The notes under the pieces were generated by a model that worked only from the letters and a program-made list of their open reading frames with translations, searched no databases and was not told the DNA's origin. Both the position numbers and the translations under genes were made by a program. From a virus, in the IMG/VR virus record IMGVR_UViG_3300028829_002760, positions 1 through 64,000 of that record: 64,000 nt of DNA; one strand, 5' to 3'. Positions within the stretch are counted from its first letter, which is position 1. Each line of letters opens with the position of its first letter. Below are positions 1 to 64,000 of this stretch, piece after piece.

Positions 1-41
1 AAGATTTTTTATTGCTTCTATTAAAACCTGTTTATTATTCA

Positions 42-3000
42 TTATCTTATTGATAATTGATTTTTACTATTACTTAATTTTATAATCATATTTACATCAT
101 CACATTGTTCTCTTTTCAAATTTAAGAAGTTAAGGTAATGTCTAAACTTTTTTCTTTCTAATTCTGATTTATTATAATCTAAATTATCTGGATTAAGAAC
201 TCTTGTGTGTCCATCTTGAGATGTTACCCAAGTATTTTCAGATGCATAATTACCTTCTAATATAGTTGTACCTGGAACTAAAGGTCCTGTAGGAGGATAA
301 TTAGATCCTTCAGGGAATTCTGCACGATCTTTAGTTATATCCCAAAATTGATTAAATCTATACTTTTGCTCTTCTTTAGAATATAAAATATCATAAGAAG
401 CTAAGTTTCCATTTAACTTAGGATATTGTAATGATAAGTTTATATCATTTTTAGGATACAAGTTAAGATTTAAATATCCTGATACTTGTTCTGAGTTATA
501 TACTATAGCTTGATCAAAATTATAATCTAATACATGATGTTGATCAACACAATTTCCAGAACGTCTTCTATAGCACTCTAAGACATATTCTATAGATCTT
601 GTAGTCATTACATTTTGACCTGAGACAATTGGAAATTCTAACTCAACTCCAAATTGATTATCGTAGAAATTACAGAAACTATCACATAAGAAGTTATGTT
701 TCCATACAGTATTTAATTTAGTACTTAAGAATATATCTTTTGTAGGTAATAATAAATCTGGATGCCAATCATGGAAGCTAATCCAAAATTTATTTTTAGG
801 ATCATAACTAATTGTCCATGAAGCATCTTCAAAAATATATGAATCACCTAATTTATAAATAAGATTTCTATTTTTATCCAATTGAAAATAATCTCCTGTA
901 CCATCCGCGTTTACAGGAATATACTCTACTCTTCCTTTAAATTCATCTTTTAAATAGTAATCCTTCTTACAAAAGTACAGTACGGAATTAGAGCTGTCAT
1001 AAGTTGATTGACATCCTATACCAGCTACAGGATTATCTAAATATGGATAATCAGGAAAATCCTTAATTAATCTATATGGTAAATAAAGTAGAAACCACCA
1101 TTTCATCCCAGCTTGAGATATTTCTTGAAGTCCTTGACCATAAGTAAACACTCTTCCTTGGTTTTGTGAAATATAAAAAATTCCTGCTGGACATGATATT
1201 ACAGACAGTCTGTTCTGTGACGATCCATATTCATATGATGCATCTGCATTAGATACTGCTTGTTGTGGTTGACTAAATAAACCTCCGTCACCTAAAGTAA
1301 TTTTAGTATTTAAATCTGTTTCTAATGTATCAACACCTTGATACATAAGAGGAGATGCATTTTTAAATGTAATAAAAATACCACTTTTATTAATTGATTT
1401 AACACCAGATATTTGAGCTTGAAACTCTTTATAGTTATTAACTAGATAAATAAACCAACTATCCTTAACTGCCTCCTGTTGTTGAGGTAAAGAGTATATA
1501 ATCCTATCAGGATAATATGTATAACATAACTCAGCTACTTCAGGATCATAATATCTATTTTGAGTAAACCCTGATGAAAAATATTGATTAAATAACTTAG
1601 ATACACTTAATGAATAATCGTAAAGATATGCACTAAGTCTTCCCATTATATTAGGATCCATATTAAACATACTAGGATAATCTGTATAATTATATGGATT
1701 ATAATATTTTGCACCAGGAGAATCACTTTGCTTTCTAAAGTCTATAAGAACTTCTGATTCTACAAAAAAATCTCGAATACTAGAATTAGCTAAATAAAAA
1801 TAAGAATTTTTTACACCAAAAAATCCTGGATAGTTACCTTCAGAATCATCTGTATAATCATAATTTTTATTATCAAGATTGTAAAATGCTCTAGGAAATA
1901 CACCTGTTCCTGGTATACTTGGGCTAGAAAAATTTATTACTTCACCTAAAGCAGTTACGTCATATTTAATAGTATTTGGTTTAAACCTTGTATCAGGAAC
2001 CATACTATATAAAAAGTAATTAAATTCAAATCCATCTGGTTGACCAAATAAATAATTATTGAAAAAAATCATATTATTTTTTTCAGTATATCTATTTATA
2101 TAAGTATCACCGCCAAATATAATTGGACTTCTTGATATTTTAGTTAGATAATATTCTGTACTATCTAATGGGCAGTTATAATTAATTTCACCAATAGATT
2201 GAATTTTAGTTAGTTGTTGTTCACATGGTGTTGCAGATATTTGGAATTCACTACCTATCTGACCATACTGATTTCTAGCCTTTTCTTTTAATGCTCCATA
2301 ATGACTAGCAATACGTAAACTGTATGGTAAGTCTTTATCATCTTCATTAAATTTAGGTAGACCAGATGATGTTAAAAAAGCTGGATCACTTGTGTTATCC
2401 GTTATAGTACCTATAGTAACCAAAGATTTATCTTGAAATCCACTTTCAATTAAATGAGGTCCTATATTTACACCATTGGGATATGTAGCATCATAATAAG
2501 GTCCAGATTTTGTTCTTAAAACAACTGTATCAGATCTTCTTAAGTTATTTATTTTGTAACTGTAAAAATTACCTGTATTATCTTGATACTTTCTTACATC
2601 TTGAATATTATCTCTTATGTAAAAACTATCATCTACATTAAATCTTTTTAACTCACTATTAGAAATTTTAGACATTCCACCATAATATCCATGTGCAATA
2701 GATTGCAATCCATATTGTCTAAAAGGTAATATTGAATACATTAATTGAGCAATTATATCAGCACCTTCAGAAAAATAGAATACTAATTGATTTGCTGCAC
2801 CTAAAATTCTAAGTGGAAGTGGTAAATATGCATAAGCAGGAAATTCTATTGTACCAGATAAAGATACAGGTGCAGTTGCTCCTGTTGCTGCTGCTGCATT
2901 AATTGCTCCTGCTAAAGTTTGATCTGCTATACCAACAGATGTTGCTGGATAACCTCCTGTTATTGCAATAAATGCATCAGATATAGGTAGTAAACCAGTA

Positions 3001-5477
3001 ACATAATAAGCAGCAACAGCTGCATTATAAGCTACTGCTGATCCTGCTACTGCAGCAGACCCAGCAATCTGAGCTGCAAGAGCTGCATCTGATGGTCCTG
3101 GAGTAGCTGCACTAGTAAGTCCACCTGAAGCAATTTGAGGTTGGTTAAGTGTTCTTTTACCAATTGCAGATACTATAGCTTCAGCAAGACCACCAAGTAT
3201 CATAAGTAATGCTGTAATATCTGAAAGTAAAATATGTTTAGGATGACCATTAGGTTCTTGAAAATTTAGATCACCATAACCTTGTAAAGTACCATAGAGT
3301 TTAAACTCAGTTGTAGACAAGTATGGTATTCTAAACATAGTGTCTGGAGAATGAAATGTAAATATATCATTTGGTATAGATTGATTTATTACATTGTTAC
3401 TCTCGTTAACATTTTTAATATATGGATCATTATATAAATAATTATGATCTGAACTAGTTGTAGAAAATCCAATTGGTTTAATAGTATTAAAAGGATAGTT
3501 AGGATATAATCCTGTATAGCTTGTAGCTAATGTTCCTCTTAATTGATAGTCTCTCATATTATTAACCATACCTTTAGCAAGTATAGTTTTATTACCTTCT
3601 CTAGATCCTCTTAATATTTCATAACCTACAATACCTGGTATATCATTCCCGTCTTGATCTTTTGGTAAAGTTATATTTTCAAATATAACTCCCATAAGTC
3701 TTATAAAATATTGACCTGCTACACTTGTTAAATCTGGTTTAAAATGTAAAGCATCTGTAGTATTACTATTGTTTATATAACCTTCAGGAAATTTATGATG
3801 TCTTACATTTTTACCACATAAATCAAATGGTCCACTTAACTCACCTCCTGGTATTTGAGCTTCTAACCCTGTCCAGCAATATGAACTTGGGTTCCATATA
3901 TCAGGTCTATCATCAGGATACTCTTCTGTAGATTCCCAATAACCCATATCCCCTACTGCAAGTAATACACCTCCATCAGGAAGAGTCCAAGAACCAGATG
4001 TATTTAAAGTAGCCCCATCTAAAAATGTTGGGTATGATGATTGAGAAGCAGTATTATACATTTCAAATACTTTATCATCTGATCTTAGTCCATTGTCATC
4101 TACTACTTGTGCTGTTTCAAAAGCATTAGAGCCTCCAGGAATTTGAAAATCTTTAGGAGCTCTTCCAGGAATATGAAAAGATGCAGATTTATCACCTGTG
4201 TTATAAACCCATCTTATATAAAACGTATATACCTCATCTCTAAGATAATTTGTTTTATTACCACCATTTATATAATAGTCAGATGGATACTCTACTGCAG
4301 CCCACTTAACTTTAATAAGATTTGCTAACGGTTGATAATTAAAATCAAACTTAGATCTTGGACCCACACGTAATAAATAATTATTAACATCGGTCATTTG
4401 ATCAGAAGTTTCAAATATTGGTGTTTGAATAGGTAACTGTTCTAGCGGTACCTTAACTAATCTATTATCTATAGAGTCAATTGCAATTTTAGTAGTTTTA
4501 GTAGAATAATACCCGAACTGTGTTGCTACTGTTTGCTCATTTGTTGCAGAAACTATAACTAATTGATACTCATCAAAGTTTTCACCATCTAACTCTAAAT
4601 CTAATGTCAAAGATCCTTGTAAATCATTTACATTAAATATAAATTGATAATTACTTTGAGAAAAATAATCTGTTACTTTTTGACCTTTAATACTATATGC
4701 AATTAAAGCAAAATAAGTTCCATTTGGAAGAGTTCCTCCCGATTGACCTAATGTTAAATTTAAACAAGGTGTATTCATTAATCTTGCTAACCTTGTATCT
4801 TCACAATTTAATGAATTAGTAGGTTCGATAAAAAAACAATCATCAACTTCACTTTCAATTTCATTCCATTGAACATTTGGCCATAATAGTTTATCAGTAC
4901 CGTTAAAATAATAATTTAAATCAGTTTGACCTATCCACGAGTACTCACTTGATGGCCATTTTTTAGAATCTCCTACATTTAAGTATCTATCAGGATTAAA
5001 TCCGTCTGCCCAATATACTTTCCAAGTACAATCTTCTGCTTCTCTAGAAGCTCCTGATATTAGATATCTTTTGTCAAAATTTAAACAAGGATCTTGAACA
5101 ATCTCTCTATATTTACATATATCTTCTTCTAACAATCCTATTTCAGAAGATATTCTTTCTCCTGTATCATTATGACCTACAGTATATATTATCCATTTAT
5201 CTGAGTACAAGTATATTGCACCAATAATATATTTTTGAGTTGCTAATGCTGGCATTGTACTACCTGCTGTACCACATAAAAAATTAGAAGATTCATTTGA
5301 TAATGTACTTACATCACCTTCTCTAGTATTGTTTACAATGTTTATAGCATGTGTCCACATACCTGGAGACACAAAAGAAGGGTCGGAATCTTTATTTAAC
5401 CCTTTAGTAAAAGAGTTAGTTATTATCTCAGAGGTGTTCTGAAGTCCTTGATTTTTAGGTGCTTTTTTTTTGGCCAT
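42..5477 (-). CDS. Tail stabilisation/muzzle protein (crAss-like, P22 gp10-like position)
   Basis: 1811 aa; N-terminal FTKGLNKD motif, YLRDEVYTFYI and WISFHDW segments typical of crAss-like stabiliser; follows tubular-type gene. Confidence 0.7.
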   Translation of the reverse strand: MAKKKAPKNQGLQNTSEIITNSFTKGLNKDSDPSFVSPGMWTHAINIVNNTREGDVSTLSNESSNFLCGTAGSTMPALATQKYIIGAIYLYSDKWIIYTVGHNDTGERISSEIGLLEEDICKYREIVQDPCLNFDKRYLISGASREAEDCTWKVYWADGFNPDRYLNVGDSKKWPSSEYSWIGQTDLNYYFNGTDKLLWPNVQWNEIESEVDDCFFIEPTNSLNCEDTRLARLMNTPCLNLTLGQSGGTLPNGTYFALIAYSIKGQKVTDYFSQSNYQFIFNVNDLQGSLTLDLELDGENFDEYQLVIVSATNEQTVATQFGYYSTKTTKIAIDSIDNRLVKVPLEQLPIQTPIFETSDQMTDVNNYLLRVGPRSKFDFNYQPLANLIKVKWAAVEYPSDYYINGGNKTNYLRDEVYTFYIRWVYNTGDKSASFHIPGRAPKDFQIPGGSNAFETAQVVDDNGLRSDDKVFEMYNTASQSSYPTFLDGATLNTSGSWTLPDGGVLLAVGDMGYWESTEEYPDDRPDIWNPSSYCWTGLEAQIPGGELSGPFDLCGKNVRHHKFPEGYINNSNTTDALHFKPDLTSVAGQYFIRLMGVIFENITLPKDQDGNDIPGIVGYEILRGSREGNKTILAKGMVNNMRDYQLRGTLATSYTGLYPNYPFNTIKPIGFSTTSSDHNYLYNDPYIKNVNESNNVINQSIPNDIFTFHSPDTMFRIPYLSTTEFKLYGTLQGYGDLNFQEPNGHPKHILLSDITALLMILGGLAEAIVSAIGKRTLNQPQIASGGLTSAATPGPSDAALAAQIAGSAAVAGSAVAYNAAVAAYYVTGLLPISDAFIAITGGYPATSVGIADQTLAGAINAAAATGATAPVSLSGTIEFPAYAYLPLPLRILGAANQLVFYFSEGADIIAQLMYSILPFRQYGLQSIAHGYYGGMSKISNSELKRFNVDDSFYIRDNIQDVRKYQDNTGNFYSYKINNLRRSDTVVLRTKSGPYYDATYPNGVNIGPHLIESGFQDKSLVTIGTITDNTSDPAFLTSSGLPKFNEDDKDLPYSLRIASHYGALKEKARNQYGQIGSEFQISATPCEQQLTKIQSIGEINYNCPLDSTEYYLTKISRSPIIFGGDTYINRYTEKNNMIFFNNYLFGQPDGFEFNYFLYSMVPDTRFKPNTIKYDVTALGEVINFSSPSIPGTGVFPRAFYNLDNKNYDYTDDSEGNYPGFFGVKNSYFYLANSSIRDFFVESEVLIDFRKQSDSPGAKYYNPYNYTDYPSMFNMDPNIMGRLSAYLYDYSLSVSKLFNQYFSSGFTQNRYYDPEVAELCYTYYPDRIIYSLPQQQEAVKDSWFIYLVNNYKEFQAQISGVKSINKSGIFITFKNASPLMYQGVDTLETDLNTKITLGDGGLFSQPQQAVSNADASYEYGSSQNRLSVISCPAGIFYISQNQGRVFTYGQGLQEISQAGMKWWFLLYLPYRLIKDFPDYPYLDNPVAGIGCQSTYDSSNSVLYFCKKDYYLKDEFKGRVEYIPVNADGTGDYFQLDKNRNLIYKLGDSYIFEDASWTISYDPKNKFWISFHDWHPDLLLPTKDIFLSTKLNTVWKHNFLCDSFCNFYDNQFGVELEFPIVSGQNVMTTRSIEYVLECYRRRSGNCVDQHHVLDYNFDQAIVYNSEQVSGYLNLNLYPKNDINLSLQYPKLNGNLASYDILYSKEEQKYRFNQFWDITKDRAEFPEGSNYPPTGPLVPGTTILEGNYASENTWVTSQDGHTRVLNPDNLDYNKSELERKKFRHYLNFLNLKREQCDDVNMIIKLSNSKNQLSIR

Positions 5478-5478
5478 T

Positions 5479-6471
5479 TTAGAGTACTCTATTATTACTA
5501 TTTCTTCTACCTAAATTTGGTGAATAACTCATAAACATATCATAATATTTACCATACATTGCTTTACGATTTGCTAACCACATATCCTTTAACTCAGTAA
5601 AGTTTGGAGTATTAACCAGACTTAATGCATTATTTCTAGCACCTCTTAACCTTTGCTCAACAAGTTGAATTCTTTGAGATACATTTTCCCCATTCAAAAA
5701 TAAATTTTCAAATATTCTAGATTTTAATGCATACTCATAATATTCATTAAGCAGTTCATGATCAGGAACTAATAAGTTCCCATCATTATCTGACATATCT
5801 CCTTGGTAATTTAAATATACTTTACCATCATTAAATGTTGTAAATAAAAATCCATTTTTAATCCAACCTTCATCAGCAGTATTATAGTATAAGTTTGGAC
5901 ACTCACACTCAATACTTTGACTAGCTTTCATTTTTAATGGTTTTGTATAACCAGACTTTTTTACTGTACTAGAGTTAATTACTTGTATAAGTTCATAGGG
6001 CTCGTTTTTACAATTTAAAAACACCCTAGGTTTTTGTGAGCTATCTCCATATGGTTTATGAGGATTATGAGTTATACATATTCCTTCTTTACCTTCAAAA
6101 CAACATGTATTATCTGGAGGACACCCACACTCTACACTTTGATTAGGCCAATCTGTGTATGGTACTTCTTGAATATTTGTACCAGAAGCATATCCATCAT
6201 ATCCAACAACCTCTTTAAAGTCTCCACAGATTAATGCATAATTAAATGTATAAAAATCATCTGGTAGCTTTACTTTACCATGTGTAACATCTAATATAAC
6301 TTCCTTAGTTTGATTTATCCTAAGTCCTAAATCATAATTAATTTTTCTAACAAGCTTGATAAGCTGTTGAGGCTCAATCATATTTTCTAGAGCAAATGTG
6401 TATAAATCTACAGTTACATCTTCTAAAAGTTGATCAAATGTTCTATATTTAAGTGTGTAATTATAATCCAT
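5479..6471 (-). CDS. Tail tubular/ring protein
   Basis: 330 aa; KLPDDF and VYLNY...DNDGNLLVPD motifs; position next to stabiliser. Confidence 0.6.
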   Translation of the reverse strand: MDYNYTLKYRTFDQLLEDVTVDLYTFALENMIEPQQLIKLVRKINYDLGLRINQTKEVILDVTHGKVKLPDDFYTFNYALICGDFKEVVGYDGYASGTNIQEVPYTDWPNQSVECGCPPDNTCCFEGKEGICITHNPHKPYGDSSQKPRVFLNCKNEPYELIQVINSSTVKKSGYTKPLKMKASQSIECECPNLYYNTADEGWIKNGFLFTTFNDGKVYLNYQGDMSDNDGNLLVPDHELLNEYYEYALKSRIFENLFLNGENVSQRIQLVEQRLRGARNNALSLVNTPNFTELKDMWLANRKAMYGKYYDMFMSYSPNLGRRNSNNRVL

Positions 6472-6608
6472 TACTTTTTCTTTTTTCTTTTACGTACACA
6501 ATTATTAACCATTTTTACTTTACCACTTTTAGTTTTTTTACCACTAGGTGATTTCTTTTTTCCTTTAGCAACATAACCTTTCCAACATTTATTTTTTTTA
6601 GTTGCCAT
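6471..6608 (-). CDS. Small basic 45-aa peptide with CWKGY...NNCV motif (not in ORF track)
   Basis: MATKKNKCWKGYVAKGKKKSPSGKKTKSGKVKMVNNCVRKRKKKK; TAATG overlaps with both neighbouring genes. Confidence 0.75.
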   Translation of the reverse strand: MATKKNKCWKGYVAKGKKKSPSGKKTKSGKVKMVNNCVRKRKKKK

Positions 6609-7279
6609 TACCTAAGAACATTTTGACTATCATCAGCACCATCTGCTGGTACTTTTATAGCCATAGTTAATTCCTGTATTACAAACTGCTCTACTTCAGA
6701 GAATAAATATTCTGGAAATGGGAGAGGGTCATCTTGTCTAACTAAACACTTATCGTCTTCATCACATGTATATGCAGAAGTATCTCCCTCAAAGATTGCT
6801 TCAACTTTAATAGCATCCCAATCTACATTGGGGATATATAAGTATCCATTTAAATACCAAAAATATGGTCGTTTATTATACTTAAAGGTTGTAGATTTAG
6901 TCATAGAAACCCAAGTACCTGGATCAGTTCTAAACATTTCTATACCACCGTCAATAGAAGAAACAGTTCTAATTACGGGCCCTAATGCACCATCAAATAT
7001 AGTTGGAAGTTTTTCTTTTGTTCTTTTAAAGTAACATCCTGAAAATATACCTATACAACCAGCATCTACTTTATCTACATCAATAAGTTCTACATAAGGA
7101 AGTGTTCTAAATATTGAACTAATCTTCATTAATCTAAACTGATTATCTTCTCTTTTTAAAAGTGATTGTCCGTACTTAATTAAAGAATAATAAATTGTTC
7201 TGTCTGTTAGAAAGGGATCTTCCTTAACAGCTTTAAGTGTATTTCTTACTCTAGATATAGCTTCTCCAATTGTTGTCAT
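6608..7279 (-). CDS. Tail ring-like structural protein
   Basis: 223 aa; YFWYLNGYLY and DDPLPFPEYL motifs; within tail operon. Confidence 0.55.
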   Translation of the reverse strand: MTTIGEAISRVRNTLKAVKEDPFLTDRTIYYSLIKYGQSLLKREDNQFRLMKISSIFRTLPYVELIDVDKVDAGCIGIFSGCYFKRTKEKLPTIFDGALGPVIRTVSSIDGGIEMFRTDPGTWVSMTKSTTFKYNKRPYFWYLNGYLYIPNVDWDAIKVEAIFEGDTSAYTCDEDDKCLVRQDDPLPFPEYLFSEVEQFVIQELTMAIKVPADGADDSQNVLR

Positions 7280-7857
7280 ATATCAAATTCATTATAATTT
7301 TTTAAAGCCTTATCTTGAGACTTTTTTAAAAAATCTTTATACATTGCACTATTATAAACTTTATCTATCTTAGCTCCTGGTAATACTTCAACATACATAT
7401 TCCAGTTTTCAGGATATGATTTAGCTACTGCTCTTTTAAACTCTCTACATGCAGTAAATCCCCAAAACTCTCTATTTTTCATTTTAAGTTTAGGAGCATA
7501 ATTAGATAAAAATATCTTAGCTAACTTACCGTCAGTTTCCCAATTTTTATTACTTACACTTACACCATACTTTTGGGATTTACCATAGTCAATATTTTTT
7601 TTCTTGCTCTTTTGACATGTACCAATAAAAATCCAACCAAGTTGTTCTGGTAATTGTACACCATCTCTAGTGTCTATTACAGTTTGACATAAGACTTGAT
7701 TAAATCTCTTTATCATCCGTCTAATCAATTTACTATCTAGATTTTTATATCTAGGGTGTGCTTGTTTAAAGTTTTCAAAGAACTCTTTGTCTAAAATAGT
7801 GTTAACTTGAGGTCTATACCTCGAAGCTTTTACATTTGGGTTATTAAATTCCTTCAT
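7276..7857 (-). CDS. IHF/HU-like DNA-binding protein
   Basis: Basic protein; GVQLPEQLGWIFI beta-arm and FTACREFKR; IHF-like genes lie in crAss-like tail modules. Confidence 0.55.
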   Translation of the reverse strand: MKEFNNPNVKASRYRPQVNTILDKEFFENFKQAHPRYKNLDSKLIRRMIKRFNQVLCQTVIDTRDGVQLPEQLGWIFIGTCQKSKKKNIDYGKSQKYGVSVSNKNWETDGKLAKIFLSNYAPKLKMKNREFWGFTACREFKRAVAKSYPENWNMYVEVLPGAKIDKVYNSAMYKDFLKKSQDKALKNYNEFDI

Positions 7858-7895
7858 AATAATATACTAAAAATTTGTGACTAAAGCAAATATAC

Positions 7896-7965
7896 GAAAA
7901 AACAAAACCCCCACTAGTGTGAGGGTATTTGCTTGTCTGTCACAGAAACCAACAAACCTGTAACA
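7896..7965 (-). ncRNA. Candidate sRNA/3'UTR element: hairpin with UUUGUUGGUU loop followed by a terminator
   Basis: Minus strand UGUUACAGG-UUUGUUGGUU-UCUGUGACA (9 bp, 2 G-U) at 7938-7965, then hairpin and U-tract at about 7896-7930. Confidence 0.5.
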
Positions 7966-7983
7966 TATTATCTTATTACTCTA

Positions 7984-9798
7984 TTACCCTATTACTGTTA
8001 CTTTAACATTAATTAGAAGACCTCCACTTAAATCAGTAATTGAAATCTGATTAGCGCTATCTAATTGTATACTGTAATCAATACCTTGAGTAAATACTTG
8101 AAATGGGAGTGGAAGACCATTAGATGCTACTGTTACACTAAGAGCATTAGTATTTAGATTATGGATAAATGGTACTGTTGCAGCTGCACCAATAGTAGTA
8201 GTTACAGATTCAAATTTAGCAACATCAGCTACAATTGAAAGAGTATCAGCAGCAGTTGCGTCAGTAGTAATACCTTTACCACCAGAAACTGTTAAGGTGT
8301 CTGTAAGACTACTTGCAGTAGTTGTACCTGAATCACCAGTAATACTTTCATATACATTAGCATCATTAACTAGAGGGTTAGCTGGTAAACCAGTTCCTGT
8401 AAGACCTGCTCCAACTGTTACACCTGCCCAATCAATTTCTAATGTTGCTACACCAGGAGCACCAGTAATTGCTGTTGTAATTGCAGAACCTACTGCACCA
8501 ACAATTTCTAAAGAATCAGTTACACTACCTGCTGCTACATTACCTGCATCACCAGCTACATTTGAGTAAATTGATGTAATATCACAATCAACTACAATTG
8601 TATTAGGTGAAGGAACACTTACAGAAATCTCAGCACCTCCAACTAAAGTTAGAGTGTCTGTATTAGTAGTTGCAACAGCTGTTCCTACAGATGGACCACC
8701 ATCATTATTACAATCTACAGTTCCAAAGATTAATTGAGTAGAACCTGGGTCAGTGTTAAGTAATTGAAAATTTGCATCTGTACCAGTACCACTAAGAATT
8801 GCACTAATACCATCACCACCAGCAGAAACTGTTGCTGGGTTTGCAAGAATTCTTAGAATTGCACTTCCTGAAGTTGGTGTAACATTAAATCCAGCAAAAT
8901 CAATTAATTCAAACCATCTATTTGGATCAGAAAATAAGTTTTCAATTTCAAGTTGATAAGTAGCAGGATTATAATTTAATGCAATACCAGGCCCTTCAAT
9001 TAAACCTGGACCTACATTTCCTGGAGCGTATATAACACTCTCCATAATCCAGTTAGTCATTTCAGTTTCATCAATAGTGATGTCAAATGTTCTAAGGAAG
9101 TTAGCTCCTGATCCACCTGGAGATGTTACAGTTGAAATCAACCTTACATCTGTTGCATCTACAGTAACTTGATCAACATCTAGTTGCCATGTAGTATCAC
9201 CTGCATTTGGAGTATTTGGAATTTCTAAAATAGAAATATATCCAAATAATGAATTAAGTTCTGTTTCAGGTAAAAGTGTAGCATCAATACCGATAGTGTA
9301 AGTAGTTTCATATGGACCAGGTGTTGATGGATCTACAATTAATGTTAATGCAGAAGCTGCATCTACAGCTACTATACTTTCATTAGCATTTACTACATAA
9401 GGAGTTAATGCAGTACCGTCACCAGTTACAACAACATTATCACCTGCAGTTACTTGAGATGCTGAAGGTAATTCAGCTGGATCTAAGCTTAAGCTATAAG
9501 TTGTTACAGAACCTACTACAATAGTATCTACTAAAATAGCAGCATCAGTTGATTCTACTACAGTAGTTGGGATAACTAATGAGTCAAATCTGCTACAGAA
9601 ATAATTAATAATTTTTGTAACTATAGTATCCATATAGTCATAACGACTAATAACTGTGTCATCACCACATGTTACATCTGTTCCTGTATATACAATGCAT
9701 TGAGCATTGAATACCTCCGTACAGGAAGGAGGACATGGTGCAGTAACAGTATAACTGTTGTTACATCCACAATTTTGATTACAATTTGAAGTTGCCAT
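7984..9798 (-). CDS. Tail fibre/structural protein
   Basis: 604 aa Thr/Gly/Val-rich with repeated D(T/S)L(T/E)xxG units; Cys-rich N-terminus CIVYTG; C-terminal HNLNT motif. Confidence 0.6.
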   Translation of the reverse strand: MATSNCNQNCGCNNSYTVTAPCPPSCTEVFNAQCIVYTGTDVTCGDDTVISRYDYMDTIVTKIINYFCSRFDSLVIPTTVVESTDAAILVDTIVVGSVTTYSLSLDPAELPSASQVTAGDNVVVTGDGTALTPYVVNANESIVAVDAASALTLIVDPSTPGPYETTYTIGIDATLLPETELNSLFGYISILEIPNTPNAGDTTWQLDVDQVTVDATDVRLISTVTSPGGSGANFLRTFDITIDETEMTNWIMESVIYAPGNVGPGLIEGPGIALNYNPATYQLEIENLFSDPNRWFELIDFAGFNVTPTSGSAILRILANPATVSAGGDGISAILSGTGTDANFQLLNTDPGSTQLIFGTVDCNNDGGPSVGTAVATTNTDTLTLVGGAEISVSVPSPNTIVVDCDITSIYSNVAGDAGNVAAGSVTDSLEIVGAVGSAITTAITGAPGVATLEIDWAGVTVGAGLTGTGLPANPLVNDANVYESITGDSGTTTASSLTDTLTVSGGKGITTDATAADTLSIVADVAKFESVTTTIGAAATVPFIHNLNTNALSVTVASNGLPLPFQVFTQGIDYSIQLDSANQISITDLSGGLLINVKVTVIG

Positions 9799-9831
9799 TT
9801 TTATTTATTTTAATTATATATATATACTTTA

Positions 9832-11490
9832 TTATTCACAGTTAAACGATTCAATTGCTGTACAAGGTTCTAAATAAACAACAAATCCTTCTAATCTTAT
9901 AGCAAACCCTCCTATTTGATCAGGTTCACCACCATCACAATCAAAAGTATAAGTATCAGTTGCAAAGTCTACTTGTAAAGGGGTAGCACCAGATGCACCA
10001 TTATTATGAATATTTGTAGATGCGGATGTATAAAAGGGAGCATTATCACCAGCTTTAACATCACTTACAATATATCTTAAATGAGATTGACCAATGCCAG
10101 AACCTATTGCTACTGTATTTTCTTCTACATCTTTTATCGTCTGTAGACTTAATACTCCACTACTATCCATTGACGGTCTCAAAATTGAAGATAATGATAA
10201 ACCTGTACTAATTTCACCTAACTGTCCAAGAATTTGTCTTGTACTAATTATCCAATTATATGTATTAGCACCATCTAAAGTAGTAAGTGCGGGTAAAACA
10301 GAAGTTGGAATAACAGGGTTGCTATTATTAAACTTAATTGCACCTCCTGCAATTACAGTACAACCTCCTACACCTTGAAAAACTTGATTTCTTTGCGTAC
10401 CTACATAAATAGGCTGAGTATAATTTATAACATTACCTGCACCATCATCAATAGGAATCATAGCAGATCCTCTAAAATGAATTTGATTACCCATTCTTCT
10501 ACATTGAGGTTTTTGTACCCCTGGGCTAAAGAAATCAAAACCTAGTAAATCTACCCAACCAGTATCCTGAACTTGTGCTGAAACCTCATATGTAGTTGTA
10601 TTACCTAGTGTAGTTGAAGTAACATCAATACCATCTCCTGCTGTAACAACTGTTATTGGAATTTCTAATTTACTTAAATAATTATAAGTATCACATATAA
10701 CTAACCATATGTTAGTAATTGAATCTGCTACTGTTGCTGGTGAATTTATCCAACCTCCTAATGATGCAAATGTTACACCTCCATCTAAAGTTAAACTATC
10801 ACCATTTATACATTGTGTTGCTACAGCACTAAGTAAATCTGAAGGTAAACCTGTTGCACCTAATAAAGCACAATATCCATAAACATCATCATTTACTAAT
10901 GCATTTAAAACTACGTCTATAGAATATGCATTACCCCCTACAACAACACCATCATCTAATGTACAATTAATTAATATGCTAGGTAATGTAAATGTAGGAT
11001 CTGTCTTTCCTTCAAGTAACGTAATTCTTATGTCTAAACTATCTATTTGTGTTTGCAGCTCTCCAATTTGATCAATTAAAGCACAAACTTTAGTTGCAAT
11101 CATTTGAACATACTCAATGAGTTGCATTGTTGTTGTCCCATCTTCTTGAAAACAATCTGCTATAGTTACAACACAATCAGGACATCCTGATTCAGATCCT
11201 GTACTTTCAGTAGGTATATTTTGTAGTTCACATATTTTTTCAATTAATAATTGAATTAATGCTTGAAAATCTTCAGGACCACAATTAGTAATGTTTAAAC
11301 AAGATAAGTCATAATTACTGACGTTTGTTTGCTCTAATATTTTACATAATTCCGTTGCTAATTTATCTACTACATCAGATACTGTATCTCCAGTACATAA
11401 TTCAATACACTCAATAGCGGGTCCTTGCCATACCACACAATTAGATGATACTGGTGAACACGGTTTGTTATCTAAATTTAAAGGTTTCAT
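9832..11490 (-). CDS. Tail fibre-like structural protein
   Basis: 552 aa; CVVWQGP N-terminus resembling the neighbour's, coiled coil, DTGWVDL...RRMGNQIHFRG fibre motif. Confidence 0.6.
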   Translation of the reverse strand: MKPLNLDNKPCSPVSSNCVVWQGPAIECIELCTGDTVSDVVDKLATELCKILEQTNVSNYDLSCLNITNCGPEDFQALIQLLIEKICELQNIPTESTGSESGCPDCVVTIADCFQEDGTTTMQLIEYVQMIATKVCALIDQIGELQTQIDSLDIRITLLEGKTDPTFTLPSILINCTLDDGVVVGGNAYSIDVVLNALVNDDVYGYCALLGATGLPSDLLSAVATQCINGDSLTLDGGVTFASLGGWINSPATVADSITNIWLVICDTYNYLSKLEIPITVVTAGDGIDVTSTTLGNTTTYEVSAQVQDTGWVDLLGFDFFSPGVQKPQCRRMGNQIHFRGSAMIPIDDGAGNVINYTQPIYVGTQRNQVFQGVGGCTVIAGGAIKFNNSNPVIPTSVLPALTTLDGANTYNWIISTRQILGQLGEISTGLSLSSILRPSMDSSGVLSLQTIKDVEENTVAIGSGIGQSHLRYIVSDVKAGDNAPFYTSASTNIHNNGASGATPLQVDFATDTYTFDCDGGEPDQIGGFAIRLEGFVVYLEPCTAIESFNCE

Positions 11491-11517
11491 ATGTTTTCTC
11501 TATTTATAATATACAAA

Positions 11518-14493
11518 TTAATTTCCAGATTTGCAAGTCAAACAATTATTTGAAGAATGATCATTACAATCACATTCAGAACATTTATAATCTGGATCTT
11601 TTAAAGCCTGTAAATCAATTAATTCTTTTTTAACCATCCATTTACGATCATCTTCTGGACAACAGTTAGTTATACCATATCTTTTTTCTAATACAATTTT
11701 ATACATTACATCAGCAAAATTACATGTAATCATATCATATTTTTCTGGTGTACAGATAGGAGTATTATAACCTGGAGTTACTACTCTTTTATTTGGAAAT
11801 GTTCTTGGTGGACATACACCATGTTTACATTCACCAAATGTTTCAAAATAATCTGTATCAATTCCAGGTTCAGGACCTACACATTCTTCTGTAAATATAT
11901 CTTGATTATTTTCCCAAGTTCCTATTGGACAGTCAGAAGCAGAGCCTCCACCATCTAATTCATAATATACACCATTGAAAAGAAGTTGCCAAATCTTACC
12001 AGTAAAAAGTATTTGAGCCCCTGTTCCTTGATTTTCATATATTGGTCCATATTCGTTAGAACCAACTATAGTAAATACATATGTTACAGGAACCCTTTCT
12101 GTTGCATCAGTTAATGTAATACATTCACAGAGTCCTGGAAGCCATTTTAGAATACATATTCTTCCACTTGATTCATGTGGACCTAATGCTATAGATTGAG
12201 TTTCACCATCACAATCTATATATTGATAATTTTTTGTTATTACATCAGAGTAGTTAGTAACTTGAGAACACGTACAAACATGATCTTCTTCACATGCTAA
12301 ACAATCAGCATGAATTTCAGTAACAACAACTATTCCTGCTCCTGCATATATTGATTCTGGGTTTTCAACTAAATTAACTGTCCAACATTCATCACAATTC
12401 TCAACGTTAATAACTTTACCTACAAGTAAAGAAAGATCCGTATATGTATAAATGTTATCTGCTATACCAGCACAGTCTACTAATTCATAATAAGTTCTAG
12501 TACAACTTGTACAATTATCATAAAGACCTTCAAGTTTTATAGCTTGAAAATTTGGTGGCTTATAATCAATTAATTCTACTTTATAACATCCACAATCTGT
12601 TTTTATAACTTGACCTACAAATGCTTCTAAGTTTAAAGAACTATAAATTACACCACCACCTTCACATGATGTTAGTTTATAATAAATAGATTTTATACAA
12701 TCATCACATTCATCATATGATCTAACAACAGTTACGTCTATTAAACAATCACATGGATCTACATCTGGATCAGCAAGACTTACTTCCCAACATCCTTCTC
12801 TACCTAATATCTCAACTACATTAGTACCTGTAAATGCGTACTGATATAAAACATCTGAATTACTAGTTATTACGTCACCTGTTTCACATTCCGTTAGTAG
12901 AAAGCATAGTTCTGGACATTCTGCTAAATCATCATTTATTTCACAATTCCCTATTTCAATAGCACTATATATACTTAAATCAGTTCCTGCTTCAGGGACT
13001 GGTGGTATTTTAGAACATATTCTTATATTTGGAGATGCATCTATTGCCGATATGGTTGTAAATTGATCATTTTCATCTACTATAGAAAATCCATTACTAT
13101 TTTGAACAAACCAACATCTTAGACTACAATCACAAACAACTCCTGTAGGTACTGTAGTTGTAGTAGTATCATTACAATATTCTGTATCAGTTAAAACTAC
13201 ATATGCACATCCTGTATATTCAGGACCAGATACTTCTACAAAAGTACTCTCATATGGTGCGTAAGATTCATCAATAGAAACAAATGGTTCTGTACCATCA
13301 CATGGTATTATTAAATAACAATCACACTCTAAAGGTACACTTTCAGTTATTTTACATAAAGGGACTCCTTGACAGTAATCAACTTCTGACCCATCTGGAC
13401 ATGAATAAACACCTGGATTCTCTGGATCTGGAACAGATTGTCCTATATAATCTCTAGTACTAAATATAATATAAGGTTCTAATTGAGCTTCAGTACTACC
13501 ACAATTTCCTGCTCCTATAGCAGGAGATAGTAAATTTGCTTGAAACTGTGCAAGTGTTATATCATATATTTCACTAGCAAATGCTGCTGAAGATCCTAAA
13601 TTAACACCTGTTAATTTAATAGTATGAATACCAGGAGTTAATGTTATTGGAAAAGTATGCCAATAATTAAATGGAACAGGGTTGGAAGCATTTGCATCTA
13701 AAAATACAGCAAGAGTTCCATCAATATAAAATTTAATTTTATTATCACCTGCAGCACCAATTAAGTATTGTTTAGTTTGGGGACCAGGGATATCTACACA
13801 AAATTCAAAAGATAATTCTTCATTATCAGGAAATCCTGTTGCCCATATACCAGCTTTATTTAATCTTCCACCACTCAATCCAGTACTACATCCTACGACA
13901 TTAGTTCCAAAAGCTTCATTACTAACAGTATCTGTTGCTATTACTGCTGGACCAATTCCATTATCTTCATTTAATGTATAAGTTGCAGGAGGACCACTAC
14001 CTAATATTGGCCAAATTAATGAGCTAATATCTGGATATAACCTTACACCGAATTTACAATAATTAGTATTTTTATTACCTGCTACTATTGGTAATAATTC
14101 TCCAGTATATTCAGCTATAGTTTCTAGTATTCTTTCACATTGATCAGTTTCTGTATTATATGTAAATCCTTCAGGACACTCACAAAATGGTAGTGGGTCA
14201 CATTCTGCACATGATTCAGGATCATCACAACCTCCTTGTCCTGTTAAATCAAATCCTGCTGCAGTAGGTGTTGTAGGATAGGTTACAACATCAGTAGTAG
14301 TTTCACGAAAAAATGTATAACATTGACCAGGGATTAGTTCTCCTCCAGTTCCTAGATAAGGTGTTGCGCCTATGTACGTATATATACTACCAGTCTCTAA
14401 ACCTGTTGAACCTCTAAATAATATTTCAGTACCATCACAACAACTTACAAATCTTGTAATTACTGTGCTGGCTTGGTTAAGATCTTCACTCAT
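11518..14493 (-). CDS. Large Cys-rich repeat structural protein with PA14-like segment
   Basis: 991 aa; repeated (Y/F)xLxxC...VI...C(W/Y)xV...CxxC units; GDNKIKFYIDG...HTIKL segment. Confidence 0.55.
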   Translation of the reverse strand: MSEDLNQASTVITRFVSCCDGTEILFRGSTGLETGSIYTYIGATPYLGTGGELIPGQCYTFFRETTTDVVTYPTTPTAAGFDLTGQGGCDDPESCAECDPLPFCECPEGFTYNTETDQCERILETIAEYTGELLPIVAGNKNTNYCKFGVRLYPDISSLIWPILGSGPPATYTLNEDNGIGPAVIATDTVSNEAFGTNVVGCSTGLSGGRLNKAGIWATGFPDNEELSFEFCVDIPGPQTKQYLIGAAGDNKIKFYIDGTLAVFLDANASNPVPFNYWHTFPITLTPGIHTIKLTGVNLGSSAAFASEIYDITLAQFQANLLSPAIGAGNCGSTEAQLEPYIIFSTRDYIGQSVPDPENPGVYSCPDGSEVDYCQGVPLCKITESVPLECDCYLIIPCDGTEPFVSIDESYAPYESTFVEVSGPEYTGCAYVVLTDTEYCNDTTTTTVPTGVVCDCSLRCWFVQNSNGFSIVDENDQFTTISAIDASPNIRICSKIPPVPEAGTDLSIYSAIEIGNCEINDDLAECPELCFLLTECETGDVITSNSDVLYQYAFTGTNVVEILGREGCWEVSLADPDVDPCDCLIDVTVVRSYDECDDCIKSIYYKLTSCEGGGVIYSSLNLEAFVGQVIKTDCGCYKVELIDYKPPNFQAIKLEGLYDNCTSCTRTYYELVDCAGIADNIYTYTDLSLLVGKVINVENCDECWTVNLVENPESIYAGAGIVVVTEIHADCLACEEDHVCTCSQVTNYSDVITKNYQYIDCDGETQSIALGPHESSGRICILKWLPGLCECITLTDATERVPVTYVFTIVGSNEYGPIYENQGTGAQILFTGKIWQLLFNGVYYELDGGGSASDCPIGTWENNQDIFTEECVGPEPGIDTDYFETFGECKHGVCPPRTFPNKRVVTPGYNTPICTPEKYDMITCNFADVMYKIVLEKRYGITNCCPEDDRKWMVKKELIDLQALKDPDYKCSECDCNDHSSNNCLTCKSGN

Positions 14494-14654
14494 TTTTTAA
14501 TGAACTTTTGTAAATTTCCTTTATTATCTGTATTGGTTTTTACTGATTTTTCATAACTACTTTTGCAACTTCTACAAACTACAGTTCCATTTGATGCTTT
14601 TGCTTTCTGACATCCACAACTTAGTTTTCTCTTACAATTAGGACATGAACTCAT
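14490..14654 (-). CDS. Small Cys-rich 54-aa protein (not in ORF track)
   Basis: MSSCPNCKRKLSCGCQKAKASNGTVVCRSCK...; ATGA overlap with downstream gene. Confidence 0.75.
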   Translation of the reverse strand: MSSCPNCKRKLSCGCQKAKASNGTVVCRSCKSSYEKSVKTNTDNKGNLQKFIKK

Positions 14655-14672
14655 TTTTGTTGGTTTTAAAAT

Positions 14673-15215
14673 TTAACAATGTTTACAATCCAATTTATTT
14701 AATAGTTTTACTGCATAATTAAACAAAGACATACCAGCTTGATTTTCATGACATGTTTCCACTTTTGCTTTAGCAGCTTCTAAATACATTCTAATTAAAT
14801 TTAATTCTTTTAATTTATCTTTTACTTGAGACGGTGGATCACAATCTCCTGCATCAATATTACAAAGTATCTTTTCATATTTGTTTAATGCACAAGTAAT
14901 TCTTAAATGGTTATAATCTACATAAACCGTAGCTTCGGGATTTGCAATATATTTTATACCATATATACCATCAGGTAAATTAACAAATGATGAATCACAA
15001 TTTTCAAGTTGTAAATCTAAATCACATGCTGTTAATGTAGGAGATGATTGTGGTACAAAAGGTAGTTCAGCTACATTAGTATATCCTGGAACTACAATTT
15101 CTAACCTAGGATTATGAATTCCTACTAAAGCAGAATAAACAGATGTATCTACAATTTTAAAAATACAAGGGTTTGATACTGTAGGAATTTCTAAACTCAA
15201 TACATGATTTGCCAT
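14673..15215 (-). CDS. Hypothetical virion protein
   Basis: 180 aa; LPDGIYGIKY Ig-like motif seen in crAss-like structural genes. Confidence 0.5.
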   Translation of the reverse strand: MANHVLSLEIPTVSNPCIFKIVDTSVYSALVGIHNPRLEIVVPGYTNVAELPFVPQSSPTLTACDLDLQLENCDSSFVNLPDGIYGIKYIANPEATVYVDYNHLRITCALNKYEKILCNIDAGDCDPPSQVKDKLKELNLIRMYLEAAKAKVETCHENQAGMSLFNYAVKLLNKLDCKHC

Positions 15216-15227
15216 AACTATAATAAT

Positions 15228-15271
15228 AAAAAAAAGGAGAGGGAGAGATAATATACCCTCACTCTCCTTTT
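15228..15271 (-). terminator. Intrinsic terminator
   Basis: AAAAGGAGAG..CTCTCCTTTT inverted repeat with long U-tract on minus strand. Confidence 0.75.
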
Positions 15272-15294
15272 ATGAGTTGTTAACGTTTATTTAA

Positions 15295-16644
15295 TTAAGA
15301 TAAAGCTGGTAGTGGTACCAAAGGATCTGATTCATCACAACCTTTTGGTTCTTTAAGATCTTCAATTAAACAATCTGATTCACATGCTGTTACCCAAGTA
15401 GATAAAGCATCGAATACAGTAGTGTCACCAGCAGGAACAACAATCTCTAACAAGTATTGATCGTTATCAAATGTTCCAGTTGGGTTATACAAACGTGGAA
15501 TGTTATGTTGTAGATATACTCTGTCATAAATGTCATTTCTATCAATTCCAGCTGCTTCAACTAGTGAATTTCCTTGAGTAATCTCACGAATTCTAAGATC
15601 AGTTGCAAGGAAGTTTTGACGATAAGACTCTGACATGATTACATCACGTACTACAGTTTCTCCAATTCCATTTGCTTGAAGTCCATAACATTGTACACCA
15701 ACACAAAGAGAATCAAACTCACATGGTGAACCTGTTAAATCTACCTCAGAAGCATAAACTCTTACTGGTTCTAATTCATAGAAATCAGTAGGTTGGAAAG
15801 TACAGTTTTGAAACTTAGTTTCATAATAAGCACCTGTAAGCACTACTCCTGCACAAAGATCAGTTCCATCAGCAGCAGCTGTAAAATCTGAATAATTTGC
15901 ATAAGTTACATCAGCAATTACTGGAAGAGTAGTAGTGTCTACATTATTTGGATAATAATAAGTCCATGTAGCACCGTCATCATCAGACCAAGTTACAACT
16001 GGGTAAACAAATGGGTTGATTAAGGTATCTTCCAAAATTTGTTCTGCCCATGCAATCATTACAATTCCTGGATCAACAGAAATTGGAGCAATATCAGCAT
16101 CCTCATTTGGACAACATCCTGTATAAGCCTCAAGTGTCAAGTATGAGTTACGATCTAAATATCTCATTGCAGCAGAACCTTTAACATCTAAACGAAGATA
16201 GTAAGTCTCACCACAAAGAAAACTTTTACAGCAATCACCTGCAGTTTCTCCTGGATTACTTGAGTCAGGTGCATTTGCAACTGTCCAAGGAGTTAATCCT
16301 ACATGTGTTACATAATTTTGAGGTAAATTACCTGGAGCACGATATAATCTGCTCACATATTTACCTTTAATTGTTTTGGATTTGTTAGATTCAGTGTATC
16401 CACCATGAAAAGGTCCAATCTTGTCATTAGGCATAAAAGAGCCTCCTGCAAGAATAAACTCACAACAATCTGTTGCTGGTGTTGGTGTTACTTGAAAAGT
16501 TTTAGGATCGATAAATGTAATCTCTCCTGGTGCCAAAACATTTGCTGGTGACGTACCGAGTTGTACACCAGTTAAGCTAGAAATACCATCATCACCATTA
16601 GTGGCAACAAAGGTTTTCTTAAAAGCATGTGAAAAATAAGCCAT
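15295..16644 (-). CDS. Abundant virion protein (auxiliary capsid candidate)
   Basis: 449 aa; own promoter-like motif and terminator; structural module. Confidence 0.45.
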   Translation of the reverse strand: MAYFSHAFKKTFVATNGDDGISSLTGVQLGTSPANVLAPGEITFIDPKTFQVTPTPATDCCEFILAGGSFMPNDKIGPFHGGYTESNKSKTIKGKYVSRLYRAPGNLPQNYVTHVGLTPWTVANAPDSSNPGETAGDCCKSFLCGETYYLRLDVKGSAAMRYLDRNSYLTLEAYTGCCPNEDADIAPISVDPGIVMIAWAEQILEDTLINPFVYPVVTWSDDDGATWTYYYPNNVDTTTLPVIADVTYANYSDFTAAADGTDLCAGVVLTGAYYETKFQNCTFQPTDFYELEPVRVYASEVDLTGSPCEFDSLCVGVQCYGLQANGIGETVVRDVIMSESYRQNFLATDLRIREITQGNSLVEAAGIDRNDIYDRVYLQHNIPRLYNPTGTFDNDQYLLEIVVPAGDTTVFDALSTWVTACESDCLIEDLKEPKGCDESDPLVPLPALS

Positions 16645-16711
16645 TGTTTTTTAAATTTTAATTAATATATAAATACATAATAATATAGTAAAAAGAATCG
16701 AGATATCAAAA

Positions 16712-17212
16712 TTATTTCAAGAAAAGTAACTTATACTTAGCTGAATTCATTGAGTCTTTTACTAGATCTAAATTATTAACTATTTCTGAGTATGGAAGCA
16801 TTGCTTGTAATTTACATATCATACCACACATATCTCTTATGTAATTTAAAGCATCACTTACATCATCTAAAGTTCTACAACTTACTGAATTATATGCAAG
16901 AAGCTTTTCTGCAGCACCTTGATACCCTTCTGCTAATACATCAGCATGACCAGGTAATGCATCATATAATTCATTTAAAGCTTTATGAGCTGCGTATGAA
17001 CCTTCACCTGTCACCTTTAAATGTAATTTGTGAAAACTAGTTGCAGCATTCATAAGTTCAGACACACATGATGACACCATATGATCTAAAGAACTTCCAC
17101 CTACACCTTTATCTTCTGTAGGTTTAGCTTCTATAGGTTTGCTATTTACAATAGGTTTAGCAAGTTTTTTAACTGCTTGTCTTTTTTTAAGTAATCTAGG
17201 TTTTGCTTCCAT
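16712..17212 (-). CDS. Ferritin-like/Dps-type protein
   Basis: HKLHL...SYAAHKALNELYD...DVLAEGYQG ferroxidase-like residues; C-terminal KYKL. Confidence 0.75.
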   Translation of the reverse strand: MEAKPRLLKKRQAVKKLAKPIVNSKPIEAKPTEDKGVGGSSLDHMVSSCVSELMNAATSFHKLHLKVTGEGSYAAHKALNELYDALPGHADVLAEGYQGAAEKLLAYNSVSCRTLDDVSDALNYIRDMCGMICKLQAMLPYSEIVNNLDLVKDSMNSAKYKLLFLK

Positions 17213-17217
17213 TTTAA

Positions 17218-17916
17218 TTAGTTACTACGTTCAGCAGATTGTTGTGTTCTAGTAAATTGATTACCTGATTCTATATCACCAGCTAAAATACTCACTGCTT
17301 CATCAATTATTAGCTCTACAATATCATCTTTAAATTCAGATTCTACTTCTTGAGTAGATGTTTCTCCAGTATAAGGATCTGTACAATTAACAATCTGTAT
17401 TTGAGTAGGTTGTCTATAATATGTAAGAGAAGCCTCCTCTATATTAAATTCATCATTTGTATATAAATGAACTGTATCATTTATTAAAGTAGCAAAAGTT
17501 TCTCCCCATTCAAAATTAGGTTGTTTAGACTTATCTCTCAAAAGTTGATTAAGATTACCTTCTTCTGCAAGATATACTGTCATTTTTCTACCATCACAAC
17601 AATCTTTATTTGCATCAATATCTACACGTTTCCATTGTAGATAATCTTCAGGTATATTACCCTCATAATAAAGACTTTTTTTATTAATAGCTAATGGTTC
17701 GTTAATTAACAATTTTTGAAGATCATCTTTTCTTCTAGTAGATTGCTCATCACCTTCTTTAACAATATTGAGTCCATGTAACTGTCTTCTAGCCCATTCT
17801 ACCTGAGCTTTATTAAAAGATTCAACAATTTGCCAGCAGTTTATATTATCATAATCTTGACTATCTAACTTGTTAAGTCTTTCTTTCATTTTTATACTAA
17901 TAGCACTATTAAGCAT
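17218..17916 (-). CDS. Head-tail ring/adaptor protein
   Basis: 232 aa; IPEDYL and LTYYRQP motifs of crAss-like ring proteins. Confidence 0.5.
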   Translation of the reverse strand: MLNSAISIKMKERLNKLDSQDYDNINCWQIVESFNKAQVEWARRQLHGLNIVKEGDEQSTRRKDDLQKLLINEPLAINKKSLYYEGNIPEDYLQWKRVDIDANKDCCDGRKMTVYLAEEGNLNQLLRDKSKQPNFEWGETFATLINDTVHLYTNDEFNIEEASLTYYRQPTQIQIVNCTDPYTGETSTQEVESEFKDDIVELIIDEAVSILAGDIESGNQFTRTQQSAERSN

Positions 17917-17922
17917 AATTAT

Positions 17923-18072
17923 TTATTTTCTTCTTAACGATTTAGCAGTAATGACTTTTTTTACAGGTCCATCACATCTACAAGAATGTTTACGAATAGC
18001 ACCACCACTCATATATTTAGCACCCCCACATTTCATGTCTTGAGCACCTCCGTAGTTCATATATCTTTTCAT
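17923..18072 (-). CDS. 49-aa peptide with three M-x(1,2)-GG motifs (not in ORF track)
   Basis: MKRYMNYGGAQDMKCGGAKYMSGGAIRKHSCRCDG... Confidence 0.65.
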   Translation of the reverse strand: MKRYMNYGGAQDMKCGGAKYMSGGAIRKHSCRCDGPVKKVITAKSLRRK

Positions 18073-18201
18073 AACTATTTATTTTTTAAATTTAAATAAA
18101 GACCCCCATTTTTTGGGAGCCTTTTTAGTTGGTTTAGTGTATTCTTTTTTTAAACAGTTAATAGATAAATATATTAAACTGTTACTTAAATTTTCTATCA
18201 T

Positions 18202-19224
18202 TTACAAATTCCAATATTTTTCACAAGCTTCAGTAAGATCATTTAATATATCTTCATGAAGTGGATTTTTCAAATGTTCAATTATATCTGACACATTTCT
18301 ACCAAGTAAATTTTGTGTTTTTGTATGATAAATGTATCCATCAGACTTAGTTGTGATATACTTAAAAAAACTTGAATCTCTAACTATAGATTTAATTTTT
18401 AATGTTTCCATGTCAAGCTTAGTAGCTTCTATAAACTGTTTAGCAGCTCTTTCTTTCTTTTTCTCTGCACCATCTCCTGAAATATGTCTATCCATATTTT
18501 CATAAATAACATCTTTTGGAGTTGTCTTTTTATATTGAGCACTTTGAGCATCAACAACTTTAGCAATATAAAATAGTTTAGTACTATTTTTATCATATAA
18601 TTTTTGTAATTCTGAGTAAGCCTTATTTCTAAGTTTTTTATACTCAGTTCTTACCATTACAGTTTCTTCCTCTTTATCTAAATAAAATTTAGGTGGAGTA
18701 GGTAGAGATCTTGCATCATCATAACTTTTTGCTATCATAGCAAATCCTCCTGCTTCAATAGCATATAATTTGATTCTATCAAAAGGTTTTTTGGGATCAA
18801 GATATAAAGGTTGATTACCACAAGAAATATCTATCTTATTCCAAAATTCTTTATTGTCAGGTTTTAGTAAGGTAACCTTATTCCAAAAGTCTGCATCTTC
18901 AGAATCAATAATATTTGATGCTAATTCTTTTTCTAATTCAGCAACTGATTTTCTGATTTGTTTTACTCTAGCTTCTTTATCGTCTTGAGTTAAAGTTTTA
19001 ATTTCTGGTGCAAATTCATTAAGTCCTGTTACATATCTAATGACACCATTAAGCTCTAAACAAGCAAGTTGTTCATTGTGTGTAACACCATCAAATAAGC
19101 TCATACCGTGATCTTCTAATCCCATGTTACTAGCTTGTTGGTCAAAATAAGGTCTTACTGCAATAGCTGTTTTTCTATTGTTACCAGTTTCAACTATTGT
19201 GTAATCTGTTGTTTGTGTTTTCAT
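18202..19224 (-). CDS. Hypothetical protein of head module
   Basis: 340 aa ORF in structural operon. Confidence 0.6.
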   Translation of the reverse strand: MKTQTTDYTIVETGNNRKTAIAVRPYFDQQASNMGLEDHGMSLFDGVTHNEQLACLELNGVIRYVTGLNEFAPEIKTLTQDDKEARVKQIRKSVAELEKELASNIIDSEDADFWNKVTLLKPDNKEFWNKIDISCGNQPLYLDPKKPFDRIKLYAIEAGGFAMIAKSYDDARSLPTPPKFYLDKEEETVMVRTEYKKLRNKAYSELQKLYDKNSTKLFYIAKVVDAQSAQYKKTTPKDVIYENMDRHISGDGAEKKKERAAKQFIEATKLDMETLKIKSIVRDSSFFKYITTKSDGYIYHTKTQNLLGRNVSDIIEHLKNPLHEDILNDLTEACEKYWNL

Positions 19225-19280
19225 TTTATGTTGGTTTTTTAATTAAAAATTGGCAGGGGGGTATCCCCTGCCGTTATATA

Positions 19281-19688
19281 TTAAGATCCGAATCTTTCTA
19301 TAGCATTTGCAAGACGTTGAGACTTAAGTTCATCTCTATATTCTTGTTTTTGTTCTTTAGTCATTTTTTCCTCTTTAAGTGGAAACTTTTGACCTTTTCC
19401 TATTAATTTTTGTTTTAGTTGTGCCTCAAACAAAAATGATCTGTTTCTATAAAAAGGATTATTACTTACTGTAATACTTACTTTTTGTTTTTCTAGTGTT
19501 TTACCAGGATCTGGTTTTGGAAATTCACCATCTTCACTTTTAACTACACCTTTTTCAATTGGTTTTTCCATTACAGTTGTATAGTCTTCTCCAGCATATT
19601 GATATTCTACTTTAACATCACCTTTTAAAGTTCTAACTAAAGTATCCTTTGCGTTTACAACTTTTAGGACTTCTTTTGTTTCTTCCAT
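19281..19688 (-). CDS. Hypothetical protein
   Basis: 135 aa ORF followed by hairpin at 19251-19273. Confidence 0.6.
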   Translation of the reverse strand: MEETKEVLKVVNAKDTLVRTLKGDVKVEYQYAGEDYTTVMEKPIEKGVVKSEDGEFPKPDPGKTLEKQKVSITVSNNPFYRNRSFLFEAQLKQKLIGKGQKFPLKEEKMTKEQKQEYRDELKSQRLANAIERFGS

Positions 19689-19707
19689 GATTAATCTTTT
19701 AACTAAT

Positions 19708-20298
19708 TTATAATAATTCTAATGATACTTCAACACCTTGTTCAACTATAAAATCAAAATCAAGGTAAATTTCTGCTTCAAAATCAAATGAAGAAATAGT
19801 AGTTACTGAAATTACATTTTCTTCTACAGGTGCTCCTGTATTATCTTGACTTAATGTCATAAATAAAGGAAAATCAGTAATGTCAGCACCAGCTTGTTCT
19901 ATCAAAGATGCACCATTTGCAATTGGAGTATGTTCATATCCAAAACCTGAAGCTGTATCACTTGAAACTGTTAAACTACGATCACTAATTATAATCATAG
20001 GACCTTCTTCAACTACTACTGAACCAAAAAATTCTGTACCTACATAAAGTCCACTACCTGGATCTAATGTACCTGTTGCAAATGGTTGAAAACCTCTTAA
20101 TGAATAAACATTATAAGTTGTTCCTCCATACTCAACAGTTTTGTTTTTTTGTTTTGCAATTGTTGTTGAATTATCTAATAGTCCTGGTACTAAAGTATCA
20201 GTGGTTCTTAAACCTAATAACCTAAGTGCTTTATCAACACTTAAATTCATATATTGCCAAAATTGTGTTCTTTTTGATCTAAATTCTTTTATTGCCAT
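19708..20298 (-). CDS. Hypothetical protein (possible capsid decoration)
   Basis: 196 aa directly downstream of MCP. Confidence 0.45.
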   Translation of the reverse strand: MAIKEFRSKRTQFWQYMNLSVDKALRLLGLRTTDTLVPGLLDNSTTIAKQKNKTVEYGGTTYNVYSLRGFQPFATGTLDPGSGLYVGTEFFGSVVVEEGPMIIISDRSLTVSSDTASGFGYEHTPIANGASLIEQAGADITDFPLFMTLSQDNTGAPVEENVISVTTISSFDFEAEIYLDFDFIVEQGVEVSLELL

Positions 20299-20311
20299 TT
20301 TTAATTTTTTT

Positions 20312-20345
20312 AAAAAAAAAGGGAGGAGTATTTTACCCCTCCCAA
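20312..20345 (-). terminator. Terminator after major capsid gene
   Basis: GGGAGG..CCTCCC stem with U-tract on minus strand. Confidence 0.7.
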
Positions 20346-20367
20346 TTTAGGTTGTGTGTATTATATT

Positions 20368-21984
20368 TTAAAATGATCCTCCTGTAACAGGATTTCTCAT
20401 TACAATCTTCAACACTTTGGTTGGATCTTTTACCCATATTGCAGGCATTGTTTGAGACATCATTACACGATACCCATTAAATTGCCCAGAAGACTGGAAT
20501 CCTTGTGTACGTCCCATATAATCCATTGTACCATTTTGATACCACCATTTTAATTGATTATCCCAAGATAACTTCAATAAGAAGATGTTATCATTAGTAT
20601 TATCAGTGATGTCAAAGATAATGAATGAATAAGATGATAATGGGAACCCATCAATAATTGGATTCTCAATGTCATTAGTATGTACATTGTCAAATGCTGG
20701 GTTAAGTACAAACTTAACATTAGCAAGGAAAGGAATCACATAAGAAGTATAAGAGAATCCAAAGTTCAAGTCCATTCCTTGACCAGTGATTGCACCTATA
20801 TCAGCAGCTTGAATTACAAGACCTGATGCTACAGCTTCTCTTTTAATAGCTTCATTTACCATTCTCATTCCACCCATACCAGTTTGAACAATTAACTGTC
20901 TATTTGGATCTGGACCTTGGAATTCAACTTTACCATTAAAGAAGTTGTAGATTTCTCCACGGAACAACTCAAGTGTAAAGTTATTTTTGTTATACACTCT
21001 TTTAAAAGAGTTATCTAACTGTCTCCAAAGACCTACAGACAATCTCATGTCATCTGGCCCATCTTGACGAAGTCTACCACCTTGTCCCCACATTAGGTAA
21101 GACTCAATATCAGATGCAACTTTTGATAAGTGAGCTGCTTCCATTTGAGTCAAGAAAGTTCTAGAAAGATCTCCGTTATCAAAAGCACGTTTAACTTTGT
21201 CTTTACCCATTACCTTAACCATATCTTCTAATGAAGAAACAGAAGGATCAACGTTTTCACCAAAGTTTCTCCAGATTTCAGTTACTGGTACTGTACCATC
21301 AGCATTCATTCCACCTTTGATCATAAGATCAGCTCTAGAAGAAACTGAATAATGAACATGTGCTTCTGCTCCACCTACATAGTTGTAGAACTCACGGAAA
21401 CCTGTTCTTGTTGTAATATCAGAAAAACGTTCTCCATACTCACCACGAGCAGAACCTTTTCTAAAAAGTTGTGTACCATTTTCAAGATACTTTTGATCTA
21501 AGAACCTGAAGTTATCATTGTTCACTAACTGAACAGTATAGATAAATCCATCTCCAACAGGTAAAATATCTTCATCAGTAACGTACATTTCAACACCGTT
21601 ATATTTGTCATAAGTGATAATATCACCATGTCCAAACTCACGTCTGCTTAATTTAATACGAAATGTTGAACCATCTGTACCAAGTACAGCTGCTGGATCC
21701 TCAATATTTTCTACAATATAAGGAAGGTCTGTGGTAGTTGGTGTTTGCCATCTATACTCTCCACGAGCATTGTCTACCATGATTACGTTCTTTCCACCAA
21801 AGCTAGACATTTGATAAAGAGGCATTTCAACTTTCTGAGCCATTGCCCATAAGTCCACTGGACCTAAGTCCATTGGTTCTGCATCCTTCAACATGTTAAC
21901 CAAGTGGTAAGAGTCTACGTGTGAACTTGCATTGTAAGCTGTATCCCGTAGAAAGATACCATTGTTTAAAACTGGAGTTGCCAT
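20368..21984 (-). CDS. Major capsid protein
   Basis: 538 aa after portal and scaffold; C-terminal AIWVKDPTK motif of crAss-like MCPs; strong terminator. Confidence 0.85.
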   Translation of the reverse strand: MATPVLNNGIFLRDTAYNASSHVDSYHLVNMLKDAEPMDLGPVDLWAMAQKVEMPLYQMSSFGGKNVIMVDNARGEYRWQTPTTTDLPYIVENIEDPAAVLGTDGSTFRIKLSRREFGHGDIITYDKYNGVEMYVTDEDILPVGDGFIYTVQLVNNDNFRFLDQKYLENGTQLFRKGSARGEYGERFSDITTRTGFREFYNYVGGAEAHVHYSVSSRADLMIKGGMNADGTVPVTEIWRNFGENVDPSVSSLEDMVKVMGKDKVKRAFDNGDLSRTFLTQMEAAHLSKVASDIESYLMWGQGGRLRQDGPDDMRLSVGLWRQLDNSFKRVYNKNNFTLELFRGEIYNFFNGKVEFQGPDPNRQLIVQTGMGGMRMVNEAIKREAVASGLVIQAADIGAITGQGMDLNFGFSYTSYVIPFLANVKFVLNPAFDNVHTNDIENPIIDGFPLSSYSFIIFDITDNTNDNIFLLKLSWDNQLKWWYQNGTMDYMGRTQGFQSSGQFNGYRVMMSQTMPAIWVKDPTKVLKIVMRNPVTGGSF

Positions 21985-22014
21985 TATTTATTTATTTATT
22001 TATTTGTTACTTGT

Positions 22015-23307
22015 TTAATTAAATCTCCTAAACATATTGTTTTTAGAAATCGTTTTTTTCTTACTACTAGTCTTTCTAGTAGGTGTTGTTTTTTCGTATT
22101 CATTACTTAATGTAGAAGAAGTCTTTTTTCTTGATTGCTCAGTTTTTAAAGCTCTTACTGTTTTTTCTACAGCTTGTTTACCACCTTGATCTCTTACTTT
22201 ACTTTTATATCCATTAGGATCTGCAAGTAACCAAAGTGCTTCTGCAATAAGATCATGTCTTGGTTCTACAAACTGATACTTTTCTAATAAGTGTCCTAAT
22301 AAGTTTGTAGGTTTACCAGATATAGAAGGGTAGTTAGGTTGAACTAAACCAGAAAATAGTAAACCTTGTTCTTTTTTATTTAGTTTTAAACCACCTATAG
22401 TACCATTAGCTAAAGTACTGTAAACATTTTCTTGATATGCTTTTGCCTGTTCAGTTTGTTGTTGTTTCATATGTTCTTGCTCTGCTAATTGTTTTCCAAC
22501 AATCTCTTCTTGCATAGCATCTAACTTAGGTTTAAACTGATTAGCTTTTTGCTCAAGTCTTTCTAAATCTTTCCAATCTTGAATTTCTTGCTCAATTTCT
22601 TCAGGAGTACCAAAACCTGTTGCATTTAAATATTGTCTAGCAATTTCTCCTTGATCATATTCATTGGTTACATCAAGCTGTCTCATTTCCTCAACATGAG
22701 CAAGTGTTCTAAATAAACCTTTTAAGTCTTGACCACCATCTGCAACATATTTAGCTGCTACCTGAAGTTCTTCTGGTAATGATTGAAAAAACTCTTGAGG
22801 TAAACTTTGTGCTATCTTGTTTTCTCTTTCTTGAAAATTAGCTTCAAACAACTCTCTAAAGTCTTTGGCCGAATATTCTTCAATTGGTTTCTCATCATCA
22901 AATCCAAATAAAGTTCCTTCTTCAATCATTTTAGAAGCAAGATCAACTAAACCACTTTTATCAGTTTTACGTCTACCTGTTCCTGTTTCATCTTCTTCTT
23001 GAGCAGTTATTGCCTCATCAAGTTCATCTATAGTATCTTGTACTTCAGTTTGACTTACTTCAGGTTGAGCAACACTTTCCGTTTCTACTGCAGGTTCTAC
23101 AGTTGTTTTAACTTCTTCAGTAGGTTTGTCAATAAACGTAGTATCTACAGGTTTAGTTTGACTAAACATAGTCTGTTTATCATCTTCTGGAAGCATGACA
23201 CTTTCTGCACCTGGCATCCCAAAGATTTCATCAATATTTACATCTACCTGCTCTACTGTTGTAGAATCTTGTACCGCTTCTTCTGGCATAGTATTGTTTT
23301 CACTCAT
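22015..23307 (-). CDS. Scaffold-like acidic protein
   Basis: Acidic, helical 430 aa between portal and MCP. Confidence 0.6.
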   Translation of the reverse strand: MSENNTMPEEAVQDSTTVEQVDVNIDEIFGMPGAESVMLPEDDKQTMFSQTKPVDTTFIDKPTEEVKTTVEPAVETESVAQPEVSQTEVQDTIDELDEAITAQEEDETGTGRRKTDKSGLVDLASKMIEEGTLFGFDDEKPIEEYSAKDFRELFEANFQERENKIAQSLPQEFFQSLPEELQVAAKYVADGGQDLKGLFRTLAHVEEMRQLDVTNEYDQGEIARQYLNATGFGTPEEIEQEIQDWKDLERLEQKANQFKPKLDAMQEEIVGKQLAEQEHMKQQQTEQAKAYQENVYSTLANGTIGGLKLNKKEQGLLFSGLVQPNYPSISGKPTNLLGHLLEKYQFVEPRHDLIAEALWLLADPNGYKSKVRDQGGKQAVEKTVRALKTEQSRKKTSSTLSNEYEKTTPTRKTSSKKKTISKNNMFRRFN

Positions 23308-23419
23308 TTTTTGTTGGTTTTATGTTATAGTATAATATAATCAAAAGTAAGGAGTTAAACTTCAAAAATTTAAAATAAATTAAAATAAATTAAAAATAAA
23401 CTGTAATATATAGCTAACT

Positions 23420-26164
23420 CTATTCACCCCTCTTTGGATTAACATCATATTTGTTTTTATTTTCTTGTGCAATTTGTAATTGTTTATCTGCAATTTCTTT
23501 TTGAGTTTGTAGTTTTTCTCTTTCAAGTTGATTTTTTTGAGATTGAATAACCATTCTATTAGATTCTTTATCTCTTTGTAAATTTGCTTGATCTTGATAT
23601 TGCTCAGTACTTCTAATATCTTGCATGGCATCTCTAAAATCAGATTCCATGTTTTGATTAATGTCTGATGCAGAACCATAACCTGCAGCTCTAATTTCTG
23701 CAACTAAGATATCTCTTTGTCTATCTTTTTCATTTTCAGCCATTTCTGCATCAATTTTCATTTGTTCAACTTCTTGTTGCTGTTCTAATTGTTGTTGTTG
23801 CATCTGCTGCTGCTGTTGTTGTTCTTGTTGTCTCTGCTGTTGTTGTTTTTGTTCAGAATCTTTAAGTACAGTATTAAGACCTGCAATAGAATCTGACTGA
23901 ACAACTTTACCTAAGTCATATATAGAAGCTCCAGTAGTATTATTTTGAAGAGCCATTTGTTTTAATTGTTCCAATACAGCTCTATGATTTGCATTTGTAC
24001 TAATAGATATATTTAAATCTCTTAGTAAAAGATCAGTACCGTTAATTTCAAAATTTACTTTTTCCTCAGCAGATGTAATATATGTAAGTCTTGCTGAAGG
24101 TTTTGTAGAATTATAGTATTGAGCTAAGTTAGTTCTCATTTCATGTACTCTAGGCATAAGATAATCACAGTGTTGTATAAAAAACATTTCTGTTTGTGCA
24201 TAGGATGCACTTACTGCTTGCTCAACACCAGTAGCTGTAGTTTGAGATAACTGTTGACCCATTCTTTGAGGGTTAACACCTATCACTTCATAAGCTTGAC
24301 TTTTAAAATAATTAGCTAACTGTATTCTACCCATTAATCTATTAGTCTGTTCTAGATCTAATTTTTGAAAATGATTAAAGTTTAATGCATTCTCTGTATT
24401 TGTAATAGATGTATCAAGAGGTAGCATTTGGAAATTTTTCATAGCAACATATGCTTTTGCATAATTACCTTTACCCCAGTCTTCTCCTAATGAATGTCTA
24501 GGTAAGCTGTTTTGATCTAACATAATAACAGTTCCTAATTCATCAACTAATATATCAGCTATTTGATTATTTACAATATTATAACCAATTTGATACGGCT
24601 TCATTAGGTCAATTAATGCAGTAGATTTAGTATTTCTATCAGAGAATACTGATCCTTCCACTGGAAGTTTACAACCATACATACTGCTTTCACCTTTAAA
24701 TTGGAATTTTAAAGGTCCTATATGATTTTTATTTACCCCTATATATATTGGAGAGAATCCCCCTGGATTATTCATTCCCCAAAATGATGGGATATTTGGC
24801 CCAATCTTTACACCACCCCATGTTTCGTTAATCCATATCCAATCTATATGTTCACCAAATAAAAGATTGTCTTTATTTTTATTTTTAAATAACCTATTAT
24901 CATAAATAGGTTTATCTGTGATTTTATAATCTTCAGATATAATTTCATTAATTACATCACCTTCTTCTGTAATTTTAGTAAGATGTCCAACTTTTCTTTG
25001 TGATTTCCAATATCCTGTAGTTACTCTTAATAGATAAGCTGTACCTTCATCTTGATAATCCTCACTCTCACCTAATATTTGTGTTACAATATCTCCTCCA
25101 TCTAATACATTACCTGACATAAATGAAGTATACTGTCTATATGCAAGTGATGGCATACTTGTATTCCATTCATGAGATTTTGTAGCATCATAAAAAGAAC
25201 CATCATTTTGTTGCCCTCCAATATTATATCCTGCAGCTCTAATAGGATATGTTGCCTCTAATGCTTCATGTTGTTCTTCAGTTAGAATATGACCATACTT
25301 ATCTATTACATCTGATACAGTAAGCATGTCAGTTTTACCAACCCAATTACAGTCTGATATATATCTAATGTCTGGAGACTTATGATAAAAAGTTAGTACG
25401 GGATTCCATAATTCTACTTCATAATCATCTTCCATCATATGAAAATGCCAGAATTCCCTGTCTGTAATTAACATATCACGAAATGCTCTTTCTTCAAGTT
25501 CATCAATACGAAATCTTTCTATATCTACTTTATGTTGATGTTCAGCCCACTGTTCAATCATTGATCTATAATCCTTCTTAAAGAATCCTTCAATCTCTGG
25601 TAATGATTTTAATGCTTCTGGTTGAAGTTGTTGTTGAGCCTCTTCTGAGTTAGGATCTAATCCTTGTTCTAACATTGCTGCCAACATTTTAGTTGCGGCA
25701 TCTGCCATTAATGTCTGTTCAACTTGTCCTCTTTTTTGCTCAAGCATTTCATTATAAGAAAAGTCATCTACTGCTCTATAACTTAATCTAGATGATCTTT
25801 TAGCAAATTCAGCAGTAAGTACATTGATTACATTTGGAATAATTGGATAAAATTTTAACTCTAGAGCAGATACGTCTTCTTTAGTTAAAAGTTCTACAAC
25901 ATCTCTATAGTCATTATCTTCTTCAATTATATAATCAGATCTATCTATAATACCTTTTGCAAGCTTATAATTCTTCATTAATCTTCTTGCATTTCTACGG
26001 ATTTGTTTTAATCCTTGCCACTCTAACCAATCAATGTTCCAAGCTGCCCATTCATCATCTTTACTTTTTTTTGGTAAAAACTGTAAAGGTTGGGTAATAC
26101 TTCCCAACCTGTTTTGTTTTGCTTTAGCACCCTTTTTAAGTTGTAATGCGTTGTATACTTGCAT
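23420..26164 (-). CDS. Portal protein
   Basis: 914 aa next to terminase; KFYPIIPNVINVL, SALIDLMKPYQ-like and GVNPQRMGQ motifs; Gln-rich C-terminal coiled coil. Confidence 0.85.
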   Translation of the reverse strand: MQVYNALQLKKGAKAKQNRLGSITQPLQFLPKKSKDDEWAAWNIDWLEWQGLKQIRRNARRLMKNYKLAKGIIDRSDYIIEEDNDYRDVVELLTKEDVSALELKFYPIIPNVINVLTAEFAKRSSRLSYRAVDDFSYNEMLEQKRGQVEQTLMADAATKMLAAMLEQGLDPNSEEAQQQLQPEALKSLPEIEGFFKKDYRSMIEQWAEHQHKVDIERFRIDELEERAFRDMLITDREFWHFHMMEDDYEVELWNPVLTFYHKSPDIRYISDCNWVGKTDMLTVSDVIDKYGHILTEEQHEALEATYPIRAAGYNIGGQQNDGSFYDATKSHEWNTSMPSLAYRQYTSFMSGNVLDGGDIVTQILGESEDYQDEGTAYLLRVTTGYWKSQRKVGHLTKITEEGDVINEIISEDYKITDKPIYDNRLFKNKNKDNLLFGEHIDWIWINETWGGVKIGPNIPSFWGMNNPGGFSPIYIGVNKNHIGPLKFQFKGESSMYGCKLPVEGSVFSDRNTKSTALIDLMKPYQIGYNIVNNQIADILVDELGTVIMLDQNSLPRHSLGEDWGKGNYAKAYVAMKNFQMLPLDTSITNTENALNFNHFQKLDLEQTNRLMGRIQLANYFKSQAYEVIGVNPQRMGQQLSQTTATGVEQAVSASYAQTEMFFIQHCDYLMPRVHEMRTNLAQYYNSTKPSARLTYITSAEEKVNFEINGTDLLLRDLNISISTNANHRAVLEQLKQMALQNNTTGASIYDLGKVVQSDSIAGLNTVLKDSEQKQQQQRQQEQQQQQQMQQQQLEQQQEVEQMKIDAEMAENEKDRQRDILVAEIRAAGYGSASDINQNMESDFRDAMQDIRSTEQYQDQANLQRDKESNRMVIQSQKNQLEREKLQTQKEIADKQLQIAQENKNKYDVNPKRGE

Positions 26165-26173
26165 AGTTATTAC

Positions 26174-28369
26174 TTATTTAATGTTTTTAAATGCTGAACG
26201 TTTAAAAGCACCTCTTTTATTTCCCATATGTGTAAATGGACTCCTATTTAATTTAAACAAATTTTCTGACTTTTCCAAGTTTTTAGCAGCCTCATCCTTA
26301 ATCGTTCTTTTATTATACCCCCTATTAGAATGTTGTATTTTCATAAATCCTACTAAAGCTGCAAAAGATACTAATCTATCTGTGTTAACTCCATCAGCAT
26401 ATTCTCTCATTTCTTTGATTAACATTGGATCAGGTATTCTTTCAATTCCATAAGTAGTTTTTACTACAGTTCCATCAGTTTTAGTTTCTTGATCTAATTC
26501 TTCTTTAGTATATTCTATAGCATAACTAAGAAGATGTCCTTTAAATAATGTTCCTGTATTTTTCCATCCATACTCCTGGAAAACGTTAGCATTAGATCCA
26601 AGATCTTTTAAAAACATAATTTGACCTTTTGGTACAAGATATCTTTGTTTTTTTCTATGTATCATATATTGTATAAATAATGATATATTATTTTCAACTA
26701 ATGTCCATGCATTATACCATTCTATAATTAACTCTAGTCTTTTATGTGTTTGGTTTATATCATCAAATCTACCACACCAAGCTGCAACAATTTTATCTTG
26801 TTCTATATAGGTTTCAGTCTCTGTACCATTTACATTAGTTACTTCAACAGGTGCCTTCATTATATAAATAGAACATAAAGATTCTGAAGTAGTTGTTTTT
26901 CCTTCTGATACAGGGTCAATAGAAGCATAATAAGTTTTAGCAAAAACTGGATTTTTAATTGGTCTTTCCCATACAACAAGACACCCTGTTTTATCTTCTG
27001 TCTTTTTTCTAACAGGAAATTCCATAATAGGACGTTTGTTACTTTTCTTTACTGCAACTTTACCATCTGCATCAGGATATATATCTAAAAATTCATAACC
27101 ATATTCTTTATCTTCTATTCTTCTTTCTTGTGCTGTAAGAAGATGAGGTGGGAATACAGATACTGTTCTATGGGCAAATGCTTCTTTTATATTTCTAGGA
27201 TGCTGAGATATTCTTAACTGATATTCTTCAGGAGGAAGTTCCTTTTTCCATTCCTCAAATTGATTATTTAAAGCTTTTAATGCTTCTTCTACATTAGAAT
27301 TACCAAACTCATCAATATATGGAGGCATAGACCATTGTTCTGGAATAAATAATCCTGACAAACCTTCAGTACCTTTTTCATCTATTAAATCTGTTTCTAC
27401 AGAATATATATCTGATGCTACAGGATTTTGAATCATTTCTTTTAAAGGATTGCATTGTGATAAATCACCAACTGATCCTGCTGCAATAAACATTCCTGTA
27501 GTAGTAAGACCCGATCTCATAGCAGGTCTCATATACTCATATGTTTTATTCATCTTTGGTGCAATACCCGCCTCCTCATGAAAAAAGAATTTAACTGGAC
27601 CCCCTACACCATTTGTTGGATCTTTCTCAAATGACATACCCTGTATAGTTCCTTTAAGACCAACTTCTGCTTTACGATCTCCTTTTCTTACTTCTATTTT
27701 TTGCTGCCACATCATTACTTTATCTGGTGACATAGGTCTATACCATGCAGTATGTTCATTTAAAAATGCAGCATATTCTTGTAAAAATTTCCAAGATCCT
27801 TTTTCATTTATATAATCTTTAAGACTTGCACCAATTTTTAAAGTAACTCCTGGTTCAAACCATTGTTGATTTATAAGTTTTGCCATATGATAATAAGAAG
27901 ATGCTATCTGACGTTTCTTTAATATAGCAACATGTGTATAGGTTAACTCTGCTAATAGTTCATATAATGCCATATGATATTGTGCATCCCTAATATCTGC
28001 AAACCCAAAGTTTTGAATTTCTTTATTAAAGATTGGTAAAAAGTTTAACCACATGTAATATTCTCTAGCAAGAAACCATGTGTTATTTTTATCTTTTATA
28101 ATTACACCTTTCCTACATTTAACTTTTTCTTCATCCCAGTATTTTACAAAGTCTCTGGATTTAAACGGAGCTGTACAGTATACACCATCTTTTTTAAACT
28201 TTTCGGATTGTTGTATAAATATTTTATTTGAGAGTTCGTTGAATAAATACTCTCCAGGTTTTTTAAACAATTCTTTGATAAACTCAGAGAAGTCTTCTCT
28301 GGATTCAAAACTTGTGGTTGTCCATTCTTCATTTTCATAAGTTGGTATGTCTTGATAGATTTCACTCAT
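26174..28369 (-). CDS. terL: Terminase large subunit
   Basis: LKKRQIASS Walker A variant, FFHEEAG Walker B, SIDP nuclease motif, C-terminal NTDR. Confidence 0.9.
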   Translation of the reverse strand: MSEIYQDIPTYENEEWTTTSFESREDFSEFIKELFKKPGEYLFNELSNKIFIQQSEKFKKDGVYCTAPFKSRDFVKYWDEEKVKCRKGVIIKDKNNTWFLAREYYMWLNFLPIFNKEIQNFGFADIRDAQYHMALYELLAELTYTHVAILKKRQIASSYYHMAKLINQQWFEPGVTLKIGASLKDYINEKGSWKFLQEYAAFLNEHTAWYRPMSPDKVMMWQQKIEVRKGDRKAEVGLKGTIQGMSFEKDPTNGVGGPVKFFFHEEAGIAPKMNKTYEYMRPAMRSGLTTTGMFIAAGSVGDLSQCNPLKEMIQNPVASDIYSVETDLIDEKGTEGLSGLFIPEQWSMPPYIDEFGNSNVEEALKALNNQFEEWKKELPPEEYQLRISQHPRNIKEAFAHRTVSVFPPHLLTAQERRIEDKEYGYEFLDIYPDADGKVAVKKSNKRPIMEFPVRKKTEDKTGCLVVWERPIKNPVFAKTYYASIDPVSEGKTTTSESLCSIYIMKAPVEVTNVNGTETETYIEQDKIVAAWCGRFDDINQTHKRLELIIEWYNAWTLVENNISLFIQYMIHRKKQRYLVPKGQIMFLKDLGSNANVFQEYGWKNTGTLFKGHLLSYAIEYTKEELDQETKTDGTVVKTTYGIERIPDPMLIKEMREYADGVNTDRLVSFAALVGFMKIQHSNRGYNKRTIKDEAAKNLEKSENLFKLNRSPFTHMGNKRGAFKRSAFKNIK

Positions 28370-28887
28370 TATGAATCATATGCTAATCCTTGACCTCCAC
28401 GTACTCTAGATGACTGTTCATCTTGAAGATCTTTATATGCTCCTTTAAATGAAGATCTAATTGCTTCAAAATCTTTTGCTACTGCACGTATCTGAGATAT
28501 GTTACCATCTCTACCATCAGTAATTTGAGTGTTTTCCATATATCTTGCTAGTCTATCTAACATGGATGATATACCTTTATAAGCTCTGGATGTTGGGGTA
28601 TCATACATCTTTTGACAAAATTTTAATGCTAAAAATATATCCTCGTCTTCTGTAGAAAACTCTGCTTCTATCTGTTCCAGTATAAGTGTTTCTTTATCCA
28701 TTTCAGGAGTAAAGAAAAAAGGATTAAGATCAGGATTAGGACAAGTCATATAAAATAAGTATTCATATATCTTAAGATAATCATCAGAATAATTATCCAT
28801 TATATCTTTAAGTGCTTTAAGAGTATAACAATGTTCTGTTGGAATTACAGTACCATTTTGAACATCAAATAGTTTAGTTAAAATCAT
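28369..28887 (-). CDS. Putative terminase small subunit
   Basis: 172 aa immediately upstream of terL; C-terminal RVRGG; assignment by position. Confidence 0.45.
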   Translation of the reverse strand: MILTKLFDVQNGTVIPTEHCYTLKALKDIMDNYSDDYLKIYEYLFYMTCPNPDLNPFFFTPEMDKETLILEQIEAEFSTEDEDIFLALKFCQKMYDTPTSRAYKGISSMLDRLARYMENTQITDGRDGNISQIRAVAKDFEAIRSSFKGAYKDLQDEQSSRVRGGQGLAYDS

Positions 28888-29714
28888 TTCTTTTTTATTT
28901 TATTTTTATTATCATTTAAAAAGTAAAAAATAGATAAGACCTCATCTATTAAATAAGGAACTAGTAATATGTTCACATCTTTAACAATAGGATCTCCATT
29001 ATCATCTTTTTTACTTATTGGATAACCCCACTTATCTTCACCTTCTTTTTCGAATGTTATATGATGTATAAATATTTTACCAGGTTTTAATTTAGGGTTA
29101 TGCTTTAATATAATATACATATAAATACTCAATTGTAAAGCATAGTGGTTAAAATTACAATCATCTAAATTTGTTACTGGTAACGACATCTTTTCTGATA
29201 AACCTTCCCAATTCACATATGATTTAGTTTTAATTTCTTTATTAGTCTTGTAATCAATAATATTTACTTTACCATTAACTACTTCAACTAAGTCAGATTG
29301 GCCACATATACCTTTTGATCTTAAGTAAACCATATGTTCTGGATAAACACCTGGTTCTAATTTTTGTGAGGGTGCAATTTTTGTACCCTTATCTGATTCT
29401 AACGGTTTAAAAACAGGTACGGTTACACCATCCCTTTCTATTGAAGCAAATGAACATAAGTCAGCTTCCCTTTGATCATGATAAAATGTACCAAGAGTTG
29501 TTGCACGTTTTGATTCATTATTCCATATTTCTTTTATAAGTTTAGGTTCAATACCAAACCATTTAGATTTTTTATTTTTACTAACTTTTTTTGCAACCGC
29601 ATTTGCATCAAATGGGTTTTTAAAATAAGAAATTAGTTTTGTTACACTTATCCATTCTATATTGTCATCATCAATACTTTTGTAACTATGGTTTTCAGGG
29701 GTAAAAATTATCAT
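28884..29714 (-). CDS. PD-(D/E)XK nuclease (Cas4/RecB-like exonuclease)
   Basis: GTFYH, GQSD, IIDYKT and YALQLSIY motifs. Confidence 0.85.
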   Translation of the reverse strand: MIIFTPENHSYKSIDDDNIEWISVTKLISYFKNPFDANAVAKKVSKNKKSKWFGIEPKLIKEIWNNESKRATTLGTFYHDQREADLCSFASIERDGVTVPVFKPLESDKGTKIAPSQKLEPGVYPEHMVYLRSKGICGQSDLVEVVNGKVNIIDYKTNKEIKTKSYVNWEGLSEKMSLPVTNLDDCNFNHYALQLSIYMYIILKHNPKLKPGKIFIHHITFEKEGEDKWGYPISKKDDNGDPIVKDVNILLVPYLIDEVLSIFYFLNDNKNKIKKK

Positions 29715-30004
29715 AACTCTTCTAATTTATCTTCCTCCTCCACTGTGGCAATAGCTTCCCATTTACCTAATGGACAATCAGATGCAAGAGATCTAGTTTT
29801 AAAACTTAAAGAACAACCACATTCACCACAACAAGGTCCTGTTCCTTTTACAGCACATTCACCACCTTTACTAGGACACTCGTTGCATAAATTATATCTT
29901 AAAGCAGCAATTTCTTCTACTGTTTCATCACGTATAACTGAATTAGTTATCCCCTCTAGGATCTCTTTTCTTTTTTTCCAAATTAGCTTTAGAGTATTTT
30001 TCAT
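29711..30004 (-). CDS. Small Cys-rich metal-binding protein
   Basis: RYNLCNEC...CGECGC...KTR...CPLGKW. Confidence 0.6.
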   Translation of the reverse strand: MKNTLKLIWKKRKEILEGITNSVIRDETVEEIAALRYNLCNECPSKGGECAVKGTGPCCGECGCSLSFKTRSLASDCPLGKWEAIATVEEEDKLEEL

Positions 30005-30350
30005 TTTTAAAATTTTGTCTTTTTTCCAATTCTTCCTGTATTCTTACGTCTATATTTTTTAATTTTTCAAGTTTCTCCTCAATACTTCTTTTGTTATGAT
30101 AAGCACCAAATGTAGAAGTATCGTGATTACTTAAAACTTTCTCATAATGGGGAATTGTATTTTTAACTTTTCTCATTTTAAGAACAAAGTGACCTAAACC
30201 TTCTACATTTAACCTTAAGTCTGTCAAACTAGACATTCTTTTTTTTAAAGTCTTATAATAGAAGTGTACTAAGTCATCTAATAATTGTTCTGAACATTCA
30301 AACTCATCTATTATTTCATTATATAAACTATTCGGTTTCTTTGGTATCAT
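29943..30350 (-). CDS. HU/IHF-like protein (start probably MIPKK at 30350)
   Basis: LNVEGLGHF beta-hairpin motif after two helices. Confidence 0.5.
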   Translation of the reverse strand: MIPKKPNSLYNEIIDEFECSEQLLDDLVHFYYKTLKKRMSSLTDLRLNVEGLGHFVLKMRKVKNTIPHYEKVLSNHDTSTFGAYHNKRSIEEKLEKLKNIDVRIQEELEKRQNFKNEKYSKANLEKKKRDPRGDN

Positions 30351-30708
30351 TAGAAACAAATTTATAGTCTAATAAAACAACACCATCTGTTTGTATTTTT
30401 AGATCTGGATTAATTTTAATCATTTTTTTATTATTCACATCTTTTATAACTAATCCATTTTTCTCAGCTTTATTAATACTATTTCTAACAGTCTGAGGTG
30501 ATTTAAAAATCCAATCTTCTTCTGAAGACGCATCTAAACAAAAGTTGCTAAGTTCTATAGGTTCATTAAAACTTAAAAGAGTTAAACAATTTAAATCAGA
30601 CTCACTCATTGTTATACTGTTAATATAACAATGGGTGAATATCTGAAATTTTACAATTTCCCATTTGGGTAGCCGTACTCTTTTTTGTACTTGGTTTACA
30701 AGTGCCAT
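30328..30708 (-). CDS. Winged-HTH DNA-binding protein
   Basis: SPQTVRNSINKAEKNGLVIK pattern. Confidence 0.55.
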   Translation of the reverse strand: MALVNQVQKRVRLPKWEIVKFQIFTHCYINSITMSESDLNCLTLLSFNEPIELSNFCLDASSEEDWIFKSPQTVRNSINKAEKNGLVIKDVNNKKMIKINPDLKIQTDGVVLLDYKFVSNDTKETE

Positions 30709-31031
30709 TATGCTTTTCTTAGTTTTTTACCTTTACCACTTGGTGCTTTTTTCTGTGGTTTAGGGGTTGGTTGTTCAGGATATGCTGGTGTTGGTGTTGG
30801 TTTTTCAAACTCTTCACCTTCAGGACCTTGGGCTGCTGCCATCATGTTTGCATACTGAATCTGCATAGTTGCTCTTTTAAATCTAGACTCTTCAACTTCA
30901 GTTAGAAGTTTTTCATATTTAGATTGTGATTCAAGATAAGGAAGAGATTTATCATAAAATTCTTTCATCTCATCTCTTCTTGCTTCTAATTCTTCTGGAG
31001 ATAGTTCCTCTCCTAATTGTTGGTTTTCCAT
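30708..31031 (-). CDS. Hypothetical protein
   Basis: 107 aa; upstream TATATTTG (TAnnTTTG) at about 31055-31062. Confidence 0.6.
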   Translation of the reverse strand: MENQQLGEELSPEELEARRDEMKEFYDKSLPYLESQSKYEKLLTEVEESRFKRATMQIQYANMMAAAQGPEGEEFEKPTPTPAYPEQPTPKPQKKAPSGKGKKLRKA

Positions 31032-31148
31032 AATTTATTATTTTACATTTATAACAAATATACTAATTTAGTTTAAATATGTAATGTTTAAACAAAAAAA
31101 ATCCAGGTATAGAGTGCACCTGGACTTAAGTATAATTTGTTTATTTAC

Positions 31149-31307
31149 TTATCTATTTTTAATAGTAAAATTTAAAATAGTTAATCCATAAAAATTTCTT
31201 TGAGGATCAATTTCAATTGATAAAACATCTATTAAAGATATCCTAATCTTAAAAGTAAATGTTTTCCAATTGGGATTATATTTTTTCCAGCCGTTTCTAA
31301 ATTTCAT
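31149..31307 (-). CDS. Small 52-aa protein (not in ORF track)
   Basis: MKFRNGWKKYNPNWKTFTFKIRISLIDVLSIEIDPQRNFYGLTILNFTIKNR; overlaps amidase stop, followed by terminator. Confidence 0.6.
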   Translation of the reverse strand: MKFRNGWKKYNPNWKTFTFKIRISLIDVLSIEIDPQRNFYGLTILNFTIKNR

Positions 31308-31986
31308 TTTCTGCTTCTACTTGTTGAATCATTTCAAAATGAATTTTAGCTATTCTATCTCTTCCATCTTCTGCAAGAAGATACTTGTGACAGTTATCTG
31401 AGTTTGTCATAAAGAAGTTTTCTGATAATATAGCAGGCATAGAAGTATGAGCAAGAACCCAAAAGTTAGCTTCTTTGTCAGGATCACCATCAGTACTATC
31501 CTTTCTCATGTATTCTCCTTCAAACTCTCTCATTGATTTCTCAAAAAGAATTGTAGCAATATTATCTGATTTAGTTTCACCTCTTGAAGTATATACCGAC
31601 CATCCATTTGCAGATTCTTTATCAAAACCATTTGCATGTATACTTACATATATACAAGACTTTCCAGAAGACTTAGCAATTGAGTTAGCTTTATCAGTTC
31701 TATAAGACAAGGGTACATCTTCTTGAGTATCTACTAAATTAACAGCATCTATATTATTTGCTTTACATAGATCCATTAATCTATCTACTATAGCTCTATT
31801 AAATTCTCCTTCAAATAACTGTGTACCATCTGGCCACACTGGAGATCTTTTTCCTGGTGTTTGATATACACCATCTATTATTCCACCGTGCCCATTATCA
31901 AATATCCATAAATAATTTGAATCAGGAGGTGTAATTGTAATGTCATACTCTGTTCCACAATTCGGACATGTTACTACTTTGCTCAT
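31297..31986 (-). CDS. Endolysin, N-acetylmuramoyl-L-alanine amidase (Amidase_3)
   Basis: DNGHGG, EGEFN, VSIHAN and PAILSENFFM Zn-amidase motifs. Confidence 0.9.
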   Translation of the reverse strand: MSKVVTCPNCGTEYDITITPPDSNYLWIFDNGHGGIIDGVYQTPGKRSPVWPDGTQLFEGEFNRAIVDRLMDLCKANNIDAVNLVDTQEDVPLSYRTDKANSIAKSSGKSCIYVSIHANGFDKESANGWSVYTSRGETKSDNIATILFEKSMREFEGEYMRKDSTDGDPDKEANFWVLAHTSMPAILSENFFMTNSDNCHKYLLAEDGRDRIAKIHFEMIQQVEAENEI

Positions 31987-31997
31987 TAATTCTTATT

Positions 31998-32453
31998 TTA
32001 AAAAGGTAAAAGGTTTCTTAGGTAGATACCTGCTCCTACACCTATAATTAATACTAACCACCACATTCTACCAACAAATCTTAAAAAGGGACTTGATTTG
32101 TTTTCGATTTTAGTCTGCTTTGTTTCTTCTTTTACTACTTGTACTTTAGATTTTTCTCTAATTCTAATAGTATCTCTAATTAACCTATTTTCTACTCTAA
32201 TTTCTCTAATTGTTTTAGGAACATATATATCTTTATAATATATAACAGTATCTTTTTGAGTATAAAAATGTTCAAATACTATTGTATCATTTTTTATTAC
32301 AGGTATTGAGTCAATAGTTGTAATAGTAATTGTTTGAGACTTATCTGTAACTTCTAAACCTTTTTTAATTGCTTTATTGTAATGCCATTTAGCAGAACAA
32401 CTAGATAAAAGTATAGATATAAAGATTAAATAAAAAAATTTCATACCTCCCAA
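31998..32453 (-). CDS. Lipoprotein, unimolecular-spanin-like
   Basis: Lipobox LLSSC after hydrophobic signal; C-terminal TM helix; beside endolysin. Confidence 0.6.
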   Translation of the reverse strand: MGGMKFFYLIFISILLSSCSAKWHYNKAIKKGLEVTDKSQTITITTIDSIPVIKNDTIVFEHFYTQKDTVIYYKDIYVPKTIREIRVENRLIRDTIRIREKSKVQVVKEETKQTKIENKSSPFLRFVGRMWWLVLIIGVGAGIYLRNLLPF

Positions 32454-32560
32454 TATATAAACACTAAGTCACACTCTGATATAATTTCAGTTATTTTTTC
32501 ATCCATGTTTAAAAATTAAATATACAAGTATTATAGATAATACTGTTGCATATGATACAA

Positions 32561-32779
32561 TCAATCTTTTTTATTAATCTTAAAAAGATTCATAAACACT
32601 CCTTCTAATAAAGTATCTCGAGCAGTTAAAAACACCCATCCTAATATTGCTACTGAAGCAGTTTCCATAATAGAAACATCATATCCTTTGACTTTACTAA
32701 GTACATACATAGTAATTGCTGTAAGCATTAATATAGCACCTATTGAAGTTGTTAACCAATTTTGCAAACGTTGTTTCAT
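32561..32779 (-). CDS. Putative holin
   Basis: 72 aa, two TM helices, basic C-terminus, in lysis cluster. Confidence 0.6.
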   Translation of the reverse strand: MKQRLQNWLTTSIGAILMLTAITMYVLSKVKGYDVSIMETASVAILGWVFLTARDTLLEGVFMNLFKINKKD

Positions 32780-32783
32780 GATT

Positions 32784-33137
32784 TTATTTTTTATTAATTT
32801 CTGTAGTTAGTTCATGAATAGCTTTAATTATACGCATTTCCATGTCTCCCATTTCTTTTTTAAGATCTGATACAGAGTTTTCATTTTTTTCTCTATTGTG
32901 TTCAACAGTTTTTTTAAGACTAGTAATTCTTAATTGAGCTGTTTTTATATCATCTTCCATGTTTGATATTTTAAGTTGCTGCATTTCTACAGAACCTTTT
33001 AGCTTAAACCACACACCTAACGCACTAACTATTCCAGAGATTAGAGCTATAGTTATTTCCATTGATATTTTAAACCCATCCATTTTTAATAATTTTACTA
33101 TTCTCTTACTACAAGTTGATAAGAAGGTATTATACAA
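32784..33137 (-). CDS. Membrane-anchored coiled-coil protein (lysis cluster; true start likely downstream Met)
   Basis: One TM segment followed by coiled coil. Confidence 0.5.
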   Translation of the reverse strand: MYNTFLSTCSKRIVKLLKMDGFKISMEITIALISGIVSALGVWFKLKGSVEMQQLKISNMEDDIKTAQLRITSLKKTVEHNREKNENSVSDLKKEMGDMEMRIIKAIHELTTEINKK

Positions 33138-35746
33138 TCATTAGGACCACCAGAAGCAATTCTTAGTTCTAGCTTATCCCCATTATTAAATAATGTTCCA
33201 TAATTTATAGCAACAGTTGCTTCTTGTAATACAACAGCACCTCCTGAATCAAGTTGTACTGAAACTTCACTACCAGGTAACTCTACAGGACCTGTTCCAG
33301 AATCTTTCCATAATGTTACACTATATGTATCATCATTACCATTACTGTTTATAGTTACTGATGCATGTATTGAACAATATACTTGTTTTGTTCCAAAATA
33401 TTCAATTTCACCACCAGTAGATGTGCCAAATCTTACTGCAGCTTGAGGAGATACGGTAGTAGCAGTTATTGCAATAGGGGTTAAACTTGCAGCTGTTAGA
33501 AGTGCATTATTATTTAATGTAGCAACTATACCACTTGTTGAATTTAATAGTCCTTGATTAGCAAATATATCATAGCCATAAGTTGCACCTATTGAATATT
33601 CAGGTAAACCAGTTAAACCTTGTGGTTTAAATACTTTTCCTGTTGTTAGTCCTACATTTATAAAAGCACTTGATGAAATTGTTCCAAAACCAGTAGTAGA
33701 TGCATTATTAATGTCAATACCTGCTTGTGTCTGTTGTGGATGTATTATTCCACCATTTATATTTACTGCTCCAAATCCAGGACCCCCTGCATTGTCTAAT
33801 AGCTCAATCATTGATGCAGTAGAGTAACTAGCAACTTCCCAATCAACTCCTATTGAAGTGCTTGGTTGAACACCATTATTTGTCAATGCTTTATAAAATG
33901 TTGGCCCTTCTGTTACAATATCTCCTATAGAATAAACAGCAGGAGTCCAAACTCCTAAACTATTAGCTATGTTTGTTTCATCAAACCATCTTACATACTC
34001 ACAAGAGCTTAACTGTAATTTAGATACATTTTTAAATTGACAACCTATGGTAGTGGCTTTAATATACCAAACAAGTGTATTCTGAATATCAACTAAATCA
34101 AATCCTTCTATATACCAAACATCAAAACAGTTTCTAAATTGACAGTTAATAAGAGTTAATACTTTATCTCTTCCTGAATTGTATTCAGCAGCATCATAGT
34201 TAATTGCTCTTAATGCAACTGTACCTGCTGTGTCATTAGTTGATGAAATTTTAAGATTTGACATTTCAAAACTTTCATCTTCAACAGTTATAAGATCACC
34301 AACTGTATTTAGACCTGTAAAATTTAAACTATCTTCATCTCTATTCCAGCCCTTTATAGATATACCAGGACTATCAACTATTAATCTACCAGTTATATTT
34401 ACTGCTCCTCTTACAAAATAAGTAGTATTTGAAGTTAATACTCTTGCACCACCTGGAAAGCCTGGACCAAAATCTGATTCTTGTGAGACCTCAATCATAT
34501 TAGCCCCATTAATTGTTGATGTAAATACACTTCCAGGTATATCAACAGTAACTTCAGGATTAACTCCACCAAGTGAAGTTACTGTACTACCCTCTCCTGT
34601 AAAGTTAATTCCGCTAACAGAAGGTTCTATACCTACACCATCTTCTTTAATTTCTAATAAAGAATCTATAGATACATCAATTTTATTATTTAATGTATCA
34701 TCAACAGCATCTACTTTGGTATTTTTACCATTTAAAAAATTAATTCTTGCCGTATCACCTACTACATTGTCATTTTCTAATATATCTACAGTAGCTACAT
34801 TAGTACTAGGTCCATATCCAGTTGATAATTTTATTTCATCAAATGCTATCTCTACAGGATCAAATCCTGATAAATTTGGCCATAAAGTAAAGTTGATAAA
34901 TCCAATAGTAGTACGAGTTGCCCGATTTGCTGCAAATAAAGCTGTAGGTATACTAACTAACTGCCATTGACCAGTTAGAGTAAAGTCACAATAATTTTCA
35001 AACCTTGCATAACCAATATAGTCTGAACTTGTCACTGAGTTATCAGAATACATAAATATATACCCTCTTTGTTTACCTGCAGCTATTATATTAACTGGTA
35101 AGTAAACCCAAAAACTTAATTGAACATAATCATCTCTATTAACAGGTGTACCTGTAGAAAATCTTATACCACGAGTAGAACCGTACCTACCTATTTCAGC
35201 AAGAACACATTCAGTTCCTTGATATGGAGAAGGTGTTAATGATGAAAAGTTTGCAGTATTATTAGTACCATTAGTAGAAGGAGTCCAATCAGGAGCTGAT
35301 CCTTCTCTATAGATATATTCTGTAACTATATTAGGTGTAGTTGCATTAGTCCCAACTAATATATATTGTACTAAAACTTGATCTTCTCCAATTGCTGGAG
35401 TAATTGGAGTTGCTGCTGGAGTACCTTGAACAACAGAAACTATTTGCGTCTCATCTACAACTATAGCATCAAATCTAGGATTTGCAGGATCACCTACAAG
35501 AAGAGTTACTGAAGTAGGTACAGAATTATACTGTACTCCTGCAATAATATATACTAATGCTGATACATCAAAATCTAATCCTGTACCAGAATAAACAGCT
35601 CCACCAGATATTAATTGATTACCACTAGGAGTTCCAATACTAACATCTGCTAAAGTTGCATATGCATTTGATAATGATGGACTATTGGCAGAAATAGCTG
35701 CCTCATAATTTTCATTAGGTAAATTTCTGTCTATATTAGTCTTCAT
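33098..35746 (-). CDS. Tail spike/fibre with carbohydrate-binding and beta-helix-like segments
   Basis: 882 aa; GDPANPRFDAIV anchor motif, QWQLVSIP..FDEIKL CBM-like segment, beta-helix-like repeats. Confidence 0.55.
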   Translation of the reverse strand: MKTNIDRNLPNENYEAAISANSPSLSNAYATLADVSIGTPSGNQLISGGAVYSGTGLDFDVSALVYIIAGVQYNSVPTSVTLLVGDPANPRFDAIVVDETQIVSVVQGTPAATPITPAIGEDQVLVQYILVGTNATTPNIVTEYIYREGSAPDWTPSTNGTNNTANFSSLTPSPYQGTECVLAEIGRYGSTRGIRFSTGTPVNRDDYVQLSFWVYLPVNIIAAGKQRGYIFMYSDNSVTSSDYIGYARFENYCDFTLTGQWQLVSIPTALFAANRATRTTIGFINFTLWPNLSGFDPVEIAFDEIKLSTGYGPSTNVATVDILENDNVVGDTARINFLNGKNTKVDAVDDTLNNKIDVSIDSLLEIKEDGVGIEPSVSGINFTGEGSTVTSLGGVNPEVTVDIPGSVFTSTINGANMIEVSQESDFGPGFPGGARVLTSNTTYFVRGAVNITGRLIVDSPGISIKGWNRDEDSLNFTGLNTVGDLITVEDESFEMSNLKISSTNDTAGTVALRAINYDAAEYNSGRDKVLTLINCQFRNCFDVWYIEGFDLVDIQNTLVWYIKATTIGCQFKNVSKLQLSSCEYVRWFDETNIANSLGVWTPAVYSIGDIVTEGPTFYKALTNNGVQPSTSIGVDWEVASYSTASMIELLDNAGGPGFGAVNINGGIIHPQQTQAGIDINNASTTGFGTISSSAFINVGLTTGKVFKPQGLTGLPEYSIGATYGYDIFANQGLLNSTSGIVATLNNNALLTAASLTPIAITATTVSPQAAVRFGTSTGGEIEYFGTKQVYCSIHASVTINSNGNDDTYSVTLWKDSGTGPVELPGSEVSVQLDSGGAVVLQEATVAINYGTLFNNGDKLELRIASGGPNDCIIPSYQLVVRE

Positions 35747-35749
35747 ATA

Positions 35750-36349
35750 TTAAGAGTTATATGTTATAACTAAAGATCCACTTGGACCAGCCGTTACTGT
35801 ATCATATTCAAATGTATTTGCAGAATAGAAATTATTAATACTTCCTGCATCCATGCTAATTGTAACACCTGCTGGAATAGTTTCAAATGAAGCACCCGAA
35901 TCAAATGATACTAATGTAGGTACTGAACCATTATTAAAAAATGATATAGAATAAACTGAAACTGCAATAGCTGTAGCTGCATCTCCTGTGGATGCAATAA
36001 AATTAGGAGTTACAGAAATAGGGGTAGCTGAACCAGAAGAACTTAAATAACTAATAGTACATCCAGAATAATCTGCTGGATCTGGAGTAATGCTCCCTGG
36101 TTCATAATATTGAACAGTTGTAAAACCCCCCGTTGTAGTATCAAAAATTCTAACTTCTAATCTAAGTATTTCTCCTGCTGGTGGTACTGGCCCTGCACAA
36201 GTTATACTTACTAACTCAGCTTCATATTCTTTCCCACCTGTTACGATAGAAGAAGCAATTTTATCTAACCCAAGTAATACCTTGTATTGCCAAGGCCAAT
36301 TATTACCTTTGAGACCACTGTTTTTTAAATCTCCAATGCTGTTTGACAT
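35750..36349 (-). CDS. Hypothetical structural protein
   Basis: 199 aa, Ser/Thr-rich, beta-strand pattern. Confidence 0.5.
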   Translation of the reverse strand: MSNSIGDLKNSGLKGNNWPWQYKVLLGLDKIASSIVTGGKEYEAELVSITCAGPVPPAGEILRLEVRIFDTTTGGFTTVQYYEPGSITPDPADYSGCTISYLSSSGSATPISVTPNFIASTGDAATAIAVSVYSISFFNNGSVPTLVSFDSGASFETIPAGVTISMDAGSINNFYSANTFEYDTVTAGPSGSLVITYNS

Positions 36350-36357
36350 AGCTTATA

Positions 36358-36597
36358 TTATTTTATGACTCTTACTTCACCTGTAGGAAGACTATAAAGA
36401 TCTCCTTTTTTTAATCCAGCTGCTAAAGCAGCAGTATCATTTGCATATTCTCTAGCCGATACTTTAATGCCAAAATCAAGCATAAATTTAGCTACTGATC
36501 TATTAAGGTATTGAGATATTTGAGTTAATCTTGATCTATATTCTGGCATTACACCAGTTGCATTATCATCATTTTCAAATTCTTTGAGAGTTGCCAT
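36358..36597 (-). CDS. Hypothetical protein with YANDTAALAAGL..GDLY fibre-tip-like motif
   Basis: Motif recurrent in phage fibre proteins. Confidence 0.5.
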   Translation of the reverse strand: MATLKEFENDDNATGVMPEYRSRLTQISQYLNRSVAKFMLDFGIKVSAREYANDTAALAAGLKKGDLYSLPTGEVRVIK

Positions 36598-36702
36598 GAT
36601 ATAAATATTTTTTAGTTACTAATATAATATACAAAAAAATATCTAAATAACAAAATCCCCAGAGTTTAATCTAGGGATTCATATCTACAGTATTTAAGTA
36701 AT

Positions 36703-36900
36703 TTATAGTATAGCGGCACCTACAAAAAAGCTTATGATACACATTATTAAAACTATAAATCTAGACATAGTTTTACCATAATGATCTTCCTCATAAACAT
36801 TAGACATTTTATTGTAAATAGGTTTATTCAAAGTATCTTGTATAAAAAACAAAATACATAATATTATAAAGCTTCCTAAAAGAATAATAAATTTTACCAT
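36703..36900 (-). CDS. Small two-TM membrane protein
   Basis: 65 aa with two hydrophobic segments. Confidence 0.55.
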   Translation of the reverse strand: MVKFIILLGSFIILCILFFIQDTLNKPIYNKMSNVYEEDHYGKTMSRFIVLIMCIISFFVGAAIL

Positions 36901-37172
36901 ATTATAGCTATTGCATTATCAGGAATAAGAATTTTCATTTTTCCTTCAACCTCTACTTTTTCTCCAGTTTCTAAAGCATAAGACTGAGCATATACCATAT
37001 CCCCCTTTTTAACATCTTCTACTTCATTTCCTACAGCAAATACTTCTAAAGATTGCCATTTCTTCATTGCATCTTGCATCATCATTTCTTCATCTTTTTC
37101 AGAAATTGAAATACTTGATTTTTTTAATTCTGGTATTGTAACCAAAACTCTTTTTCCTCTTAAATTTTTCAT
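36894..37172 (-). CDS. groES: GroES-like co-chaperonin
   Basis: LRGKRVLV, EVFAVG..VKKGDMV, GEKVEVEG, terminal IAI. Confidence 0.8.
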   Translation of the reverse strand: MKNLRGKRVLVTIPELKKSSISISEKDEEMMMQDAMKKWQSLEVFAVGNEVEDVKKGDMVYAQSYALETGEKVEVEGKMKILIPDNAIAIIW

Positions 37173-37187
37173 TTAAATAAATTTATA

Positions 37188-37376
37188 TTAAGCATCATAC
37201 TTTTGAAAAGAGCCTGGTTTAGAAGGTTTTAATTCTTGAGTATTTTCTGTAATTAGTGTGAATTTAATTCTTTCTAGTACACCTACTAAGGCTAGATTAC
37301 CGTAAGCTTCTTCATCAATTTTTATTTCTAAACCTGATTCTGTTGCTTCTACTGATAATAAGATCTTTTCTCCCAT
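37188..37376 (-). CDS. Hypothetical protein
   Basis: 62 aa; upstream TATATTTG promoter-like motif. Confidence 0.6.
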   Translation of the reverse strand: MGEKILLSVEATESGLEIKIDEEAYGNLALVGVLERIKFTLITENTQELKPSKPGSFQKYDA

Positions 37377-37513
37377 AATGCTATTTGTTGGTTCTACAAA
37401 TATATAAATTTTATTTGTTTAAACTATAAACCCCAGATAAAAATATCTAGGGCTTATATACAGAAATCAGAATGTATGGAAAATTAGATAGTGTAAATCT
37501 AATAAATTTTTTT

Positions 37514-38401
37514 TTAAATAGGAAACAATTTACTATCAACTTTTTTTATAGTCATAGGTTTTGATTCTTTAACTGTAAGCTCTAAAATTCTACCACCTAA
37601 TGGTTTTGGTGGAGCACCTCTCTCAACATGCCACCCTTTACTTCCATCTTCGTATTCTTCTTTATACGTTCCAGTAATGCAATGATGTATTTGTTTATGT
37701 TTTAATCTATATCCTGTATTTGCCCGATATTCTAAATCTTCTCTAACATCATTACGAGATGCATTCTCATGTATATGCCCCATAGAAAAAATATCCATTC
37801 CTTCATACATCTCTAACGCTCTTGTCAAATTAAGAGCCCCCTTGGTAACAACCCCTCCCCCACCAGATCCGTGAAAGTATTTATGTTTAAATGAAGCTGT
37901 CTTAGGTTTTATAGAGTTTTTCCTTCCTATATCAAGGGTATATACAATCCAGCCGCCATATCCTCCCAACTTAATATCTGTATTATGTTTAAGATTCATC
38001 ATTTGCACAAATCTTTTTAATACATCAGTTTCTTGCCACTTAATAATAGCAGTCTCATGATTACCATAACCTATAACTGTAATTAGATGAGCATAGGGGG
38101 CCCACCATTCTACCGCAGTATCCACAACTGAATCTAAGTAATGAGAATTATTATGTTCGGGGAGAATATCACTCTTATTCTTCCTATTATCTCCTCTACC
38201 TTGCATAAGACAGAACATATCCCCTACTATAACAATAGGTATACTCTCTTTCTTACAATAGTTTAAATGTCTTTTTAATAGTTTTCTGTCACACTTAGGG
38301 TTATCCCAATGTATATCTGATAGTATTGCTATGTATGCTTTATTCCCTGTAAGATATATATTGTGGACATTCTTTTGAATTTCTCTAACTTTCATTGCCA
38401 C
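37514..38401 (-). CDS. Calcineurin-like metallophosphoesterase
   Basis: SDIH, GD, GNHE, FHG and GHIH motifs. Confidence 0.85.
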   Translation of the reverse strand: MAMKVREIQKNVHNIYLTGNKAYIAILSDIHWDNPKCDRKLLKRHLNYCKKESIPIVIVGDMFCLMQGRGDNRKNKSDILPEHNNSHYLDSVVDTAVEWWAPYAHLITVIGYGNHETAIIKWQETDVLKRFVQMMNLKHNTDIKLGGYGGWIVYTLDIGRKNSIKPKTASFKHKYFHGSGGGGVVTKGALNLTRALEMYEGMDIFSMGHIHENASRNDVREDLEYRANTGYRLKHKQIHHCITGTYKEEYEDGSKGWHVERGAPPKPLGGRILELTVKESKPMTIKKVDSKLFPI

Positions 38402-38683
38402 TCATTTGATATATAATAATATACGAAAAAAAGATGAGATTTGCAAAAGTTCTACTTCTATAGGAGGTTTGGTATATGGTCGTGTTGTATATTTGAGGTT
38501 ATGATGAGGCCTTAATAAAAAGACCCCAGGGTTGTACCAGAAGGTTGGTACCCCCCTTTGATTCTATCAGTCTTTTTATGTTTTGTTTCCACAAAACTTT
38601 TTTTTATGCTGAACAAAAAAAAGGTTCTGCATCACAACTAAGCTAACCCAACAACATCATAGTAACATATAAATATTTATACT

Positions 38684-38986
38684 ATGAAATTTAAAAGAAC
38701 AACTTCCAACACTGACTACGTCATTATTGTAAAATGCCCTGTTAAATCTCTTGAAGACAGGATGTACCAGGTAATCCCATCTTCAAATAAATATGATGAA
38801 TTTTTGTTAAATAAGAATTATATAACAAAAATCTTTGGAAAGAAGAAAGACTTCTTGTCCAAATATGAAGATGAATCTTCACACATCATATTTGAAATCA
38901 CCTGGCGTGCATACAAGCAAGGTGATTACAACAACATCAGCATTGATTCATTTGAACTCATTGATGATGAAGAAGAAGACGAATAG
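38684..38986 (+). CDS. Early hypothetical protein
   Basis: 100 aa; terminator GAAGAC..GTCTTC plus T-tract spans the stop. Confidence 0.7.
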   Translation: MKFKRTTSNTDYVIIVKCPVKSLEDRMYQVIPSSNKYDEFLLNKNYITKIFGKKKDFLSKYEDESSHIIFEITWRAYKQGDYNNISIDSFELIDDEEEDE

Positions 38987-39083
38987 TCTTCTTTTTTTTA
39001 ATCAACATCATTATCATCATCACACCTTCTTTTTGCTAACCCAACACTGAAACTGTAAACTAACATTATAAATACATACTAAG

Positions 39084-39446
39084 ATGGAACAAAAATTTAT
39101 TGACATTAACGGAAATCAGGTTATGGATCTTACACCTGATTATAACAGACCATTAGCATTGGTCGACTTACAAGTTCTCAACAAGTTAACTGATTTACTG
39201 GGTAAGAAACCCTTTAGTACTATCAGACATGAGTTGAGAAGCAAGATCATGAATACTGAAAACTTGGAAGAATTGGTACAGGTTACTGAAGACTTCACAG
39301 CATTTCATCAATCAGTAAACCTCATTAAGAAAGTTACCTCAAATGAAATTACTGAAGAAGAAGTAACTGATGAAGTACCAGATGAAGGGCCAATGGTAGT
39401 AGGTAGGATTGATCTTGATGGTGATATGGTATCTCCCATAGCTTAG
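39084..39446 (+). CDS. Early hypothetical protein
   Basis: 120 aa; hairpin AACAGAACAG..CTGTTCTGTT at about 39472-39504. Confidence 0.7.
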   Translation: MEQKFIDINGNQVMDLTPDYNRPLALVDLQVLNKLTDLLGKKPFSTIRHELRSKIMNTENLEELVQVTEDFTAFHQSVNLIKKVTSNEITEEEVTDEVPDEGPMVVGRIDLDGDMVSPIA

Positions 39447-39580
39447 AACCACCATCATTATTAACTAAATAGAACAGAACAGGGAAATAAATCTCTGTTC
39501 TGTTTATCATTCCCCTTTTTTTTGCTAACCCTTACCTGAGACTGAAACATTAATTAAATACATAAATTAAAAACAGAATT

Positions 39581-40039
39581 ATGAATACAAATCTGAAAGC
39601 AAAAAGAGTAGGAAACTACGTAAGAAAAGATGGAGACCATCAAGGGAAAACATTCTACATCTATGAAATCAATGGACCAAAAGATGAACTAGAAAAATTT
39701 GTCAAATCACCATCTCAGAAGAAGTGGCCGAGAAAGAACAAACTAACTGGAGCACCTCAAATCCACACAATGTACATGGACCCATTAAGAAAAGAAAATC
39801 CTCTATATGAGAAACAAGATGGGAACTACACATTAGATAAGTCAGAAACACGTGATGATTTAGGAGTACTATCAGCACTGAGAAATGAAGCACCTGAACT
39901 TGTGGAATCATTCACAAACAACTTAGCAGAAAGATGCTGGGGATCAGGAAAAGCATCATCAGCAACAGGAGCACTAATCTTGGGAACAACACCTGAAACT
40001 GAACCAAGTAAGGAAGCTGACCTGGGTAAGGTAGAGTAA
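39581..40039 (+). CDS. Early hypothetical protein
   Basis: 152 aa; long hairpin at about 40062-40102. Confidence 0.7.
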   Translation: MNTNLKAKRVGNYVRKDGDHQGKTFYIYEINGPKDELEKFVKSPSQKKWPRKNKLTGAPQIHTMYMDPLRKENPLYEKQDGNYTLDKSETRDDLGVLSALRNEAPELVESFTNNLAERCWGSGKASSATGALILGTTPETEPSKEADLGKVE

Positions 40040-40443
40040 AATCAATAACAACATGTTTCACAATAAGGACAGGGTACACATTATGTGTGCTCTGTTCTTA
40101 TTATTATCATCATAAACATATCCTCTTATTTGCTAACCCTTCACTACATTTGGGAACAATACTGACGTATTGTTTTTTTTGCAGGATGTAAATAGATTAT
40201 TGTTAAATAATCTTGTGTATATTAATTTACCACAAGGTTATTCCTACAGAAGTAGTTGAAATAAGTTTACTCAAAGAAATTAACAGAAAACAATTGGCAG
40301 AAATCTGTTTATGTGTGTTTATGTTTGTTTGTGAGTACAAACCCCACTCAATATTCATTACTCAATAACATCTAGCATAATCTCATTATTACATATTATA
40401 CTATTAATATATATAGCTAACTTATAACTAAATACAAATAACA

Positions 40444-40671
40444 ATGGCAGGAAAAAACACTTACTATGGTATTGGAGATATTATACCTTTGCATCTTATA
40501 GAGACTATTAAGGATTATTATAATAAAGTAGGAACTAATAGCTTCTGGGATTTTATCTACCACGGAGGATTTGAAAATTATGCAATGGCATATATTCATC
40601 CGTGTGATGAAATGCGTGATACTCCAATGTTTCACGAAATACAACAAGCATATATTAGTGCTTATGTATAG
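40444..40671 (+). CDS. Hypothetical protein
   Basis: 75 aa with A-rich leader. Confidence 0.55.
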   Translation: MAGKNTYYGIGDIIPLHLIETIKDYYNKVGTNSFWDFIYHGGFENYAMAYIHPCDEMRDTPMFHEIQQAYISAYV

Positions 40672-40736
40672 GAGATATTACTTAAAAAGTATCCAGAGAT
40701 TTGTATATAAAAATACTAAATCTAAATAATAGGAGA

Positions 40737-41333
40737 TGTCTTTACTCCTTTCTTTAAAGACAATTAAATCTAATTACTTCATTCTAATATGCTGAATAGA
40801 CCTGACTAGTCTTTAATAAGAATGATTATGTAGTTTACAAATAGTAGGACGTACCGAGAACCTTTAGCAAGTTCTGTAGTCCCTTAGCCTTATATCTTTC
40901 CTATGTTGGTAGCTTAGTGGAAAGATTATATTAATTCCTACGAAGTTCTTTCTTATAGTTTACTAGTAAAGGTTATGCCTGTAGGTGCGTAATCTTTACT
41001 TATATAAATTTATCCTACCTCAATTGTTTAATAGACAATAAATAGCTTGGGGAAGTTAGAGGTAGGATAGATTTTACATTAGAAAGGCTGTAAGTGTTAT
41101 TTAACACATAGTAGTATTTATACTGCAACAGCGTATACCTAAGCAAGTAGATAAACTGCTTAAACTTCTTAAACCAAAATGTCAGTTCCTACTCTTTAAC
41201 TAAAAGAGAGATAAAACATAGATAATTTTTATAACTGTTATTAAGACAAGTCTACTGACCGTCAACAGTTCTGGTTTATTATCCGTGTTTATCATTTAAC
41301 TTGGAGAGAGATGAATAATAGTAGTCTCTCTCC
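40737..41333 (+). ncRNA. ORF-free region of about ten consecutive hairpins; candidate structured ncRNA(s)
   Basis: e.g. 14-bp stem 40965-41000 with 2 G-U, 16-bp stem 41006-41074, stems 40891-40930 and 41303-41333. Confidence 0.55.
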
Positions 41334-41376
41334 ATAATTAAAACGTTATCATTGAAACCAAATAATACATATATAT

Positions 41377-41619
41377 ATGAATACAGTAATGATTACAACA
41401 GGAAAAGCAGATGCAATTAATGTATTTTGTGAAGAAATGAATACAATTGATTTTAAATTAATTGATTTACAACAAAAGCTCTATAATATAGAGTTAACCC
41501 AAAACCAAATTAATAAGATATGTGCTATGTCTTATTTAGACAAAATTTGGTTAATAGCACAATATAAGAAAGATATTAGAGTGACTGAAACGTCTCCTGA
41601 TTTATCTATTTTATATTAA
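41377..41619 (+). CDS. Hypothetical protein
   Basis: 80 aa ORF. Confidence 0.55.
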   Translation: MNTVMITTGKADAINVFCEEMNTIDFKLIDLQQKLYNIELTQNQINKICAMSYLDKIWLIAQYKKDIRVTETSPDLSILY

Positions 41620-41625
41620 GATCTT

Positions 41626-41849
41626 ACGGACATAAAGAGTTCCTATTAACTATGGTGGTTAGGTGTGGAAACACATCTGATCACTACCTAAAACAGATTA
41701 CTCTTCGTTCGTTTTCAGACACAGAATGTTCCTATTTAACTATAGACAAAAAAGAAATACATTCCGTCTGATTTTTTAAACACAAAGAGACATAGAAAGT
41801 TCCTATTTTAAACCAAGATAGAAAAAATACTTTCCGTCTTTTTGTGTTT
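41626..41849 (+). ncRNA. Array of three homologous structured RNA units (GAC-AYA-6 bp stem-UCCUAUU...-C-GUY)
   Basis: Units 41626-41712, 41715-41771, 41778-41849; compensatory stems AAGAGT/ACTCTT, GAATGT/ACATTC, GAAAGT/ACTTTC. Confidence 0.8.
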
Positions 41850-41953
41850 TGTTAAAGTACCATTCCAACTTCCCAAGGGTTGGCAGTTTATACTGAGTAC
41901 TGAGGGGCAAACACTTATTTATACATTTATTTATACACTTAAAACAAGAACTT

Positions 41954-43744
41954 ATGAAAGAGATCTTATTGTTCGGCAAAGCACTGAACACAAAAAACGT
42001 TAGTCCAATCACTGTGAATGAATTGGCAATTAGTAAAGGGTATGTAGTTGACCCTGAATGTTGTAATCAAAGAGTTGTAGACTTTTTAAATAGCATTCCA
42101 AATAATTACAATACTACTTTTTATGCATCTGTTGCAAATGTTGTAGCAAAAGATAGAGTTGAATTACTTATGGATCAGCTTTTACACTATGCATCTACGT
42201 ATGGTACTGAATATGCAGGTCAAGTATTTGTTGTTAATGAAAACTTTGGTGTTATTGATGAACCTACAATTGATTTTAATGATTGTAAAGTTATTAAACC
42301 TATTACTCGAACAGAGATTGGTATCAAAGTGCAAGATATGCTTGCTTCTGGTATTGCTCTAAAAAGTGATACACTTGACAATTTATTTAGTCTTATTGAA
42401 GAATACAATTTTCAAATTGATATCAATGTTGTTAAAAACATTGAAGCCAAGATGAAATTGTACTCAATACTTAACATTCTACCTAGTACAGCAGATGAAT
42501 TTGTTAGATATATGGTTTATCAGATTACTGAAGATACTCTTTTAATCAAAAACGATGAGATGATTAATAAAATTGCTCTTCAATCCCATAATCAAGTACA
42601 TATGATTAATATCAATGAACAAATGATAAAATTTGGATTAGAAGAACTATCTAGTGTCTTCTTTAGATACAAACCACTATTTCTTGCATTGAGAAAACAA
42701 GGTGTTATGATGCGTAGAATTACTAACAAGTTGAGAAAGCTTGCTAATAAGCATCACAAACCATTTGTTCCAGGTTATTGGGAAACTATTCTTAGTAAAA
42801 CGAATTTTAATGTTCAAGAACTTATGTCTAAGGTTAAATCTATATCTAACTTTAAGTTAGTAAGATTGATTAAGGCAATTGATGTTAATTCATCAGGTTC
42901 AGACAAAAGATTCTTTTTAATTAGAAATGGTAAGACTTTTATTAAGGAAAATAACAATATCGAAATTCCTTCTGGTCAATTATGGATGAGAGAAATCTTT
43001 ATGCAATCTCTTATTAATAATTTAAAAGAAAAGAACTTAGGTAGAGTTAAACTTTCTACTAATATTAGACTTGCAATACCTACTTCAGAGAAGACATATG
43101 TTGGTAATATTCCATTTGGTAGCTATATCATTCCTTCAAAAAGTAATTCTATTTTTGGAATTAACTGGTTTGGAGAAGATGGAGCTCAAGATTTGGATTT
43201 ATCATACATGAGTCTTGATGGTAATAAGATTGGATGGAACAGTAATTATTATACTGAAAGCAATTCTATTGTTTACTCTGGAGATATGACATCTGCTAGA
43301 CCTGAAGCTTGTGAATATATGTTTTGTAAGGAAGGACTTCGAGATGGTGTTATTTATGTTAATGCATACCATGCACAACCTAACTCTAAATACAGATTCT
43401 TCACTGGTAAAACTGATGATGATTTTACTGTAAGTAGTGAGACTCCATCTGAAGATATGATAGACTTTTCTTCACCAATGGAAATTACAGGTGAAAGCTG
43501 TGTTGGTTTTTATGTAGATGGTCGTATCTATTTCTCTGATCTTAATCAGGGTAATAGCCGTGTGAGTAATGCTAATACAAGAGTACTTGATACAATTAAA
43601 CATTTTATATCTACTAAAGATTCTTTTGTTTATTGGGATGAAATACTAACTCTTGCGGGTTGCAAGATAGTTGTTGATAATGAGGAGTGTGATGTTGATC
43701 TTAGTGACGGAGACGTTTCTACTATGATATCACTCTTATCATAA
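41954..43744 (+). CDS. Large helical protein with C-terminal TerD-like domain
   Basis: 596 aa; QLLHYASTYG N-terminal motif; GINW..DLDLS..IGW..VYSGDMTSA..E.. pattern of TerD/TerE-like fold. Confidence 0.65.
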   Translation: MKEILLFGKALNTKNVSPITVNELAISKGYVVDPECCNQRVVDFLNSIPNNYNTTFYASVANVVAKDRVELLMDQLLHYASTYGTEYAGQVFVVNENFGVIDEPTIDFNDCKVIKPITRTEIGIKVQDMLASGIALKSDTLDNLFSLIEEYNFQIDINVVKNIEAKMKLYSILNILPSTADEFVRYMVYQITEDTLLIKNDEMINKIALQSHNQVHMININEQMIKFGLEELSSVFFRYKPLFLALRKQGVMMRRITNKLRKLANKHHKPFVPGYWETILSKTNFNVQELMSKVKSISNFKLVRLIKAIDVNSSGSDKRFFLIRNGKTFIKENNNIEIPSGQLWMREIFMQSLINNLKEKNLGRVKLSTNIRLAIPTSEKTYVGNIPFGSYIIPSKSNSIFGINWFGEDGAQDLDLSYMSLDGNKIGWNSNYYTESNSIVYSGDMTSARPEACEYMFCKEGLRDGVIYVNAYHAQPNSKYRFFTGKTDDDFTVSSETPSEDMIDFSSPMEITGESCVGFYVDGRIYFSDLNQGNSRVSNANTRVLDTIKHFISTKDSFVYWDEILTLAGCKIVVDNEECDVDLSDGDVSTMISLLS

Positions 43745-43751
43745 TACTACT

Positions 43752-43779
43752 GAGCAGGATGTAAAAGTCCTGCTCTTTT
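43752..43779 (+). terminator. Intrinsic terminator
   Basis: GAGCAGGA-tgtaaaag-TCCTGCTC followed by TTTT. Confidence 0.75.
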
Positions 43780-43826
43780 AAACTTATTTATTTACTTATT
43801 TATATACTTATTAAAAACTTAAAAAA

Positions 43827-44312
43827 ATGGCAAAAGAATTAGCAATTATTGTTGATGTAGATGGTACATTGGCAGACATGAGAGGTATTAGAGGACCTTT
43901 TGAGTGGGACAAAGTCCACCTTGATAAACCTCATCAAGATGTTATTGACCTTGTTAAAGATTTAGCAGGTGTTGAAGAGATTGATCAATTAAAATATTTT
44001 GATGATGGAACGTCTGGAGAGCGGTTTACAAAAATACCTAAATATAAAATCATCATTACTACAGGTAGAGATGGTGTTTGTGAAGAAGCAACTAGAAAAT
44101 GGTTGAAAGATAATGGAGTATGCTTTTATGATTTTTATATCAGAAAAGCAGGTGACTTTAGGAAAGATAACATCATTAAGTCTGAGATCTATATGGATCA
44201 TATCAGACCTAAGTATGATGTTAAGTTTGTCATTGATGACAGAGACCAGGTTGTTGAGATGTGGAGGTCATTAGGTCTACGTGTCTTACAAGTAGCACCA
44301 GGAAACTTTTAA
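43827..44312 (+). CDS. HAD phosphatase, T4 PNKP (PseT) 3'-phosphatase-like, no kinase domain
   Basis: DVDGTLA, TTGR, D..IK and IDDR..VVEMWRSLG motifs. Confidence 0.85.
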   Translation: MAKELAIIVDVDGTLADMRGIRGPFEWDKVHLDKPHQDVIDLVKDLAGVEEIDQLKYFDDGTSGERFTKIPKYKIIITTGRDGVCEEATRKWLKDNGVCFYDFYIRKAGDFRKDNIIKSEIYMDHIRPKYDVKFVIDDRDQVVEMWRSLGLRVLQVAPGNF

Positions 44313-44366
44313 GCTTAGGGTAGTGATTGTAAACCTTTCACTACCCTTTTTATAAATTAATTTAAC

Positions 44367-45209
44367 ATGATTACAATGGAAAAAATTACATTTTTAGCAG
44401 CAAAAGATTTATATGACCAGCAGTATAAATTTATAATAGAGCAAAATACAGATTACCAAAAATTACAATTTTATCAAGGTTCAGTATATAGTTTTAATTA
44501 TACAACTAAAAAAGAAACAGATACTCATATTTATTGGAGCACATCTAATAAAAAACCAATGCTTGAGAATGATAAATTGTTTTTTAAACATAAAAACATA
44601 GAAGGTGCTTCTTATGACAAAGAAACTAAGAAGATTAAAATATGGTTTGGTAAAAAGTTTAATCATATTGACTCTATTATGTCAAGTGATATATTAAAAA
44701 CTTTAGTGCCGTGGTATGAAGTAAATACTAATTTAGATTTTATGAATGGAAATCATAATAGTTATCTTAATATGATGACTAATGAAATACTCAATAAAAT
44801 GGTTAAAGGTACTATTAAAGATACTAAAGGTATTATAGATGCATTTTGTAAGTATAGTCCTTATCGTAACTTTAATTTAAATACTAAAAAAATAGAATTT
44901 ATTATAAATAATTCATCAGGTTATTGGAATATTAGAAATTTTAAATTAATATTTTTAGCATCAAAGGAGCCCAATGATGTGATTAACTATATTCATAAAA
45001 ACCTAAATACACACTACGTAAAATTAGATGAGTTAATTAACATATCTAGAGTAGCTTTGTCTATAGGACAGAATATTGACATTAATTGGAGCCATGAAGA
45101 ATTAGTTGAAAATAAAATGAAAATGTTAGATTGTAGACAAGAATTAAAGAGAATACATAATGGTTTATTAGGTCTTCATTCTGAAGAGGTAGAGGATTTA
45201 CCATTTTAA
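44367..45209 (+). CDS. Hypothetical protein
   Basis: 280 aa ending EDLPF. Confidence 0.6.
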   Translation: MITMEKITFLAAKDLYDQQYKFIIEQNTDYQKLQFYQGSVYSFNYTTKKETDTHIYWSTSNKKPMLENDKLFFKHKNIEGASYDKETKKIKIWFGKKFNHIDSIMSSDILKTLVPWYEVNTNLDFMNGNHNSYLNMMTNEILNKMVKGTIKDTKGIIDAFCKYSPYRNFNLNTKKIEFIINNSSGYWNIRNFKLIFLASKEPNDVINYIHKNLNTHYVKLDELINISRVALSIGQNIDINWSHEELVENKMKMLDCRQELKRIHNGLLGLHSEEVEDLPF

Positions 45210-45219
45210 ATTTTGAATT

Positions 45220-45444
45220 ATGGCCGAGAAATTGAAAACAATAGCATGTGTCTTAGGCTTCAACTTAAATTTAAATATTTATGGTATGGACGGAGAGATT
45301 ATTAAGTCTGGGATATGTAAAACTATATATCCTGAGACTTACCGCGAACCTAGTAGTGTTAGATTAGTTGACAAAAAGTGGTTTAATTCTTTTAATCAAG
45401 ATCTCTTGGATAAAATAAGAGATTATCAACATCTTAACAGTTAA
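45220..45444 (+). CDS. Hypothetical protein
   Basis: 74 aa ORF in operon. Confidence 0.55.
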   Translation: MAEKLKTIACVLGFNLNLNIYGMDGEIIKSGICKTIYPETYREPSSVRLVDKKWFNSFNQDLLDKIRDYQHLNS

Positions 45445-45446
45445 AT

Positions 45447-45869
45447 ATGAAAGTTCAAGTAAATTATGAAGATACTGATGTATCTCAAGTATTAGGAAGT
45501 ATTATTAAACATGAAAATAAAGATGAATTTATAAAACTAATTACACCAATGATTTGTAGTAGTAGTAGTGCTGCTACACAGTTATTTAGATTGCTAATAA
45601 GTGGAAATAAATTACCAGATGTAATTTCAAAAGGAACAATTTGTAAGATTCATATTGACAATTTAGGATATGGAGCTAACAAAAGATTAGTACAGAAAAA
45701 GTATGCTGATGCAGATGATAATATAATAGTTAGGGTACACCAATTTAGAGGATATCATGAATATGCAAATTATGAAATACTTTATAATAATGTAAACACA
45801 GACGACAGTGTAACAGAAGAAAAAACATATGTATCTTTTGATAATATAACTGTTGTTGAAGAATTTTAA
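45447..45869 (+). CDS. Hypothetical protein
   Basis: 140 aa ORF followed by hairpin at about 45904-45938. Confidence 0.6.
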   Translation: MKVQVNYEDTDVSQVLGSIIKHENKDEFIKLITPMICSSSSAATQLFRLLISGNKLPDVISKGTICKIHIDNLGYGANKRLVQKKYADADDNIIVRVHQFRGYHEYANYEILYNNVNTDDSVTEEKTYVSFDNITVVEEF

Positions 45870-46029
45870 TGTAGTATATCTGCGATATGCTTTTCCTGTA
45901 AAGTGAAAAGAGGGGGGATGAATTTCTCCCCTTTTTCATTGTTAGCTATATATTATTAAATATTATTTATTTAGTTTAAATGTTTTGCTTTAAATGTTTT
46001 ATTTTTATCTAAATATTTATTTACCTAAA

Positions 46030-46284
46030 ATGTTGTATCAACTTCCAAGTGGAAAAGTAGTTTATTTAAGTGTAGAAGAATTTCTAGACTTAACAGATGA
46101 AGATGAGCAATATTTAATGTCTTTAGACTATGGTGATTATATAGTAAATCCTTTTAGTGGATCTGCAATACAAAAAAATACTAAAGAAAAGTATTATGAT
46201 TTTGGGTATATAAACCCAGATGATACAGAAGATAATATGTCAGATAAAGGTGACATAGATTTCCAGAATGATATGGATACATAG
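46030..46284 (+). CDS. Acidic hypothetical protein (start probably MLYQLP at 46030)
   Basis: Acidic ORF; upstream part of the tracked ORF is AT-rich leader-like sequence. Confidence 0.55.
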   Translation: MLYQLPSGKVVYLSVEEFLDLTDEDEQYLMSLDYGDYIVNPFSGSAIQKNTKEKYYDFGYINPDDTEDNMSDKGDIDFQNDMDT

Positions 46285-46392
46285 TTTATAGTTGCAAATA
46301 TAAACTATCACTTATTCTTAAATGAGTTGCTAAGAATAGAGTACAGAGAACTCAAACAATCAATTATTTATTTATTTATTAAAAATTAAGTT

Positions 46393-46878
46393 ATGAACTC
46401 AAAAATCACAGTATTAGCTGATGAGGCAACAGGAACTGTTGTAAATGTATCACAAAACAACCCTGATTACGGATATATCCGTGTTCAGCAAATTAGAACC
46501 ATGATTGATGATAATGGTTTCTTACGTAGAAAACCAGTATCTGCATTAATCCCAGGAACTGTTGATGAATTAAAAGCAACAGGTTTCTTTGCCAATCAAC
46601 AATTAGATGGTAAAATAGTAGTGGAAGAATCATTAGAGCCATTTAATGATAAAGAACCTACTAGAGATCTTAAAGTTGCTGGTGAAACTGGTATTGTATG
46701 TACTTTAGGAGGATTACCAATCTACCGAAGAACAAAAATGAGCTTTGATGGTACATCTGCTGATACTTTAGTTAAGCACGATAACATTGAAGAATTGCGT
46801 CAAGCATATCAAAATGCTTCTAAAGCAAATTCAGATGTTTTGAAAGAAGCTGGTAAGAATACAGAATTTAGTGTATAA
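46393..46878 (+). CDS. Hypothetical protein, possible OB-fold ssDNA-binding
   Basis: 161 aa beta-rich; own terminator at about 46903-46929. Confidence 0.4.
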   Translation: MNSKITVLADEATGTVVNVSQNNPDYGYIRVQQIRTMIDDNGFLRRKPVSALIPGTVDELKATGFFANQQLDGKIVVEESLEPFNDKEPTRDLKVAGETGIVCTLGGLPIYRRTKMSFDGTSADTLVKHDNIEELRQAYQNASKANSDVLKEAGKNTEFSV

Positions 46879-46951
46879 TCACTAATTCTTTATGAGAAGG
46901 TTAAAAGGGGGATGTAATGTCCCCCTTTTATTATTTATGAATTAAAATTGT

Positions 46952-47443
46952 ATGATTAAAATGGGAAATTTACAAGAGCAGATTAAAAAATATCAATTGC
47001 AAAAAGGTAAAACTTATATGCAATATGAACAAGACAAGTATTCTAAATATCAAAATTATTTGTATAAAAGAGCTTTATATGGAATTAACAGTCTTTCTAA
47101 AGAAGAAGTGACTAAAATGTGTGAAAGAAAAAAGAGAAGAATTAATAGTGTTCATTATAGAGCACAAGGTGTACTTAACATTGCAAAGCAAAAAATTAGT
47201 ATTAACTACACAAACAAGTTCTTTAAAACTTTTTTTCCAGATTCTAATATTACAAATGATATTATATCGTATAACGAAGTTGATAAAAACTTCAAAAACA
47301 AGTTAACTTTTAAAGATTTAAACTTGTCAAAAGACGATATAATTAGTATATTTATTGGTGAAGGAATACTACCAAAAAACTTTTTAAGTTTAAAAGATCA
47401 ACCTATAAGTTTACCAAGTTTAAAAAATGAAAGTAAAGCTTAA
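46952..47443 (+). CDS. Hypothetical protein
   Basis: 163 aa ORF. Confidence 0.6.
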   Translation: MIKMGNLQEQIKKYQLQKGKTYMQYEQDKYSKYQNYLYKRALYGINSLSKEEVTKMCERKKRRINSVHYRAQGVLNIAKQKISINYTNKFFKTFFPDSNITNDIISYNEVDKNFKNKLTFKDLNLSKDDIISIFIGEGILPKNFLSLKDQPISLPSLKNESKA

Positions 47444-47837
47444 AGAATGTGATGGTTGTCAAAAGATGACTGTCATATGGAAGAACCATGAGGGATTTAG
47501 ATACTGTAAGTATTGCTGGAGTTGCCATTCTAGTAACAAAAAGTCACAGAAACCAATTAAATCTGTTACCAGAATCCCTCGGGTTTCTTCTAAAAGGAAG
47601 AAGAAAGATCAAGAATATCTTAGATTAAGAGAGAAATATTTAAAAAAAAATCACTTATGTACTGTAAATGTTAAAGGTTGTGCCAATGGTGCAACTGATA
47701 TACATCATACATATGCTGGTAGTAATAGAGAAGCATTTTATTTAGTTCAAAGCACCTGGTTACCAGTGTGTAGGAATTGTCATGATTGGATTCATGCAAA
47801 TCCTAAAGATGCTAGAATTATGAAATGGTTAAAATAG
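47427..47837 (+). CDS. HNH-type nuclease with N-terminal Zn finger
   Basis: CxxC..CxxC; C..C..ATDIHH...CRNCHDWIH. Confidence 0.7.
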   Translation: MKVKLKECDGCQKMTVIWKNHEGFRYCKYCWSCHSSNKKSQKPIKSVTRIPRVSSKRKKKDQEYLRLREKYLKKNHLCTVNVKGCANGATDIHHTYAGSNREAFYLVQSTWLPVCRNCHDWIHANPKDARIMKWLK

Positions 47838-47843
47838 ATTATT

Positions 47844-48941
47844 ATGACAAAAGACGAAGTACAAATAAAAGCCCTTAAAGCAACAGATAATAAACAAAGA
47901 TGTGGAATAGTATTAGGTACTGGTGTTGGTAAAACTTTAGTAGGACTTAATCACATTGAAAACAATACTACATCTTTAATGAAGTGTTTAATTGTAGCAC
48001 CCAAAAAGTCAATAATCCAATCTTGGATAGATGAAGCGGGTAAATTTAATAAAGAACACTTACTAAAAAGAATGACATTTAGTACTTATTTAAGTATTAA
48101 TAAACATGATCCAAATAATTATGATGCTGTTTACTTAGATGAATGTCATAGCTTATTAGATAATCATAGAGGGTTTTTACAACTCTACAAAGGTAAAATA
48201 CTTGGTTTAACTGGTACACCACCTAAAAGAATTTATTCTGAAAAAGGTAAGTTAGTTAATGAATTTTGCCCTATAGTATTTACTTTCAAAGCAGATGATG
48301 CTATTGAAAATAATATACTTAATGATTATCAAATCATTGTACACCAAATAAATCTATCATCAGAAAAGAATTATTGTGTTAAAATGAAAAACAGAAAATC
48401 TTGGATGACTACTGAAGAACAAAATTATACTTATTGGTCACGAAGAATTGATGTTGGATCGGGAAATATGCATATGCTCAGAGTAATGAGAATGAAAGCA
48501 ATGATGGAGTATCCAAGTAAAGAAAAATATACTAAAATTTTACTTAGGAATATTCCTACAAAATGTATTGTATTTGCAAATACTCAAGAACAAGCTGATA
48601 AATTATGTAGTCATAGTTATCACAGTAATAATTCTGATTCAGAAGAAAATCTTATTGCATTTAAGGAAGATAAAATAGATAAATTATCTTGTGTATTACA
48701 ATTAAGTGAAGGTGTAAACATCCCAAATCTTAAGCAAGGTATTATTTTACATTCATATGGTAATGAGAGAAAAGCAAGTCAAAGGATTGGTAGACTTCTA
48801 AGATTAAACCCTAATGATAAAGCTATTGTGCATATATTATGTTATATGAATACAATAGATGAAAAATGGGTTAAAGATGCCTTAGAAGGGTTTGACCAGT
48901 CTAAAATTTTATGGAAAGATTATAAGGTAGGCTTAAGCTAA
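47844..48941 (+). CDS. Superfamily 2 DExH helicase
   Basis: GTGVGKT, DECH, GLTGT, EGVNIP and QRIGRLLR motifs. Confidence 0.9.
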   Translation: MTKDEVQIKALKATDNKQRCGIVLGTGVGKTLVGLNHIENNTTSLMKCLIVAPKKSIIQSWIDEAGKFNKEHLLKRMTFSTYLSINKHDPNNYDAVYLDECHSLLDNHRGFLQLYKGKILGLTGTPPKRIYSEKGKLVNEFCPIVFTFKADDAIENNILNDYQIIVHQINLSSEKNYCVKMKNRKSWMTTEEQNYTYWSRRIDVGSGNMHMLRVMRMKAMMEYPSKEKYTKILLRNIPTKCIVFANTQEQADKLCSHSYHSNNSDSEENLIAFKEDKIDKLSCVLQLSEGVNIPNLKQGIILHSYGNERKASQRIGRLLRLNPNDKAIVHILCYMNTIDEKWVKDALEGFDQSKILWKDYKVGLS

Positions 48942-48970
48942 CCTTATAATTTTTTATTATATTATAGTAT

Positions 48971-49225
48971 ATGATTAATGAAAAAACACACAAATTAGTA
49001 TTATTTAATGATGACATGCATGATTTTGCATATGTTACAGCATCTTTAATAAAATACTGTGATCATACAAATTTACAAGCCGAACAATGCGTAGTTATAG
49101 CAGATGGAGTTGGTAATTGTACAGTTAAAGAAGGTAGTTTTTTAGATATGATGGAAATTAAAACCAGTCTAGAAAGATTAGAATTGATAACAGAAATTGA
49201 AGATCATGAAAGTTATATGTATTAA
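48971..49225 (+). CDS. clpS: ClpS adaptor protein
   Basis: LVLFNDDMHDFAYV..L..C..QAEQC..G.C.VK.G. Confidence 0.8.
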   Translation: MINEKTHKLVLFNDDMHDFAYVTASLIKYCDHTNLQAEQCVVIADGVGNCTVKEGSFLDMMEIKTSLERLELITEIEDHESYMY

Positions 49226-49514
49226 TTCACAAGGTAAACCTGATAATATATCATTTAATGAATGGATCCAAGAAGGTGCCGTTTATACAGTATATCAAAT
49301 AGATAAAATGGGTTTACAACATGGTAAAATAGGTTTTAAATTAGAAGAAATAGAACTCACAGATGAATCATTTCCTTATGAGTTTTATGATGCTGAAAGA
49401 TTTAAACCTGTCACTCCCGAAATTTTAGAAACACTAAAACAAATGTTTGACTCTTTAACAGAATTAGAACAAACTGATTTTGGAGAAGAAGATGCAGATT
49501 TAAATAAAATATGA
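49197..49514 (+). CDS. Hypothetical protein
   Basis: KVICIN..WIQEG.VYTV..AERF motif common in Bacteroidota phages. Confidence 0.55.
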   Translation: MKIMKVICINSQGKPDNISFNEWIQEGAVYTVYQIDKMGLQHGKIGFKLEEIELTDESFPYEFYDAERFKPVTPEILETLKQMFDSLTELEQTDFGEEDADLNKI

Positions 49515-49960
49515 GAGATTATACTATTGAAGAAGTAGTTAAATCTTTATCAGAAATCAAGAAAAAATCCAGAAAAAGAGTATTAGTAGACCAAAGAAGT
49601 TATTTAATTGGCATTCTTGTACACAGATTTCGTCTTACAGAACATAATGTAGCTAGATTAACTGGTTATAATAGAGATACAATCCATTATAATAAAAAAT
49701 TACCTATAAGATTGTGTTCTGATTCTATATATAAATCAAACGTATGTATTTTTGCAAATTTATATCCGTTTGATTTTGAAATATATTCAAAAACTCTAGA
49801 AGAAGAGAAAGAATTAAAAAAAAATATAAGTGTATCTCTAGTAATAGATGCTAAAACTTATAAAAGACTAAAATCTGCTGGATGGTTGAGAGGACATAAA
49901 GATGTAAGAACTACAATTAAACAATTAATTGATAAAACATTAAGAGTATGGGACGAATGA
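49511..49960 (+). CDS. HTH protein resembling DnaA C-terminal domain
   Basis: SRKRVLVDQR...VARLTGYNRDTIHY. Confidence 0.5.
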   Translation: MRDYTIEEVVKSLSEIKKKSRKRVLVDQRSYLIGILVHRFRLTEHNVARLTGYNRDTIHYNKKLPIRLCSDSIYKSNVCIFANLYPFDFEIYSKTLEEEKELKKNISVSLVIDAKTYKRLKSAGWLRGHKDVRTTIKQLIDKTLRVWDE

Positions 49961-50205
49961 AAGAATTGTATATAAAAATATTAGAAGCAAATAATGATAA
50001 ATTACCATATAATTTGACCTTATCAGATGTTTCTAAAATGAAAGAATTAGATATTTACGAATGGTATGCATATAATAAAGCTATTTCTAAAGAAAGTAGT
50101 TTTCATATAAAAGACAAATTTGAAGTTTATATAAATGAAGATTCAATAAAAATTAGAAAAGATCATGAATCTAATTTAAGAAGAAAAAATGAGTCTGGTT
50201 ACTAA
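49948..50205 (+). CDS. Hypothetical protein
   Basis: 85 aa overlapping neighbours. Confidence 0.55.
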   Translation: MGRMKELYIKILEANNDKLPYNLTLSDVSKMKELDIYEWYAYNKAISKESSFHIKDKFEVYINEDSIKIRKDHESNLRRKNESGY

Positions 50206-51055
50206 AGTTACCAGAAAGTCTATGGTAATTAGACCTTCTGGTAGATCTACAGATTTTATTTCACCAAGTTTTGGACACGGCTGTCTTTACAATTGTAACT
50301 ACTGTTATATGAAAAGACACAAACCTGAAGGATTAAACATAGCAAAGAATTATACAGATATATTATCTGAAATAAATTCACATGCTACTTTTGATACTAC
50401 AGAAAAACCTAATCAAACTCATGATGAGTATATTACTTATGATATAAGTTGTAATGAAGATTTTGCATTACATTCTAAATATCATAAATGGAAAAAAATA
50501 TTTGATTTTTTCCTAGAACACCCTAAAGCAATGGGATCATTTGCAACAAAGTATGTTAATAAAGACTTTCTTAATTATGATCCTAAAGGTAAAATTAGAG
50601 TTAGGTTCAGTCTTATGCCTGAAAAATGGAGAAAGATATTAGAGCCAAATACATCTACTACATTTGATAGAATTATGGCAATTGACTATTTTATAGAAGC
50701 TGGTTATGATGTTCATATAAACTTTAGTCCTGTTATAGTAAATAATGATTGGTTAAAAGAATACAAAGTTTTATTTGAAAACATTAATTATTCTGTAAAT
50801 AATAAATACAAAGACAGAGTAAAAGCTGAAGTAATATTTCTTACTCATAATGAAAGTAGACACAAATATAATTTAGATAATAAATTACCTGGAGAAGATT
50901 TAATTTGGGATCCTGAAATACAGGAAACTAAAAAATCTCAATATGGTGGGAAAAATTTAAGATACAAACATGATTTCAAAGCAGAGTATATTAAACAATG
51001 GACAGAGGTTCATAATAATATTATACCCTGGAATACAATAAGATATATATTTTAG
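50189..51055 (+). CDS. Spore photoproduct lyase-like radical SAM protein
   Basis: GCLYNCNYCY (CxxxCxxC), FATK, RVRFSL, GYDVHINFSPVI; terminal YIF as in SplB family. Confidence 0.8.
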   Translation: MSLVTKVTRKSMVIRPSGRSTDFISPSFGHGCLYNCNYCYMKRHKPEGLNIAKNYTDILSEINSHATFDTTEKPNQTHDEYITYDISCNEDFALHSKYHKWKKIFDFFLEHPKAMGSFATKYVNKDFLNYDPKGKIRVRFSLMPEKWRKILEPNTSTTFDRIMAIDYFIEAGYDVHINFSPVIVNNDWLKEYKVLFENINYSVNNKYKDRVKAEVIFLTHNESRHKYNLDNKLPGEDLIWDPEIQETKKSQYGGKNLRYKHDFKAEYIKQWTEVHNNIIPWNTIRYIF

Positions 51056-51057
51056 TT

Positions 51058-51456
51058 ATGATAACACATTTTAAAGACAAACAATTAAAAAAACTTGTAG
51101 AAGATATAGCAAAAGAACATTATGATATAACTAGTGATTTAGGTTTATCTAATTTATCATATTTATGGTTTATGTACGCTAATGGATCTAAGAAAGGTGA
51201 TTTTAAACCTTTTATATTTTTAGCCGAAGTTAATTTATTAGTTAGATTAAATTATCTAGATAATGAAGAAAAAAGAAACATAATAGGGTTAATGGTTAGT
51301 TCTGATGAAGATAACATATACATAGCAGGCTTATCTATCCTTGAATTAAGGAAACAAAGAATAAAAGATTTGGGAAAATATACTAAAGATAATAAACACT
51401 ATGAGTTAGTAGATTATCATAAAGAAGTAATAAATACTGATGATTTTAAACATTAA
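51058..51456 (+). CDS. Hypothetical protein
   Basis: 132 aa ORF. Confidence 0.6.
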   Translation: MITHFKDKQLKKLVEDIAKEHYDITSDLGLSNLSYLWFMYANGSKKGDFKPFIFLAEVNLLVRLNYLDNEEKRNIIGLMVSSDEDNIYIAGLSILELRKQRIKDLGKYTKDNKHYELVDYHKEVINTDDFKH

Positions 51457-51873
51457 TAATAAAAATTATAATCTAAAATAAAAATGAGTAAAAAACTATA
51501 CATAAAAAGAAGATGGATAAGACATCTAATAAAAGTAAGTAATAAACTCAGTTTTAGATCAAAATTATAAAAAAGTTAAAATATGGATAAACCTTGTTAC
51601 AGTTGTCATGTTATAAAAGACACATCAGACATGGAAGAACTTGGAGTATGGGTGTGTAAAGATTGTTTAAAGAAAAAAAAGACAAAAAGTAAATGAGCAA
51701 GGGTAGAAAAAAAGGTAGTAAAAATAATGTAAGGAATGCTTCTAAAATAATTAAGAACTCTAAAACTAAGAAAATAGATAAAGAAAAAATTAAAAAGTTA
51801 ATAGAGTTAGCAAATGCTATTATTATTCCAGCATCTGAAATCTTACCTGAAACTTATAAAAAAAATATAAAAT

Positions 51874-52209
51874 ATGAGAGATAAACTAATCATTATAATA
51901 GAAAAACATGGTCTATGGTTCTTTGCTTTATGGTGTGTATTTTTAGTAATTGCTTTAACGAGTTGTTCAGAAAGATTTCAAAATTCAGATCAAAGATTAG
52001 AGAAAAGAAATAATGCTGAGGTAATTAATGCAAAGATTTATAAAACTGAGATTCATTCAGACATTATAGAAACATTTGAAATGGATGGCTATAAAGTTAT
52101 ATTATGGCATAACGGATATGGTAGTGATATGGAAGTTATTCCAATTGAAAATTCTACAATTAATAGTAATTGCTTTAACAAGCTAAACCAAAACAAAGAT
52201 GGTGAGTAA
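51874..52209 (+). CDS. Putative lipoprotein
   Basis: Hydrophobic signal followed by LTSC lipobox. Confidence 0.55.
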   Translation: MRDKLIIIIEKHGLWFFALWCVFLVIALTSCSERFQNSDQRLEKRNNAEVINAKIYKTEIHSDIIETFEMDGYKVILWHNGYGSDMEVIPIENSTINSNCFNKLNQNKDGE

Positions 52210-52591
52210 AGAATTTATACCATATGAAGAAGCATTAGCTTTGAAAGAGTTAGGATTTAATGAAAAAGAATGTTTGGGATTTTGGAGTAAAATTCACGGG
52301 TTGTTCATTACCAAAACAACAGGTGAGTTAAATGAAAATGCTGGTGAATGTAAAGCACCACTATACCAACAAGCATTTAGATGGTTTAGAGAAAAACATA
52401 GTCTATTTCATGTTATCACAATAGCAGATCTTGGAAAATATGAGACAGGTGATCCTGACTTTCAGTGTGCTATTTATAGTAAAGATCCTGTAGTAATTAC
52501 AAATATAGATACTTGTAATACATATGAAGAAGCAGAACTTGAATGTCTTAGAAAACTAATTGAAATTGTAAACCAAAACAAAGATGGGTAA
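52199..52591 (+). CDS. Hypothetical phage protein
   Basis: EFIPYEEALALKELGF..APLYQQAFRWFREK..TYEEAELECL family of Bacteroidota phages. Confidence 0.65.
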   Translation: MVSKEFIPYEEALALKELGFNEKECLGFWSKIHGLFITKTTGELNENAGECKAPLYQQAFRWFREKHSLFHVITIADLGKYETGDPDFQCAIYSKDPVVITNIDTCNTYEEAELECLRKLIEIVNQNKDG

Positions 52592-52997
52592 AGAAACATT
52601 ATTAGAGTTTAGATTAAGATTAAATAAAGACGTACCAGCGTATCACCAAAAGGGTTATGAAGATACTTTCTATATTAGTATTGAAAGTTTAGCAAGAGTA
52701 CCAATAGATAACCACTGGGATATTATTAGTGTGATGGGTAAACTAATTCTAAAAAGAAAATTAAAAAATTTGTATATAGAAATCCAAAATTACAAGGGGT
52801 ATGATTGTGGGCATAAAATGATGTTAATTATTAGTAGTGACTACTATAATTTAGTAAAGTCATTTAATGACGTAGCAGATAAACTGTCTAAAATGGATAA
52901 AGACTGTCCTAAATTTAGATTTGAATTAGAAGATAGAACTGCTGATATTGATGAAGATATGCCAGGAGAATTTGTAAAAATAAAAGAAGATGAGTAA
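52584..52997 (+). CDS. Hypothetical protein
   Basis: 137 aa cassette-like ORF. Confidence 0.6.
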   Translation: MGKETLLEFRLRLNKDVPAYHQKGYEDTFYISIESLARVPIDNHWDIISVMGKLILKRKLKNLYIEIQNYKGYDCGHKMMLIISSDYYNLVKSFNDVADKLSKMDKDCPKFRFELEDRTADIDEDMPGEFVKIKEDE

Positions 52998-53133
52998 ATT
53001 ATATTTAACAGCAAATAAAGAAGAGTTATTAAAAAAATATCCTAAAATGACACTTAAAGAATTGTATAAAAATAAAATGATACAGGATAAACCATTTATA
53101 GAACAAACAGGTAAACCAATAAAACCAAAATAA
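52990..53133 (+). CDS. 47-aa hypothetical protein (not in ORF track)
   Basis: MSKLYLTANKEELLKKYPK...; starts at junction motif. Confidence 0.55.
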   Translation: MSKLYLTANKEELLKKYPKMTLKELYKNKMIQDKPFIEQTGKPIKPK

Positions 53134-53135
53134 AG

Positions 53136-53255
53136 ATGAGTGAATTAATAAGTCTTTGTTGTAATGAGGAATTAATTTTAGTTGCATCTATTGATACAAG
53201 AAGATTATATAAATGTAGTAAATGCAAAAACTACACAAAACCAAAACAAAGATGA
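53136..53255 (+). CDS. 39-aa Zn-ribbon-like protein (not in ORF track)
   Basis: SLCC...YKCSKC; bounded by junction repeats. Confidence 0.6.
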   Translation: MSELISLCCNEELILVASIDTRRLYKCSKCKNYTKPKQR

Positions 53256-53327
53256 CTGAATATAAAACAGTATTTAAATTTAACATATTGGGTTATAAAA
53301 TAAGGATCTATAAAAAAAGATATAAAG

Positions 53328-53678
53328 ATGGCTGATAAAGATGTTATAAAAATGTGGACTGATAAAGACATGTTAGATTTTGCACGTATTTCTACTGAAG
53401 GTCCTTACGGTGACTATAGTGGTTGCAGAACAATAGAAAGTAAGTTAAGTAGGTATAAAAAAATACAGAAAGAAATGATTAACAGTGGTAAAGAATGGAA
53501 TTGGATGGATAATTATCCTAATAACTATCTTAAGTTAAAAAAAGAAAAAAAAGAAAAGGAGATAGTTGAACTAGCAGAAGAGATTAGTTTTAGACTATTA
53601 GCTACAAAAAAACATCCAGAACATAAATGGCTAATTAAAAAATTAAGTAAGGTTATTAAATCATTAGAAGATAAATAG
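53328..53678 (+). CDS. Hypothetical protein
   Basis: 116 aa ORF. Confidence 0.55.
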   Translation: MADKDVIKMWTDKDMLDFARISTEGPYGDYSGCRTIESKLSRYKKIQKEMINSGKEWNWMDNYPNNYLKLKKEKKEKEIVELAEEISFRLLATKKHPEHKWLIKKLSKVIKSLEDK

Positions 53679-53767
53679 AAGAACACAAAGAAAAAAAGCT
53701 TACTTATTTGCTTGCATTAGTTTATTTTTGAAGATTATTATAATGTATTTAATTTTAACTAGATAGT

Positions 53768-53944
53768 ATGGATGAAATAAAAATAGAAATTCAAATTAAA
53801 CAATTAAAAAGTAAACTAACAGGAAATTTACTTATTGACTCAGAAATTCATCAAGAAATTTATGAGCTAAAGAAAATTTTAAATCCTAAAATTGTTGAAC
53901 AACCCGAGCTAGATGATGATGAATGTCTTTCATGTGGTTCATAA
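53768..53944 (+). CDS. 58-aa protein ending DDDECLSCGS (not in ORF track)
   Basis: Translated directly from sequence. Confidence 0.7.
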   Translation: MDEIKIEIQIKQLKSKLTGNLLIDSEIHQEIYELKKILNPKIVEQPELDDDECLSCGS

Positions 53945-53954
53945 TATTTAAAGT

Positions 53955-54347
53955 ATGAGTAAAAATCAGAAATCAAGTAATAAACAATATAATGAGCATG
54001 GTAGAGAATATGCTCCATATAATGATGATATTATTATTGCACATTTAAATGGAATGTCAGATTTAGAAATAGCTAATGTTTTAGAGAGAAAAGTAAAAAA
54101 TCTTTCTAAACAAAGAACAAGAGTAATTCGTGATTTTGTATTAAATAATATAAGATCAATGAACTATTTTGTTTGGATGGCACATAAGCATAAGTTGGAA
54201 AATGATTTATTAATTGAAAAATTAAATGCTGTTGGAATTAAAATTGAAGTTGAAGTTTGTGATAAAGATATATCAGATGATATTAAAAATAATTTTAATA
54301 CTGTTTCAAATGGTAAAAAAATTAAAGATCCAAAATGGGAAGTATAG
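53955..54347 (+). CDS. Hypothetical HTH-like protein
   Basis: GMSDLEIANVLER. Confidence 0.5.
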   Translation: MSKNQKSSNKQYNEHGREYAPYNDDIIIAHLNGMSDLEIANVLERKVKNLSKQRTRVIRDFVLNNIRSMNYFVWMAHKHKLENDLLIEKLNAVGIKIEVEVCDKDISDDIKNNFNTVSNGKKIKDPKWEV

Positions 54348-54595
54348 CAGAAACAGATTTAATTAAACTTGGCTTTGAAAAAATCATAGTTAAGAATGAA
54401 GAAAGTCAAAACGGTTTTGATTACTATTATTATATTAAAGAGGTTTGTAAAAATGTCTTACTACATAGTACAGATAGTAAGGATGTTAAAAATGATAACT
54501 GGGAACTTAAATGTTATGAGATCCCTAGTATTAAAATTTCTAATATTTATAATTTTAATCAATTTATAGAAGTGTTGAACAATATAATTTGTTAA
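54335..54595 (+). CDS. Hypothetical protein
   Basis: 86 aa ORF. Confidence 0.55.
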   Translation: MGSIAETDLIKLGFEKIIVKNEESQNGFDYYYYIKEVCKNVLLHSTDSKDVKNDNWELKCYEIPSIKISNIYNFNQFIEVLNNIIC

Positions 54596-54951
54596 TAATG
54601 TTTAGTGGAAAATTTATAAAGAAAGACGGTAAAATTGTATATGATTCCCCAAAAGATAAATTATCCTATGAGATTTTTATAGGTAAGTTAAAAGAGGGTC
54701 AAAAAGTTGAAATGTATATAGATTTGGCTAGTTCAGATAAAAGTACAGCACAACTTGCAAAAGTACATGCGTGTATTAGAGAATTAGCAAAAGAATCTGG
54801 TAATACATTTGACGATATGAAAAATATTATAAAGAAAGAAGCAGGATTTGAAGATAAATCTTTTGCTGACTGTAGTAAAGATGAATTAATGTTTGCTATT
54901 GAAGCTTGTATAGATTTAGGTAAAAATTATTTTAATCTAAACCTTCATTAG
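54589..54951 (+). CDS. NinB/Orf-like recombination accessory protein
   Basis: STAQLAKVHACIRELAKESG.TFD.MK pattern. Confidence 0.45.
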   Translation: MLIMFSGKFIKKDGKIVYDSPKDKLSYEIFIGKLKEGQKVEMYIDLASSDKSTAQLAKVHACIRELAKESGNTFDDMKNIIKKEAGFEDKSFADCSKDELMFAIEACIDLGKNYFNLNLH

Positions 54952-55267
54952 ATTCAAGTTTAGGTTCTTCATATCCTTCATCACCAGGTTGAAGAACTTC
55001 TTTTTCTATAAATAAGTTATTTTCAGTAGCTTGTTTTTCTATTTCAGCTAGTAAAAGAACAATAGTATAAAATGCTCGTTGATCATCATCAAGATTTTCA
55101 TATTTATCATTCATGATTTTCTTAAAATACTCATCACCATTTTCTTTATCTGGAATATTCATTCCTTTTAATATTGTGTAAGATGCTGCTTTTGCCATCA
55201 TATAGTAACTTTTATTTACTTTTACGTCAAGCATTGCATCATCTTTTAACTCTTTTACTTTTATCAT
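54932..55267 (-). CDS. Hypothetical 111-aa protein on opposite strand (start MIKVK at 55267)
   Basis: Revised start removes overlap with ung; TATTTTTG (TAnnTTTG) upstream. Confidence 0.6.
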   Translation of the reverse strand: MIKVKELKDDAMLDVKVNKSYYMMAKAASYTILKGMNIPDKENGDEYFKKIMNDKYENLDDDQRAFYTIVLLLAEIEKQATENNLFIEKEVLQPGDEGYEEPKLESNEGLD

Positions 55268-55298
55268 AATAATGAATTTTAACAAAAATAATAAAAAT

Positions 55299-55997
55299 AT
55301 GCAATTAGAAGAAATTAAACTTAAATTGTTTGAAAAATTAAAACCTAGTGGGTGGGATAGAGTATTTAAATCTTTTATATTTAGTAGTGACTTTGACAAC
55401 ATAATTAAAAAATTATGGGATCTCAGTCAATCAGATAAAAGATTTACTCCTCCATTAAAACAAGTCTTTAGAGCATTTGAAGAATGTCCTTATAATGATT
55501 TAAAAGTTGTTATGATAGGACAAGATCCCTACCCTCAATTAGGAGTTGCAGATGGTATAGCTTTTTCTTGTTCTAATACAGGAAAAGAAAAACCATCTTT
55601 AAGATATATTTTTAAAGCAGTTGAAGACACTGTTTATCCTGGTGAAGGTCATTCTTGGGATCCAGATCTTAAAAGATGGTCTAATCAAGGTATTCTTATG
55701 TTAAACACAGCGTTAACAGTTGAGGTAGGTAAAATAGGTAGTCATTATGATATATGGAAACCTTTTACTGCTTATTTACTTGATTGGTTAACTAATTATA
55801 ATACTGGATTAATTTATGCCTATATGGGAAAAAAAGCTGAAGAATGGTCTGAACTTACTAATGACAATAATCATAAGTTTTTTGTTAAACATCCTGCTTC
55901 TGCTGCTTATAACGGGTCTAAGTGGGATTGTGATAATCTATTTACTAAAGTATCTAGCTTATCGAATAAATTAAATGGAGAACCTATAATTTGGTAA
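55299..55997 (+). CDS. ung: Uracil-DNA glycosylase family 1
   Basis: GQDPY, GIAFS, LMLNTALTV, SH, HPAS motifs; start likely second Met. Confidence 0.92.
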   Translation: MQLEEIKLKLFEKLKPSGWDRVFKSFIFSSDFDNIIKKLWDLSQSDKRFTPPLKQVFRAFEECPYNDLKVVMIGQDPYPQLGVADGIAFSCSNTGKEKPSLRYIFKAVEDTVYPGEGHSWDPDLKRWSNQGILMLNTALTVEVGKIGSHYDIWKPFTAYLLDWLTNYNTGLIYAYMGKKAEEWSELTNDNNHKFFVKHPASAAYNGSKWDCDNLFTKVSSLSNKLNGEPIIW

Positions 55998-56587
55998 TTA
56001 TGAATGAAATATTTAATTTATTGATTAAAGAGAATTTAACACCAAATTCTTTTTATATTTTATATTGTATAAAAGAAAATATAGTACCCTCTAAAATAGT
56101 ATCTAAAGAGCTAGAATGTAAGAGGTTAAGTAATCAAGAATGGATTGATGATAATTTGGAATTGACTACGAAAAGTATTATTTTTATGACTAAGATTGAT
56201 GCTTACTTTAAGAAATCTAAGAAGAAAACTTCTAAAATTTTAATGGGTGATAATTTCATGCAGAATATAGATGCATATGTAAAATTATTCCCTAATAAAA
56301 AGTTATCATCTGGTAAATATGCAAGAGTACCTGCTAAAAGTTTGGAAAATGCTTTTAGATGGTTCTTTGAGAATTATGAATATGATTGGCAAACTATATT
56401 TTCTGCAACTCAGAAGTATATTGGTGAATATGAAACTAAGAATTATGATTATATGAGGACATCTCGTTACTTTATTAGAAAACAGAATGTGGATAAATCT
56501 TGGGACTCTGATCTAGCTGTCTATTGTGAGTATTTAAATGATGCTCCTGAAAATGATGAAAACCCTTTTGAAGAATTAATTATATAA
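55991..56587 (+). CDS. Replication-associated protein (initiator/loader candidate)
   Basis: Directly upstream of DnaB; wHTH-like N-terminus. Confidence 0.4.
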   Translation: MVIMNEIFNLLIKENLTPNSFYILYCIKENIVPSKIVSKELECKRLSNQEWIDDNLELTTKSIIFMTKIDAYFKKSKKKTSKILMGDNFMQNIDAYVKLFPNKKLSSGKYARVPAKSLENAFRWFFENYEYDWQTIFSATQKYIGEYETKNYDYMRTSRYFIRKQNVDKSWDSDLAVYCEYLNDAPENDENPFEELII

Positions 56588-56597
56588 ACAAATTAAT

Positions 56598-57605
56598 ATG
56601 CCAAAACTCTTTGATGGTGCTAAGCACTTATTACCAGTTAGTGAAAGAGAGAGTCTAGAAAAAGGTCTTATTAAAATGAAAGCAAGAAGAGAAGGTAAAC
56701 TACCTTCTTTAATAAGTTCTTGGCCTAAATTTAATGATGCTTTTTGTGATGGACTTGAATGGAAAACAATTACTGTAGTGGGTGCAAGACCTGGTACTGG
56801 TAAAACACTTTTTATGGACCAATTAGTTTCAGATATTGTTAAGATAAACACTAATCAAGTGTTTAGAATTCTTAAGTTCCAAATGGAAATGGTAGATGAA
56901 ACTAGTGCTATAAGAAAGTTTGGTCTGATTACAGGTGCTGATTATAATACATTAATGAGTAAAGATGGAAAATTAGTTGATAGAGGTATTTATGACAAGT
57001 GTGTAGATTATTATAAAGAAAGTTCTAGGAATGATATTATAAATGTAATCTATGATGTATGTACTGTTAAAGAGATGTGCGCTTCAATTCATTATGAATT
57101 TGAAAGACATAAAAAATCTAATGGTGCATATCAGAACATGCTAGTTACAATAGATCATTCAGCTTTATTTGCTGTAGACTTTGGTCAGAAAGATAAATTT
57201 GCAATGTTAAATGCATTAGGAGAAGCATTGACTATGATGAAGAAAAACTATCCTGTTGCTTTTGTAGTATTAAGTCAATTAAATAGGAATATTGATGATC
57301 CCAAAAGACAGATAGAAGGTACGTATGGAAACTATGTTTTAGATTCTGATATTTATGGTTCAGATGCTTTATTACAACATGCAGATATAGTAATGGGGAT
57401 AAATAAACCTTCTATAAGAAAAATAAGAAAGTATGGACCTGAAAAATTTATCATTGAAGACCCTGATACTTTAGTGTTTCATTTCTTAAAATCACGTAAT
57501 GGTCTTATTAGAACTAGTTTTTTCAAATTAGATAGAACTACAATGAGAATAGAAGAAATGAATACTCCAGGTAGAGAAACAATAAAAACAATGAACCAAT
57601 ACTAA
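56598..57605 (+). CDS. dnaB: DnaB-like replicative helicase
   Basis: GARPGTGKT, QMEM, IDH, LSQLNR, SDIYGSDALLQHAD and KSRNG motifs. Confidence 0.9.
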   Translation: MPKLFDGAKHLLPVSERESLEKGLIKMKARREGKLPSLISSWPKFNDAFCDGLEWKTITVVGARPGTGKTLFMDQLVSDIVKINTNQVFRILKFQMEMVDETSAIRKFGLITGADYNTLMSKDGKLVDRGIYDKCVDYYKESSRNDIINVIYDVCTVKEMCASIHYEFERHKKSNGAYQNMLVTIDHSALFAVDFGQKDKFAMLNALGEALTMMKKNYPVAFVVLSQLNRNIDDPKRQIEGTYGNYVLDSDIYGSDALLQHADIVMGINKPSIRKIRKYGPEKFIIEDPDTLVFHFLKSRNGLIRTSFFKLDRTTMRIEEMNTPGRETIKTMNQY

Positions 57606-57615
57606 ATACTATGAA

Positions 57616-58212
57616 ATGAGTAAAAGAAAAGAAAAAGAAAGAGAATTTTATACACAACATATGGATGCTTTTAAAGCAATAGGTATTGCTGATCCATTTT
57701 TTACTATTAAAACAGCCTTTTTTAAGAAAGGTAAATATGGTAGACAATGTCAATTTTTTGAATGGGAATTGAAAAAAGAAGAGGATATATATATTGAGTT
57801 CTATGATAATGTTTATGATGATAATGGGAAGAGTACAGATATGATCCCCATGAATGATGATAGACAGTTATTTAAGCTAAAGTATAATCCGTACTATAAT
57901 GAAGAATATGATTGCATTGAACAATATGATTCTAAAGGTAATCCAGATAAGAAGTTTCTGGTACCCGTAAATGAAATGTCAGTAGTATTAAGAAGTGGGC
58001 AAGAAATTAGTCATAGCTTATATGAAAAAAGAAAAGAAGATGCTAAATCAGAAATTCCTGAACTACAAAAATCTACTACATTGTTTCCTGATTTTGAAGA
58101 AGAGTTTCCATCTAATAAAGTAATAAATGATGATGAATTTAAAAAAGCTTTAATAGATTTTGCACATAATTTGAAAAATGCAAGTGATGAATTAATAAAA
58201 AGAATATCATGA
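57616..58212 (+). CDS. Hypothetical protein
   Basis: 198 aa in replication operon. Confidence 0.6.
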   Translation: MSKRKEKEREFYTQHMDAFKAIGIADPFFTIKTAFFKKGKYGRQCQFFEWELKKEEDIYIEFYDNVYDDNGKSTDMIPMNDDRQLFKLKYNPYYNEEYDCIEQYDSKGNPDKKFLVPVNEMSVVLRSGQEISHSLYEKRKEDAKSEIPELQKSTTLFPDFEEEFPSNKVINDDEFKKALIDFAHNLKNASDELIKRIS

Positions 58213-58931
58213 GTACAATAGTATTACCAACAAAAAAAGTAAAAGCTGAAAGAGTAAATCCAAAAAGATTATTAGTTTATTCTAAGCCTAAAACAGGTAA
58301 GACAACTGCATTTGCAGGTCTTAAGGATAATTTAATTTTGGATTTAGAAAATGGTGCTGAATATGTAGAAGCATTAAAAATAAAAATTACTGATCTGCAA
58401 GAACTATTAGATACTGGTAAAGCAATTAAAGAAGCTGATAAACCATATAAATATGTAACTGTAGATACTGTAACAGCATTGGAAGAAATGATAATGCCTT
58501 TAGCAATAAAACAATATAAACAAACTCCCATGGGTAAAAACTATAGTGGAGATAATTTAACTACCTTAGCAAATGGTGCAGGATATTTATATATCCGTCA
58601 AGCATTTTTTCAAGTTTTAGATTTTATTGATACTTTAGCACCCACAATTATTTTATCTGGACACATCAAAGACAAAGTTGTTGATGATAAAGGAGAAATG
58701 GTTATGTCTGCTAATATTGATCTTACAGGTAAAATTAAATCTTTAATTTGTGCCAATTCAGATGCAATAGGGTATATGTATAGAAAGGGTAACCAAACTA
58801 TTATGTCTTTTAAGACTAATGATGAAGTTACGTGCGGAGCTCGTCCAGAACACTTACGTAATGAAGAAATAGTAATTACCGAAATGATTGATGGTGTTAT
58901 AAAAACATCATGGGATAAAGTTTTTGTTTAA
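58209..58931 (+). CDS. AAA ATPase (Sak4-like recombinase family)
   Basis: SKPKTGKTT, LDLENG, VDT, GH, DAIGY motifs. Confidence 0.75.
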   Translation: MSTIVLPTKKVKAERVNPKRLLVYSKPKTGKTTAFAGLKDNLILDLENGAEYVEALKIKITDLQELLDTGKAIKEADKPYKYVTVDTVTALEEMIMPLAIKQYKQTPMGKNYSGDNLTTLANGAGYLYIRQAFFQVLDFIDTLAPTIILSGHIKDKVVDDKGEMVMSANIDLTGKIKSLICANSDAIGYMYRKGNQTIMSFKTNDEVTCGARPEHLRNEEIVITEMIDGVIKTSWDKVFV

Positions 58932-58954
58932 TAATTAAAAAAAAAGAAAAAAGT

Positions 58955-59632
58955 ATGGCTTTAAGTACAGAAGACTTGGGAACTGGATCTGGATCTGGTT
59001 TACCAAAAACAATTAGTCCAGGAAATAACATTTTAAAAATTAATAGCATTACACTAGATGTATTTAAATTTATTGATAATGCTTATCATTTAATGTTACA
59101 TGTAGAAACTAAACCTATTGATGGGTTTGATGGTTTTTCTATTGATCGTAATAATCCAGATGCAGGAAATTATTCTGGACAAATTGGTAGAGTAAAAGCT
59201 AGTCAATATGCATTTGCAGATGGTGAAACTAAATCTGGGATTAAAATCCAAAGAGATAGATCTATTCTAATATTCCTACAAAATCTTTGTAAGAATTTAG
59301 GTATAAATGATTGGATGGCTAATCAGCATAATGAGCATGAAACAATTGAAGATTTTGTTAAAGCGTTTAATGATGAAGCACCATTTAAAGATAAATATCT
59401 TGAATACTGTGTGGCAGGTAAAGAATATGTAGGTAAAACAGGTTATACTAATTATGACATGTGGTTACCAAAAGCACAAAATGGAAAGTATGCATTTGGT
59501 CAAGTTGAAAATGGTAAAGTTATTACCTATGATGAGAATACTCATTTAAAAAAACTTGAAAATAAACCAGTAGAAAGTTTTGGGGATGACTTTTCTAAAA
59601 AGAAATCTAATAAAGATTTTTCTCTAGACTAA
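58955..59632 (+). CDS. Putative single-stranded DNA-binding protein
   Basis: Follows Sak4-like ATPase; acidic/aromatic C-terminus; followed by hairpin. Confidence 0.45.
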   Translation: MALSTEDLGTGSGSGLPKTISPGNNILKINSITLDVFKFIDNAYHLMLHVETKPIDGFDGFSIDRNNPDAGNYSGQIGRVKASQYAFADGETKSGIKIQRDRSILIFLQNLCKNLGINDWMANQHNEHETIEDFVKAFNDEAPFKDKYLEYCVAGKEYVGKTGYTNYDMWLPKAQNGKYAFGQVENGKVITYDENTHLKKLENKPVESFGDDFSKKKSNKDFSLD

Positions 59633-59688
59633 TAAATTAAGTATAGAGGGGAATCATATGGTTCCCCTCAACTTTTAAAATTTAGTCT

Positions 59689-60666
59689 ATGATTTCAACA
59701 AAAATAATTATTAATGACCTTAATCAAATACCTAGAGAATGGGTGTTTGAATTTTATTTAAATCTTACTGAAAGACTTTCTGGTCAGAGTTTAAAGATTA
59801 AATCTGTATTTAGTAGTAAAGATAAAGTACCTTCTATGTGTATCTATATTGATAACAATGGAAGATATAAATTTAAAGATTTTTCATCAGGATATGGTGG
59901 GGACGGTTTAAATTTAGTTATGCATTTATTCAACCTAGAAAATAGAGGTAGAGCTTCTTTTAAGGTAATGGATGATTATAACGAGTATATTTCTAATAAT
60001 ACTTATGTACCTCTTGAATATAAACCTGAAAGTAAATATGCAATTTCTGATTATGAAATTAGACACTGGACAACATTAGATAAATCTTATTGGCAGATTT
60101 ATAAATTAAATTCTACTGTTTTAGGTAATTATAATGTTCATCCGTTGTCTTTCTATAAAATGATTAAAGAAGATGAAGGTAGAATATTAGACTCCTTTAG
60201 TATAAAAGGTAATTTTATTTATGGATATTTTAGAGAAGATGGTTCTTTATATAAGATCTATACTCCTAAAAATAAAGACAACAAGTTTATTAAAGTTTCT
60301 GATTATATACAAGGTAGTGATCAAATAAAATTTGATTTTAAATATCTTATAATACTTTCATCACTGAAAGATTTAATGTGTTTTAAATTATTGCAAATTG
60401 GTAATACTGAATGTATTGCTCCAGATAGTGAGAATAGTATAATCCCTACTAATTTTATGAAAACTTATTTAGATAAGTTTAGTAAAATTATTGTATTGTT
60501 TGATAATGATGAGCCTGGTATTAAATCAGCCAAAAAATATCAAAAACAATATAAGATAGATTATATAAATCTAGAATTATCAAAAGATCTTTCAGATTCT
60601 ATAAAAGATCATGGTATAGATAAAGTTAGATCAGAAGTATTTCAATTACTAAAAAATAAATTATGA
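59689..60666 (+). CDS. DNA primase (TOPRIM)
   Basis: DKVPS..FKDFSSG..GD, SSLKD, FDNDEPG and KDLSD motifs. Confidence 0.85.
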   Translation: MISTKIIINDLNQIPREWVFEFYLNLTERLSGQSLKIKSVFSSKDKVPSMCIYIDNNGRYKFKDFSSGYGGDGLNLVMHLFNLENRGRASFKVMDDYNEYISNNTYVPLEYKPESKYAISDYEIRHWTTLDKSYWQIYKLNSTVLGNYNVHPLSFYKMIKEDEGRILDSFSIKGNFIYGYFREDGSLYKIYTPKNKDNKFIKVSDYIQGSDQIKFDFKYLIILSSLKDLMCFKLLQIGNTECIAPDSENSIIPTNFMKTYLDKFSKIIVLFDNDEPGIKSAKKYQKQYKIDYINLELSKDLSDSIKDHGIDKVRSEVFQLLKNKL

Positions 60667-61091
60667 GTTGGTTGTATAAAGCAGTAGAATTTACTGATGA
60701 AATGATTCCTGAAGAAGCTATAGGTTTTGTATATGAGATGGAAGCAATTGTTGATGGTAAACCTGTACGTTATATAGGTAAAAAAAACTTTTTTAGTAAT
60801 AGAAAGAAAAAATTTGGTAAAAAGAAATTAGCTGCTGTTAAAGATAAACGTAGTAAAAAGTATGAAATAATTACCAAGTTAAGTTATCAAAACTATTATA
60901 GTAGTAATAAAGTTTTACAAGATGCACATAAAGCAGGAGTCCCGATAAAAAGATATATAGTAAGAATATGTTTTTCTAAAACAGAATTAACATATTATGA
61001 AACTAAATTTCAATTTCAAAGGGAAGTCTTAGAAAAAGAAGAATACCTAAATGGAAACATATTAGGTAAATTTTACAAATTTAAATCATAA
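60663..61091 (+). CDS. GIY-YIG endonuclease (T4 endonuclease II-like)
   Basis: GFVY..RYIGKK..YYSS..E..LNGNI. Confidence 0.75.
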   Translation: MSWLYKAVEFTDEMIPEEAIGFVYEMEAIVDGKPVRYIGKKNFFSNRKKKFGKKKLAAVKDKRSKKYEIITKLSYQNYYSSNKVLQDAHKAGVPIKRYIVRICFSKTELTYYETKFQFQREVLEKEEYLNGNILGKFYKFKS

Positions 61092-61097
61092 AAAGTT

Positions 61098-61526
61098 ATG
61101 GAAAAAAAGGTTATAGAAGAAACAGATATTATGGCAATCCTATTTGAACTTCATCAAGCAGGTGTTACAGGAGTAAATATATATTATGAAGGTAGTGGGG
61201 ATAGTGGTTGTATTGAATCTGCAGTGTTTACAAAAAATAAATTAAGTGATGTTGAAGATACGGCATTTGATGAAATAACTCAAATAGATGCGTGGGATGG
61301 TGCAGGAAGTTTAGGTAAAGTATTTCCAGAGATATATGTAAAATTAGAAGAATTTGTTACTGATTGTATCTTAGATGATATTGAAGATTGGTGGAACAAT
61401 GATGGTGGGTATGGTACTTTATGTATAATAGTTCCTTCTGGTAAATATAAAGTATATAATAGTATACGTTATACTAAAACAGAAGACTATTACCATGAAG
61501 GTGAGCTACTTGAAAAAACAAACTAA
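61098..61526 (+). CDS. Acidic hypothetical protein (DUF6878-like)
   Basis: YEGSGDSG and WWNNDGGYG motifs. Confidence 0.6.
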   Translation: MEKKVIEETDIMAILFELHQAGVTGVNIYYEGSGDSGCIESAVFTKNKLSDVEDTAFDEITQIDAWDGAGSLGKVFPEIYVKLEEFVTDCILDDIEDWWNNDGGYGTLCIIVPSGKYKVYNSIRYTKTEDYYHEGELLEKTN

Positions 61527-61528
61527 TT

Positions 61529-61870
61529 ATGGCACATCCTAACATACATGCTAAATCCTCTGTAAAAAAATGGGGTGGTAAACCTGAAGATTATATTCAT
61601 ATACACGAATGGTTTGATGCAACTAAAGCCTGGATAGGTCATAGTAAGCATAGAATGTTTAGACATCATTCAGAAGGTATATTTGAATGTGAAGAATATT
61701 TTGGTAAATCATTTACAAATTCAGATGGTAAAACTGTATATACAAGATATGTTGGGGAACAACATGTAAAAGAAGACTGTAATAACTACATACCTTCTGC
61801 AAAAGAATGGGTAGATAATATTAATGAACCTGTTAAATGGATGGTTAAAACACTAAAAATTGAAGATTAA
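61529..61870 (+). CDS. His-rich hypothetical protein (DUF6915-like)
   Basis: MAHP..HA.SS..WGG..EDY..IH.WFD..HR..RHH..EQHV.ED. Confidence 0.65.
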   Translation: MAHPNIHAKSSVKKWGGKPEDYIHIHEWFDATKAWIGHSKHRMFRHHSEGIFECEEYFGKSFTNSDGKTVYTRYVGEQHVKEDCNNYIPSAKEWVDNINEPVKWMVKTLKIED

Positions 61871-62262
61871 TGATTTTTGACAAAGAAGAAACAAGAAATA
61901 TTTTAAATATGTTAAGATCTCCAGATAAGGAGAATCATACAATTGCATTTGAAACATTAAAAAATGCTGATTTTAATAAATACATGGGAGAGTTAATTGT
62001 GATATACAAGTATAGTGGTCATTTACTTGAGTATTGGCAAGAAGGCTGTCTTGATGCATATAAAATTTTAATTAATACCGTACCTGATCATTCATTAACA
62101 AGTCCTAAAACGTTAAGTCTTGTTAAAGAAATGAAAGGTTCTTCTACTGCAGTAGAAGTTTTTATGGAATATTTTATTAAAGATATGACTAAAATGTTAC
62201 ATGCAATTGGATATCCAACTGATGCGTTTGAAGTTAATATAAAATTAAAAGAAAATGAATAA
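61870..62262 (+). CDS. Hypothetical protein
   Basis: 130 aa ORF. Confidence 0.6.
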   Translation: MIFDKEETRNILNMLRSPDKENHTIAFETLKNADFNKYMGELIVIYKYSGHLLEYWQEGCLDAYKILINTVPDHSLTSPKTLSLVKEMKGSSTAVEVFMEYFIKDMTKMLHAIGYPTDAFEVNIKLKENE

Positions 62263-63436
62263 ACAAAGAAGTTTAAGTAAAGTTAGTAAAGATTTAATGC
62301 TTAAAGAACCTTATTATGGGTTCTTTCTTATTATGCTTAATAAAGTATGGAGTAATAATCTTCCTACAGCAGGTGTAAGTAAACAAAATATAAATTTTCA
62401 ACTTGCAATTAACCCTGAATTTTGGGAAAGTTTATCTGAAAATCATATGATGGGTTTATTAAAACATGAACTACTTCATATTGCTTTTAATCATCTTACT
62501 ACATTTAGTATGTTTCAAGATAAAAAACTTGCTAATATAGCAATGGACATGGAGATCAATCAATATATTGATAAAGACTATTTACCTGAAGGTGGTATTG
62601 ATATAGATACTTATTCACCTGAATTAGATCTTGATAGACGTGCTGGTAGTAGATATTATTATGATAAACTAAAACAATTCCAAGATAAAAAAGATCAAAA
62701 TGGTAGTTGTGGTTGTGAAGATATGGATGGTTTATTAGATGATGTAAAAAATGGTAAAGGTCCTGATCATAGTACTTGGGAAGAATTTGAAGACTTACCA
62801 GAAGCTGAGAAAAAGTTAATTGAAAAACAATTACAAAAAGTTCTTAGTGATGCTAAAGAACAAACTATTAAAAAACAAGGCAATATTCCAGGTGAAATGC
62901 AAGGTAGAATTATTGTAGAAGAAATAATTCCACCCAAATTTGATTGGAGAGGGTTTATTAGGAGGTTTACAGGTGTAAGTACCAAAGTTTTTACTAAAAA
63001 GATTAGAAGAAAAGAGAATCGTAGATTTGACGATAATCCTGGTCTTAAAGTAAAAATGAGACAGCATATGTTATTAGGTATTGATACTTCAGGATCTGTA
63101 AGTAATAATGAACTTAAAGAATTTATGAATGAAATTCATCATATTTATAAATGTGGTGTGGACATAACCATAGTTCAATGCGATACTCAAATTAAATCAA
63201 TTGAACCTTACAAAGGTAAAAATGATTTAGAAGTATTAGGTAGAGGAGGGACTTATTTTGACCCTGTTTTAGAATATTTTAATGCTAATCTAGGCAAGTA
63301 TACAAGTCTTGTATATTTTACTGATGGTGAAGCAACTGCATATGTAAAACCTAGAGGTCATGTGTTATGGGTTCTATCCGAGCAATCTTATTTAAATGAA
63401 GATTTACCAGGTAAAGTAATAAAATTAGAATTATGA
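62255..63436 (+). CDS. DUF2201-type metallopeptidase plus VWA domain protein
   Basis: HELLH zincin motif; DTSGS MIDAS, GRGGT, FTDG. Confidence 0.85.
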   Translation: MNKQRSLSKVSKDLMLKEPYYGFFLIMLNKVWSNNLPTAGVSKQNINFQLAINPEFWESLSENHMMGLLKHELLHIAFNHLTTFSMFQDKKLANIAMDMEINQYIDKDYLPEGGIDIDTYSPELDLDRRAGSRYYYDKLKQFQDKKDQNGSCGCEDMDGLLDDVKNGKGPDHSTWEEFEDLPEAEKKLIEKQLQKVLSDAKEQTIKKQGNIPGEMQGRIIVEEIIPPKFDWRGFIRRFTGVSTKVFTKKIRRKENRRFDDNPGLKVKMRQHMLLGIDTSGSVSNNELKEFMNEIHHIYKCGVDITIVQCDTQIKSIEPYKGKNDLEVLGRGGTYFDPVLEYFNANLGKYTSLVYFTDGEATAYVKPRGHVLWVLSEQSYLNEDLPGKVIKLEL

Positions 63437-63621
63437 TTTGTTGTATATGTGATAATGAATTTGACCAATATGAAGAAACAACTATTGGTCAAATGACAGT
63501 TAGAAATAAAGGTGGACATAATCCTTCTCCTGTTAAAGAAGAAGGAAGATGTTGCACAAAATGTAATTTTGAAGTAGTCATTCCAAAAAGACTAGAAGTA
63601 ATAACTAATACAGAAAAATAA
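63433..63621 (+). CDS. Small Zn-finger protein
   Basis: CCIC..GHNP.P..GRCC.KCN. Confidence 0.6.
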   Translation: MICCICDNEFDQYEETTIGQMTVRNKGGHNPSPVKEEGRCCTKCNFEVVIPKRLEVITNTEK

Positions 63622-63625
63622 TAAA

Positions 63626-64000
63626 ATGAGTGATCAAACACAATTAAACGTAGGAGAATTAAAAGACTTTATTAAACACATGGTTAAGAATAACCAGCAA
63701 ATACAAGCTGAAGGTAAAGTTCCTGTAGCTATTAATATTGAAGGTGATGCGGGTCTTGGTAAGACTTCTGCTATTATGCAACTTGGTAATGAATTAGAAA
63801 TGCAAGTTGTAAAGTTGAATTTATCACAGTTAGAAGAATTAGGTGACCTTGTTGGTTTTCCTGTAAAAGAATTTCAAATTCAAAATAAAGAAGGTCAAAC
63901 TACTTGGATCAATGAATCTCAAATAAATGCGGCAAGTACAAAAGGTTACAAAGTAATTAGTAAAAGAATGTCTCATGCAGCACCTGAATGGATTGAAGGT
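63626..64000 (+). CDS. MoxR-like AAA+ ATPase, truncated by window end (not in ORF track)
   Basis: MSDQTQLN...IEGDAGLGKT...LSQLEELGDLVGFP...APEW; downstream of VWA gene. Confidence 0.8.
   Translation, partial: MSDQTQLNVGELKDFIKHMVKNNQQIQAEGKVPVAINIEGDAGLGKTSAIMQLGNELEMQVVKLNLSQLEELGDLVGFPVKEFQIQNKEGQTTWINESQINAASTKGYKVISKRMSHAAPEWIEG

Follow-up and report, generated by a model that had tools for sequence, protein, structure and literature searches.

A conserved hairpin behind a tail-fibre-like gene of crAss-like phages presents a loop complementary to start-region tags of late virion genes: a candidate RNA regulon

Introduction

Phage T4 encodes the protein repressor RegA, whose operators lie at the start codons of many early phage mRNAs and have a sequence loosely in common, and in Staphylococcus aureus the C-rich hairpin loops of RNAIII present a seed to the ribosome-binding regions of several mRNAs. 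In phages P1 and P7, the antisense RNA c4 is excised from the transcript that also carries its targets. It is ~77 nt long, and short complementary stretches within it, probably in loops, pair around the ribosome-binding site and block translation (PMC12197685, reviewing Citron and Schuster 1990). GibS and FopS, two sRNAs of Bacteroides thetaiotaomicron of ~65–70 nt, combine a seed with a terminator, pair with the start regions of several mRNAs and repress their translation, and one member of their family is derived from a 3′UTR (PMC11697453). Their phylum, which lacks Hfq and does not use Shine–Dalgarno sequences (PMC11697453), is also that of the presumed hosts, Bacteroidota, of the phages considered here. 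These phages make up a large family of uncultured crAss-like phages of the virulent type, and post-transcriptional control of expression in crAss-like and related Bacteroidota phages is largely unknown.

Here we describe an RNA element from one such phage. The DNA analysed, referred to below as the window, comprises positions 1–64,000 of a phage genome of 109,934 bp and 30% G+C, whose genes lack Shine–Dalgarno sequences and have A-rich stretches ahead of their start codons, and which encodes giant proteins of 2553, 3457 and 2457 aa at its far end. By class, the candidate belongs to a known kind, that of phage base-pairing RNAs acting on start regions. Like c4, it is a candidate phage-encoded RNA with a loop-displayed complement to start regions; c4, however, serves temperate-phage immunity within one operon (icd/ant), whereas the element of the window lies in a virulent-type phage, in a 3′UTR before a terminator, and its complements are found at several dispersed virion genes. 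Nor does c4 have any sequence or Rfam similarity to the hairpin of the window. The seed of FopS is a single-stranded 5′ stretch and that of the present element would be a hairpin loop; moreover, GibS and FopS are host genes with their own σABfr promoters and multiple paralogues, which the element is not, and they share no sequence similarity with it (Rfam 15, which should include FopS according to PMC11697453, gave no match). The likeness to RegA is that of one phage-encoded regulator facing a start-codon sequence shared by many mRNAs, but RegA is a protein acting on early mRNAs, whereas the candidate is an RNA loop with late structural genes as its putative targets. RNAIII, finally, is a large multi-hairpin host RNA with an anti-Shine–Dalgarno seed, in contrast to a single hairpin whose tag is A/C-rich and unrelated to Shine–Dalgarno sequences.

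Results

A hairpin and a terminator follow a tail-fibre-like gene

All features of this locus lie on the minus strand. A tail-fibre-like gene of 604 aa (7984–9798), assigned through a weak PHROG match to a tail-fibre connector (8e-7), carries in its 3′UTR, 18 nt past the stop codon, a hairpin (7938–7965) with a 9-bp stem and the loop UUUGUUGGUU. In the predicted fold, the 5′ arm TGTTACAGG (7965–7957), the loop TTTGTTGGTT (7956–7947) and the 3′ arm TCTGTGACA (7946–7938) succeed one another, and the alignments place behind them an A/C-rich single-stranded spacer of 11 nt, GACAAGCAAAU (7927–7937), which is ACAACAACGGCAAAG in many relatives and moderately conserved in composition. The second hairpin of the module is the intrinsic terminator (7897–7926), with its stem at 7907–7926 and a U-tract reaching to about 7897, found by both terminator scan and folding. 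The original prediction of a minus-strand 9-bp stem, two of its nine pairs being G–U, between the fibre stop and its terminator agrees with both analyses; the span that it gave, 7896–7965, is right for hairpin plus terminator but not for the hairpin alone. RNAfold predicts the two hairpins together at −30.7 kcal/mol (z = −3.7; none of 200 shuffles folds as well) and leaves the loop unpaired in both the minimum free energy and the centroid fold.

Directly after the terminator comes a promoter-like stretch for the next gene (7858–7896), with TATATTTG at 7887–7894 and then TTTTTAGTATATTATT running into the ATG at 7855–7857, and this stretch is kept in all relatives. We take it to be a promoter since TATATTTG boxes resemble the Bacteroidota TAnnTTTG −7 element. 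The gene that it precedes, of 193 aa, starts 2–5 nt past a conserved TTTTTAGTATATTA(A/T)T box (7855–7896, minus strand; in the same place in L010–L089), an arrangement kept family-wide and in Cellulophaga phage phi4:1 (see below); if the box is a −7 promoter element, the mRNA of the 193-aa gene would be leaderless or nearly so.

The module is conserved across the family and covaries as a minus-strand RNA

The module occurs once per genome in 27 of 27 related phage genomes (GC 29–46%) and in more than 100 further loci. The exact 28-mer is found in nine IMG/VR contigs with differing flanks. Using the neighbouring 193-aa protein rather than the hairpin as the query, we gathered 80 loci (58–90% identity), and hairpin and terminator were present in all of those that extend far enough upstream; the changes that distinguish their nine stem variants are all wobble-preserving. 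In total, this protein has more than 470 representative homologues. In a wider collection, where the neighbouring protein is 32–50% identical, the clades have stems without shared sequence (GUCAUAG/CUGUGAC, GUCACGA/UCGUGAC, AUCACAA/UUGUGAU and GCUGUGA/UCGCAGC), and yet the loop core UUGUUGGU is almost invariant and the same across clades with unrelated stems.

Several loci (L293, L301, L306 and others) seemed to be without the hairpin. In the five whole genomes checked (G021–G025), the module was found one gene further upstream, ahead of an inserted gene of about 390–440 aa, with stems that include GGAGG/CCUCC, GUUCUGUGU/AUACAGAAC and UGUUACG/CGUAACA. The inserted gene, seen between the module and the 193-aa gene in L365, L368, L375, L381 and L387, has a promoter-like stretch of its own ahead of it, AAACT..AAAGTTTA..GGAAAC..TTTTCGTAAATTA.

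A covariance model was built and 32 diverse members were aligned. In this alignment, which was fitted to the model and so favours the structure somewhat, 97.7% of pair cells hold standard pairs, compared to 81.7% in shuffles, and 13 of 14 pairs show two-sided changes; none of 500 shuffles reaches the observed values and no slid register comes close. Two-sided changes occur in all seven pairs of the hairpin helix, with 96.9% of its cells paired, and in six of the seven pairs of the terminator helix. G–U pairs make up ~19% of hairpin-helix cells and would be A–C mismatches on the opposite strand, hence it is the minus-strand transcript that folds. Selection acts on the structure in its form as a minus-strand RNA. 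In the genome of the window, the model has a single strong match, of 84.5 bits. Between two small genes, at 36634–36698 on the minus strand, a weak second match (16.6 bits, E = 0.22) appears to be another terminator-plus-promoter joint, one without the conserved loop.

We also considered a plain or tandem intrinsic terminator for the first hairpin and rejected it, since an A/C-rich spacer and no U-tract comes after the stem, and an invariant loop of 10–12 nt is joined to a stem that is free to change.

The gene upstream of the hairpin is variable, with a C-terminus that differs among relatives, and the hairpin begins 2–25 nt past its stop codon. The alignments of the relatives contain no conserved promoter upstream of the hairpin, nor is anything else conserved there, which, together with the start near the stop codon, indicates a 3′UTR element and not a gene with a promoter of its own. 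An independent sRNA gene is therefore unlikely, and a 3′UTR-borne or processed element fits better.

Database searches returned nothing that resembles the module. No Rfam family, C4 and FopS included, matched the 64-kb window at gathering thresholds, and at lenient thresholds the locus gave chance-level matches only (E ≥ 0.4). Searches of GenBank phages with the DNA, the fibre protein and the 193-aa protein gave no match, and those with the capsid protein distant matches only; for the distant representative P0001, no relative was found in IMG/VR. A literature search with the motif string returned only primers, and the element is not described in the literature searched on crAss-like late promoters and phage sRNAs. 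Short contigs at a depth of 1–5, several of them 100% identical to the window, were found in four public runs (two listed as marine metatranscriptomes, one presumed to be RNA and one of unknown kind); these contigs show neither ends, strand nor level, and this includes one of 177 nt, from the run of unknown kind, that covers hairpin, terminator and promoter.

Late genes carry the complement of the loop at their start codons

Five minus-strand sites with the complement AACCAACA(AA) had been predicted in the window, and all five are where they were said to be. Three are complete matches (10/10) with the sequence AACCAACAAA: one at 14656–14665, 2 nt ahead of the ATG of a 54-aa zinc-ribbon peptide gene (14490–14654); one at 23310–23319, 2 nt ahead of the ATG of a gene for a 430-aa scaffold-like protein (22015–23307), which adjoins the capsid gene; and one at 37384–37393, 8 nt ahead of the ATG of a 62-aa gene (37188–37376) and just past a TATATTTG box. 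At 19229–19236, AACCAACA (8/10) stands 4 nt ahead of the ATG of a 340-aa gene (18202–19224), and at 31017–31025, AACCAACAA (9/10) begins 6 nt past the ATG of a 107-aa gene (30708–31031). The predicted enrichment over shuffled sequence is strong, as the 8-mer AACCAACA has ten copies in the window with 3.3 expected (none of 100 shuffles reaches ten), and ACCAACA occurs in five of the 98 start regions of the genome with 0.21 expected from composition-preserving shuffles of those regions (maximum 3 in 1000). Because the excess is measured against shuffles of the same regions, A-richness near start codons does not explain it. Elsewhere, at 52185–52600 on the plus strand, each of two adjoining small genes has the A/C-rich junction (C/G)TAAACCAAAACAAAGATGG ahead of it; this junction is related to the late-gene tag and matches 7 nt of the loop only.

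We assembled 20 genomes and mapped the orthologues of the tagged genes. The 340-aa gene has ACCAACA at most 30 nt ahead of its ATG in all 20 (at −6 to −12 in 19 and at −24 in G011), often doubled, and the 430-aa gene has the tag in 19, at −8 to −11, and in about 78 of 80 loci from relatives. The zinc-ribbon peptide gene is tagged in at least 12 genomes (−9 to −11), the 107-aa gene in 16 (at +7 or +10 in 15 of them and at +13 in one), a 121-aa gene (67819–68184) in six (−8 to −12) and a gene of about 94 aa, which has no orthologue in G000, in about six (−9 in four and +14 in two). The 62-aa gene, with a tag in only three genomes (−15 or −16), is the weakest member of the set for this reason. 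Altogether, 69 of about 140 start-proximal copies begin at −12 to −9, a sharp peak, and the consensus AAAACCAACAA extends over the entire loop complement. Every relative examined keeps the loop as well as the targets. Many relatives have second copies past the ATG of the 430-aa gene, and as all three reading frames are represented among them, selection acts there on nucleotides and not on protein; at the 107-aa gene, the tag is always in one frame and selection on protein is possible.

Pfam and PHROGs have nothing for most products of the tagged genes. The 54-aa peptide, conserved family-wide, has four cysteines in a zinc-ribbon-like arrangement and weak Pfam matches to Elf1 and DksA/TraR zinc fingers, and could bind nucleic acid. 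Among the proteins compared, only that of the capsid is more conserved than the 340-aa protein (53–89% identity across the family), which matches neither Pfam nor PHROGs and whose AlphaFold model (pLDDT 77) had no PDB match by Foldseek.

The positions of the copies bear on whether the sequence is read in RNA at all. The complementarity would need no RNA pairing if a protein bound AACCAACA/TGTTGGTT as double-stranded DNA, whichever way round the site lies, both close to the starts of late genes and where the fibre operon ends, as a double-stranded site reads alike on both strands. We regard such a DNA site as highly improbable: all start-proximal copies are in the sense orientation and keep a fixed distance from the ATG and not from any promoter, the copy of the 340-aa gene lies ~20 nt past a terminator with no room for a promoter, and the stem around the inverted copy covaries with G–U pairs that exist on one strand only, which duplex DNA would not need.

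Loop and tag are the outstanding conserved intergenic words of the family

In an unbiased screen of 22 near-complete genomes (GC 29–46%), we kept those 8-mers that at least 21 of them have in their sense-oriented intergenic DNA. Sixty-seven passed, and the seven with two or more G/C were AAAAACCA, AAAACCAA, AAACCAAC, AACCAACA, CCTTTTTT, TGTTGGTT and TTGTTGGT, that is, four tag words, two loop words and one terminator tail. Besides terminator tails, tag and loop are hence the sole information-rich conserved intergenic words family-wide, and they are reverse complements of each other; in our view, coincidence is excluded for practical purposes. The anti-tag 8-mer occurs once per genome in sense-oriented intergenic DNA, and the inspected copies are the hairpin loop. 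The alternative put forward in the original prediction was a protein-bound translational element with the hairpin as coincidence; a coincidental hairpin is very unlikely.

When the start regions were ranked by interaction energy corrected for accessibility, the five named targets took ranks 1–5 of 98 (−8.2 to −5.8 kcal/mol). A plain duplex scan without accessibility, in which 17 start regions reach −9 kcal/mol or lower and shuffled loops average 10 (5 of 300 reach 17), barely separates real from shuffled loops because the sequences are A/U-rich, and the corrected ranking is more informative. The predicted energies of the loop/tag duplexes are modest, and a full 11-bp helix from an 11-nt loop closed by a stem is impossible without strain.

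Covariation between loop and target motif, to which the original prediction had looked for support, was not found: the change of U10 to A or G (G001 and G002) and an inserted A (the L315 clade) face unchanged tags. As both partners are otherwise invariant, natural covariation cannot decide on pairing. The notion of an sRNA, 3′UTR-derived or independent, that pairs with initiation regions was thus borne out in its conserved complementary sites within start regions, but neither in an sRNA gene of its own nor in joint changes of loop and targets.

The absence of loop/tag covariation also suits an account in which two independent elements have nothing to do with each other, the tag being an A/C-rich translational enhancer or protein operator (for the ribosome, S1 or a phage protein) comparable to the operators of T4 RegA, the loop the site of another protein (for 3′-end protection, processing or terminator control), and their complementarity functionless. 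AAACCAA-type words are indeed general in the start regions of this phage (10 of 98, with 0.9 expected), those of early genes included, and are also found in phi4:1, so that the tag may serve first as a translation element itself, and its sharp placement at −12 to −9 resembles that of a ribosome-related element. The zinc-ribbon peptide, encoded by one of the tagged genes, is a conceivable nucleic-acid binder for this account. Furthermore, in G022, G024 and G025 most tags are AAAACCAAA, which matches 8 loop nt only, and even where the tags mismatch the loop keeps its 5′ half invariant, implying that something besides these tags constrains the loop. Against these points, the account leaves to chance (~1e-4 or less by a rough estimate from base composition) that the only information-rich conserved words are exact reverse complements over 8–11 nt, and that the anti-tag stands once per genome in sense-oriented intergenic DNA, in a hairpin loop where inspected; we consider it rather unlikely.

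The same excess conservation of the loop, beyond what the phage tags require, could also mean that its partners lie in the host. The hairpin might act as a decoy or sponge, mimicking a host rRNA segment or a loop-like host sRNA with which the tag pairs, or targeting tagged host mRNAs, so that host transcripts would be the main targets, or the outcome would be activation or stabilisation. The tags occupy the usual Shine–Dalgarno position, and the tagged genes are, judging from gene order, probably among the most highly expressed late genes, both of which would suit a decoy. It is nevertheless an unlikely explanation in our estimate, as the phages conserve tags of their own at a fixed set of orthologues, a sign of a circuit internal to the phage.

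A possible counterpart in the cultured phage phi4:1

Cellulophaga phage phi4:1 is distantly related to the phage of the window through the capsid gene. Directly past its tail-fibre gene gp046 (NC_021788.1, about 50975–51016; L400, about 975–1016, minus strand) lies a syntenic 11-bp hairpin with the loop UUUUUUGGUUUUU (U6GGU5), followed by a terminator and by a stretch that resembles the promoter-like one of the window. Covariance model R1 misses this hairpin, the loop being different, and direct inspection brought it to light. Phage phi17:2, which like phi4:1 is cultured on Cellulophaga baltica, carries the hairpin too. AACCAA words occur in 14 of the 193 start regions of phi4:1 with 4.3 expected, and most of them are AAAACCAAA-type words, which match the loop of phi4:1 itself. 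A differing loop together with matching tags hints, at the level of sequence, at deep co-variation between the two, but falls short of proof because such tags also accompany canonical loops.

Discussion

We favour a model in which a late transcript that ends behind the tail-fibre gene would carry a 3′ module of about 70 nt made up of hairpin, A/C-rich spacer and terminator. The hairpin would present the invariant loop UUUGUUGGUU(U), which may pair antisense with the tag (A)AAACCAAC(A)AA, located 2–5 nt upstream of the start codon or just past it in the mRNAs of a fixed set of late virion genes, the putative targets being the 430-aa scaffold-like, the 340-aa, the zinc-ribbon peptide and the 107-aa genes, with others that vary by clade. 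The acting form might be the full-length mRNA or a stable processed 3′ fragment, with action either in trans or, within long polycistronic RNAs, in cis. A duplex of 8–11 bp at −12 to −2 would most probably keep the 30S subunit from binding and so reduce or time translation, given that these genes lack Shine–Dalgarno sequences and would rely on unstructured A-rich start regions. Conserved loop and tag words that are complementary to each other make pairing likely, and occlusion of the start region through loop/tag pairing, a mode of action shown for GibS and FopS and for c4, is in our judgement probable; accumulation of the RNA, its pairing and the repression are what we infer from these comparisons.

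More tentatively, it is possible, though we hold it with some doubt, that across these phages from marine and freshwater viromes the leaders of head and other virion genes share an 'address tag' read by a single loop with which the tail-fibre transcript ends, and that this makes up a post-transcriptional regulon, through which completion of late transcription feeds back on the translation of assembly proteins. If true, this would be an RNA-based device for the timing or stoichiometry of virion assembly in hosts without Shine–Dalgarno pairing and Hfq, to which the rules learned in E. coli do not transfer. For virulent phages of the crAss-like group, Rfam and the literature searched contain no RNA regulon of structural genes, and this one would be the first; it would also give the tag AAAACCAAC(A) a function as an element of start regions. 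The possible counterpart in phage phi4:1, which is cultured and tractable, makes the idea testable at the bench, and with the module a new RNA family would become available for the annotation of uncultured phages, whose genomes number in the hundreds.

What the first reader, a model, noticed from the sequence alone, without database searches (positions are those of the whole stretch)
41626..44312. Tandem structured-RNA array coupled to a TerD-like protein and a PNKP-type phosphatase: candidate RNA-protein system
Seen: three adjacent units (41626-41712, 41715-41771, 41778-41849) share one fold despite different sequence. Outer stems end GAC/GUY (ACGGAC/GTTCGT, TCAGAC/GTCTGA, 14-bp AAACACAAAGAGAC/GTCTTTTTGTGTTT), then a 3x1 internal loop (AYA opposite C), then a 6-bp stem with compensatory changes (AAGAGT/ACTCTT, GAATGT/ACATTC, GAAAGT/ACTTTC), an invariant GTTCCTATT, and a variable apical part (CTAT/ATAG pairing in units 2 and 3; a 15-bp G-U-rich GAAA-capped hairpin inserted in unit 1). 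The array lies about 105 nt upstream of a 596-aa gene with a helical N-terminus and TerD-like C-terminus; the next gene, after a terminator, is a stand-alone PNKP-like 3'-phosphatase. Known: Ro60/TROVE binds Y RNAs through a bulged helix and is linked to RNA repair; type III toxin-antitoxin loci place tandem RNA repeats before a protein gene; T4 PNKP heals cleaved tRNA ends. Inference: the units are ligands of the 596-aa protein (Y-RNA-like RNP, antitoxin-like decoys or an autoregulatory operator), possibly countering host RNase-based defence. I do not recognise this RNA family.
Basis: partly seen in the sequence, partly recalled or inferred. Interest (0 to 1): 0.92.

Follow-up and report, generated by a model that had tools for sequence, protein, structure and literature searches.

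The report
Phage Y-RNA-like RNAs with TerD-domain partner
Three small folded RNAs in front of an unannotated phage gene belong to a widespread RNA family, absent from Rfam, that nearly always sits beside this one protein family in phages and bacteria, often next to the RNA ligase RtcB, so the pair is probably an RNA-protein particle laid out like Ro60 with its Y RNAs but built from different parts.

Summary
The three units at 41626-41849 share one fold: an outer stem, a 3x1 internal loop (A-H-A opposite C), a 6-bp stem ending G-U, then UCCU(A/U)U.

A covariance model built from relatives finds the same "handle" on the gene strand beside homologues of the 596-aa protein. It is present in about 45 of 52 viral loci and in 80 of 80 bacterial or archaeal loci, with heavy covariation.

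Longer relatives carry a permuted tRNA-like domain that scores below threshold on Rfam YrlA.

In Flavobacteriia the gene follows RtcB, with a WYL regulator and RlaP nearby. That is the position Ro60 and Y RNAs occupy in rsr-yrlBA-rtcBA operons.

The PNKP-type phosphatase is not a family-wide neighbour. In this lineage, however, it shares with the 596-aa gene an upstream motif found only twice in the 110-kb genome.

Best reading: a Ro60/Y-RNA-like particle for RNA damage control, analogous rather than demonstrably homologous.

This scan has already noted the same pair in at least 65 other genomes. I found no paper describing it, but two relevant papers were not held.

The parts
41626..41712 (+). 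Handle RNA unit 1: 6-bp outer stem, ATA/C internal loop, inner stem AAGAGT/ACTCTT, UCCUAUU, and an apical 15-bp GAAA-capped hairpin that is a lineage-specific insertion
   Evidence: Fold z -5.65. R1 hit 39.1 bits, E 3.4e-9. The hairpin is present only in the window and L146.
41715..41771 (+). Handle RNA unit 2: outer stem TCAGAC/GTCTGA, ACA/C loop, inner stem GAATGT/ACATTC
   Evidence: Fold z -3.62. R1 hit 58.7 bits, E 8e-16.
41778..41849 (+). Handle RNA unit 3: 14-bp outer stem followed by a U-rich tract (terminator-like), ATA/C loop, inner stem GAAAGT/ACTTTC
   Evidence: Fold z -7.32. R1 hit 60.9 bits, E 1.5e-16. Compensatory changes are seen in close relatives.
41856..41901 (+). Conserved structured leader element between the array and the gene: outer stem AGUAC/GUACU enclosing two hairpins. 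It is not of the handle type.
   Evidence: Nearly invariant in relatives at 65-95% protein identity. 4 of 16 predicted pairs show double-sided changes. The single-sequence fold is not significant.
41914..41935 (+). Upstream motif CTTATTTAT-N-TTATTTATA, copy 1, 19 nt before the ATG of the 596-aa gene
   Evidence: Only two copies in the window and in the whole 110-kb genome, against 0 expected. Conserved in L141 and L146.
41954..43744 (+). 596-aa protein: helical N-domain (about residues 1-360), TerD-fold beta-sandwich (about 395-548) and a short C-terminal helical tail. Presumed partner of the RNAs.
43752..43779 (+). Terminator-like hairpin (8-bp GC-rich stem plus TTTT) after the 596-aa gene
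   Evidence: Read from the sequence.
43783..43804 (+). Upstream motif, copy 2, 23 nt before the ATG of the phosphatase gene
   Evidence: The 88% relative L142 has the motif again at this place and an 81%-identical phosphatase.
43827..44312 (+). Stand-alone HAD_PNKP-type 3'-phosphatase (161 aa, no kinase domain). A lineage-specific neighbour, probably co-regulated.
   Evidence: Pfam PF25109 E 4.5e-44 and PHROG 505 E 2.4e-52. Among the viral loci it is a neighbour only in L009 and L142.

Best explanation
The three units are genes for small stable RNAs that share a conserved protein-binding "handle". The handle is an outer stem, a 3x1 internal loop, a 6-bp stem closed by G-C and U-A pairs, and single-stranded UCCU(A/U)U.

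The 596-aa protein binds that handle, probably through its conserved basic and aromatic helical N-domain. The result is a ribonucleoprotein laid out like Ro60 with its Y RNAs. The variable apical parts of the RNAs are interchangeable effector modules: plain loops, hairpins and, in relatives, a permuted tRNA-like domain. The TerD domain adds a Ca2+ or small-ligand binding module where Ro60 has vWA.

The particle acts in surveillance or repair of damaged RNA, most likely tRNA. In bacteria it would work with RtcB. In this phage it would work with the co-regulated 3'-phosphatase and host ligases.

Shown:
- the fold and its covariation;
- the strict RNA-gene linkage;
- the TerD fold;
- the RtcB, WYL and RlaP context in bacteria;
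- YrlA-like domains in relatives.

Inferred:
- physical binding;
- which domain binds;
- the repair function.
For: RNA-gene linkage:
- Model R1, built from 36 viral units, gives 110 hits in the window plus 55 viral or phage loci. 109 are on the gene strand and most lie within 600 nt upstream.
- It gives 187 hits, all on the + strand, in 80 of 80 cellular loci.

Covariation:
- Viral set: 97.5% of cells paired, 10 of 11 pairs with double-sided changes, score 0.769 against 0.24 for shuffles and at most 0.16 for slid controls.
- Cellular set, which was not used to build the model: 99.2% paired, 9 of 11 pairs, score 0.669 against 0.261.
- Invariant features that my scan did not impose: bulged C in 184 of 185 units, and A-H-A in the 5' loop.

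Likeness to Y RNAs:
- Long units L049 4894-5017 and L043 2310-2429 carry T arm, hairpin and D arm in YrlA order. They score 40.8 and 33.1 bits on RF02553.
- L039 2230-2348 is a tRNA-like RNA with the handle in place of the anticodon loop.

Stand-alone RNAs rather than a leader:
- Arrays lie downstream of the gene in Phass-1, L011, L078 and L119.
- Unit 3 looks like a terminator.
- The gene has its own upstream motif.

Context:
- RtcB lies directly upstream on the same strand in 37 of 80 cellular loci. A divergent WYL-WCX regulator is present in 35, RlaP in 30 and an RNase T-like exonuclease in 6.
- Phage homologues lie inside tRNA gene arrays.
- No protein neighbour is conserved across the viral loci, so the RNA is the only constant partner.
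Against: - There is no direct evidence of transcription, processing or binding.
- The protein has no recognisable RNA-binding domain, and its N-domain has no convincing structural match.
- Seven of 52 viral loci show no unit within 2.5 kb.
- This phage has no RtcB, no Rnl-type ligase and no tRNA genes, so the repair link rests on distant bacterial homologues and on one phosphatase.
- The last unit often ends 12-25 nt before the ATG in other loci, which also fits translational control.
Confidence: 0.62

Rival explanations
1. The protein is a true but extremely divergent Ro60 (TROVE) orthologue in which vWA was replaced by TerD, and the units are bona fide Y RNAs with a drifted Ro-binding site.
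For: - It occupies the same operon position as rsr in RtcB operons.
- The apical domains of relatives are YrlA-like.
- The N-domain is helical and of similar size.
- The handle G-R-Y/A-H-A followed later by CUAU loosely recalls the GNCGAAN0-1G and YUAY of YrlA (PMC4201824).
- Some earlier notes of this scan call the protein Ro60-like. Those notes are unchecked.
Against: - Pfam TROVE hits none of 60 family members at E <= 1.
- A profile search of PDB sequences, which include Ro60 entries, finds nothing at E <= 10.
- hhalign against a Chryseobacterium TROVE alignment gives probability 0.2%.
- No Ro60 appears among the VIA or Foldseek matches to the N-domain model. A viral TROVE protein reaches only rank 9 at E 0.25.
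- Canonical TROVE proteins coexist with this protein in Chryseobacterium.
- R1 finds no handle beside the canonical gene.
Confidence: 0.15
2. The units are cis-acting elements of the gene's own transcript. They would be operators for translational autoregulation by the protein, or RNA-processing and stability signals, rather than free small RNAs.
For: - The units are on the same strand and mostly directly upstream.
- In many loci the last unit ends 12-25 nt before the ATG.
- Tandem multiplicity could serve cooperative binding.
Against: - Arrays lie downstream of the gene or 1.3 kb away across two ORFs (L003, L011, L078, L119).
- Some units carry whole tRNA-like domains or sit among tRNA genes.
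- In the window the array ends in a terminator-like stem. It is separated from the ATG by a further conserved element and a promoter-like motif.
- The units of one array keep different outer stems and different apical modules.
Confidence: 0.15
3. A type III toxin-antitoxin-like or decoy system: the protein is a toxin or nuclease that is neutralised by, or processes, the tandem RNA units.
For: The RNA array lies in tandem before a protein gene, with a terminator-like structure between them in the window, as in ToxIN loci. That comparison is from general knowledge and was not tested here.
Against: - The units are diverged and covarying paralogues, not near-identical direct repeats.
- No nuclease or toxin family is detected.
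- The family sits in chromosomal RtcB operons under a WYL regulator.
- Some loci have a single unit.
Confidence: 0.04

Closest known systems
Ro60 (Rsr; TROVE + vWA) with bacterial and phage Y RNAs YrlA and YrlB (Rfam RF02553; Chen et al. 2014, PMC4201824; Salmonella rsr-yrlBA-rtcBA operon)
   Same: - One protein gene is flanked by one to several small RNAs.
- The RNAs are modular: a basal stem with a small asymmetric loop plus variable apical modules.
- One apical module is a permuted tRNA-like domain in the order T arm, hairpin, D arm.
- The locus is adjacent to RtcB under a ligand-sensing regulator.
- The system occurs in both bacteria and phages.
   Different: - The protein has no detectable TROVE domain by sequence, profile or fold search, and it carries TerD instead of vWA.
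- The basal handle (A-H-A opposite C, G-U closing, UCCU) is not the YrlA stem. Rfam matches cover only model positions 17-92.
- The regulator is WYL-WCX rather than RtcR.
- Both systems coexist in Chryseobacterium.
TerD family (PF02342; structures 2QZ7 and 2KXT)
   Different: There is no Pfam TerD hit. The domain is fused to a 360-residue helical domain, and the context is RNA, not tellurite or Ter operons.
T4 polynucleotide kinase-phosphatase (Pnkp), phosphatase domain
   Same: The neighbouring 161-aa protein matches HAD_PNKP over its whole length (E 4.5e-44).
   Different: It is a phosphatase only, with no kinase domain. No RNA ligase is encoded in this phage.
Type III toxin-antitoxin loci (ToxIN and similar)
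   Same: Tandem RNA units lie upstream of a protein gene.
   Different: The units are diverged with compensatory changes, no endoribonuclease toxin fold is seen, and the context is an RNA-repair operon.

Membership tests
Ro60 / TROVE protein family | TROVE domain (PF05731) detectable by sequence or profile | tested here: not met
   Pfam gives 0 of 60 family members at E <= 1. hhalign of A2 against TROVE alignment A7 gives probability 0.2%. A PDB sequence-profile search finds nothing at E <= 10. The TROVE alignment was shallow (83-96% identity).
Ro60 / TROVE protein family | HEAT-repeat ring fold of the N-terminal domain | tested here: inconclusive
Ro60 / TROVE protein family | C-terminal vWA domain with MIDAS | tested here: not met
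Ro60 / TROVE protein family | Encoded beside its small RNA partners, often with RtcB | tested here: met
   RNA units lie beside the gene in 80 of 80 cellular and about 45 of 52 viral loci. RtcB is adjacent in 37 of 80 cellular loci. This concerns layout only and does not show homology.
Y RNA, YrlA class (Rfam RF02553) | Score at or above the Rfam gathering threshold (69 bits) | tested here: not met
   There is no Rfam hit on the window's units at E <= 10. Long relatives reach 40.8 and 33.1 bits over model positions 17-92 only.
Y RNA, YrlA class (Rfam RF02553) | Permuted tRNA-like domain (T arm, AS hairpin, D arm) | tested here: not met
   It is absent from the three window units. It is present in units of relatives L043, L049 and L044. 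The window's units resemble the short YrlB type at most.
Y RNA, YrlA class (Rfam RF02553) | Rsr-binding motif GNCGAAN0-1G near the 5' end (PMC4201824) | tested here: not met
   The handle reads G-R-Y then A-H-A then the stem, for example GACAUAA. The first loop base is A in 181 of 185 units, not G.
Type III toxin-antitoxin | Near-identical tandem direct repeats processed by the adjacent endoribonuclease | tested here: not met
   The units differ in length (57-87 nt) and in sequence, with compensatory stems. No nuclease family is detected. Processing is not testable here.
TerD family | TerD beta-sandwich fold | tested here: met
PNKP phosphatase (HAD_PNKP, PF25109) | Match above the curated cut-off | tested here: met
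   150.5 bits against a cut-off of 27.6. PHROG 505, polynucleotide kinase, E 2.4e-52, matching the phosphatase part only.

The most novel reading that the evidence does not exclude
This is a second, independently evolved Ro-like ribonucleoprotein system. A helical+TerD protein uses a dedicated handle to carry interchangeable RNA modules, including tRNA mimics, and presents or shields broken tRNAs for RtcB-type repair. Phages have captured it to keep translation running against host anticodon nucleases. The handle would be a new RNA-protein recognition code, orthogonal to Ro60/Y RNA in the same cell.
Probability: 0.35. Interest if true: 0.88.

Novelty: new variant of a known kind. Interest (0 to 1): 0.8.

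Why it matters
Ro60 with Y RNAs is so far the only known particle of this type in bacteria, and its function is still poorly understood.

A second, widespread RNA-protein pair occupies the same place in RtcB repair operons and sits in phage tRNA clusters. The protein family has more than 1200 clusters at 50% identity. This offers three things:
- an independent handle on what such particles do;
- a large RNA family, absent from Rfam, with an unusually clean covariation record;
- a candidate phage tool for tRNA and RNA damage control.

The RNA-protein link is directly testable by EMSA, RIP and sRNA-seq in culturable Chryseobacterium, Flavobacterium and Tenacibaculum.

Tried and rejected
Searches that gave nothing:
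- Rfam on the window and on the region.
- ARAGORN and Rfam tRNA on the window and the whole genome.
- DNA similarity to deposited phages.
- Foldseek on the whole-protein model gave only noise, with TM about 0.09.

TROVE and Ro60 were sought six ways without support:
- Pfam;
- a PDB profile search;
- Foldseek and VIA on the N-domain;
- BFVD;
- hhalign;
- a TROVE search of the phage's own genome.

Other checks:
- The PNKP phosphatase was rejected as a conserved partner by clustering neighbours across the viral loci.
- The sigma-70 promoter scan was uninformative, at 20 hits against 19 expected.
- The degenerate fourth copy at 41181-41263, noted by another reader, is not detected by R1 at E <= 1.
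- R1 run with filters off on 8 viral loci without hits found only a shortened unit in L028.

Tools and papers I could not use:
- The first protein atlas call failed.
- Alignment A2 was too diverse for the search for related loci.
- Three papers were not held, so prior description of the protein architecture could not be excluded: Burroughs & Aravind 2016 (RNA repair systems), Burroughs et al. 2011 (prokaryotic RING) and Sim et al. 2020.
Full report
**1. The observation**

Each unit has:
- an outer stem ending G-A-C / G-U-Y;
- a 3-nt strand (AUA, ACA, AUA) opposite a single C;
- a 6-bp stem whose arms differ between units but stay complementary (AAGAGU/ACUCUU, GAAUGU/ACAUUC, GAAAGU/ACUUUC);
- then UCCUAUU and a variable apical part.

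ViennaRNA returns exactly this fold for all three on the + strand. The z-scores are -5.65, -3.62 and -7.32, and none of 200 shuffles does as well. The reverse strand is weaker.

Rfam 15 has no match at gathering thresholds in the whole window, and nothing credible at E <= 10 in the region. ARAGORN finds no tRNA.

**2. The protein**

The ORF at 41954-43744 (596 aa, P0001) has no hit in Pfam, PHROGs, NCBIfam or PDB sequences. It nevertheless belongs to a large family:
- more than 1500 relatives in the 90% clusters;
- 1270 clusters at 50% identity, 835 of them at E <= 1e-30;
- none with a precomputed Pfam domain among those listed.

The AlphaFold2 model has pLDDT 78 for the whole protein and 88 (pTM 0.76) for residues 1-365 alone. 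It shows an all-helical N-domain with one beta-hairpin, a beta-sandwich at about 395-548, and a short helical tail.

**3. Is the RNA tied to the protein?**

Homologues in three deposited phages (S-CBWM1 gp22, S-CRM01 g174 and Phass-1) lie inside or beside tRNA gene arrays.

I fetched 52 viral loci with a family alignment. A simple scan for UCCUA plus the two stems showed clusters of units on the gene strand just upstream of the gene, even at 30% protein identity.

From 36 short non-redundant units I built covariance model R1. Its results were:
- 110 hits at E <= 1 in the window plus 55 loci;
- 109 of them on the gene strand, mostly within 600 nt upstream;
- many units that my scan had not selected, in L010, L012, L014, L023, L050-L052 and the three deposited phages.

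With the filters off, one more shortened unit appears in L028. Seven loci remain without a unit within 2.5 kb. In the phage's own 110-kb genome the three units are the only hits.

A scan of one genome per prokaryotic species found 163 cellular loci, of which 80 were kept. They come from Chryseobacterium, Flavobacterium, Tenacibaculum, Kordia, Aquimarina, Pedobacter, Bacteroidales MAGs, Fibrobacter, Treponema, and one Methanobacterium and one gammaproteobacterial MAG. R1 was built without any of these. It gives 187 hits at E <= 0.1, all on the + strand, and every one of the 80 loci has at least one.

**4. Covariation**

| Set | Cells paired | Pairs with double-sided changes | Covariation score | Column shuffles | Slid registers |
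|---|---|---|---|---|---|
| Viral | 97.5% | 10 of 11 | 0.769 | 0.24 | at most 0.16 |
| Cellular, independent | 99.2% | 9 of 11 | 0.669 | 0.261 | at most 0.185 |

Two caveats apply. Both alignments are fitted to the model, and my seed units were chosen for pairing. The independent set and the features I did not select for argue that the structure is real. Among 185 unique units:
- the bulged base is C in 184;
- the 5' loop is AAA, AUA or ACA in 176;
- UCCU is invariant;
- the base before the 3' arm is U in 182.

Among close relatives of this phage (76-95% protein identity) the three-unit array is kept, with compensatory substitutions in the inner and outer stems. The GAAA hairpin of unit 1 is present only at 95% identity, so it is a recent insertion into the variable apical part.

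GGA, which could pair with UCC, is enriched about 8 nt downstream in a quarter of the units. In most units UCCU(A/U)U has no partner and is probably single-stranded.

**5. What kind of RNA is it?**

Some units in relatives are 85-125 nt long. Between the two halves of the handle they carry a T arm, a hairpin and a D arm in that order (L043 2310-2429, L049 4894-5017, L044 1056-1141). This is the circularly permuted tRNA-like domain that defines YrlA Y RNAs (PMC4201824).

Rfam YrlA matches two of them at 40.8 and 33.1 bits, below the gathering score of 69. The matches cover model positions 17-92 only, which is the tRNA-like domain and not the YrlA basal stem.

In L039 2230-2348 the topology is reversed. 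An ordinary tRNA-like RNA (Rfam tRNA, 52.8 bits) carries the handle, closed by a tetraloop, where the anticodon loop should be. The handle is therefore a portable module that replaces the anticodon arm of a tRNA-like body. The three units of this window are the short, YrlB-like form.

The published Rsr-site motif (GNCGAAN0-1G, then YUAY) resembles the handle only loosely (G-R-Y, A-H-A ... CUAU). The first loop base differs.

**6. Is the protein Ro60?**

I found no support for that:
- Pfam TROVE hits none of 60 diverse members at E <= 1.
- A family profile finds no PDB sequence at E <= 10.
- The N-domain model does not retrieve Ro60 by Foldseek or VIA.
- A viral TROVE protein appears only at rank 9 in BFVD, at E 0.25.
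- hhalign against an alignment of Chryseobacterium TROVE proteins gives probability 0.2%. That alignment was shallow.
- The C-terminal domain is TerD, not vWA.

Chryseobacterium sp. KCF3-3 has both a canonical TROVE gene and this gene at different places. Several Chryseobacterium species names occur in both lists. R1 finds no handle beside the canonical gene. The two systems therefore look orthogonal. Remote homology of the helical domain cannot be excluded without a direct superposition.

**7. Context and function**

Across the viral loci no protein neighbour is conserved, so the RNA is the only constant partner. tRNA genes are frequent neighbours.

In Flavobacteriia the order is a divergent WYL-WCX regulator, then RtcB, the RNA array and the gene. 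Counts among the 80 cellular loci:

| Neighbour | Loci |
|---|---|
| RtcB | 37 |
| WYL-WCX regulator | 35 |
| RlaP | 30 |
| RNase T-like exonuclease (downstream) | 6 |

This is the place that rsr and yrlBA hold in the Salmonella rsr-yrlBA-rtcBA operon. That comparison rests on the literature as cited in PMC4201824 and PMC7790460.

The phage itself has no RtcB, no Rnl-type ligase and no tRNA gene.

The PNKP-type phosphatase is a neighbour only in this lineage (L009 and L142). However, the motif CTTATTTAT-N(2-6)-TTATTTATA occurs exactly twice in the 110-kb genome, 19 nt before the ATG of the 596-aa gene and 23 nt before that of the phosphatase gene, against 0 expected. It is kept in close relatives. 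This suggests that the two genes are co-regulated here, while a terminator-like hairpin separates them.

**8. Organisation in this window**

Unit 3 has a 14-bp outer stem followed by a U-rich tract and looks like an intrinsic terminator. Downstream of it come a very conserved structured element (41856-41901, with compensatory changes in relatives), the shared motif, and then the gene. The array is therefore probably transcribed separately from the mRNA. This is an inference.

**9. Verdict**

The interpretation as a Y-RNA-like RNP is the best-supported reading. The coupling to the phosphatase is lineage-specific. The type III antitoxin reading and the pure operator reading fit poorly.

The closest known system is Ro60 with YrlA and YrlB. 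The window's RNAs and protein fail the membership tests for both families, but they work like them in layout.

This scan has already noted the same pair in at least 65 other genomes. Those notes gave me the lead to look at bacterial RtcB operons, which I then tested myself. Some of the notes call the protein Ro60-like, and my tests do not support that.

I found no paper in the held library that describes the pair. Two Aravind-group papers that might mention the protein architecture were not held.

Noticed in passing
window 41856-41901 (+): This is a small structured element between the array and the gene: outer stem AGUAC/GUACU enclosing hairpins CCAACUU...GGGUUGG and CAG...CUG. It is almost invariant in relatives at 65-95% protein identity, with double compensatory changes in L143 and L009. 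It is not of the handle type and its function is unknown.
   Followed up: partly
window 41914-41935 and 43783-43804 (+): The motif CTTATTTAT-N(2-6)-TTATTTATA occurs only twice in the whole 110-kb phage genome, just before the 596-aa gene and just before the phosphatase gene. It is a likely shared promoter or operator.
   Followed up: yes
window 41181-41263 (+): This is a degenerate handle-like unit (GTCAGT-TCCTAC ... ACTGAC-C-GTC) lacking the 5' outer arm, also noted by another reader. R1 does not detect it at E <= 1.
   Followed up: partly
L136 2410-2497 (-), Chryseobacterium sp. KCF3-3: An Rfam Flavo-1 RNA (RF01705, 62.4 bits, above threshold) lies about 50 nt after the canonical TROVE (Ro60) gene, on the opposite strand. 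If this is recurrent, Flavo-1 could be related to the Ro60 system of Flavobacteriia. Only one locus was seen.
   Followed up: no
L039 2230-2348 (+); also L044 940-1052 and L031 1523-1634: These are tRNA-like RNAs of 112-119 nt inside the arrays (Rfam tRNA, 49-53 bits). They have a normal acceptor stem, D arm and T arm. In L039 the handle, capped by a tetraloop, stands in place of the anticodon loop.
   Followed up: partly
L044 3530-3806 (+): Rfam tmRNA hit (52.2 bits, above the gathering score) in a viral contig about 800 nt downstream of the protein gene.
   Followed up: no
window 40690-41340: This is about 650 nt without a long ORF upstream of the array, with several hairpins. One stretch near 40905-40925 resembles a tRNA D-loop. 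Rfam finds nothing at E <= 1.
   Followed up: partly
window 37488-37536 (-): Weak R1 hit (20.6 bits, E 0.006, 14% GC) on the opposite strand, inside an ORF region. It is probably a chance match in AT-rich sequence.
   Followed up: no
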